A stretch of 63,812 nt of DNA, counting the filler, from Reticulomyxa filosa (lineage: Eukaryota > Protista > Foraminifera), in assembly GCA_000512085.1 (NCBI GenBank). It is 24 parts of 24 records of this genome, joined end to end, with 100 filler letters (N's around TTAATTAATTAA, not from the genome) between each part and the next. Parts side by side here need not be neighbours in the genome. Positions count along the whole stretch, not along the records: positions 51,588 to 59,450 come from ASPP01000045.1; 23 more parts are not named here. The stretch is one strand, 5' to 3'. Below are positions 1 to 63,812 of this stretch, in pieces. The notes under the pieces are model-generated. The model saw only the letters and a list, made by a program, of their open reading frames with translations. It had not been told where the DNA came from and ran no database searches. Each line of letters starts with the position of its first letter. Within the stretch, counting starts at the first letter, position 1. The position numbers and the translations under genes were made by a program.

Positions 1-479
1 CATTATTATTATTATCATTATTATTATTGCTATTGTTATTGTTATTGTCGTATTCCAGATGCGATTGTGAATCGTTGATAACAATATTGTACTCAGAAGT
101 AGGGAAAAGCATTTCATTCGTTTCATGACCTGACTGGTATGAGTGTGTCGACCTTGCGTCGTGTTTCGACTGGCTTGACACTTGAAATATACTCTTTTGT
201 TTTTGTGCTTGCCTTTGCTTCATTATTGTAAAATAGGGATTCACGGTTTTATGGCCGTACCATTTTTCATTTTCAATTTGCGATTGGATTATTTCATTTT
301 GAAAATTTTCACGCGTTTTATTAAATGTATTGCTTGCTTCCTTTTGTTCTTTTGCCCCCCCCCCAAAAAAAATGGGTATCAATCAACTCGATATAAATTA
401 CAAAACATATACATAAAAAATATATATATGTATATATACATGTATATATTATAAACCTGTTGATTGTCCTGCGCAACTT

Positions 480-1030
480 TCATTTGAAGTTTTGTTTTTT
501 TTTTTTTTTTTTTTGCAGTTGTTGTTCTTGTCGTTCTTTTTTTTGTTTCTGGGAATCTTCTTTTGCTGACTCATGCAATTCTTCTCCTTTTGCCGTTTCC
601 ATTCGGACCAAAGAACAAGGTAATTGTGATAGGCTTGGACTTGGCTTGTGTTTGTTTGTTTTGACATCGAGCACAGATGCTACTTCTCCATTTTGTGCAG
701 TAGACGTTCGCTTCTCCCATCCAAAATAGCTTTCCAATTTGTGATGAGATGAGTCTGTTGTTTGTCCGCAACGGCTGTGGATATACGGCTTAGGCTTTGC
801 TTCTCGCGCACTTTTATCAATGCTCTCACAAGATACGCTCAAATGTATTTCTTCATTTGCACATTTTTTTGCCTTGTTCCCGTTTTGTAATTTTTTCTTT
901 TCATCACCTTTCCGTTCGTTGTGCATTGCTTGTGTCTTTGGTGATGCTTCATTTGTAGTCGTGGTGGCTACTGTATTTGACGACTTCTGTTCACCAATAT
1001 GTTTTCTTTTTAAGTGTTCTCGGATATTGC
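480..1030 (-). CDS. Internal exon of a hydrophilic Lys/Gln/Ser-rich hypothetical protein
   Basis: Open frame SNIREHLKRK...QKQKKERQEQQLQ after a poly-T/CAG acceptor; no family motif recognised. Confidence 0.45.
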
Positions 1031-2503
1031 TGCGCAGAAAAAAAAAAAACAACAAATCATTGTAAACGCAAGTATTGCACTCTGTCGTACCTCGGCCGCA
1101 AAGAAGAAATCAAGGCAATTTTTTTTGGATTCAACATGTTTGTGCTTTTTTGTCAATTTTGACCTCATTTCATCTCGTTCGCAAAAAAAAAAGAAATGAA
1201 TTGTCCTGATTTATTAATACAATGCGTATTCCACAACAGGGGAAACACCAGTGTTCTGTCTTCACTGCCAGCGACAAAGTTCAGTGCAAAACCAAAAAAA
1301 AATGTGAATCTCTTGCTTGCATAACAAAAGTAATCCTTTATTGGAGAATTTTTGATTATCAAGTTATTTATAAAAAGAGTTCAGAAGTTGTTTTATACAT
1401 TTTTATTTGTATAATGGGTACACGAAATGTCAACGTTCGGAATCAGCATGAAGCGCTTCAGCTAAAAGTAGACAATTTATTGACATCAACACATATAGTG
1501 ACGTAGTAATTGCATTTTCTAAGTTCTGACTTATTGAACACAAAATTGCTTACTGACATGAAAGACTGCCTTATAAGAATCAATTTTATTCATGAAAACA
1601 CTTTATCAAAATTTTAAAATATCACAAATACTATAGTTTTTAACAGAAAATTTTTTTTTGATCGAAGAAAATATGTATTGTTGTAAATTTTACAGAAAAA
1701 GTTAAAATGTTGGTGTAGATAAATTTGTAAAAAATAGAGAAAAAAATAATGCCATAATATTAATATTATCGATTTTCTCATTGAGACAGCATATAAACAT
1801 TTTTTAAAACGTATAATGATATAGAAAATGGTAACTGAAGTGCTAGCACCAAACGTTCTAATTTCATAAAGAACCAAAAAGAAAAGACATATATTGTCAT
1901 CAGAAACTGTTTATTTTTTAAAAAAACGCAAATGTTAAATGCATGAAAATACGTTTGTGAAGTAAAAACATTTTTGCTAATCTTTTAATGTTACAAAGTC
2001 TTACCAAGTTTACAGCACATCTTTTAAGTAGAATAACTGATATCTTCACTTTTCATCTATATTTATAGTTCTTGTTTATTGTATGGATTACAACATTGCT
2101 TGATCGATATTAAAAAACTAAGAACAGTGAAATTGCATTTTATCAAAGTATTTCACATACTGCTGATGTATGATTTGAAAATTCAAGAATGCGTTGTAAA
2201 AGCACAATCGTTTAGCGAAAATAGATTATAAAAAAAAGATCAAATATTCTTAAGTTTTATCATAATCTGCATAACAATTATAGTGCCTCTTTTGGTGTTT
2301 GCAGTTTAGCATTTCGTAAACAAAAAATGAAAACATTCACTTATTATTTGAGGACGAAGATAAGAAAAAAAATACTAAAATAAAAGACGCATAAGAATGA
2401 CACAGAGCAAGAATGTATCTACATCCATAAGAAAAAAGCTTCCACGAAGTATAGAACTATGATAGAACTAGCAGGAGCTGTTAAAAAACGCGAGGTGGCG
2501 AAG

Positions 2504-2850
2504 TCATTCACAACGACATAGCCGAAAGTTGTAATGCTCATGCATAGCCTTGGTGACATTGTACTTATTCATAGAAATGGGAAAGGGCATATCATCATGC
2601 CCTTTGAGAGAGCGCATTTCCAAGCATTGTTCTTTGCTGAACAAATCGAGTCGAATGATGGCAGGAATATTTCTGTTATTATGCGCAACGGTCTGCAGCC
2701 GTTTAAGTGTAAGATCATAATTCGCTCGCACCGCAAAGATAGGCTTGTGTAAGTTATTTTTTTTAAATTTCTCTTCGATCACGAGTTCAATATATTTCCG
2801 ATCGGAGCCTTCCCAATGCGCAGTCACTTCCAGCTCATCAACATCCCATT
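2504..2850 (-). CDS. Terminal exon of a hypothetical globular protein (5' partial)
   Basis: WDVDELEVTAHWEGSDRKY...NFRLCRCE* follows a long homopolymer that looks intronic; composition looks coding. Confidence 0.5.
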
Positions 2851-2856
2851 TTTTGC

Positions 2857-2898
<42 letters not shown>

Positions 2899-2960
2899 GT
2901 ATTAATGGTATAAAAATAATGTTAACAATGATAAGGAGATATCTGTACATATATACATTC

Positions 2961-3060
2961 NNNNNNNNNNNNNNNNNNNNNNNNNNNNNNNNNNNNNNNN
3001 NNNNTTAATTAATTAANNNNNNNNNNNNNNNNNNNNNNNNNNNNNNNNNNNNNNNNNNNN
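2961..3060. other. Artificial 100-nt contig linker (N-run, TTAATTAATTAA, N-run); first of 23
   Basis: The same linker starts at about 2961, 4352, 5764, 8658, 10895, 12427, 13717, 17802, 21413, 23619, 25996, 29131, 31273, 33007, 34488, 36020, 39885, 44512, 47337, 51488, 59451, 61375 and 62713. TTAATTAATTAA is palindromic and puts stops in all six frames. Confidence 0.98.
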
Positions 3061-3128
3061 AAAAAAAAAAAATGCATACCTTTGCAAACTCCTTAATGTT
3101 ATGTGGGTTAAATGTAATGGTAACACAG

Positions 3129-3302
3129 TTCCAACAGTTCCGCCAGAGGGACCTGACTATCACCATGGTTTGGTATACATCCGATTCTCCATTGAAGTAT
3201 AAAATTTGTGATGAAAGTGGCGAAGACCAGAACTGTGAATATTTTGGAGACTCAGTAGCTGATCACTTGAATTACATGGATTTGTACGAAGACTGCTCTT
3301 AA
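3129..3302 (+). CDS. Class-3 (fungal-type) lipase C-terminus, with a frame break at 3167/3168
   Basis: VPTVPPEGPDYHH in one frame and VWYTSD...C.ESGEDQNC...SVADHLNY in another match the Lipase_3 tail (VPxxPP..YxH...EVW...C...ED..C....S..DH..Y, with the catalytic His). Confidence 0.75.
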   Translation, partial: FQQFRQRDLTITMVWYTSDSPLKYKICDESGEDQNCEYFGDSVADHLNYMDLYEDCS

Positions 3303-5238
3303 AGCTAATTAATATGCAAATGTAATAAGTCCTCAAATGTGGGGAAAAAAGACATTTTTCTTTAAGGAGCTTGGGCATGATTGCTGATTGTTATTCATCC
3401 AATTGGATTTCTTCACAATGAACAAGAAACCCTAGAACATATTTACTTGCATATCCCAAGCCCAACTTAATTTCACCAAACAATGGAAAAAAAGAAATTA
3501 CAAGACACGCGCTCTTAAAAAATACCTATTATTGATCTTCATCAAAAGTTCGAAATGAGTACATAGATAGAAATTTTCTATAAGTTCACAAGAACAAAAT
3601 AGACAAATTGCTATTTAAATCCAAAATTTTGAAAGTATGAAAGCGTTGCGAAACTTAAAAAAAGGAGAAAAACAAAGCTGGCTTCATATTCGAAAAAAAG
3701 AAAATATTTTGCTTTTTGTGACGAGCTAATGAGTGAGTTACTTTCATATATAGTATTTTATTGCCAGTAACAGTGACGCACTTCTACTGCACACAAAATA
3801 GAAAGCAATAACGTACTGGTTACGTTAGCAATTCCAACGTGTTGCGTCACTTTTTTGTGGTTCTTTATCTACAGTTAGTGAACGATAAGCAAATTGATTT
3901 TATTTGTTGCCGTGTACTCTATAGTGAATTTCTAAAATATGATTTTCCAATTAAATAGCAATAATATATTACTAATAGACAAACTTGCAAGTAAAATTAG
4001 AAATACAAAAATACAAACATATAAAATGCTAACGAAAAAAGAGATAAAAAAAGTCCAAGTTTGCACAAGTAACAAATGACTATAACAATATACAAAAAAC
4101 AATTTAAAAAAAGCAAAATTGAAAAAAAGAAAACGTTGCGCACATTAAAATAACAAAACATAAAAAATATAATGTTATATTATTGCAAACATTTATATTG
4201 AAAATCATTTGGTGTCACAATTGAAAATGAATTATTGATATTGGATTGTACTAGGTGTAACAATATTTGTCAAAGTGTTTGTAATTCTGCTTTATCTTCT
4301 TTAAAAAGTTACCGGATGAAAGTTTATACACTTGGTATCTATTCATTAAAGNNNNNNNNNNNNNNNNNNNNNNNNNNNNNNNNNNNNNNNNNNNNTTAAT
4401 TAATTAANNNNNNNNNNNNNNNNNNNNNNNNNNNNNNNNNNNNNNNNNNNNTCATGGAGAAAATCGATTCTATTCATATAATGCCATTTAGGTATTGCAG
4501 TTTTTTTTGCAATTTACTGTATATTTAAAAAAAAGAATTTTGAAAAAATATTGATTTTCATGAATAAACTTATAATGTCCTAGTGGTTCATTTTAAAGGA
4601 ATATCTTTTTTGTTGTCAAATTTAACTATACTGATTTTTTAAAAAGTGTTTGTGAGAAATTTTTAAATTTCACTGGAATCATTATAGATTATTCTATTGT
4701 GGTTTCTCATTTTCCAATTTTAAATTGATATGTGCTAATTTTAACTTTTCACACTTATAATTGAATTATATTTTAAAAAAATGAGTTGTCAAAATTAAAA
4801 AATATGTCCTTTATATTAAAAAACTGGAGTCATTAGTATTTTCCCTCTGTCAAATGTAAAATTTTTTGACATCTTTTAAATCTATTGGTCTGTTTCAAAA
4901 TAAAAATGTCCAATCCTTTTCGACGATAGTTGATGCTTGCATTGATTCGTCTTTGTTTTGTCCTTTTTTTTAGTTTAGTCTCAGTGTGAGGTTGGTCGAG
5001 AAAGAAAATAACATTGATCGATTCTTGTTATTTTGGTACGATTATTGTTTGATGTTACAAAGAAATTGTGATAAAATATTGCAAAACTTATTTGTTTTGG
5101 CATAACTTTATTCATACAAAGAAAATCTTTGGAAATTGTAATTGCAAACACACAAATATATCAAAAGAGGTTGAGAAGAAATTAAAGAGAAATGTCATTC
5201 AAGGAATTTAAACAAATTTAGTGCTTCATTAAAAAAAA

Positions 5239-5763
5239 TTAAAAAAGAGAAGACAAGAAAGGAATAACTTGACAATGAAACACATTTGTATCAAAACAAA
5301 ATTGAACAAATTCATGATTAATCTCTTTAACACTTTGAATAAGTTTGGGAAATTTAGATTGATAAAATTGATGAAATTGGACTCGTTCAGCTGAATTAAG
5401 ATATAACCGAAAATATATTTGATTGGATTCATCACGACAACAAGATGCCCTACTTTGACTTGTAGAAATGTTTGCTTTTGCAACAAGAGCTTGTTTCACT
5501 GCTATTCCATTATATAATTCATCAAATTCAGCTTTCAATTGCTTCGAAAGGACTTTCATCAATTCTGATGGACGAACATCACTTGGTTTCGAGATTGCAT
5601 TGAAATTTCTTTTTTCAAACACAAAACTCTTGTATTCTTGATCTCTAAACCATTCATAAATTGCATTACCTAAACGAATTCGATATCCAACATTGTGACT
5701 TCTCAAATAACAATTTTGCGCATCTGTTTGAATTGGACGATATGGCCAATTTTTCACAATTGA
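5239..5763 (-). CDS. Hypothetical protein exon (5' truncated by contig end)
   Basis: 172-codon open frame in AT-rich DNA; no motif recognised. Confidence 0.5.
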   Translation of the reverse strand, partial: SIVKNWPYRPIQTDAQNCYLRSHNVGYRIRLGNAIYEWFRDQEYKSFVFEKRNFNAISKPSDVRPSELMKVLSKQLKAEFDELYNGIAVKQALVAKANISTSQSRASCCRDESNQIYFRLYLNSAERVQFHQFYQSKFPKLIQSVKEINHEFVQFCFDTNVFHCQVIPFLSSLF

Positions 5764-5894
5764 NNNNNNNNNNNNNNNNNNNNNNNNNNNNNNNNNNNNN
5801 NNNNNNNTTAATTAATTAANNNNNNNNNNNNNNNNNNNNNNNNNNNNNNNNNNNNNNNNNNNNCACTCAGAAAAAAAAAAACAAAAACGCAGTA

Positions 5895-8612
5895 AACTTC
5901 TCCAGAAGTAAGCTGCTCTTGCAAGCCCTTGGTCTTGAATCGCAACTTTTCGTTTTCTTTGCGCAACTCGTCCATTTCGGCCAACAATTGGTCATTTTTG
6001 GCACGCAACTGCGCGATATTGTTTTTATATTGAGACAACGTGGGGAAGATGTCTTCTTCCAAAAACTCTTTGACCGACGCGTATCTTTCATGGTACGCTG
6101 CGCGCGTCAACGAAGTATTGGTGTCAGTGCTGCCATCACTCTTCGTTTCATCATTCGTCGCGTTATTCTCAGTCACGTTCTTTCAGCGATGTCTCCGATC
6201 GTGTTTTATTTGCATTCGGGGCAAGGCTTAAATTCGAGGGGGTCCTTGCAGGTGGCGGTGGAGCAACCCGTCCACCCGACTTTGCGTTCTTGTCATTGTT
6301 CGTGCCACTGTTGCTGTTACTATTGCTATTGCTATTGCTATTACTATTGCTATTGCTATTGCTATTGCTATTGATATTGATATTGTTATTGCTGCTGTTA
6401 TTATTCGTTGGCTTGGTGTTGTTTGTCATCTGACTTACCCGACGTTCTCTCTGCAAATTTTTTGATATTATATTACAACACACTGAAACATGTGTTATTT
6501 TTAAAAAAAATCTGCAAATTGGATTTGCAGTTCGGGTTGAGTTTAAAAGTTGCAGTTGTAATGAAACATATATACATATACATACATATATAAAAATATA
6601 TATATGTACATATATATATATGGATATGCATATATGCATATATATATATGTGTTCCCATAGAAGTAGGCATTAGAAACACGTACCTCAATAAACATGTCA
6701 TAAAGCTTATTTGGTTCCAACCTGAATGATCCCGATTCAGCGAGTGGTGAAGCGGGCTGTATGAGTCCACTCTCCGCATTGTTTGCCGTTGACTTCAAAT
6801 CTGAAAATTTACCTCGATGTTGCTCGCTTTATGTTCGTTTGTGCATACATACACACACATATACATATATAACATATATAACATATATATGCATATATAC
6901 ATATATAACATATATATGTATATATAAGCAGCGTGCTTTGATCCTTTAACCAAAGCAGCAAACACAAACGTAAATGGTCCAACAACTCAACTAGCAAAGA
7001 TCGCACACTCGCACTAAGTTGCTCTTGTTCGAACCAGTGGATGTCTTTTCCGGCAATTTTTGAGTTGAGCATTTGGCGCACACCAGATAGCCACTAAAGA
7101 CATGTCCCCAGTATGTGTTGTTAGGTGTATATGCATACGACATAGCATAGATGTACACGACACTATGCTACGTGGGGCACACAGCTAGGCAAAAACAAAA
7201 CAACTTCGTTACCAGTAGTAGCAGTGATGACGTCGCTCGATAAACGTGAACTTGGTTTGACATGTCTGTATCATGCAAATGGCAGAAAAGTCGTCTGGAA
7301 GAAACATGGTAGCGGCAATCAAGTCTTGGTTCGTTCGAACCCCCAATTCTTTGTAGTCATTTTTCTGTCGATTGCAAATCAAACATTAAGTTTATGGAGC
7401 GATAGGGACATTACAAATAATTTGTCTATCAAAAAAAAAAAAAAAAATCTACCTGTTTGAGCATCGCTTCCACCCATTTCTTTTTGGTTTCTTCGTCGTC
7501 GGTATAAACACAAAAAGACTCAACAGAAGAATGAATCTATGAATGATCCAGTCATAAAGTACCCATTTTTGTCATGTCCCCCCCCCCTCCTTACATTAAA
7601 TATATACATATATGCACCATATGTAGATAAATTAAAATAGCTGAAACTTCAAAGACAAAGCCAAAATCATTTTGCAGCTTCAAATGTGGCTCTTTGACCT
7701 CAAAGACCGAATCAATGGGCAGTGTATTTTGGTACTTCAAGTTTGTGGCGAATGAGGGCTGAGACCCATATACCAGACAATCCGTGAACAAAAAGAACAC
7801 GTAGTCTCGATCGTCCCTGCGTTCGATTTTGCACAGGTTGCCTTCCATTACAAATCTTCGTGCCGGTGCTAATAGCACAATCGATCCACCAAACCGCTCT
7901 TCCACTTCCTTCACTTGCTCGCGCCGAGTATTTTCTTTCATTCTCTCGTTCACAATGGTCGAGACCTTTTGAACACATCAGGTATATTTATTTGTGTATT
8001 TCTATCTTTATGTCATGCAAAGTGTAAAGCTCAACACTTTTAAGTGTGTATACATATGTATAAATGTTTATAAATGTATATAGTTTTGTTGCAAAGCTCA
8101 GTTCAAATGTACACAACTTCTTTAATAAGTTCCAAAGCTTCTTGCAACTGACTCAGGTCCGGATGATTCGGTTCTGTGTTTTTGATTATCTCTTCTAATA
8201 ATATTTTGTAGCGAGGGATTCTTTGAATTGGTAATATTAACATACTGCATTTTTTTTTTTTTTTTTTTGTTTTGTTTGTTTTGCTGCTCTTTATGCAAAA
8301 GCGACACAATTACAATAAAAAACGTATTACAAACCTTTCCAAAGTCAAATTGTCGCAATTTTTTCTCGCTTTTTGTGTGAACTCGGCAAACTATATAATA
8401 TATATATATATATATATATAAATATATGTATGCACATATACATATACACATATGTGTATATGCATATGTTAATTATGCCGTCCCCATGGCCACACGTAAT
8501 AAATCCAACTTTTTTTCGTTTTCTTGCCAAATACATTGGACAGACAGACATACAGCCGTGCTTTGTTGGAGCTTTCTTAATCGACCAGTAGCTTTCTCAT
8601 GGTTATTGCAGT
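5895..8612 (-). CDS. FGD/frabin-like RhoGEF: DH-PH-FYVE, then an Asn/Ser low-complexity region and coiled coil (multi-exon, partial)
   Basis: DH exons YCNNHEKATGRL, FAEFTQKARKNCDNLTLE, LILPIQRIPRYKILLEEIIKNT. PH exons RRFVMEGNLCK..YVFFLFTDCLVY, IHSSVESFCVYTDDEETKKKWVEAM. FYVE spliced across about 7310-6995: CMIQTCQTKFTFIERRHHCYY/CGYLVCAKCS...RVCDLC. Coiled coil at 5895-6176. Confidence 0.88.
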
Positions 8613-8859
8613 AGCTGTAATTATTGCATGTGTATACGTATATTTTTTTTTTTTTTTNNNNNNNNNNNNNNNNNNNNNNNNNNNNNNNNNNNNNNNNNNN
8701 NTTAATTAATTAANNNNNNNNNNNNNNNNNNNNNNNNNNNNNNNNNNNNNNNNNNNNGGGGGGGGGGGGGAAAAAAAGGAGTTCATATATCGATGGCATT
8801 TCAACCCATACCTCTTCATGAATTGCTATTATTGTCTTTGTTTAATAACGAATACGTTG

Positions 8860-9648
8860 TTTCTAAAATCCTTAACGAAACCAGACCACAAAAAATACAC
8901 GCGTTTATGCCTGTCACGCGTTTGTTTCAAAGAATGTTTGATCTCACCGGGTTTTGTATTATTTATTTATGTTTTCTGTTTAATTGTTTTTTTTTCTTCC
9001 CCTCCCTATCTCTTTATTCTACCTCACAAATATATTATATGTACATATACGTATAATATACAAATGTACGAATGAATATATATATGTGTTCTTGCACATT
9101 TGCAAAAAAAAATAAAAAAATAAAAAAATTACAGGTATCAACATCAGCACAATACTCGGCCTGACTGTGTTCGAAATGTGTTGGAAAGTAGCCCCGTTGC
9201 ACTGATAGCGTGGATCTACGATAAATATGTGGAGTGGTCTGACCAAAAGTGGTGCAAATTTTCTGAACAGCAACAGGATACGTATTGTTCTCCAAAGGGA
9301 ACAAACAATCTTACCAATCAATTGGTTTGGGATGATGTAATCACGACGGCTTGCTTATACTTTTTAAACCATCGTGTTCGAAGTGGCATTGACTATTATC
9401 ATAAAAACTTAGGAATGGCTTACGGTCATTTTTTGCGCACCAAAACACCATCGACGATATTCTTTGCCATTAGTGAGTTTGAAAAAGACCCCTTCGCTGC
9501 GGTTAACGTGCACAAATACTTGAGCCATTTGTACACAAATCTTGTCTACTACAGGCCACATCCATTTGGGGGACATTTTCCGGGGTTTGAGCATCCTCGT
9601 GTCCTTGCGAAAGATATTGCTGATTTTTTGACTATTATTGATGTTTAA
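8860..9648 (+). CDS. Microsomal/juvenile-hormone-type epoxide hydrolase, C-terminal half
   Basis: Spliced GYQHQHNTRPD..LESSPVALIAWIYDKY and GGHFPGFEHP..LAKDIADF match the EPHX1-family GYxxxQxTxP / DSPVGLAAYILEKF / GGHFAAFEEP motifs. Confidence 0.85.
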
Positions 9649-9956
9649 AAAAAATATTTTATTTTGCAACACTATACTATTGATTCAAGTTAGTGATATT
9701 AGGTTGATTTTTTTTTTCTTGCAAATTTACGCATACGCTCATACGCCAAAGTCTTGTAAATGTTATTGTTTCAGTTTGTACGAGAACATTTGGAATTAAA
9801 AACCTGGCCAAATGCAAAATCCTCCAAACTAAGGTAAGTTCTCATGTTGCAAGTTTTGACACGCGAACTAAAAATTGTTAATAAAAGAGGAGAACTTTAC
9901 TTTCGGACCCTTTTGAATCTGAAGAAGGAAAAAAACTTCTTCGATCAAAATACATA

Positions 9957-10770
9957 ATGCTCTCACAAAATACGTCCGAAGGAATTCCAGAATCAACATC
10001 AAAAAATGTTGCACTCTTAGACTTTGTCAAAAAAAATAAATTGGATTATGCGCAACGATATTTGGTCGATCATAACGTTGACCTGCAAGAGCTAATGGAG
10101 TTGACTGAAGCAGAGCTGACGTTAAGCGTGTATTTATTTGATGATGACCACAAAAAAGTTTGAAAAGAAATGATTCCGAAATAAGATTCCGGGAACATTG
10201 CAAAAAAAAAATGGAAACAGAGAGTTTGCAGAAAAAGATTTGAAATTGGACACATTGGCAAGAAAACGTTTTGTTCGTGGGATATTGCAAATGTCCCAGC
10301 AATCATCGCAGCCACAGCAGGCGGACCTAAGTGGAGCATCATTGAGTTCAAGTGTGAAGAGAGAGTCGCAGACAGAGAATGAGAAGCGAGGATCGTTTGG
10401 ACTTGGCAACATAAGTGGCCCACTGACAACTGCGCTGTCGATAGGAGAAAGCAACAATCGAAACATGATAGGAGGGAAAGTGATCCAAGTGATATCCCCA
10501 GAAGAGTTGGAATGGATGACACAACTGAGCGACCGCTTGAAACAAGTGAGCAAGGTAATGGACAACATCCACGCGTTAATACCGACAATCGACCAATCCA
10601 AGCACAATGTGTTGCAATTGATTACTGCCACGTTCGACAAACTCGAAGCTGATTTGCACGCCCGTAAAAAACAACTACTGACCGAAGTCGAAAAAGTCGA
10701 CAGTCATAAAAGAAAGACTGTGCAAGTCCAGTTGGAATGGTTGCAAAATTACAAGACTAATTTAACACAA
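9957..10770 (+). CDS. SAM-like N-terminal domain plus B-box-type coiled coil protein (3' partial)
   Basis: LLDFVKKNKL..YLVDHNVDLQELMELTEAEL/EFAEKDLKLDTLARKRFVRGI resembles a SAM domain. ITATFDKLEADLHARKKQLLTEV resembles the B-box C-terminal coiled coil. Confidence 0.55.
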
Positions 10771-10994
10771 GTTTGATTTTTGTCATTTAATTTTTTTTTT
10801 TATTTTTTTGACCATTGGTAGAGAATATGAAGTGGGGTATATATGTAATATATATAATGTATACATATATATATATATACACATATATATATATNNNNNN
10901 NNNNNNNNNNNNNNNNNNNNNNNNNNNNNNNNNNNNNNTTAATTAATTAANNNNNNNNNNNNNNNNNNNNNNNNNNNNNNNNNNNNNNNNNNNN

Positions 10995-12426
10995 GTCATA
11001 GCACGTTGATAGTTGTTGAATAGAGGCCTCCGTTTTGGTAAGAAAGTTCTTGCCCTCGTTGAACGCGCTGACAAAATTAATCCAATCTGAATAGTACAAT
11101 AACAGAGGATTCCATTTGTAATTTTTTTTCACAGTTTCTGTGGCCTTAATCAATTTGTAATGTTTTTCCACAATTTCTGTGGCCTTAATCAATTTGGACC
11201 AAGATGCTTGCATGCTTTTGAATTTTTGAATTTTTTCGAGTTTTGTTTCAATATCTTGAGTTAGAGATTGTATTTCTGTGTGAGTCTTCAAAGGGAACAT
11301 ATACGCCAACTCCGAACTTAATTCGCACGATTTAAACAATTCAATATCTTTTATCTGAAATGTCCCTTTCGTTATGGTCTGTTTCAATTCATTCCAGTTG
11401 CTGAAGGTATTTTTATGAAGCTTATTCACAGTCTCTTGAAACGGCAACATCATCCTCCTTTCAGCTCGATTTGGCACAGTCCACAGTTTTTTGAAAAACC
11501 CAACTTCCTGTCACTTTTTACAACTCTTCTAGCTGATGCTTAGTCTTTTGCAACGTCTCTAGTTCTTTCAAGTATTTTTCCTGTGCATCTGGAAATGACT
11601 CCAAATCCCAGTTTTCGCAAAAGCGACTGAATTGTTGTAGCTCGTTCGATTTTCATCAAATTTGTAATGCACCGATACTGTGACATACAATTCTTTCAAA
11701 TGCACAAATTCTTTGTATTTTTCAACAGTGTCAATAGTTTTTGAAGTCATCTTGCGTGTCTTTGTTGTTGTCATCATCCTTGAGCTTAAGGAGAGATTGG
11801 TGGAGGGTCTTAAGGTTCTCCTTGTTGTTGCTACATTCCAAAAATCGGAAAACACAAAATTTAATCGTCTTATTTTGCACCATTTGAAACAGCTTGTGTA
11901 ATGATTCTTTCACAAATATCTCTAAGTCGATTAAAATTTTCGGTTTTTTTTCTCCTTGCACAGTCAACAATGAAAGCCAGGGGATGCATAGGAAACAATG
12001 CTCCAAGTGATGAATCAGCAAAGTTTGGAGGTTCTTGTCAGATATCTCCTCTGGATTTTTTGCTTCATTTGTTTCTTGCTTTTCTCCCTTTGCTTCAATT
12101 TCGACTCCGATCTTGATTTCACTCTCAACGTCGGGCTTGGCTTCAATGTCGGGTTTACTTTTGCTAGTCTTTTCGATTGTATCTGATTTGAGGCTGTGTT
12201 TTTTTTTTCCACGAATGGTTTTTGACATAAATAGACAGAATTGAGTAGAAAAGGAGAAGAAAAAAAAAAGGGGCGTGCAAAATAAATATTGTGCGAATAC
12301 GTACCTGTTTGAATCCATTCGGACAGGAATGTCGATAATAATGTTGAATACGTCCTCCAATAAGTTCCAGTTAATAGACGGTTGCTCGAAAATTTTTTTC
12401 AGCGACTCCAAAGTTTTATCACTCCA
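10995..12426 (-). pseudogene. Frame-disrupted fragment of a large alpha-helical protein family
   Basis: Three consecutive ORFs (11731-12411, 11568-11855, 10995-11477) are linked by frameshifts and stops. A 39-nt-period tandem duplication (KLIKATE x2) lies at about 11131-11197. Confidence 0.55.
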
Positions 12427-13243
12427 NNNNNNNNNNNNNNNNNNNNNNNNNNNNNNNNNNNNNNNNNNNNTTAATTAATTAANNNNNNNNNNNNNNNNNN
12501 NNNNNNNNNNNNNNNNNNNNNNNNNNTTTTTTTAATTAAATTTTTTTTAATATAAAAGATAGATGTAAAATATTAATTTATGTTATTTTCAATGTTATTG
12601 CAATAAAAAGAAAATAATTCAAATTTATTGTAAAAGAAATAAAATTTTATCGCAAGAAAAAAAATATTAGTACAAACAAAACTAAAATCACGGTTCGTGA
12701 TCTATAACTGTATATAGTGTCAATTGTTAAGTTTTGCGATACACCTTTTGAGAGATAGTTTTATATCTTTAGTAGTTTTTAAGAATTATGTTTTCCTATT
12801 GAAGTTATTGGCTCGTAAAAATGGCATCTATAGAGATATTAAGTTTTCTCCACGAAAAAACAAGATTTAATAAAAAACCTTTAAAAGTAATTTTTAATTA
12901 TGTAAGTTCATATTTAAAAACTACACAACTCAAAAAATACATGATAAATGAGGTGTAAAATTAAAATTAAAAATAAGTTATAGAAATAGTTTCGAACTAA
13001 TATCTATAAAAATACTTGTTATTGTTTCCTTTGTTACAATCATAAGACTGCTTTATTGCATGTTCGTTAGACTAATATTCTGTCCTATACAAAAAAGTAG
13101 TGGCTCTAAACAAAGAATTTTTTCAAAGTGCTTTTAAAGAGAAAAGAGTGTTTCACTGTTGAAAAAATTTAGTTTGTAGCGTTAAATTCGATCAACTAAA
13201 AAAAAACCTACCACCAATACAAAATACACAAAAAAAAAAGCAC

Positions 13244-26259: not shown

Positions 26260-26704
26260 AATACGAAAAAGCATGCTGATAAGTTGCAAAATATTTGAAC
26301 ATTCTTGTGATAAATGTCAATACCCATCATCAAGAAAAGTATGTTCCGGTGATTAATGAACTTCTCCTGCGAAAATAATTCTACAATTACAAGTTCATAC
26401 TCTACAGCTTTGTTTAAGAAAGGTATGTTCCAATTATGTGGTGATCCATTTGTGACATTTCACAAGAGTATCTGTATCCATAAAAAGGTACTCCAATAAC
26501 TAGTTTGCTTTGATCAACCCCAATCTCCAAATATCCATCCAAGCATCGCTTTGCCATATAATAAGGAGAATTGGCTCCAGCAATACATGATCCGAGCGGG
26601 TGTCATAATCCATTACGTACAACAAATCCGAGTTTGTCCTAGTGATACGTAATCATATTCTCTTCCATCAATATTGTAGTGCTCCATGCTACGCATACGC
26701 TGAT
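26260..26704 (-). pseudogene. GH18 di-N-acetylchitobiase (CTBS-like) pseudogene
   Basis: Read across frameshifts: ISVCVAWS.YNIDGREYDYVSL..SDLLYVMDYDTRS..CIAGANSPY...YLEIG.DQSKLVIGVPFYGYRYSC, collinear with CTBS VAWSP.NID.R.YNY..D.LFVMSYD..CIA.ANAP..KLVMGVPWYGY.Y.C. Confidence 0.85.
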
Positions 26705-27697
26705 CTACAAATGCATATACACAATCCAATATCTTTCACACGAATATAGAAACCATCCAACAAACAAGCAAATAAAAAAAAAATTAAAATATTCTATCAG
26801 TTCACTAACAATCTTGTTTCGGAGTGATGATCAAGGGAGATGAAAATGTTCTTTTTCTTGTCAAGCACGTTCAGCAAGTGAGAGCTGTGTCGTTTAGTGT
26901 TTTGGGCTTTTTTTACACAATTCTCAAAAAAGAAAAATCAATTAAAGTGCTTTTTTAGCAGACAGAAGTCGTTTGTTTTGATAAATTTCTTTGAAATATT
27001 TTTTGTTTTCTTCACATTTGAAAAACTAGCAAGCAACAACGGTAAAAGTTAATAAAAACGCTTCCAAAAAAATAAAATCCTTTTTTGAACGAAGTGTTAG
27101 TTGTTCACAATAAAAAGGGGGCAGTGCGGAGAAAGATTACAACATTATCAAACAAGCGCGATTTTTACTTTTATATTCATTTTATCTATTTGTGTGCTAC
27201 TTGCTTGGATGATTTCATTTTGGATACTTCAGAATGGCTCTTGGAGTAGTCTATTTTTCACCGAACGCAGAAAACAAACTTTATAACAAGTTTATTGTTT
27301 CAAATGCCCCGCAATATAACACTGTTTCTTTTTGAATGATATGTTAAAATATACTTTATTTGATAAAATAATTCATCTTCAGTATGTTTTCCCAAGTTTT
27401 TAAATAAGATCTTGTCCATGAGTCACATCCAAACATTTTTTGTACATAACTCGTCTTCTCCTTCTAAGTCTAAGGTTAACTGGATGTTTTCGTTAACTTC
27501 TTTTTTTAGGTACCGAGAACATTGTAAAAGTGTAGTTTTTTTAAGCTTTTTGTGTATTTCGTTTAGCTCGTTGTGAATATCTGTTTATGCAAGGTTGTAA
27601 ACAGTAATGTAAAAAATGGATTTTGAACAAATCTTTAAGTGCGGAGTAGGCACAACTACCAAAATGATAATAAAAAAATTATTTGCATATTTTTTTT

Positions 27698-28222
27698 TTA
27701 CTTGGTTTCGGGTGGTGTATTGAATTGATCAATTGGAATATTCAATTTAGAAAAGTAATAATCTAACTCTTTCTGTGTTTTTTCGCTCGAGGGTGCGCTA
27801 GGCATTTCTACGCCCACCCTGCGAGCAATGGCTTCCATTATGGAACGTTCAGTTTTTGGTGGTCTCAAACGGTTCATTTCTTTCAACATTCCCTATCATT
27901 GACAGATTTCATATGTACATTGAGCTCCCTATACATGCTGGTTTCTCTGTCTTACAAAACTTGGTTTTGATCAATTAAGTTACGTAATGTTATCCAATCA
28001 TCAATCCATTGTGTCTTATTCTGTGTCAATATGTTTATTTATCTTTTTCTCTGTACTGTTTTGATTTGACGAAATAATAGCTATAACTGCAGCTTCTGAT
28101 CGCATAGTTTCTTCCTTGAATCTGTTCTGCAAGCCCACAGAACATTGTGGCCTATGAAACGCTGCAACACTTGATTTTTGTAATAAAGAGCTGACTTTTT
28201 GAATTCTAAGACTCTTTGACAT
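27698..28222 (-). pseudogene. Disrupted gene, possibly encoding a mitochondrial-targeted protein
   Basis: Basic, Ser-rich N-terminus MSKSLRIQKVSSLLQKSS. The middle segment QNKTQWIDDWITLRNLIDQNQVL*DRE is in another frame and has a stop. The C-terminal segment ends PPETK*. Confidence 0.45.
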
Positions 28223-28943
28223 CTTTCCTCAAATAATTTTGAAAAATGACCTACTTGACAAGGGGGGAACGTCTATTCAAAAAAATTTCTGCGTTTCCTA
28301 GGTCACCCAAATTTTCAAGAAATTTCTCAGCGTTATTTATAGAAACTTAAGAAAAGTCTTTCACTTTTTTTGTCAGCCGCACAATGGTACGTAATGTTTA
28401 TTTTCTAGAATCTATTTTAGTTATAAAAAGACACTATAACTAAACTTTTTCGTTGACATGAAGTCAATATCTCAATTAAGTCTAGTAGAATAAATCCTAT
28501 TTGTTGTGACGAAATGTAAAGTCTGATCAAAGTTTAATTAAAAAAAAGTACGATTTGAAGGAAATGTAAACAAGAACTGTTATTACCTTGAAAAAAATAA
28601 ATTATGTGTGGATAAAATAAACAATGAAAAACTCAAAATATTAAAATAGCAAATATGCAAATGTTGTACCAACAAACATATTAAGATTTCTATTGTCTAC
28701 ATTTATGACAAAATAGGTAGAAAAAAATTGATTAATAATAGCAAGTTAGCTAAGGTTTGTCTATTGAATAAAGATATACTTACATTTGACAAAAATATTG
28801 CAATATGATAATAATTATCCTAATATTGTTAACGCATATATTTGCATAAATAACAATATAAAGCATCAATTAAATACTTTCTTAAATACGCACTGCATAA
28901 TGATTAAATATAGTCAAATTTTAATCAAATAACTCTAAAATTA

Positions 28944-29030
28944 TACAGTAAGATAAAAAAGAAAGTTGACACCTAAAATGCCACCTTATAGAGATGATTG
29001 TGTTTCTCCATGAAAAAACAACATTTAATC
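28944..29030 (+). mobile_element. Tc1-like terminal repeat (family A)
   Basis: TA|CAGTAAGATAAAAAAGAAAGTTGACACCTAAAATGCCACCTTATAGAGAT...CATGAAAAAACAACA aligns with 61712-61792. Confidence 0.7.
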
Positions 29031-29230
29031 AAAATTTTTTTTAAAAAAAATATCTACAAATCGTGTAGTTTTTAAATATCATTTTGGTTTTTTTATTAAG
29101 TCTTTACAATTTTTTCAAAAATTTTAATCTNNNNNNNNNNNNNNNNNNNNNNNNNNNNNNNNNNNNNNNNNNNNTTAATTAATTAANNNNNNNNNNNNNN
29201 NNNNNNNNNNNNNNNNNNNNNNNNNNNNNN

Positions 29231-29572
29231 AGTATTCGTTTATGGGATATTCGATCTGGTCAACAAATTCAAATCTTCAATCGACATACAAATACTGTGC
29301 ATGCTGTTGAATATTCACCATTTATAACAAAGAATAGTAATGGTAATTCAAATGTGATATGTTCTGGATCAGGTGATAATACAATTTGTTTTTGGGATAT
29401 TCGATCAAATAAGAATGAATTATATATGATTAAAGGAGATGAGAAAGAAGATGAAGGAATATTATGTCTTAAATTTATTGAATTGAAAAAGAAAAAGAAG
29501 ACAAATGATATTACACATGATTGGAATTTGTGTTATGGTTCAAATAAAGGTCCCATTCGTATTTGGGGATAA
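29231..29572 (+). CDS. WD40-repeat protein C-terminus (5' partial)
   Basis: SIRLWDIRSGQQIQIFNRHTNTVHAVEYSP..VICSGSGDNTICFWDIRS..LCYGSNKGPIRIWG*. Confidence 0.92.
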   Translation, partial: SIRLWDIRSGQQIQIFNRHTNTVHAVEYSPFITKNSNGNSNVICSGSGDNTICFWDIRSNKNELYMIKGDEKEDEGILCLKFIELKKKKKTNDITHDWNLCYGSNKGPIRIWG

Positions 29573-29989
29573 TTTACTTTTTGATCAAATAAGAAATGAA
29601 AGTATTTTTGTTTGAAAAGGTGATATTAACTTTGTTTGATTTAATTGAATGGAAGCATTGCAAAAATATGTTCTGTCTTACTTTGTTATTTTAAAAAAAT
29701 TTTAAAAAACTAGAATGAAACAGAACTTTTTTTCGACAATTGTACGTTTTCATTGAAAAAAATATCACTGCATTAAACAGAATTACATAATAACATAAAG
29801 GATCCAAAAAATTTATTTCAACTTGTTATGAAATGATCTTAAAAAAAAAAGGTAAAAGAAAATTTTATCCCACTTTTTTTTTTGGAGAAATTACATTTCT
29901 TACTTAGTTTAATTTTTATTTCTTCATTTGAAAATAAATAAATGCTACCTGTTTGATAACATAGTGACTTTCATAATTTTTTTTTTTAA

Positions 29990-30431
29990 GGAAATTATCA
30001 ATGTCAAAATACCAACTGATAATTCTATACAATTCCATTGCTTTGTATCAAATTCAGAAAATGAACAAGTACAAGAAATGATGAAAATAAATCAAAAAAA
30101 TAAACCAAATTATCAAATGCTGTTGCTTTGTAGAGAGACAGGATTATTAATTGAATATGATGAAGATAACAATAATTTTAAACTACCTGTTTGTGATAAT
30201 ATTACATCATTCTATCAATATGCATATGTGTGTATCAATGATGTTATCTTGTCCTTTGGTGGATATAATGATAATGTTGTTTCAAAATCAGTGCACAAGT
30301 ATTCAATTCGAGAAAGCAAATGGATGACATTTCAAAACACTTTACCCAGTTTATCACGTTTTATTATTGCAATATTGAGTGAAGAAGATAATCACATATA
30401 CATTATTGGAGGAATAGATATTTCACAGTGA
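29990..30431 (+). pseudogene. Kelch-type beta-propeller fragment (probably truncated)
   Basis: YAYVCINDVILSFGGYND..SKSVHKYSIRESKW..HIYIIGG, followed by an early stop. Confidence 0.65.
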
Positions 30432-30720
30432 TTTAAAGTAATTCAAATATATTTAATATTTTTGTACCAAACATGAACAGGATAACATATATATTTGGTT
30501 TGATTTATTTTGGGACAATAAACCTCATCTTAAAAAGTTAGTCTTGGCGTTTGATACAATGGATGAAGTACTCTTTTTAAAGTGAACATTATCAAATAGT
30601 TTGTCAAATAAACAAAAAAAACTAACAAAATATTTGAAATGAAATATCATTGGCTCAATCAATGAAAATAAATCAATGACAATAAACCCCTTTCCTAATG
30701 TCATCACATTCAACACATTT

Positions 30721-31272
30721 TCACTTCACTCTCAAACAATCTTCACCTGGAGGTACTGTTTCAAAAAGCAATTTAACATCTTCTTCATTTAGACATTGCA
30801 CAGCTGGATTATATTTGTCTTGTTCCAATCTTATTTTGATCTTCCACTTATTTAATTCATTTTCAATACTCTTCTTTTTTGGAGATTCATAATCTTCCTT
30901 CCATCCACTAAATCTTTCCCTTTTTGAAAATTGAGATTTTCCACACAATATTTTGATTGGACCATTTTTGAATTTTCTCTTCAATTCTTGTCTTTTAAAT
31001 ACCATCAAATAACGCAATATAAAACATGTTGAAGTGGTTGAAAAGTAATTAAAGTCCAACAATGTTTGTTTCTTGTTTAAAATATCTTGTGTCCAACAAC
31101 TTAATGAATGAATGTAAGTGGATTTTTGAGATAATATCCTTTCAACATCTTTCACTGATTTCATCCATGATTTCTTATTCAATAACACATACACTTCAAT
31201 CAGTTTATCGATGTCATTCAATGAAATGGAAGTAGGTTTAAATTTGATATCAGGATATAACTCATTGTGAAA
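30721..31272 (-). CDS. Probable PPR-Smr protein C-terminus (Smr-like domain; 5' partial)
   Basis: LLDFNYFS...IKILCGKSQFS...SIENEL....I.....NPA matches the Smr pattern LDxH...IITGxGxHS...NxG. Upstream IKFKPTSIS looks like the end of a PPR repeat. Confidence 0.6.
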   Translation of the reverse strand, partial: FHNELYPDIKFKPTSISLNDIDKLIEVYVLLNKKSWMKSVKDVERILSQKSTYIHSLSCWTQDILNKKQTLLDFNYFSTTSTCFILRYLMVFKRQELKRKFKNGPIKILCGKSQFSKRERFSGWKEDYESPKKKSIENELNKWKIKIRLEQDKYNPAVQCLNEEDVKLLFETVPPGEDCLRVK

Positions 31273-32308
31273 NNNNNNNNNNNNNNNNNNNNNNNNNNNN
31301 NNNNNNNNNNNNNNNNTTAATTAATTAANNNNNNNNNNNNNNNNNNNNNNNNNNNNNNNNNNNNNNNNNNNNTTAACTGCCAACAAGAAGTATATATTCC
31401 TTTTGTAGTATTGTAAGAAATAACTAAACTAAACTACGCAAAATGGGTATAAGTTTTTTTCTTGACATATACCTTTCTTTTTATTTCCTCATTACATTTT
31501 GGATAACTCCAGGTTTAAAAACAAACTTATAGCAAGACTAATTAACAGTTTAGATGTTATAATGTTTGAAGCTATTATTCACTAGAAACGTTTGTGCTTT
31601 TTTTTTGCATTAAATTATTTTTGTTTATTAGTTTCAAATATTTGCAATATATAAATCTGTTCAATTACATTGCATTGCTGTGAAGAAACACTTACTTAGG
31701 AGATTTACAAACAACAATTGCACAATTACACTAATGACAAAAACAGAACAATTCTTTGATAAACACTCAAAAATTTTATAATATTAAATTGACTAAAATG
31801 AATTGTAATTTGTGAATGAATTGACTTATTTGTTTTCATCATTTTGACTTTATTATAAAAAGCAGTTAAATAATCTAATAAAAGATAAAAGAAAGCTTGT
31901 TGAGTTTTTGGAAAGGAGACGTTCCGTTCGAACAGCGATCATTTTAAGGTAGAAGAAAGCATTTTTCACCTCCTTGCTGTTTCTCAAAGCTTTGGGGATT
32001 TCCTAAAAGTGTCTTTGTCACTGTATGCCCTTGACATGGAGTTCACACTACACACAGTACGCTGAAGAAATATTTTTTTCTTTACAAAAGAAATTAATTG
32101 AACCTTTTTTTCACAATGTATTTGACGAGCAAAAATCATTACTATATTCACACACACCATGCGCGGAGGATAAACAACGGAAAAAATATTTTAAAATTAA
32201 GAAAAAATGTGTTAAGTGTTCATTGAATTCATGAACAACCTTCAAACAAAAACTTTTATGCAAGTCAAATTCAACTAAGAATTTTTGTAGAATCATCGAA
32301 TAGCGCTC

Positions 32309-32450
32309 TTAGAACATCCTCCGCATAGCACAGACCTCAATCTAATCGAGCATCTGTGGCGAATTATAAAGATTAAGATTCACCAAAACCATGTGGTTAA
32401 ATCTTTGGAGCAGCTTTGGTGCAACAGTAAATGGAAAACACCAATCGAAC
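32309..32450 (+). mobile_element. Tc1/mariner transposase relic (third catalytic motif)
   Basis: LEHPPHSTDLNLIEHLWRIIK corresponds to the WPxxSPDLNPIEHLW motif. Confidence 0.8.
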
Positions 32451-32919
32451 ACATTCTATTTAGATGTAAGAAAACAAAAAACATTATAGATGATCAAGAT
32501 ACCGAAGATCAAAGTTTGAAATATACCACGATGGTTTATTAATTGGAAAATTAAAAAGAATATGTCGCTTACTATTAAATATATAAAAAAGAAAATAAAA
32601 GCAAATTTCCACCAAAAACAACACGCAAAATGTTTTGCAATAGACATTTTTGAGTTATTTTTTGACGATTCAATGAGCCAAAATAATCGTAACTTTAAAT
32701 TGTGAACATCAAATTGTTGTAATAAATTCTATCTGCAATAAATTGAATAATTTCCACTTCTTCATTTAATAATTTACGATCGATAAGAAATTGTTGAATT
32801 CTTTTTCCTCAATGTTTGAAAACTTTAATATTAAAAAACTTATCTTACCAAACAAAAAAGTTTGAAATGAATTACACTGACAAACACATAAGAAAGTAAA
32901 AATTACTGTGATGAGTTTA

Positions 32920-33006
32920 CAAAGGGATGAGAGTGGTCGAGAGAAGTGTGAAACTGCAAAGGACATACAAAGAGAATTGGAAAAAATTAAACATCATATC
33001 CATGTA
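32920..33006 (+). mobile_element. Tc1 transposase N-terminal (HTH) fragment, same family as 62813
   Basis: AAGTGTGAAACTGCAAAGGACATACAAAGAGAA is shared with about 62824-62856 (KCETAKDIQRELEK). Confidence 0.65.
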
Positions 33007-34649
33007 NNNNNNNNNNNNNNNNNNNNNNNNNNNNNNNNNNNNNNNNNNNNTTAATTAATTAANNNNNNNNNNNNNNNNNNNNNNNNNNNNNNNNNNNNNN
33101 NNNNNNATGGTTCTCCGGATTGAAAAAATAGACGATTGCGAATGGTGATATAAAGATCCATGCATCTAACAAAACAAAGTGAAAATGTTGTCCTCGCCAC
33201 GCAATCACTTTATTATAATCATCACCTTCAACGCATCCTTCCAATGTGCAAATGGTAAACAGATTTATCTGTACAAATACATTTAAAAACGACATCGGTT
33301 CGTTGAATGTTACTGTAAAGTTCTTTGAACAAATTCACGGACACAACCCGACGCGATGGCCGGAACATTTGGACGACTTTGTAAATAATATGTCGACTGA
33401 TTTATATGCGATAGAAGACATTTGTTAAATGAGTTTTTTGAAAAGTGTATAAAGACATCACAATCAAAATTATTCTTTTGCAATGGAATGCTGGAAGGCG
33501 TATAATAACTACATTCTTCTTTCATTGTCAATTTTTTGTTATTTATTTCATATTAGATACATCTTTTGAAAAGATCATAAAGTTTTGTATTCAGTGTTTA
33601 TTGAATTGTAAAATTCAATTCTCTTCTTTCGAATGTTAATGCAAATACAAAATCAATGATCATTCATGTTTATTTGAACTATGATTTTATCCAAATCAAA
33701 AATTGTTTTGCCTAGTTTGAAAAAGTCAATTTTCTTGATCTATTTTGGATAATAGACAATAACAAACATAAAAAAACCATTTTAGTGTGATGACACGTTA
33801 ACACAAACTTTTGAAGTCCATGGAAACAAGTTCTACTTCATGCATCTTTTTTTCCAAGACAAATAAAAGCTTTAAAAGACATTCTTTTGTTTAGTTAGTG
33901 GGTAGCAGTTATTAGGAATGCAAAATTTTAGAAAGCTTTAGTTTTTTTCGAAATCCCTTTTGTTGTTTTTAAAACTGGTACAACTCAAGAAAACTTACAT
34001 ATTTGAGAAATCATTTTTTCAAAAAATCCATATTTACAAGAGTATACAATCAAGCATACAGTACTACAAATGAATATTTTGTCATTATTTTTTTTCATTT
34101 AAAAAAAAAATGAAAAAAAACACTCCAGTTGTTTACCTAGTTTTTTTTTGGATTAGGTTTTTGGAGATGACGTGTTTTTTTTTGTTTTAAGAAGAGAAAA
34201 GTGACGTGAAAGTGTTTGGACTTAGTTTGGTAGCTCAAAGTTTGTTTCCCACACACACACGCTTGTTTCCTCAATTGCCTATTTTCTCGTTTACGCTGAC
34301 ATTCAATATCGTTGTCATCATACTATTATCAAACAAGACGAAAGTCAGTACATGGCTCATACAACAATTCAATCAATGAATGACAATAGACGCAACTCTG
34401 TTGTTCATTGAAGATATTATTTATGCAAATTTCTCAAAGAATTATGAATATGTAACGTTTCTTAAGTGCATTGAAATGCAGAAGAGANNNNNNNNNNNNN
34501 NNNNNNNNNNNNNNNNNNNNNNNNNNNNNNNTTAATTAATTAANNNNNNNNNNNNNNNNNNNNNNNNNNNNNNNNNNNNNNNNNNNNTGATGCTTTAGAT
34601 AGAACACAACAAATTAATTTGAATTGCTAAGAAAAAAAGACAACAATAA

Positions 34650-36019
34650 TAAATATTTAACTTCAATGACTTTGAGAAAATTTTGCTTTTAGCCCATTTT
34701 GATAGCACATGCATAGTCTTGATAAAAAAGAGTGCTGTTTCTCCAACAGATTTGTTGTGTCGATCATCTTCATCCACATTGTCTTTGTGTGAACATGGAC
34801 ACACACCTTGCTTTCCGTGATTTGTACATACTCCTTTGGTTGATACATTGTCATTGTTGTTTTTCTTTCATACAATCGATTGCCATTTGCCATATTGCTG
34901 CTATCGATCTACATTTTTTCTTTTTTTTTTCTTCTCTTCTTCCCTTCAAATTTAAAGCAAAACATTTCACATGACCACATTGTTTTGATGGAGATATATT
35001 ACAACAACTAAAGATATGACACAAACAACATACAATCACACTGACCTTCATCCGTTACTTCTGATTGATTTTCTTATTTTCTTGTCATTGTCCATGCTTT
35101 TTTTCGCATCCTATTGTTTTTGGATGTTGTACATGGGCAACATAAGTCCATTCTCTGTTTGGGTTTAAATGATGGCAGGATTGCATACCACAAGGAAATT
35201 TTTCTGCAGAATGTGCATCCACTCGAATATCTCCATCATTCCATATCGCCATTGCTAAAAGACAGTCATCAACCCGGGGTATACTGTGTCTTCTTGTCAC
35301 TGTCATTTCAACATTGGATTATTTTGTAGTAAATTTGCAAATCAATCTATACAATTTTAGACTTTCTCTTGGCACACATTGCAATTTCGAGTATGTGTGA
35401 CTGCACAGTTGCAATACATGCTGCTGTCAAGAGACATGGATTCACATTGCTTTCTGTCATCTTCAGTGTAACTGCCAAAGTCATTGTAACTTGTTGCTGA
35501 TACACCAATTGCCACTTTGTTGAAAGGGCTTGATTCCCGATTCATTAGTTTACTGGACGCCATCACACGCAATTGTATCCTCAAACAGTTTTCCAAGCGT
35601 TCCAACGACAACGATGACAACGATATCAACAAATTGGAAATCATATTGTAAAATAGGTTGGGTTGATCGCGTTCAATACTTTTCACTACACTATTCAAAT
35701 CTTGCAGAGTTCAATGCTTGCGCAATCAAAGATATATCACTTGTGGATACATTATACTGATATGGTTTGGACAAATTGTTTTCAATCTCTAAACCTTTCA
35801 CTTTGATCCATATTCCATTTTGGGAAAAACACCTTTTGGATTGCTGTGTTCTGTTATACAGCCATGACACATCAATTGCTTTTTTGGATAGATCACCAAT
35901 GACTGCAGCTACATCCGTTGCGCTTGTAAATAAACTCCAGTTGATATGTGAGTTTTGTGAGTTGCGTTGTCATAGCACATAGCCACATCATTGGTTTGAA
36001 TGAATAACCTGTGCTCATT
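34650..36019 (-). pseudogene. Degenerate coding sequence of unknown family
   Basis: Higher-GC, coding-like sequence broken into several short frames; no motif recognised. Confidence 0.3.
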
Positions 36020-36119
36020 NNNNNNNNNNNNNNNNNNNNNNNNNNNNNNNNNNNNNNNNNNNNTTAATTAATTAANNNNNNNNNNNNNNNNNNNNNNNNN
36101 NNNNNNNNNNNNNNNNNNN

Positions 36120-37532
36120 ATTATCATTATTATTATTATCACTCATTCTTCTCTTCTTTCTTCTTCTTTCCTTGCTTTTCATTTCCATTTGTCCATCACC
36201 ATTTTTATCACTGTCACCATCCTCTCTTGTTCGTATCGATACCTTCCAATTGTATCTCCCGCACGCAAGCGAGGCTTTTTCTTTCAGGTCCTTGCGCACG
36301 TGCGTACAAGTCCGCGCATGCGCTCGCATCGACCTCACTGCAGTGGAGACATTCGCATCAACATCGGAACTGCCGTTGGTACTGTGCGTCCCACAAACTG
36401 TCGCTCGTCGCTGTCGTTGTCGTCCTTGTTGTTGCGCATGTTTCGTCATGGAACAATAATCATATAGTAATGTATTGTCATATATGCCATTATTATTATT
36501 ATTGTTATTGTTTCGTTTGGATTTGTGAGAGTGATGTTTGCAGGATTGCAAGTAAGTCAAAGGATTATCGGCCATGACGCTGCCACGATGGCAGTGCAAT
36601 GGGTCGACGGACGACAAGCACAGGAAACCAGTGCGAATGTCCAAGATGCTGTTGATCGGCCAAAATTCCAAAATGGCGAAAATCACCAGTGCGTTGTACG
36701 CGTTAATGTAATACGCCATCCGATCGTACATTGTCGTAAACGCATGCGGGGTCGAATTTGGACCAAACACTGACAAACACGCAATGAATTCGTCCACTTT
36801 CTCTTTGTGTCGATACAACGCCTCAAAGTTCACTTTGCCATTGCATGGATCCACATAACGCCGCAAGATTTTTGACCAAATGTGATAATTGAACTTCTCT
36901 TTTGAAATATATACATATACATATATATATGTACACATATATATATATATATATATATGTATATCATATGTCCACATACGTGCATGTATGTACGTGCATA
37001 TTAGTAAGCACAATGGTATGCGGATATGCGATAGATATTTTGAAAAAAAAAAAAAAAAAAAAAAGAAAAATACAAAATAAATCAACACATCCTTCTTCTC
37101 TTGTCTCTTCTTTCCTTTGCTTTCATACCTTGGAGCTTGGAACGTGGGTATTTGGAACGCAAAACACGAATGCCAAAGATATATCGATAGCTAAGCGCAA
37201 CGACGCTTGCTATGATAGCTACTGTAATTAAGCACATTCGAAATATCTGTTTATTTCGTCCGTATGTGTATGTGTATGTGTATGTGTATGTATGTATGTG
37301 GTGTTTGCTCGCTGTGCAAAGGGAAGGCCAACACCACAAAACATAAACTATGACAAAATCTCTCAACTGCTTGTTGAGTGTAAAGAATGTCCAAAAACAG
37401 CATTGCCGAACAACCGCTTATCGCCTCAAAGCACACAACGTCCACTTGAAGATAGGCCGTGCTAGAAACATAACCAAACAAAATAGATCTTTTTGAAATA
37501 TTGTTGGATTTGGAATCTTTTGATTTTGTCAT
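36120..37532 (-). CDS. DUF547 domain protein with hydrophobic N-terminal exons (3' partial)
   Basis: HIWSKILRRYVD...GKVNFEAL....DRMAYYINAYNALVIFAIL..WPINSI is the DUF547 signature (AFWINxYNAL). Confidence 0.8.
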
Positions 37533-38304
37533 GTTTTTTTTTTCAAATCTTCCTTCATCAAGCAGATGACGGAACAAAAAAAAAAAAAAAACACGCGGTA
37601 AAAATTTTCTGTTCTCATTTTGCGCCTTTTAGAAAACAGGTGTGGGACAGTTTCTGGTTCTATTCTAATTGTCAGCCTTATTTTGTGGTGCAGCATTACA
37701 GGTGGATCCAGAGATCACACAATACAATCTCGAAAATACTGTATCGTACTAGCTGAATTAAATGTGTTTCAAACAATAATGCTTTGAGTTCAAAGACATA
37801 CTGAAAAATAAAAGTGGATACACTGATAAGTATAGACGCTGAAATACCGAAAGCATCTTATGAATGTAATCAATTTTCTCATGAAAAAACGGCACTTACT
37901 TAAACAATTAATATAAGTTGTCACGTTAGTGATTTCATTACAATCGCAAGTTCCCATCTTTTTTGAAAAGTTATTAAAAACTAGATTATTTGTAATAACA
38001 AAAAAAAAAAATTGTGAGAAAAATGGATATTCGAATCTTTGGGACATTCTTCCAAAAAAATACAACAACTTTAATTTTCTTGTAACTGCATGTCTTGTCC
38101 TTCTCGTATTTTATTAGCTGAAGTTTTAATTTATTCTTTTTTAATAATAATAAAAAAATAGCTAATGTATACATGTAGGTCATTGGTTTTCAATAATGCA
38201 AACCATTATAGTACATTTTGATTTGTCGTGAATTACAAATGAAACATAACATTGGATTCAAAAAGGGCCCTTCATATTATTCAGCTTTGTTCATTCATCG
38301 GCTA

Positions 38305-39055
38305 ATGTCTCAGAAACCAGAAGAGCTTCCGACACAACCATCTGCAGAGAGAAATAAAATTCCAATTTTTGAAGATGTGATCGAAGTACATTTCCCAAAG
38401 AAAGGAACAATTTTGGAAATTGGAACGAACACTGGTGTTTGAGTCTTTTGTATTTGATTTGATTAAAAGGATATACAAGAATATAACAGTGCTGATCACA
38501 ATAACAACAATAAGGTGAACATGTGGCCTACTTTGCACCAAGGACTCCAGAGTTAACATGGATTCCGAGTGACTACACAAAAGAGAATTTTTGGGTAGTG
38601 AATGAGAGGAGAAAGGCTACAAAAAGTGACAACATATCGGAGCCAAGAATACTGGATTTGCTGGACAAAGAAGAATGGGAATCATCTTATTATAGTGTGT
38701 CAGCCCAAGAAAAAGATAGCAGTGACACTGCAAAAAAAACAAAATTGATGGGATTTACGTCAGTAATGTCTTGCACATATCTCCATGGGAAACAACCAAT
38801 GCTCTAATGAGAGGTGCAAGCAAGATATTGCCAATCAATGGCAAGTTATGCATTTATGGACCATTTTTGTACGGTGACAAATCCGTACAGTCAAACATCG
38901 AGTTTAGTGAAAATTTACAAAAAAGAAATAAGTTATGGGCAGTCAGGGAAGCCAACGATGTCATTGCACAAGCTACTAAATATGGCTTGAAGCATGTTGC
39001 TACTGTTGACATGCCCAGAGATAACAAGACCCTTGTTTTTCTGCGTGAAAAATAA
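38305..39055 (+). CDS. DUF938 / METTL26-like SAM-dependent methyltransferase (one intron; frame break in the A-run at 38732-38739)
   Basis: PSAERNKIPI..ILEIGTNTG/EHVAYFA...WIPSD; IYVSNVLHISPW; LCIYGPF; SNIEF..LQKRN..W.VR; VDMPRDN..LVF. Confidence 0.88.
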
Positions 39056-40199
39056 GCCTTTTGTGTCATTTACTAAATTTTCAAATGCTTGAAATATATT
39101 ATTTATTTCAATTAGAGCTTACATACAAGGTATTTTTCAAAATGATGGATTTATCCAAACTTAGATCTTTGCACACAAAGCTAGACAAAAGCTATAACTT
39201 TATAAAATTTTCAAAAAGAAAGTACTCACAAAATTGTGTCTTTTGTTCAAAATAAGTTATCTTATTTAAATAAAACATTTCATCGACACTTTAGTCAATA
39301 GCACCAAGTATTAATTTGAAAATACTATTTTTGTTGTTATTGTCAAACATTGCATGTCTTTTTAATGGGACAAGTTTTGTCAGCAACAAAGGAGTACGTG
39401 CAGACCCTGTTCTCCATTTTTCGAAACATACAAAAAGAGTCAAAAAATAAAAGTCACACGAGCAGTGAGAAAGTTATGCGGTGATTTTCCCACGTCTTTG
39501 TTTCGGATGTCCGTTTCAACAACATACATTGGCCCACATCTAATTTAAGTGGGGGAGGGAGGGAAAAAAACATCCAATTAACGTGCACAAAAACCCAGCA
39601 CGATAAGCAAAAAAAAAAAACGAACTTTCGTCAAAAACAATTTCAACTCTCCAAAAAACAAAAAAACAAAAACAAATAGGCTTTTCTCCAGCTTGTGGAC
39701 AACATTTTCGGTTTTATTTATTTGCATTGTATCCAACAAATCAGATTCAACGGCACAGCAAAAAAAAAAAAAAAAATGTAGTGAATAACACCAACAGCCG
39801 TGTTGAGATATTCTATTTTGACATCTATTCATCCAATCCAAATAGGAGATAGTTTAAAATGGAGAAGTTTTTTTTTTTTTTTTTNNNNNNNNNNNNNNNN
39901 NNNNNNNNNNNNNNNNNNNNNNNNNNNNTTAATTAATTAANNNNNNNNNNNNNNNNNNNNNNNNNNNNNNNNNNNNNNNNNNNNGCAAAAAAAACTAAAT
40001 AACACTTGAAAAAAACTATAAAGAACGAACAAAAAAAAAGGAACTTACAAACTCCCCTTCTTTTAAAAAACTAAAGGTGTTCTTCCGGTTTGCCTGTTTC
40101 ATAGAACTAAAAAAAACATTTTCAAATACTCTTTGGTGTTTTCACGTTTTGTTTTTATTTATCTTTTTCCTGCGTACTTCTTTGCTATTTATTTTGCAG

Positions 40200-41450
40200 A
40201 GATTTCTGCGCAAGCGCAGTTTGGACCTTATCTGCAAAGATAAAAAAACATCTCAAAGTTCCTTCTGATTTTAGTGACCACGTACACATCAAAGTTAATG
40301 CCCTTTTCTGGTGTATTATAAACATTTTTAAAGACATGACAAAGTGCTTTGTTTGTCAAAACTACTTTTTTTGTTGCTGCAGTATTCTGGAGAAGAAACA
40401 ATTTAAAACATTTTTTGATTTATCTAAATGAAGAAAATTTAAAAGAATTGAAGTATTGCATAAAAAGTACAGCTGTGTCTTTTTTTCATTTTCTTCTGTG
40501 TTTGCAAGGCAGCTACTTTCAAATGGACATTTGAAATTTTGCGAAAATATGTCACAAGTCCTATTTCGGTTGGCATTAATTGCCAATCGCAATTTTTGAA
40601 TATCAGTTAAGAATTTTGCACAATTGTCTAATAAGCGAACGATAGCGACATCTTTGTCAATAGCCTCCAACACAGTCCTTTGGTCAAACCTGTCATCTAT
40701 ATTTTCAATAAGATTATCACCATTGCCAATTTCAGCAATTTTCTGTCCAATTGTGTCAGCTCCAGTTTCTAGCCCAGCTCCAGCTGTTGATTGCGTGACA
40801 GTGTATTACTTGCTCCAGTAGCGGCGTTTGTGGTAACGCAATGGCCGAAGGAGCTCCTAAAAAGGACAGAGGCACATCCCTCAAGTTTTTGATTTCCAAG
40901 TGATGTTCTTGCGCTTATTTTTTTGCCTTTTTCTCTCCCTCCTCTTCATCCTGTTCATTACCCTTTGGAATCAGTTTATTGGGTCTCAAAATACCACCAC
41001 TCTCGTCATTGTCCTCACTATCGCTATCATACCCAGACTTCCCTCAGCGTTGTGTCTTATGCCAATGATACTTGCGTTTCCTCGACAAAGGTCTTTGTTC
41101 TGAATTTTTTTTACCATTTATGGAATATATACATATATTTTCATCTCACATGCCAAACAATTTTTTTAAAAGAAAAAGAAAATAACTATTTTCGACATCC
41201 AATTCGTTTTCTTGTTCGTCGGGCTGCAATCCATTGTCATCGTCTTTACCATCGACGGGGCCTTCAGGCGCACCCGAGAGCTTGTCATTGATTCTGTCCA
41301 TCCGATTCAGGACGAGCGCGGCTGTGCGTCCGGCGACTCGTTCCATGCGTTCCAGCCACAAGTGTTTGTCCTCTTACTTTGTCTTTGGGTCGGTGAGGGA
41401 CAAGCCGTCGTTTCCGCTCCAGTGTTAATCACCGAATTGTTCTCTTGATT
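40200..41450 (-). pseudogene. Disrupted multi-exon gene of unknown family
   Basis: Coding-like exons (WLERMERVAGRTAALV.., SDSEDNDES.., VLEAIDKDVAIVRLLDNCAKF) are interrupted by in-frame stops. Confidence 0.45.
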
Positions 41451-42596
41451 GATTTCGAACATATAATCCCAGTTTTGTATTTATAACAATGTGCCAACCA
41501 CCAGTGAGTTGAAATCGTCTAAACTTGATCAACGTATTATTTCCAACGAATAATTGACTTTTATCTATTGTCACAATTGTTGTTCCAATGTTGTTCGCAA
41601 ATGTTACTCCATATATTGACGAATTTTATAAATGTTATTTGGATCAAATATTTAATTTACCTTTACTAAATGTTACTTTGTTTAATAATGTCAATTCTTT
41701 AAAATTCTTTTTTAATGCAAGTCAACATGATATATACATATGCAAATTAAATCACATTATTTTTTTTAACACCTTCACTCCCCATCAAAAAAACTCTTTT
41801 TTTTTACTGAAAGTTTGTATACGTATCACTTTTATTTTTTTTCTCTCCCTTTACTCATCCATTTTTTTCTCCTTTTTTATGTCCCTAGTAAATATTTGTT
41901 AACTTCCAATTAGATCAAAGTGAGTGACTTGATTTGTGTGTAGAAAAAAGTGTATACACAGCAGTCCATACATCACTATAATCGATGATCTTACACTTTA
42001 TGCTACTTGCATGTAGTTGGTTGGGCGAAAACGTAGTTTTTGATTTTCTTTGTTGGCTGCTTTGTTGATAGTTTCGATGGTGATTTTGACTGTGGTTGGG
42101 TCGTTAGCGGTAACGTGAAAAAAAAGCAAAGAATTCTTTATTACCAAAATACTATCTTTTATACGACAAAAAATATTTTTTTGAAAAAAGGGATAACAAA
42201 AAAATACGTATATTTGTTTGTAATTTTGTAACAATTCACGCCGACGAAAGAGTGTTATGATTAATGTCGTGGCTGTTTGGTTTTGTATCGAGCATAGCAG
42301 TGCGTATCTCAAAGGAATGATCAATTACTATTTAGTTTGGTTCGATGATGTGCCATGTTCCAAAAAAAAAAATAAATAAAATGAAACATTAGAAAAATAT
42401 ATGAATCGATAGTGTAATTTTTGGATTGCTTTATCTGTTACCTAGTGTAGTGATGTTTTCATGAAATATTCAAATGATTGCAATGATAGATGCATGTTTT
42501 AAAAAATGTGTAGTAATTGAATACATACTAACAATTTTCCAAGAAATGAAGAAAAAAAAAAAAGTAGCACAGCGTAATGTATACAAAAGGTAATTT

Positions 42597-42982
42597 TTAT
42601 GCTTCCCACATCCGAACAAAGGTATTTCCATGAGGAGTGATAGTTGCATTAAACTCACCTGTGGAGGTTCCAATATCTTGATGTAGCCACAAATCCCTGA
42701 CTTGAACAACAGTGTTGCTATTCCAATCGGAATTGATTTTTTCCAAACTGATGCCAAATCCATGCTGACTGTTGCCCAAATTCAGTAGAACTACGGCGAT
42801 AGATCCGTCAGGCAGCATACGAGTCCATACTTGGCAAGCTTCCGAAACGTCGTCATCACAGTCTTGAGTTGAAATGCGATCTCCAGCAGGAGTGACATTT
42901 TTCCTTTTATGTATATATTTTATCAACATACACGAATAAAATGATTTTATACTTTTTTCTTGGTATTAATCATAGCAGGTAT

Positions 42983-43016
<34 letters not shown>

Positions 43017-44490
43017 TATGCGTGCTATTTATTTGTCTTAGAAGCAATACTTGATTGACAGCAATAATTTCAGTATTGAGCAGTACTTCATACATGATAT
43101 CGGTCATGTTGCGTACATCAGTCGCGACAAGCAAAGGAGAGGCAGTAATTGCCCAAATTGCAAACTCGGTTCGATATTCTGCACGAAGCACATTACCAAT
43201 AAAACTTTAAAGAAAGGCAAAAACAAAAAATTATGTACCTGTGTCAGTTTGGCCTGGACAATGGCTATGAACAACACCTAAGAAAAAGAAGAAACAAAAA
43301 GAGTAAATGAACAAATAGTTTTGATATCTGCAAAAAAAAAAAAAAAAAAAAAGTCAAATATTTTTGACTTGGACATACTTCTTATATACATATACATATA
43401 CATGTACATATATGTGTATATGTACATATGTATATACATATATGTACGCATAATAAATACTTAGAACAAAGGTTAACTAACCTGGCAACAAAGAAGGACA
43501 GCCTTGACCTCCCTTTGTATTTATGTGTTTACTTGTGTCCACTGGTATTTGTTAAGCCAAGTCAGCCACAAAACAAACAGATACGAGAAAACGAAACTGT
43601 CATCAAGAAATCGTTATCTAACGCGTGTTAATGCATATTTATACATTTTGTCACAAACATATTTTTTTGTTCAAAGGAAGAAGAAAAACTATATATATGT
43701 ACATATAAAGATTGATTGTATGAACATCACGCATATACAAATATATTTACATATATATATATATGTATATATATGTATATATATGTATATGCATATAAGT
43801 TATATAAGTATATACGTATATATGTATATATGTGATATAAAATGTGCTTAACAGGCCCAATTGTATTTGCCTGACATGCCCGTTTGCCCGGCGACATTTT
43901 GAATAGCGGAAAGAGTGGAAGACCATTGATCAGTATGATCTCCAGCGACTCTCCAGGAATTGGCGACTTGGGCGACATAAGGAGGAGGGGGATAGCCATA
44001 TCCTCGACAAAGCTCCAGCCATATGTGTCGGCCCGTTGCATTGAGCGCCTGCGAAAACTCGGTGTGTTGTTCGGTCGCATTGTACAAATCTTTTTTTTTT
44101 GTTTGTTTGATTATTTGATCAGTTGATTTCATTTGAGATGGAAAGAGATAAGAAGAACATACAACAAATAATAACAAATTATCATAAAATTGCAAAAAAC
44201 TAAGACAGTTTATTGTATTCTATTTTTTCTTGCAATACCATTGCCACACCAATCTATGTTTATAATATTTAGTCATATACACACATCAAATGGCTATCAT
44301 TCGGAAAAACTAATGCGATTTGCCGACACTTATTGTGCAACTTTGTAAAAAAAAAAAAAAAAATTTGTTTGGCATGTTATTTGTAAATGTGTTGATGCAA
44401 ACAAACCTATTTTCACATAATCGACTTGCCAATCAGCAAAAGTTTGGGCATCTTGTTGATAGTACCCATAAGACCCTGGTGGTTCTGTGA
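42597..44490 (-). CDS. Alpha-galactosidase / alpha-N-acetylgalactosaminidase, GH27 (5' partial)
   Basis: PGSYGYYQQDAQTFADWQVDYVK; SQALNATGRHI; ANSWRVAGD; EYRTEFAIWAITASPLL..DVR; EIIAVNQ; C-terminal beta-sandwich QVWTR.L.DG..AVVLLN..VRDLW..PHG. Confidence 0.95.
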
Positions 44491-44649
44491 TTTTATCCCC
44501 AAACACCCCCCNNNNNNNNNNNNNNNNNNNNNNNNNNNNNNNNNNNNNNNNNNNNTTAATTAATTAANNNNNNNNNNNNNNNNNNNNNNNNNNNNNNNNN
44601 NNNNNNNNNNNTTTTTTCTTTTCTTGGATCTTAAAAAAAAAAAAAAAAA

Positions 44650-47240
44650 AAATTAACTCTGTAAATGACAGTTTCTCCTCGAACACTTATTTGCCGTGGT
44701 CGATAGATTTCGATTTGCTCCGATTTTCCTTTGACAGTGATGGGGGGCAGCTTTTCAAAGTGCAAATTACGACAATCTTCACATTGTTCCTTGACATCTC
44801 TGGAAAGAAGAACGGCTGCACATCCAACCCAAACCCTTTTATTTATTTTTTTTTTTGAGAAAAGGGCCATTTGTGACCGACTCCATTTTTTTCCTCACTC
44901 AACTTCCCCCTTTTCTCCGAGGCCACCTTGAGTTTTCGGCTTCCCGGCATGCTGCATTAGACGAGCAGATAAATTAACCAAGTCGCCCAATACCCCGTAT
45001 TCACAACCAGATCCTCCTGATCCCAATAAACCACAATACACCCGACCCGTGGTAATTCCAATGTTCATTTGAATGTTAAGTATCCGTTTCATATCACTGA
45101 TTAAACTCAAAGCAGCATACACGGCTCTGGCCGGATCGTCAAAGTTACAAATCGGTGGCAATCCAAACACGGCAATGGCAGTCGCACCTTTATCGTCATA
45201 CATGAACTTGTTCAGTGAGCCTTCATAACGGTAAATATTAGCTTGAATGATCTCGATCACCTTTTGCAGTTTTTCGATCTTTATGTCTGCGAGAGAGGGT
45301 ATTTGCAGGTTTATGAACAGCACGGTCATTATGCGGATTTCTTGATGCCAAAAGCGAAACCTTGGAGCTAGACGTAATGATGCTGCTCGAGGAATGAAAT
45401 GATTCAACACTCGCATTTTGGGTAAAAAGGAAAGAATATCCACACGATTTCTTTTTTTTTTTTTTTTTGGAAAAAATAATAATAAAATGTTTGCAAAAAA
45501 AAAAAAAAAAAAAAAGATGATGACACAAATAAATATTAACACGTCAGGTCTTTGAGGCCTCATCTCCTTCGCTTGTTTTACAATCCTCCATGCACCTCCT
45601 TCCAACCATTCCGAAACGAAATGGGTGTGGTCACGAATGAAATGCTCGACTTCATTGCTGATGATAACATCACCCGGTCGTGCATAGTGTTCACTTCGGA
45701 ATGCCTGTGTCAGTGAAGGGCCGCACGCAAGATGTTCCAAGCGATTGAAATGTCCTCCTGTTTGTTTGATTATTTGTTTGTTTGATTATTTGTTTGTTTA
45801 TTTCGTTTCCAATGTTTGACAGGGGGGGGATAAGGGAGAGCCCAAGTCAATTCAAATGTGTGGCTTTTATAACAAGAGATATTTGGTAGAGACAAACTTA
45901 CCAACAAACACCACCTTGGTCAATCCATAACCAATTCCAATTTTAACAGATAACGATATTTCATTCGTCAATTTCGTTTTTTGCAAGTGCGCTTGAATAT
46001 TCAATCCGCATTGAATGGCGCGATGAACGCAGTCCCTTTGATACTCTTCTTTGGTAATCAGCGGTTCATTGTAATGGGGTGAGTTTTGATGACGCATGAA
46101 ATTGACATCCAAAAACGCAGAATGGCTATTCGGTGAATTTGGATTGTGTTTGATGGATTTTCTGCTCAATTTTTTTTCGTCAAAAGGCGGCCAGATGATT
46201 ATCATTGCATCCCCTGCAAATTTGAAGATGTCACCGCCCTCCTTGCCAACAATCCTGGCCACTTGCTCAAAGTATCGATTCATGTGATATGCAAGCTTTT
46301 CGCTTCCCCAAGGGCCTTCGTTTTCAAGGACCTCGCTCATCCTAGTGAAGCCGCTTACATCAATAAACATGGCCACTGTTTCGAAATCATTTCTAAAAGA
46401 TATATGCATTATTTTGGTTTGTTCGTTTATTTCATTTTGACAATTTTAACACATATACATATGTACATATACATACATATATATGTATATGTACATATAT
46501 ATACATACACATATATATATATGTATACATATATATATATATATATATACATATATTTGTATTAATAAGTGTAAGGCCTAAACTCCTCTGGACATTTGAC
46601 TTCGTGACTCTCTTCAAAACCTAGAATGATTTTTAACACCGTCTTTGGCAATAGCTGTTCGAACATATTTACATCTTTGATCGTCGCCTGCGTGATCATC
46701 TGTGTATTGGCTTCCTTGAATTGCAAGCCCATCGACGACAAGTTTGTGGTGGAAAGCAAGCGAGTAGGTTTTTTGACTCTGATTGTGTGACGGGGCTCGG
46801 CCTTGTTTTCCTCCTCGTTTGACGTGGACGATATTAGGCTATCACTGTGTATCACCACGCTCGATTCGGGAATTAAGTTTAGTGGAGACTTCATCGTTTT
46901 GTTATGTGCGGTGACTTGCACAGTTTCTTGTGCATGCAATTGGTGCATCGCCCTTGATGGGTTTTTTTTCGTCAAAATGCTTTGCAAGTGTTTCAATGAC
47001 AAAAACGCATGTTGTGCCGGGGACTGTGAGCATTATCACATACACCATATAATCTTTTTGTGTTCTCTTTCTCCTTGCTCCTCCCCCCCCCCCCTTTCCT
47101 TTTCCCCCTTATCACAAACTTAACATTTGATTTCGGGTCATTTTTCGTATATCTTCTCTTTTCGGTCAAGGTTCTTTTTTCTGCGATCGATAATGGCAAC
47201 GAGCTCCGTCTGCGCCTCTGTTCTCTCAATCAAATAACAT
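44650..47240 (-). CDS. Soluble adenylyl cyclase (ADCY10/sAC-like), tandem class-III cyclase domains (partial)
   Basis: C1: MFIDVSGFT..E.L..G.EKL..GGDIFKFAGDA..KIGIG.G. C2: EIRIMTVLF..EGSLNKFMYDDKG..FGLPP..GITTG.VYCG..EYGVLGDLVNLSARLM, then ITVKGK. Confidence 0.93.
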
Positions 47241-47436
47241 TACAAGCGATGTTTTGTTTTTTTTTTTTTCCTTCTCTTCTTCCCCTTCCTCCCCCCCTTT
47301 CTGTTGGCTCCTTTCTTTCCCCTTTGTTCCCACCCCNNNNNNNNNNNNNNNNNNNNNNNNNNNNNNNNNNNNNNNNNNNNTTAATTAATTAANNNNNNNN
47401 NNNNNNNNNNNNNNNNNNNNNNNNNNNNNNNNNNNN

Positions 47437-47850
47437 TAAATTTTCCTTCTAATTCACCAGATCTAAATCCAATTGAGAGCATTTGAAAAATTATATAAAT
47501 GCGAAAAAACTAACAACAAACAATAACTTTGTGAAAACTTTGAAAAAATATTTGAAAAAACTGTGGGACTTGTGAGAAGACTAAGTGTAATACGAAAGGA
47601 ACTTAGTTCCAAAAGAACAATTTCAGTAAAAAGAAAGTAAATTAAAAAGAATAATAACAATTAAAATGAAAGAAACAAGTACAACGAGAGAAAAGTGAGT
47701 TGTGTAAAGAAGAAGGTTTTAACCCACTGGGGGTCCCACCGTTCCGTTAGTAGTTGGTGATTTGTAATAGGGACTTTCCCTACAAAACTGACATTAAACT
47801 ATGCTAAGCTTTAGTTGAGCCATGGCACAATGAAAATCAACAAAATACTA
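47437..47850 (+). mobile_element. Tc1 transposase relic interrupted by a solo LTR
   Basis: FPSNSPDLNPIESI*K before the LTR; a C-terminal-like DIKLC*ALVE after it. Confidence 0.75.
47562..47784 (+). mobile_element. Solo LTR copy 1 (223 bp), TSD AAAC
   Basis: Ends are TGTGGGA...TCCCTACA; AAAC at 47558-47561 and 47785-47788. Confidence 0.85.
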
Positions 47851-48286
47851 AAAATATTACAAAAAAAAATCTTTAAATAAAAAATTTTTTTTTAAAAATT
47901 TCAAAATTTTGTTGAAAATTATAAAAGATACAAGGCTAATCTTTTTTAAAAAAGTGTCTACGTGACTTGAAGGTTCCTAAAATGAAAACAAAAATATTAA
48001 AAAATTTCTTATTTTCAATACATGTTCAATTTATATGAACTCCTTCGAAATTTTTAAAAATCATTTGAAAAAATCATATTTTTGATAAACTAGGAAAAAC
48101 TTATCATGAAACCAATTTCGTATTTAAAAACTACAAGATTAGTAGATGATTTTAAAAAATAGTACTTGTCATGATTGCAAAGGCCTTTGTTTTTTTAAAA
48201 TAAGTCACTTTAGATAAAGTATTAAATCCTTTTCTTTCGTGTTATAACAAAAAAAAAATTGTATTAGTCTGGGTGAGACTTGCACT

Positions 48287-48510
48287 TGTGGGACTTGTGA
48301 GAAGACTAAGTGTAATACGAAAGGAACTTGGTTCCAAAAGAACAACTTCGGTAAAAGAAAGTAAATTAAAAAGGAATAATGACAACTAAAAAGGATAAAA
48401 ACAAGCACAAAGAGAGAAAAGTGAGTTGTGTTGAGAAGAGGGTTTTAACCCACTGTAGGTCCCACCGTTCCGTTAGTAGTTGGAGATTTATAATATGGAC
48501 TTTCCCTACA
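48287..48510 (+). mobile_element. Solo LTR copy 2 (224 bp), TSD CACT
   Basis: Collinear with copy 1; CACT at 48283-48286 and 48511-48514. Confidence 0.85.
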
Positions 48511-48714
48511 CACTCACATCCATGCGAACTATCATCAGGATTTTTATTACTAAGGAATCAATCTCACTAGAGGGAGTGGAGCCGAACGTAGAGTTTAGAT
48601 ACACCAACCACATCTCGTGCAGGAGATTGAGTAAAAATTTGCACAAGACAAAAAACTCTTTCCCGTTTCAAAAAAAAATCACCTTTTTTTTTTAAGTATC
48701 GATCCCAACATCAA

Positions 48715-48950
48715 ATGTCTTCTAAAGCCATTGTGACAATTGGGTCAAAAAAATATAGACTGAACTTAACGAATTTGATGGTTACAGATTTGAAAGAACA
48801 AATAGTATAAGTGAGCAAAAGTGAACAACGGAGTAATGAATTGATAAAAGTTACTGACGCAGACGGATTTGATATTGCAACAAACCAACATCTTAGAAAA
48901 CTTGTTAAAGATGGCCACCTTCTTTTCTTTGCTGAATTTCAGCCAAGTTA
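48715..48950 (+). pseudogene. PB1/ubiquitin-fold-like first exon with an in-frame stop
   Basis: MSSKAIVTIGSKKYRLNL..DLKEQIV*...KVTDADGFDIATNQHL. Confidence 0.4.
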
Positions 48951-49984
48951 TTTCTTTTATTTCAAGAGTACATAGCCGTTGTGATTAACATCTTGCAAAT
49001 AAATTAGTCTAACTGAAAACAGTTTAAAACGAAATAAAATTTGTTAAATTTATTTTACAATGAAAAGAAAAATGCCCAAAAACATTAACTATGTGAAATG
49101 AATGTTGAACAAATTAACTACAAAAACTGTTTTCGTTGCATCCAAAAACAGAATAGCACACAAATATGAAGTAATCTGTTCGCAATCACATTAATTAATA
49201 AATGTTCAAGTGTCTTGTCCATAGATAACTTGACTTTGCACGTCAATTTTAATTTATAGATTTCTGATCAAAACAATGAAGTAATTATAATTATTATTTG
49301 TTTTCTTTTAAATTTAAAAAATTTATTATGTGGAATTGAAAATACTGTAAACTGATTAATATTCATAAATTATATTATAAAAGTAAACATAAATAATATG
49401 AATATAGAAAGTAAGTACTATTTGAAAATAGGAACTAGTTTTGTGAATTAAATTTACACAATACATAATAAATTATTTGAATTTCAATATAAATATAAGT
49501 ACATTGACATAATATGCTATATTAATATATTAAATTGAAGAATAATATAATAGTTAATGATAATCCTTAATGTTAAGTATAGACTGCACTTTTAAGCTAC
49601 AAGTAATTTTAATTATATTAACGACAATTATAATTCAGTTACAAGAAAATGATTTTTTTATTTCACAAAAAAAATTCATAATACAATGTATTTTCATTTG
49701 AACAAACGTGATACTTTCCAAAGGTCTACTGGTTTGTTTTTGACAAATAACATAATTTTATGAAACAAATACTATAACAATTATTAGCATATAATGATAT
49801 TTCTTGTTTCAAAAAAAATTGTAGATTGTGAATTTTGTTTTGCATATGAAAAGATATGATAGTTGGAAATTTAATGCAATGGCAAAAAAAAAAAATAAAA
49901 GTATTGTCCTGCCAATTGTAACAACAGACAAGACCAACGATTAGGAATATAATTTATTTGTTTATAGACTAAGTGATCGAAGAA

Positions 49985-51482
49985 TCACAAGGCCATATGA
50001 GATAGATTGAGGACTGTATTTAGAGGCATAAGTACTCCTCTGTTATCACTGCAACGGTTGTGCAAAGTTGTTCCAGAAGCCACAACACGATCTGTGATGA
50101 CTTCCAAAAAGTCTCGATGAATTCCTACTACAGTCCCTAAAGCTCCAAAAGGGATTCCAAAATCACTTCTCAGTGAACACACACGATCACCCAAACGATA
50201 ATTTTGATTACCACTACTGGGAGACCAAGCAATGTTAGGATCACTTGGGTACACATCGGCCATCGCAGCTTTCAGCAGTTTTACTCGTCGTGGTTGTTTT
50301 TGCATTTGTTCCTTGTCTACAAGTATGCATACATACATATAAATTAATGTCTATAAATGTAAATAATGATATAAATATATACACATATAAATATATTGAT
50401 TCAACAGTAATGGTCTGCTGTGTTTTGAACAGCAAAGATAGTATCTTTTTCCAATACAACAGCATCCATTTCAATTAATGGAAGTTGAGCTATTTCTTGC
50501 TGCTTTAGCCACTTGACGATGCCGACGAGATATTGGAATCCTTCTGCTTGTTGTATTTGTTTCAGTTGCTTTTTTTTTTCTTTTTCTTCATCGTTTGGCG
50601 ATGGAGAAGGCGAAGCGGAGGAATGTGATATGGACAGTGTTTCATCGGGCTCAGAGTCTGACACCACTTCCGTGTCTTCTCGTCTAGCCATCGTTTTTTT
50701 TGATTTTTTTTTGGGATGATTTCCTGACGGCGGTTTCAATTTGGTGTGCTTCTCGTGATTTTGTCTCTTCGTCTCTTCAGTGTGTGTTGATTTCTGGGAG
50801 TCTTCCTTTCGTGTGTCAGTTCTTCCATTATCTTGAGAATGAAGGCTCGGCCCACTTTTCTCTTCACTAACGTCCAATTTCTTGCTATCTTTTTCTGGAA
50901 CATCTGCCAAGCTCGTTTTTTTTTTTTTTTTGAAGGGGGAGGGGGGGGGGAGGAACACGTAGAAACAATTTTTTTTTTTAAAAAAAAAAGAGAACCCAAA
51001 AAATAGCACATTTAAACAACGTTTCAAAATATTATGATTATTTTTTAAAACAAAGCATAAACTTTGGTTGCTGCAAACTGTTCCGACGAAAACTTGAATT
51101 CTGTCGTGGTATCTAATAACTCAAAAACGAGAGGGAATTGTTGCTTATATTTGATCAACAAATCCACACACTTTTGTGAAAATTCGATTTGGTAACGCTC
51201 AGAGCTATTACGGTCATGGGAGAATGAGGAGGCGGAGGGTATAGCCCGAACATATTCAGGAGTGATCAACTGTTGCGCGGTAAGTTTGATTTTCAAACCT
51301 ATCTCCAACTCTTCGTCGTAATGTCTGACGATGATCACTCCGCAAATTCGCGACAACACACTCGGGGTGATGTCAACCAACGCCGCTGTATTTTCGAACG
51401 AAAAGTATTTCAATGCCTTGTATTTGCGCGCTTGAATGACATCATGTCCAAAGTTGACCAGCTCAAAGCGTTTGGTCACACG
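49985..51482 (-). CDS. XRN1: XRN1 C-terminal domains (winged helix, SH3-like)
   Basis: VLSRICG...EIGLKIK....PEYVR..EFSQKCVDLLIKYKQQFP; YRLGDRV....IPFGALGTVVGI...EVITD....GTTL..RC...RG......VLNLS. Confidence 0.88.
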
Positions 51483-51724
51483 TATGTNNNNNNNNNNNNN
51501 NNNNNNNNNNNNNNNNNNNNNNNNNNNNNNNTTAATTAATTAANNNNNNNNNNNNNNNNNNNNNNNNNNNNNNNNNNNNNNNNNNNNATAATCATTTTGT
51601 TTTAGCAAAGGGAAGGGGAAGGGTAGGGTGGAAAAAAAAAAAGTAAATAAAATACATATACATATATGTAATATATGTATATGTGTTTTATTTAGTTTCA
51701 AAAAAAAAAAAAAAAAAGTGTTGC

Positions 51725-52248
51725 ACAAAACGTGTCGGCAAAAATGTGGCGTCATCGTATTTGACAGCCGTGGTATCGTTAACACATTTTTCAATGGTAT
51801 TGGAAATATCCCAAAGTGTGCTCCCATCGGACGCTTGCATGGAACGCAACAACTTATTCCCCACTACAAACAACATGTTAGACGTCGGATGGGCAATCAC
51901 TCGTGTGAAACTTCGCAGCAAAGATAAGTCCATTGGCGGCGCTGGGGATGGCCATTTGCTGAACCATTTCGTCTCCTTCACACTATCCGAGTCCTCGTAT
52001 GCTGCCACGTACGAAAAGTAGCTGTCCGATTTCGCAGAGTCTGCAAAGTCACCTGCGACTAACACATAATGCGCGTATTTCGAATAGCTCACACTGTTCG
52101 CGTTACTAAAGTTTGTTGTTAATTGCGGGATGGGAGACGGTGTTGCCAATGCAGAAAGCTCGGCTAAGCATTGTGAGGTATTCGTTTGGTGCCCTTTGCT
52201 ATATGCACAAAACAATAATTGCACGAAAAATAATAATATTGGTGTCAT
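51725..52248 (-). CDS. Secreted protein, possible beta-propeller (first exon; 3' partial)
   Basis: Signal-peptide-like MTPILLFFVQLLFCAYS; N-glycosylation sequons; PQQ-like ASDGSTLW. Confidence 0.6.
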
Positions 52249-54150
52249 CGAGGCTGCCGCTATAACATAAAAACTCTAGTTAAAACAAGTCCAGCAATTG
52301 AGCACCCCCTTTTTTGCTCTTACCAGAAACAACAAAAAGGGTCGAAAATATCAATAAACTAGATTAAACGTGAAATGCCACTTTGAAAGTACTTAATCAG
52401 ATAAAAACAGTATGGCTAGAAATAAACATTATTTGAAGACAATTTTTACATTTCAAAAAAATTTACTGCAAGTGATACAATTTTTGTAAACGATATTTTT
52501 GAGATTTAAAAATGTCTTGTACACAATTTCGAAAATACACATTACAAATTTCATCTGATAAAAAAGGTCGTTAAAAAGGGTCTAGTTTCATTTTTTTTAT
52601 TTTTTCATTTATCATCATATCTAATTATGTTTTTTCAACTGAACATACATGACGCTTACAAAAGCCACTCAACTGTCACAAATGCGGTCATGTTGTATGT
52701 ACATGAATTGCTTAGTAGTTACGACAAATTATATATTTTGTACAAAATCCATTAATTTGCCAACAACTGCGAAATTTTGCTTTTTTCACATTGAGAGCTA
52801 CATAAAAAAATTAACCTATTAATTACTCATGATGTGTTACACTTAGTTCTTTGCAAGCAGTTCAAAAGTTTTTCTTAGAAAATATTTCTACTAATTTAGG
52901 CTAACTGTATTTTGGTCACTAAAAATTGAAATCTTATTTTTCAATCTATTTTTTCAAACAAATTTCAGCTAACAAGTCATTCACTGTGACACTTGGGAAG
53001 TCGGACATTTGATTTTATAACTGTTCAAAGACTTTCAAATGGAAGATATGTTGTATGTCGATTACATATTTGCGTTTATTTGTACTATGCAGATTTTCTA
53101 TTTCATGCACTTTTTTGTATTACGGAAGAGTTGTATTAGCGCTACTGTGAGACAAACAAATCTTCATTGTAATTGCAAAGCATTGCAGGTGATCATATAA
53201 TATAATATTCAAACTGTTCAAACCAAAGAACAAAAAAAATTTTCATTTGCATTGATTTTATTAATTGTTTCAATTTTTTTTCGGCTTGCAGTGGAAACAG
53301 GTGTTTTCGTTCGAATAGCAAAAAAAAAACCAGAAACAAAAAAGTTTGTTCCATAAGCGGACTGGAAAAACACTACATACAGCTGCAAAAAAAAGTAGAA
53401 AACATAGAAACGTTAGGTTTGTTGTGCCAGATGAACATGAAACAACAACATTTTATAGGCTGAGATAATATCACAAATCACCAGTCTCGCAAATAAGCGC
53501 TTTAAAAATTATTGTTAAATGTATTGCAGGTTTCACGTGTTTATCAAAGTTCATATTTTAGTCTTGTTTTTCACCAACGTTACAATATTTGAAAAAGTGT
53601 CTCAAAATACTGTCAGTACGTCAAGGAACCAGTATCTTTGATGTACCGATGGAACAAGAGCGGTAGTAGCATCACTTTTCGTTTGTTGTTGCTGTAGTGT
53701 TTCAGTTTGAATTTCCAATAAAGTATAAATTGGGCCTTCTTATTGGAAGTGTTTTCATCATCTTCTTCCAATATTTGTACTTCGTCTAATGCTTGGTCTG
53801 ATGATGTGGATCCTATGGCTATCACCGTGGCTGCCGCTGTCGATGTGTCTGCTGTTTTTGCTGTCACTGTTGTAATACTTACGAACAATTTTCAAAAAAT
53901 CAGCCACTGCAATCACTTTTGTTTGACTTGTGCAAGATCACACATATATTTAAACATATATGTACGTATGTATGTATACATAATATATACGTTAAAAAAA
54001 AATACCTTTCGATTGTTAGTCAATCCAACTCGATCACTGACGACATAGTTACGAGTAGTTGAGTGGGTATGGGCCACCATAGTGATTTCTTTTTACGATC
54101 TTGCCACTTGCCAGATCATCGACGGTCGGTTCACGGTCATGTTGTCTACT

Positions 54151-54373
54151 TGTAGGGAAAGTCTCTATTATAAATCCCCAACTACTAACGGAACGGTGGG
54201 ACCCCCAGTGGGTTAAAACCCTCTTCTCAACACAACTCACTTTTCTCTCGTTGTACTTGTTTCTTTCATTTTAGTTGTTATTATTCTTTTTTAATTTACT
54301 TTCTTTTACTGAAGTTGTTCTTTTGGAACTAAGTTCCTTTCGTATTACACTTAGTCTTCTCACAAATCCCACA
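54151..54373 (-). mobile_element. LTR copy 3 (223 bp), no matching TSD
   Basis: Reverse complement of copies 1 and 2, end to end; flanks TACT and CTTG differ. Confidence 0.85.
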
Positions 54374-54769
54374 CTTGTGAGAATTATTTTCTTAGTTCAT
54401 TTTTGTTTTACTTAATTTGGTAAAAGTTACTTTCGTATTACACTTAAGCCGTACTCACTTTTCCTATAAATAAAAATGCAATATTTGTAAAGATTAATTT
54501 TAGATGTTTTTTTTGGGATCGATAGACTTTCAATTATTAAAACAATAAAATAAATGTTTGTAAAAACGAGTTGATGAGCATGGGAGAAGAGTTCAATCAT
54601 CTGCTAAGAGTTGTTTTGTTTTTGAAAGATTTCAAGCTTCAATAGCATGTTGGATTCGAAATCGAAGCAAAAGAAAAGAAAAAAAAGGACATTTTAAAAA
54701 GATATTTGGTTTTGTGAAATTGTTTTCAATCAAATTTCCTGTGACAAACAGTATTTTAAAAAAAAGAAT

Positions 54770-56833
54770 TCAGCATTCATTGCAAACTTTGCATTGCTGA
54801 ATCGGATAGCAATAATAGTAACAAGTATCAACAACGCGTCCATTAGGTCTCCCTTTTTTATGAAACATTTCAGACCTTGGTTTGGGATGCTTGGCAGTGC
54901 GAAAAATTGTTTCGCAAGTCTGTGCATCTGGACGATTAGAAGAAGCTGAAAATACTGCATAAAATTCAGAGATAGTGAACCATTTTATGTTTAAACCATT
55001 TTCAGTTATGCAAGATGTGATTTCCGTGATTGTGCCTTCGTGTTCACTGAGATAAGATGAAGACGAGCAATACTCCAGTTCGTTTTTATTTTTCTTTGTT
55101 TCTTTTTCTAGGTTATTGCAAAATACTTTCATGTCGTCCATAAACTTGTCAAGTGCAGAACAGGCTGCTTCTTTTTCTTCTTGCTCCCAACTATACTCAT
55201 TCTTGGATCCCCATTTTGAGCTGAGCTGTCTTTCAATTCGATTCTTCACCGACTGCCAACTCGTGGCCATGAAGCACAAACCCAGCGCATAGATATTATA
55301 CAATTTCTCACATTTTTCGTGTATTTCTTGCTTTGTCAGAGCCAATTTTTTTGTTTTTCAAATTGTAAAAACACTGTTCCATCAGTTTCTTTGCTATTTC
55401 ATCAGATAGGTCGCGTTTGTGTCCTTGACTATGTTGATGTCTTGCAAAAAGCGTGACGTCTTTAATATCCGTCTTTCCTTCTTCCCCTCCTTTTTTTTTT
55501 TGGGTATATTGTCTATGCCTTCTCGTCTGCAAGGAGAAGGGAGAAAGGAGAAGAAAAAAAAAAAACAAACTGAAAGAATTAAAAATAAATTCAATTAGTG
55601 AAATTGCTTTCTTGTCAATTATTCCCAATGCACCTTCACATCCGTCAAACAATTCTCGCAGTGTCTTAAATTTTGTCTCCATATTTCCTAAAAAGGTGAT
55701 ATAATAACAATAATCAAATTAATTCGGACCAAAGAACAAGTGTGTTTCCCCCCCTCCACTTTCTCCTTTTTTTTTTTTTAACGTATAATGAGATTATCCA
55801 AAATACTGAAGTCTTCTAAGCCAGGCTTTTGTTTGTAATGACTGATGTCTTTTGGATATACCAAACATTCGGATTGGTTTTGCAGATAAGGCTCAATGAT
55901 GACCACAGAATTCACACCGTCATGCATCGATTGTATGTTTTGTATCATCGTTTTGAAAAATTGTCGAATGATATCCAATGCAAGAATTGGGGTATCGAGA
56001 TCGGCTTGCAATTGATGAAATAAACTAACACAAATGATTTCCAAAGAGTTATTGGAAAGATGGTGCTTACCGTTCATTACAACACGTTGCCACACTTTCA
56101 AAAACAACACTGCCAATCGAGTGTTTTTTCCAACCAGACTCTCTCTCATGTAATATACACGTAGCAATGATAGCGACGCTGACATGTTCTTTTCTAAAAA
56201 GCTTTTCCATTGTTTTTGCTTTGCCATATTTGTAATATGTCTTTTATGTGTCGGTGCTTCCTCGATCAAATCATTGGCAGTACTTTGCAATTGCTCCATT
56301 GAAAATGGATACACATGAACATTGCTTTGGGTGTAATGAAATTCACAATATTGTCTTTTCGAAAAAGTCCATGCTATTGCAATATGATATTCCAATCCTT
56401 TCCAATTGATTTTCAGCGAAAATTTTGAATGCTTTAATACCTTTATTTTATCTGTACACAGTTCTTTCTTTATTTTATCAATCGATTGCTTAACCCATTT
56501 GAGAATACCAACATGTTGCTTTTGAAGCGAATCAATGTTTTGACGAGCTACATACTTTTCTTTCAAATGATATAAGAATACTAAATATCCACAAGATAAA
56601 TTGGGAATTACAAGTTGCTTTTGCACACACCCAGATAGTGTCACTCCGTAAATACGTGAAAATAAACAATTTTTGTCGTAATATGCCGTTTCTTTGTGCT
56701 TGTCTAATAGGCTATTCACAAAGTCATTGGCCTTTTCATAGTACAAAGAAACAGCTTCAGATGAGTTTAGATCTTGGATCTTCGCTTCCAATAATTTCTG
56801 AGATTCCAAGTCATTCTGCTTTTCTTCTGTCAT
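54770..56833 (-). CDS. OAS/CD-NTase-fold (Pol-beta superfamily) pseudo-nucleotidyltransferase with an unknown C-terminal domain
   Basis: 351-codon exon with an OAS-like motif order (see findings). In-frame GT-AG intron 55782-55688 joins it to ORF 55682. A one-base break in the run at 55346-55352 joins ORF 55345. Confidence 0.7.
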
Positions 56834-58609
56834 CTTTAAATCATTAAATGCGATAATGTAGAAACCGCTCTAGGTTTTTTTTTAAAACTACCGTGGCAGA
56901 ATACTCCGGGATTTTTCAACAAAATTGTGCCGTTTTGTTTGAAAGATGCATAATCTCTCGTTAAAAAGGCTTTTTGGAAACAAAATAAATCCCAAACGAT
57001 GTGCTAGTTTGTAAATTAACAGAAAAAAACGAAATCTTCAATTTATATTGAACAAAAACTATACAATCAACAACCAAAAAAAATGACTCCAAACTCGTCA
57101 TTTCAAAATTTTTAATGAAAAGAAAAAAAAAATGGAACTAAGTCCCCCACTTATGACATGTTATTATGATCAATAACTTGAAAATTTTTTTTAAATCAAT
57201 AACACAATAACTAGCTTACTTGATGGCCACTGGATTAAAAAGAAACAATTTTTTATTTATATAGCAAAACTGGATCATTTTTAAAAAACAGGTTTAAAAA
57301 ATTTAAAAAATGACTAAAAATTGTTGATGAAAAATTTGCGTATTTGCGCTGTTATATTTTGTTTTATGATTATTTTAAAGCATTTAATGATTTAAACATC
57401 CTTTTTTCTTTGCAAATACTACTTAAGCAAAGAAGAGTCCTTTTGAACACTTGAGTTATCAAAAAAAACAAAAAAGAAGGTGAAAAAATTGTCCTCTGTA
57501 ATTTTATAATTGTGATTGAAGTTGTCAAAGGCCACTGGTTGTATACTTTTCAAATAGAAATGCTATCACTTGTTTCTTTTTTAAACTTATGTTTTGTCAA
57601 CAGACATTGTTAATATTGTTGTGTTATTTTTGAAAAACATGTTCAAAAAATAAATCACAATTTTAATTATTACGAATATCAAATATTATTCCTTTTATTG
57701 TATTTTTACAAAAAATGTTGCTCTTATAATAATTTTTTTAATTTAATGCATACGTCATCTAATAAAAAAGGAGGAAAAAAGTTCCTTTTTGAAAATTGTT
57801 GATCATTGTTGAATGTCCATATTGAGTCACATTTTAATTTATTCTTTGATATAACTTTTGTTTGATAAAATAAATCAATAACACAATAACTGATTTATTT
57901 GTTACTTTTTTTTATTAAAAAATCGATTTGTAATTTGACATGGTTATTGAAATTATATAGATTGTTGTGAAACATTTGACGGATTGATTGAAAGAACAAA
58001 AACAAAAAGAAAAACAAGAGCATTGTAATGATATGAAGAGATTAAAAAGATTGGCTGACATGTTGGTGTCAAACAACATATTGTTGCGAAAGAAATGCTA
58101 TAAGGTTATCCAATAGTGCTACAAAGACTCAAGTCAAGTAAAAGGAACAGGTAAAAGAATTGGAGCTAGTAGGAATAATAATGAAAAGCTATTCTCAATT
58201 TGTTGCACCAGTAGTATTTACGCATGTGCATCGACTATCGAGAATTAAACCAAGCAACTATACGTGACTTGAAACAGAATATTGTAATCTAATGGATCGC
58301 TAAAAAAAAATATATACTTGATCATCATCGTATTTCGAAATCGTCGAAGAATTAACTAACTTCAAACAAACAAGAATCTTCAAGAAAAAGTCCGAAAATT
58401 TTTTTAACTAGTGATAAATTTTTTTTTTATAGTAGTTTGATTTTGTGATATTGTGACTGCAGTATCTAGTTGTTCTGTGATTGTCTTCCTTCAAAATAAA
58501 ACTTTTTTTCAAAAGTTTATCTCGATAATGAAGGATGTTTAAATTATTTATTATTTATTTTTTTCAATAGGCTATACTGCAAGCTATGTTGAGACAAAAT
58601 ACACCACAT

Positions 58610-59450
58610 AGAATTGGGTCAAGAATCCAATCTAATGGTAAGGCAGACATGTTAACTACACTTCCGAACATGTCTGCGGAAATTCACAAAGATGCAATTG
58701 ACATTGCAGCACTCAAACATGAAAGAATGCGATCATGTAAAGTATTTTGGATTGTTTCTTGATTCTCACATGACTTATTCCAAGCATGTTAATTAAATCT
58801 ATGGCAAAGCAGCAAGGAAAATTAGATATTTGACATAATTATGTTCATACAAAGGTATTAGACCAAGTTTATCAATATATAATATATTATACAAGACCAT
58901 CATTCGTCAACATTTTGGAATGATGCAGCGGACACACATAAGAGACGATTAGAAAGAATACAAAGAATTGCAATGTGTAGAATTCTTGGTGTAATGAACC
59001 AGACTGCTTATGGAACAATTAATGTTATTTCCAAACTTCATCCTCTTGAATTACGACGAAGACAAGAAGAGGTGGAGTTGTATCACAAATGTGTCAGATG
59101 GTCAGGTCGATTCAATGTGTTGGCATACAAGATTTGAAATGAATCAAGACCAAAGACTAATTTAAATTATATATCATTGATTGGTAAATTATCGACATTA
59201 TACTGTGGATGCATCAATGAAGCTGATGCTGGAATGCCGAAAGTTGAACCAGATTCACATACAATACCAAATATTCCACCAATGCAAATTTCAATGATGC
59301 CACAACCAAATAAATCACCATTTGCGATCTTCAATGAACCAACATCAGATGAAATTTTGTCGTCATTGGACTTCGATTGCAATGTGATATTTTGTAATGG
59401 AAGTAAGTTCCCGAATCCTGGAATTGGAGGAGCAGGACTTGTCATTCAGG
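58610..59450 (+). mobile_element. LINE relic: RT C-terminus to RNase H start
   Basis: KYFG..LDSHMTYSKHV..YGKAARKL..LYKTIIR..LERIQRIA..ILG..PLELRR; CNVIFCNGS..NPGIGGAG (RNase H first motif, DGS replaced by NGS). Confidence 0.85.
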
Positions 59451-59550
59451 NNNNNNNNNNNNNNNNNNNNNNNNNNNNNNNNNNNNNNNNNNNNTTAATT
59501 AATTAANNNNNNNNNNNNNNNNNNNNNNNNNNNNNNNNNNNNNNNNNNNN

Positions 59551-59800
59551 TACTATGTGATTTGATTCGTGAAAAACTTGGAATGTGATACATGCAATTG
59601 TCTTTGAAAAGATCGAATATTGTTCCCATTTCAAAACCAGATCGAGATCAAAGCTTGACAAGAAATTATAAACATATATCTTTACCATCAGGAGTTAGTA
59701 TATTGATTGAACTAGTCATATTAAAAAGACTAATTTACTATCTTAACCAAAATAACTTGCCGACCCACACTCAAGCAAGCTACCAGTCTTGGCATTTATT
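59551..59800 (+). mobile_element. LINE RT N-terminal fragment
   Basis: KRSNIVPISKPDRD....NYKHISL....LIE..ILKRL..YL......TQASY matches non-LTR RT domains 0-2. Confidence 0.85.
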
Positions 59801-60530
59801 AATGAATTGTCCGCATTATAATTTGTTGCAATGGAGATTGTGGACAAATATACACAAATCGCTCCCAGTTTCTTCATTACCATTCCTGAGTTTCAAAGAC
59901 TTAGTTGTATGAAGAAAAGAATGGCAACGAGAAACCAGGACGGCTGTGGTGAAAGAAACTGCGTTGTTTGTCATTCAAACTAACAGAATAATATGAAATA
60001 ACCTTAACCCAAATAGAACTGGATTATTCTTTTGACACCAAATAATTCAAATATTGAAAATTTTGTCGTTTCCTTGTTTTTGTTTTCTAAGTGCTAATGT
60101 TCAACTTGGACGGGGTACTTTGTTTTTCAACTTGGAGACACTTCGCTAAAAAAAAATCTGCGTTACTGAAAATACTTGTGTTTTTTTGTCAATGTTCATG
60201 ATCTATTCTGCATACTTATGGGAACACTGATTTAGTTTCGAAAATGTAATAAATTGCGCTAGAGTTACGCGCATTGAACATAAGGATTGGAATCATACTT
60301 GTTCATAAAACTTTGGAGCAATAATAGATTAGTTTTCACAATATATCAAACAATAAGAGCCGCTGCGAATGGCATTGGATGGAGTTCGAGAAAAAAAAAA
60401 GTAGTGCTTTAAATTTATGGAAATAGCCAATGTTCGATCAAACAGTTTCGGCAAAAGCACTCATTCAGTCGACACACTAACTTTTTGTACAAAATCTTAC
60501 ACGGCCAAGGTGGCTGTACTGACAGCGCCT

Positions 60531-61303
60531 TCAAGGAAGCATTTTGTCCATGCAATCACTGCAAAGTCTTTTTTTCGTGTTTTCCACCGGCAGCACACCA
60601 TAACCTTTTCCTGCCAATTGAGTTCTGTTCGTTTATATATACATATAATTTTATTTATTGATCGATTTGTTAAAGAAGCCAGAACAAAGACAACCATAAA
60701 TACGTATGAAAAAAGTGAGAAGAAAAATAGTGACAAAGCGCACTTGCAGTTATCACAAGTAAAACAATTCAAATGATACAGCTCTCCAGAGGGTGTCTGT
60801 ACGCCTCTTCCAGCAATCTTTTCTTTGCATTGCAAACACACTCGACCCGGAGAACCCTCTCCATTTGCATTTTGTGCAGCTTTGAGTTGATTAACAAGAG
60901 ATTGGCTACTGCCACCACCTTTTGGCATTTGTTTGAATTGTTTTTCAGTTTGTCTATTTTCTTCTTCAAGTTTTTTCATTTCTTCTTCGTTGTGCTTTTG
61001 CGTGCAAGACGCACAAAAGTGTCGAACCGTACCGTCATCTTTTGTCAACTTGGCGTATTGCTTGCCATTTAGTAATTTCCTTTGTCACATTTTCCCAATA
61101 ATAATAAAAAAAACTTGTATTCTGAATCTGTTTGTGGTCTTGAGTATATGTAAAAAAAAAAAAAGTGTTGTAGCACATTTGCATTGGTATAACTTGCACG
61201 TGTCGCAAACAAAGCATTTGCGATGATACGGGTCTCCATTGGTCGCCTTGAATGCTCTTCCTTCAATCACTTCTTTACATTTCGTGCAATGACGTTCTGG
61301 CTC
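60531..61303 (-). CDS. LIM-domain protein, two LIM domains visible (5' partial)
   Basis: CTKCKEVI...YHRKCFVCDTC/KLLNGKQY...FCASC and CLQCKEKI...YHLNCFTCDNC/TQLAGKGY...LCSDC; stop at 60531. Confidence 0.9.
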
Positions 61304-61711
61304 CTACATTTTGAATATCAACGCAAGAGGAAAGTGAGAGAGAGGGTAGGGGGAAAAAAAAAAAGAAAAGGAAANNNNNNNNNNNNNNNNNNNNNNNNNN
61401 NNNNNNNNNNNNNNNNNNTTAATTAATTAANNNNNNNNNNNNNNNNNNNNNNNNNNNNNNNNNNNNNNNNNNNNTTTAGAAACAAAAATATTTAAATATA
61501 CTTTTTATTATAACAACAATACTTAAAATTTTATACTATATCAATATATTTAATTATTGTTATTTTGAAATATTACATGAAATATATTTTTTATTATTTT
61601 CTTTTATTTAGCAAATATATGTTTTGATATAATATTATCAATCAACAAATACAGTATATAAATTTTAATTTTGTGCATATACAATAAGCAGTATTATATT
61701 AAGTGACATAA

Positions 61712-61792
61712 TACAGTATAATGCAAAATAAAGTTGACACATAAAACGACATCTTATAGAGATAATTGATTTTTACATGAAAAAACAACACT
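61712..61792 (+). mobile_element. Tc1-like terminal repeat (family A)
   Basis: TA|CAGTATAATGCAAAATAAAGTTGACACATAAAA... Confidence 0.7.
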
Positions 61793-61814
61793 CAGACTTA
61801 ATTTTTTAAAAACA

Positions 61815-62712
61815 ATATCTGGATTATCCACTCCTTCACATATCCATCTATTCCATTGCTAGATGATCTTGCGTTCACTAAATGTCAATGAATTCATAAC
61901 AATCTTCTCAAATGATTGTGCTTCCATCAGGTTAGATAAGAAATATCGGGGCATCACATGTCTTGGATTATCCACTCCTTCAAATATCCAATGTATATTC
62001 CATTGCTCTGTGAAATAGGGATTCAATCCACGATTATTCAGGAATGCATTATTTGCAACAAGGTCCACTTTATCATTACCAGGGATTCCAGAATGCCTTT
62101 AATCCAATATATCTGATGGTCTTGTATAATAGATTGTACGTAGATAAACTTGGTCTGACTCCTTTGTATGAGCATAAATATGTCAAATATACAAGTTTCC
62201 TTGCTGCCTTGCCGTATACGTAATTAACATGCTTGGAATACGTCATATGACAATCCAAGATACTTAACATGATCACATTCCTTCATGTTTGATTGATGTA
62301 ATGTTAATTTTATCTTTGGGAATTTCATTTTATTCTGATCAACGATATGCCACATTGAATATGCTGATGGATCACTGTCGGTAGACCATTAATATATAAT
62401 AGGAAAAATATTGGGGATAACGCAGATCCTTGAGGAGCAATACAATCTTCCATATAATTTAAATTCATTTATCATTTTATATCTCAATCCATTTATCATA
62501 TGCAATAACACTGCATAAGTCACTGAATCGCAATCGAAAGATTTATGGATTGTCTCAGCCAATCGCAATAACAATTCTGTATTATGCCACGATTGGAATC
62601 CTGATTGTGTTTGATGCAATAATTTCTTTTCATTTAGCCGCCACATTAATCTCCTTGTGATGATTTTTTTTATCAATTTACTAAAACTTGATAATAGCGT
62701 AATTGGTCGATG
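61815..62712 (-). mobile_element. LINE RT relic with internal deletions
   Basis: RPITLLSSFSKLI..RRL..L....LHQTQSGF...; LDCHMTYSKHVNYVYGKAARKL..RPSLSTYNLLYKTI. Confidence 0.88.
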
Positions 62713-62812
62713 NNNNNNNNNNNNNNNNNNNNNNNNNNNNNNNNNNNNNNNNNNNNTTAATTAATTAANNNNNNNNNNNNNNNNNNNNNNNNNNNNNNNN
62801 NNNNNNNNNNNN

Positions 62813-63354
62813 TGGTAACTGATAAGTGTGAAACTGCAAAGGACATACAAAGAGAACTGGAAAAAACAGACAATATATCCTTACATCACACATAAAAGCT
62901 TCTTTTAAACACAAGCGTGAACGTTTGTTAAATGGATTATTTTTTCTTTACAGTTTGATATCTATGTAATAAAAAACTAAATTCAATATTATATTTAAAC
63001 ACTACACAATTTGTACAGCCAGTAGAATGAAGAAAGAAATTAAAAATGATATTCATTCCATCATCTATCTCGTGGAAGATCAACAATAAAAAATTATATC
63101 TAAGAAAATAAATCGTCAAAACGTTTAACATTTACTATCAATTATATAAATTAGACAATTGAAGAATGGAAGAAAGCATTGTTGTCAGACGAAAGTAAGT
63201 TAAGTGAGATTTTCAAGATGAATGTGAAAAAATACAAGTATAATTTTGTCAGAAATTAATTAGCAGTATGCCAGATAGTGTTTTAGTACCGAATAAAAAA
63301 AAAGGAGGTTATACAAAATAGTAGTGTTTTTAAACATTTTTGACAGTAACTGTA
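62813..63354 (+). mobile_element. Internally deleted Tc1 element with its right end
   Basis: KCETAKDIQRELEK; EEWKKALLSDESK (first catalytic D); CQKLISSMP....KKGGYTK*; terminus ...TTTTGACAGTAACTG|TA at 63352-63354. Confidence 0.8.
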
Positions 63355-63709
63355 ATAATAATTTATTTATTTATTAAATTTGCAAATACATGAAAAGTCA
63401 TTAAAGAAATAACAAACTTACCTCATCAAAGGACAAATGACCGATGTAACGCACGATCCTTGCGCTTTTTTGGCAGATGTTCACGCGACTGCAGACAGTA
63501 ATGTGAAGAAACTACTTTGATTCTGGCGTTGATGTTTATTTTATCACATTGTGTTTACACCCCTTTTTCTTAACATTATTAAATTTATAAAAGGTAATTG
63601 AACAAGATGTTTTTAACTACCTTAATGGTAGTGAAATTACAATTTCAGAAACTTTACGTTGTTTCTTTTCTGCAGTTAATATTCAAATGAATAGTATGAT
63701 CTATAGTGA

Positions 63710-63812
63710 TGTGGACTAAGTGTAATATGAAAGGAATTTAGTTCCAAAAATCAAATTCAGTAAAAAGGAGTAAATTAACAGCAAATAATTACAGCACAAT
63801 AAGGAGAACGAG
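63710..63812 (+). mobile_element. Diverged LTR copy 4 (cut by window end)
   Basis: TGTGGACTAAGTGTAATATGAAAGGAATTTAGTTCCAAAA..TCAGTAAAAAG.AGTAAATTAA aligns to the 5' part of the LTR. Confidence 0.7.

Follow-up and report, generated by a model that had tools for sequence, protein, structure and literature searches.

The closest described systems to the gene considered here include the vertebrate OAS proteins. In human OASL (4xq7), the OAS fold is retained, but the catalytic residues are lost, and a C-terminal non-catalytic extension, formed by two ubiquitin-like domains, could carry the output; the protein is a dsRNA binder whose action does not involve the production of 2-5A. Domain I of OAS2 and domains I and II of OAS3 are duplicated units in which the DxD...D residues have been lost, and which play an RNA-binding or regulatory role beside an active unit. 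The DZF domains of NF45 and NF90 (4at7-4atb) and the proteins MiD49 and MiD51 are likewise NTase-fold pseudoenzymes, which act as dimerization or nucleotide-binding scaffolds, and the same fold is found in the bacterial CBASS CD-NTases (CdnC, DncV, and CdnB/D/E/G). Outside the animals, we know of no OAS-like protein for which the ligands sensed and the signaling targets have been established. The OAS-like proteins are thought to be the most widespread of the eukaryotic CD-NTases, and may date back to the last eukaryotic common ancestor (PMC10732462).

The window analyzed here, that is, the whole stretch of 63,812 nucleotides, contains a gene that matches RFI_00040 of Reticulomyxa filosa at 100%, located on a contig of 7863 bases. 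The rhizarian origin proposed in an earlier reading of the sequence without database searches (the sequence-only reading) is thus borne out, given that this species is a foraminiferan. On the minus strand, an open reading frame (ORF) of 351 codons with an ATG start occupies positions 55778..56833, and exon 1 (55783..56833), as delimited by the ORF, the AF2 model, the alignments, and the OAS2 profile match, includes 350 codons and ends one base into an Arg codon that the intron splits. The product of this exon includes the helices at the N-terminus and the NTase lobe with its beta-sheet, and extends through most of the helical lobe that resembles OAS1_C. The complete protein has approximately 660 aa, around 370 aa of which form the core, with a single NTase module, and is encoded over a gene span of about 2.06 kb. 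All the motifs named in the sequence-only reading are present with the same numbering (L66-S67-G68-C69-V-Q-K, S80-C81-G82-Y83-LVFL, and Y149-H150-IAIAW), as are SASLSLLRVYYM, RLAVLFLKVWQ, LSNNSLEIICV, and SILD. The exons were searched, translated, and aligned individually, and P0001, the database's own gene model, was taken as given.

The AF2 model of the exon 1 ORF has the two-lobed Pol-beta NTase/OAS1_C architecture (pTM 0.75), with a helix at residues 8-50, strands at 61-66, 82-89, and 130-156, and five helices between 179 and 304, and the block pLDDT is 78-91 for the strands bearing C69, C81/Y83, and H150. The top VIA match of this model is porcine OAS1 (4rwn, Z 16.1 over 277 residues), followed, at Z 12-14.5, by PAP (14.5), NF45 (14.2), Utp22 (14.1), Nrap (13.8), OAS2, and CD-NTases. 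The matches also include the CBASS enzymes (Z 11-13), MiD49 (Z 11.1), and the OAS2/OAS3 structures 9h1z and 4s3n. In Foldseek, CdnC, OAS1, OAS2, and NF90/45 are recovered at E ~1e-4, with CdnC (6u7b) at the top and OASL (4xq7) at rank 49, while the ESM Atlas returns OAS1_C clusters at TM 0.61-0.63 and OAS1_C/NTP_transf_2 clusters with a feature score of 0.96. The top structural matches are all NTase, OAS, PAP, DZF, or CD-NTase proteins, that is, a Pol-beta NTase fold with a PAP/OAS1 helical lobe, and bear out the OAS fold (an NTase N-lobe plus an OAS1_C-type helical lobe) first proposed from the sequence.

The structural Z scores separate OAS from PAP, DZF, and Utp22 by little (16.1 versus 14.1-14.5), and DZF clusters reach 0.94 in the ESM feature search, which would also be expected of a housekeeping NTase-fold scaffold, such as a diverged homologue of the DZF proteins (NF45/NF90/ZFR), of Nrap/Utp22, or of a non-canonical poly(A) polymerase. 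The sequence relations argue against this origin. When the family profile was run against all the PDB sequences with hmmsearch, the sole significant match was human OAS2 (E 2.8e-06), in an alignment that covers N-lobe and C-lobe stretches in both OAS2 domains, and includes the G[GS]...DxD segment and the "LIKHW...ALELLTVYAWE" segment, which correspond to the motifs named earlier. This significant similarity over both lobes would, on sequence grounds, place the protein in the OAS superfamily. The Pfam models DZF_N, DZF_C, PAP, and Nrap have no match among 18 family members, so that the likeness to the DZF proteins is structural only, and the length of some 660 aa, with one NTase module, differs from that of Utp22 and Nrap, nucleolar proteins that exceed 1000 aa, contain tandem NTase-like modules, and are conserved across eukaryotes. 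In addition, the more than 20 copies are restricted to this lineage, with 28 representatives among 1.84 billion proteins, a distribution unlike that of a conserved orthologue, and the nearest intact paralogs are found in the published CD-NTase trees and have weak matches to CBASS cyclases. Given this, a housekeeping origin is highly improbable, and the absence of orthology to NF45/ZFR or Nrap/Utp22 on which the original proposal depended holds for this clade.

The relation to OAS is detected at the level of the profile. A single-sequence phmmer search of the window protein against the PDB returned no match, and Pfam found neither OAS1_C (PF10421) nor NTP_transf_2 in the window protein or in any of the 18 members of the family, including when matches with E values of up to 1 were admitted. 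Scans of the window protein with Pfam, NCBIfam, and PADLOC likewise produced no relevant match and no cyclase model; weak matches to DosC_2nd and ELF were discarded as noise. The protein also differs from the CBASS CD-NTases, whose fold it shares, in being eukaryotic and encoded by an intron-containing gene, in having no match to their HMMs, and in standing without catalytic residues or an operon or effector partner. Derived clades of this type are missed by surveys based on HMMs, as shown by the present one, which matches no Pfam, NCBIfam, or PADLOC model.

The catalytic residues of the protein are replaced. In the active Pol-beta NTases, OAS proteins, and CD-NTases, the motif set consists of hG[GS], [DE]x[DE] on beta2, and a third [DE] on beta5, and this set is absent from the window protein, in which S67-G68-C69 replaces GGS, C81 and Y83 replace DxD, and H150 replaces the third aspartate. 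In the family alignment and site table, SGC69, C81-G-Y83, and H150 stand column for column with the GGS, DGD, and D of the intact R. filosa paralogs RFI_14454 and RFI_15844, and the family profile sets the same columns against the OAS2 segment "GGS...SDADLVVF". The alignment to the intact paralogs thus confirms that the three metal-binding aspartates have all been lost, as proposed, and that the GS serine has been lost as well. Given that these four residues are replaced by C69, C81, Y83, and H150, no canonical two-metal nucleotidyl transfer is expected, and the protein is predicted not to carry out dsRNA-activated 2'-5' oligoadenylate synthesis. Both "GxxQK" and "FLKxW" keep their phosphate-contacting lysine.

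The replacement residues are invariant or nearly so across approximately 22 paralogs of 45-75% identity, and this conservation may be read as a sign of a repurposed site, in which Cys69, Cys81, and His150, together with Tyr83 and possibly Cys163, would bind Zn or Fe, or form a Cys-His catalytic or redox-sensing center. Conservation in the protein is highest in the former catalytic sheet, with the lowest dN, a dN/dS of 0.21, and 26 of the 33 invariant columns located within residues 60-165 (Fisher p 1.7e-09). In OAS1 and the Pol-beta NTases, the four corresponding positions adjoin each other in the NTase fold, and C69, C81, Y83, and H150 would probably form a similar spatial cluster in RFI_00040. 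However, two paralogs deviate from the pattern, which indicates that the cluster is not strictly required: in P0015, the two Cys are replaced by His and Tyr, and in P0021, Tyr83 is replaced by Asn. In the NTase fold, it is usually the beta-sheet core that varies least in any case. We know of no NTase-fold protein with a site of the Cys/Cys/Tyr/His type, and, if real, this would represent a new chemistry or a new structural metal site in this fold; it is nonetheless doubtful here, and loss of catalysis with retention of the fold is the preferred reading of the same positions.

The sequence-only reading described the system as undescribed, which is too strong, given that intact OAS-like paralogs of R. 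filosa are included in the survey of eukaryotic CD-NTases by Culbertson and Levin 2023 (PMC10732462). These are RFI_14454 (EP00480_P025644, P0022 here) and RFI_15844 (P024262, P0027 here), both catalytically intact and encoded in the same genome, and the survey also holds P021013, P007837, and P006249, a set that keeps GGS, D(G/E)D, and D (PMC10732462). The clade with SGC, CGY, and H is absent from the sequence files of that survey (PMC10732462). The published trees do not include the window protein, but they do contain P0022 and P0027, which group there with sequences of algae, dinoflagellates, and stramenopiles (PMC10732462). In the portions of the supplementary tables consulted, EP00480 is positive in one column of the species table, taken to be OAS, and the hmmscan rows list only a sub-threshold NTP_transf_2 match for EP00480_P006249 (E 0.094), and only unrelated weak families for P007837 and P021013 (PMC10732462). 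A literature search that combined Reticulomyxa with oligoadenylate or cGAS found nothing direct.

The profile of the catalytically dead clade recovers RFI_14454 at E 5.6e-57, and the two groups have a number of motifs in common (YGVxLxGxxQK, LVFL, ...TY/TF, FLKxW, LExxC, and (I/L)xDN), while they differ in the catalytic positions, GGS, D(G/E)D, and D in the intact paralogs versus SGC, CGY, and H in the window clade, and in their dissimilar tails. The idea of a C-terminal extension common to the active-like paralogs was dropped, as the tails have no significant similarity. Both P0022 and P0027 match CBASS cyclase models weakly, the former below the threshold (25.3 bits versus a cutoff of 200).

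The proteins with SGC, CGY, and H form one clade (support 100/100) on a long stem of 0.88, with at least 20 paralogs (approximately 22), and the family as a whole is composed of R. filosa sequences and a few environmental fragments in the profile search that yielded the 28 representatives. The dN/dS of the window gene versus its paralogs ranges from 0.13 to 0.45, and is about 0.2-0.3 overall, although these values are approximate, because dS is near saturation (about 1-1.4). The clade derives from one ancestor in which the triad had already been lost, and purifying selection has maintained it since then; the claim that the gene does not evolve neutrally is upheld accordingly. A repeat or transposon passenger was considered and rejected, given that the similarity between the loci ends at the borders of the gene, and the flanks are not common to them, with only a retroelement fragment recurring, in a different arrangement. 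The presence of at least 20 conserved copies in the clade indicates that the protein is probably a non-enzymatic sensor or regulator, rather than the product of a decaying gene.

The remaining parts of the gene bear on its integrity. Intron 1 (55688..55782, minus strand), identified from comparative DNA, has 95 nt, GT...AG borders, and phase 1, with the donor C/GTTAA and the acceptor TTTTTAG/GA. In the paralog loci, the coding conservation extends up to GATAACCTCATTATAC/GTTAA, is then lost, and comes back at TTTYAG/GAAATAT, and the first open frame of every paralog ends in ...DNLxIR-stop, while the intronless relative P0036 reads IADPITEQNIARKF across the point of this intron. The description of the gene as intron-containing thus agrees with the paralog loci. 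The donor lies at 55782, after ...DNLII, and the annotated model places the intron elsewhere; an intron at 55782..55688 makes "SILDNLII" coding, which corrects both the sequence-only reading and the annotation. The splice sites of RFI_00040 are those indicated by this comparison of genomic DNA.

The exon 2 region (55346..55687, minus strand), defined by translation, blastp to P0006 and P0020, tblastn collinearity, and the open frames of the paralogs, comprises the final helix of the OAS-like core (RNMETKFKTLRELFDGCEGAL...), then a low-complexity stretch rich in T, and then the first part of a helical "EQCFYNLKNKK" region. The T-rich stretch corresponds to an intron in the paralogs, and a short in-frame intron was sought there (~55540-55590), with no GT/AG combination tried preserving the frame. 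The 3' limit of the region is a run of seven adenines (A7; 55346..55352, minus strand), where, as seen in the sequence and in the mapping to P0006, L006, and L007, the frame shifts by one base relative to the paralogs. The part before the run maps to residues 330-427 of P0006 and the part after it to 429-504, in different frames of the window, while L006 and L007 hold a single frame across the matching region. This break may have arisen in the assembly, or else the frameshift is real.

The last coding part (54770..55345, minus strand), delimited by its ORF and its similarity to the paralogs, has 191 codons, including the stop, and encodes a helical region ("LYxxYxLxLCF...RIER"), a linker of acidic residues and Ser, and a conserved, Cys-rich terminal domain of ~95 aa (WFTISEFY...TCETIFRTAKHP...MFHKK...GRV...CYPIQQCKVCNEC). 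It is 46-53% identical to P0020 and to positions 4183-4443 of L005 and 10415-10705 of L007. The C-terminal extension had no match in a Pfam scan, its scores in the ESM Atlas feature search were below 0.9, which represents low recognition, and the AF2 model of the last coding part (pLDDT 43.5) was too poor for a fold search. A word-index search with the extension returned nothing, its relatives being located in longer models beyond the length filter. The pattern of the extension is beta-beta-alpha-alpha-beta-beta, and to read it as a winged helix would be a guess that we do not put forward.

The sequence-only reading had also considered the gene to be intact, which is correct for exon 1, but not for the downstream coding part, with its one-base break at A7. 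Such a break would be expected if this copy were a pseudogene, or the family were decaying, duplicated, frameshifted, and unexpressed in a repeat-rich genome, and other features point in the same direction, such as the change of frame in the third paralog on L005, a stop in the frame of P0003, and a retroelement fragment 1.8 kb upstream from the gene. The break is located, however, within a homopolymer, a common site of assembly errors, and the terminal domain beyond it is open over the whole of its 191 codons and retains its identity with the paralogs. Exon 1 is also open over 350 codons, with a conserved start and end, and the dN/dS values are those of a constrained sequence. Decay is therefore unlikely, although the frame break in the extension means that this copy may itself be non-functional, even where the clade is functional.

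Taken as a member of this clade, RFI_00040 is probably a pseudoenzyme of the OAS superfamily, in a foraminiferan clade maintained by purifying selection after the loss of the triad. It would keep the two-lobed OAS architecture without canonical nucleotidyl transfer, most likely in a pseudoenzyme mode comparable to that of OASL, domain I of OAS2 and OAS3, and the DZF domains. The retained cleft, with its lysines, may accommodate a ligand, either a nucleic acid or a nucleotide, and signaling or regulation could proceed through the C-terminal extension or by way of the intact paralogs (RFI_14454, RFI_15844, and others). A role as a sensor or adaptor in an immune pathway, as originally proposed, might be one outcome of this arrangement.

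RFI_00040 and OASL both combine the OAS fold and the loss of the catalytic residues with an extension. The extension of RFI_00040, however, is an unrelated helical region followed by the Cys-rich domain of no known family, whereas OASL carries ubiquitin-like domains. OASL is found as one or two genes per genome, versus some 20 or more in the R. filosa clade, and the triad replacements also differ from those of OASL, with invariant Cys/Cys/Tyr/His in the foraminiferan clade. A single polypeptide carries both the dead and the active units in OAS2 and OAS3, whereas these are encoded by separate genes in R. filosa, so that any cooperation between them would presumably occur in trans. The DZF and MiD proteins are encoded in animals by conserved genes of low copy number, and have other partner domains, and no sequence relation to the window family was detected in the Pfam and profile searches.

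The R. filosa genome thus provides a natural contrast between a few paralogs with an intact triad and a large Cys/Cys/Tyr/His clade with its own C-terminal module. This split mirrors that between vertebrate OAS1 and OASL or domain I of OAS3, with an independent origin, and suggests a recurrent conversion of OAS duplicates into pseudoenzymes, that is, a recurrent design. The clade also supplies concrete proteins for tests of RNA, nucleotide, and metal binding. A more distinctive role, either as a new metal or redox center or as receptors for a nucleotide signal made by the intact paralogs, has a slim chance of being correct; in the latter case, a duplicated synthase would have become a sensor of its own product, forming a self-contained OAS-type signaling system in a protist. 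We know of no RNase L in R. filosa.

The gene under study, RFI_00040, lies on a complete 7863-base contig of R. filosa (window 51588-59450), and a word-index search matched it at 100% identity to the annotated protein of this species (P0001, 607 aa). The sequence-only reading had proposed an OAS-like open frame that had lost its three catalytic aspartates, and the frame itself (351 aa, minus strand, 55778..56833, beginning at ATG) was recovered, together with every motif quoted, at the same residue numbers. This exon-1 product is referred to here as the window protein, and all the searches were run on individual, unjoined exons.

A single-sequence Pfam scan of the window protein returned only noise, and single-sequence phmmer against the PDB found no match. 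The neighbours in a language-model feature search were OAS1_C/NTP_transf_2/SMODS clusters (0.96), DZF (0.94), and CBASS cyclases (0.92). An AlphaFold2 model, with 12 paralogs as the input, reached a pTM of 0.75 and a mean pLDDT of 73.5, with residues 1-305 mainly above 70 and the final 46 residues disordered. The model opens with a long pair of N-terminal helices, continues with strands at 61-66, 82-89, and 130-156, and then has five helices between 179 and 304, an architecture in which a Pol-beta NTase lobe precedes a helical lobe of the PAP/OAS1 type. In an exhaustive comparison with 48,161 PDB representatives, the top-ranked structure was that of porcine OAS1 (4rwn_A: Z 16.1, rmsd 4.1, 277 residues), followed by yeast PAP (Z 14.5), NF45 (14.2), Utp22 (14.1), OAS2 (13.7), and DncV (13.1), with many CD-NTases and TUTases at Z 11-13. 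Foldseek agreed with this assignment, as did a structural search of the ESM Atlas (OAS1_C clusters, TM 0.61-0.63), and the NTase/OAS-type fold is therefore established. At the level of the modelled structure alone, the margin between OAS and the related NTases is not wide.

A housekeeping identity of the DZF, Utp22, or PAP type, to which some of these lower-ranking matches belong, is highly improbable, and when all PDB sequences were searched with the profile of the widened-family alignment (A2), the single significant match was to human OAS2 (E 2.8e-06). This profile aligns to both OAS2 domains, at 'GGS...SD(A/G)(D/T)LV(V/L)F' and 'LI(K/R)L(I/V)KHW...(Y)ALELLT(V/I)YAWE', which are the same stretches that had been matched by eye. 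When 1.84 billion cluster representatives were searched exhaustively with the paralog profile (HMMER), only 28 proteins were recovered, nearly all of them from R. filosa, including its more distant paralogs, the remainder being one sequence from Tara Oceans and three short fragments from JGI metagenomes.

The comparison of the catalytic residues drew on A2 and on a table covering 40-odd members of the family. The intact paralogs RFI_14454 (P0022) and RFI_15844 (P0027) read YGVVLGGSLQK / DGD(L/I) / (F/Y)D; the window protein reads YGVTLSGCVQK / CGYL / YH in these columns, with the serine replaced by Cys69, and the aspartates by Cys81, Tyr83, and His150. The last three residues align column by column with the aspartates of the intact paralogs, which upholds the proposed loss of the triad. 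Lysine is kept in both 'VQK' and 'FLKVW', that of the latter aligning in the profile with the K of OAS2 'IKHW'/'VKHW', and, following the OAS1 literature, both residues would be nucleotide-phosphate contacts. The partial sequence P0037 has the GGS and DGD, with no D visible in the third-aspartate column. The N-lobes of P0022 and P0027 gave weak, sub-threshold matches to models of CBASS oligonucleotide cyclases (NCBIfam E 7.2e-06; PADLOC E 5e-04 to 6e-03), and the window protein matched none of the NCBIfam or PADLOC cyclase models. In the published alignment (PMC10732462) of the intact R. filosa paralogs with dinoflagellate and copepod OAS-like proteins, the paralogs also place a D in the third-aspartate column.

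The combination SGC/CGY/H, in the columns of the GGS, DxD, and third D of the active enzymes, is common to about 22 members, with two variants, P0015 (SGH/YGY/H) and P0021 (SGC/CGN/H). The triad has been lost differently in other R. filosa paralogs, P0028, P0030, P0031, P0034, and P0041 (GGN/IGD/N, GGC/NSA/N, SGD/EQR/A, GDG/DAS/E, and GGS/NVN/K), and degeneration has therefore occurred several times, with the formation of putative pseudoenzymes being recurrent in this OAS-like family. The results show the window protein to be an OAS-superfamily protein of NTase fold without any of the residues needed for two-metal catalysis.

A tree of 23 core sequences, built by maximum likelihood (midpoint root only, with four unstable long-branch rows), groups all the SGC/CGY/H-type proteins in one clade (support 100/100) on a long stem (0.88); every member that keeps any of the acidic residues is placed elsewhere. 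Pairwise Nei-Gojobori comparisons of exon 1, in the assembly DNA of seven paralogs, gave dN/dS ratios of 0.13-0.45, mainly 0.2-0.3, which are approximate because dS, at about 1-1.4, is near saturation. These approximate ratios are far from neutral. The lowest dN (0.20, dN/dS 0.21) was found in the NTase sheet, residues 60-165, compared with 0.29 in the C-lobe and 0.71 in the tail (306-350), and 26 of the 33 invariant columns lie within this sheet (odds ratio 11, p 1.7e-09), so conservation in this protein peaks in the former active-site region. This pattern fits a putatively retained binding pocket. The same conservation peak leaves room for the repurposing of the former active site as a Cys/His site, which is quite unlikely. 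With the pocket retained, the window protein would probably bind RNA or nucleotide in its cleft, and have a sensing, adaptor, or regulatory role, perhaps in concert with the intact paralogs, by analogy with OASL, the inactive domains of OAS2/OAS3, DZF, and MiD51.

The splice sites were placed from an alignment between the window and two paralog loci. The codons are conserved as far as GAT AAC CTC ATT ATA C/GTTAA (slash, junction), then diverge, and conservation resumes at TTTYAG/GAAATAT. The first open frame of every paralog terminates in ...DN(L)x(I)R-stop, which, with the break in conservation, sets the end of exon 1 at 55783, followed by a phase 1 GT-AG intron of 95 nt (55782..55688), and the start of exon 2 at 55687. 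The donor GT used by the public RFI_00040 model (window 55688-55810) lies 27 nt upstream of the conserved donor, and the model therefore lacks 'SILDNLII'. Across this junction, P0036, an intronless Tara relative, reads 'IADPITEQNIARKFNEW' in A2, which agrees with the window 'ILDNLII/RNMETKFKTL' and with the OAS 'ILDPxxPxxN', a correspondence that had already been drawn. The final helix of the OAS core is encoded by exon 2, which accounts for the disorder at the end of the exon-1 model.

Further downstream are two open frames, 55311-55685 and 54773-55345, which correspond collinearly to residues 330-427 and 429-504 of the family member P0006. They lie in different frames in the window, whereas two paralog loci (L006 and L007) have a single frame across this region. 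The one-base shift is located in an A7 run (55346-55352, minus-strand gene), and the removal of one A yields 'NLKNKKLALTKQE', equal in length to P0006 at this point; the RFI_00040 model masks the break with an invented, unsupported intron. Either a homopolymer assembly error or a genuine frameshift may underlie the break, and it is unlikely that the RFI_00040 copy is a dead gene. The earlier observation was confirmed overall, and its interpretation was largely supported in terms of the OAS fold, triad loss, and intron, but the claim of an intact gene stands only for the open exon-1 frame.

A conserved terminal domain of approximately 95 aa (46-53% identity to three paralogs) precedes the end of the gene at 54770. 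The C-terminal extension had no Pfam match and no useful ESM Atlas match, no similarity could be detected between it and the tails of the active-like paralogs, and its structure model was poor (pLDDT 43.5). A T-rich low-complexity stretch (FFFFLLLSPFSLQ..., 55540-55590, minus strand) occupies the place of an intron in L006 and L007, with no frame-keeping GT/AG pair among those tried; it may be translated, mis-assembled, or unconventionally spliced. The window protein is shown to belong to a single derived clade that has multiplied and is under purifying selection, with its own clade-specific C-terminal extension, an independently evolved and expanded pseudo-OAS clade in a rhizarian.

The OAS-superfamily genes of R. 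filosa were already known, given that Culbertson and Levin (2023; PMC10732462), who searched EukProt for CD-NTases and found OAS-like proteins in 8 of the 12 eukaryotic supergroups, included five R. filosa sequences in the supplementary trees and alignments: P025644 (= P0022), P024262 (= P0027), P021013, P007837, and P006249. All five have GGS/DxD/D there, in contrast with the SGC/CGY/H of the clade of the window protein, whose EukProt id (P039924), like those of the clade-mates checked, is absent from these trees and alignments. The expanded degenerate clade appears to have no description in the searchable literature.

The passage of the gene within a repeat was rejected by nucleotide and translated comparisons of the 7863-base piece with six paralog loci, in which the similarity is confined to 54775-56809, with the sole exception of a retroelement fragment at 58677-59414 (+). 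This fragment matches L007 2521-3261, directly 3' of an RVT_1-containing gene, in an arrangement that differs from that of the window, and its short ORFs have no Pfam match. A 186-aa ORF (51688-52248, minus strand), also without a Pfam match, has a hydrophobic, signal-peptide-like N-terminus. The only full-length relative outside Reticulomyxa, P0036 (675 aa, GGS/NGD/D), lies at 8001-10028 of a marine Tara Oceans scaffold (L001; 18,962 nt, 22% GC), with dense short ORFs lacking Pfam matches, which may derive from a protist or a giant virus.

A protein named 'Casein kinase II regulatory subunit' by NCBI (P0020, ETO33391.1, 504 aa) aligns to the family along almost its full length. The C-lobe and core tail are represented by its residues 1-146 or so, with 57% identity to 39% of the window ORF, the exon-2 region by residues 169-255, and the C-terminal extension by residues 254-503 (HMM E 1.5e-80). 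The NCBI name seems to reflect either an error of annotation or a chimeric model. Paralogs also occur in clusters: P0021 and P0044 share a 4.6-kb contig, and a 9.6-kb contig (L005, ASPP01004733.1) carries three paralogs of the dead clade in mixed orientation (27-1493, 2517-3709, and 6323-7543), one of which shifts frame mid-gene.
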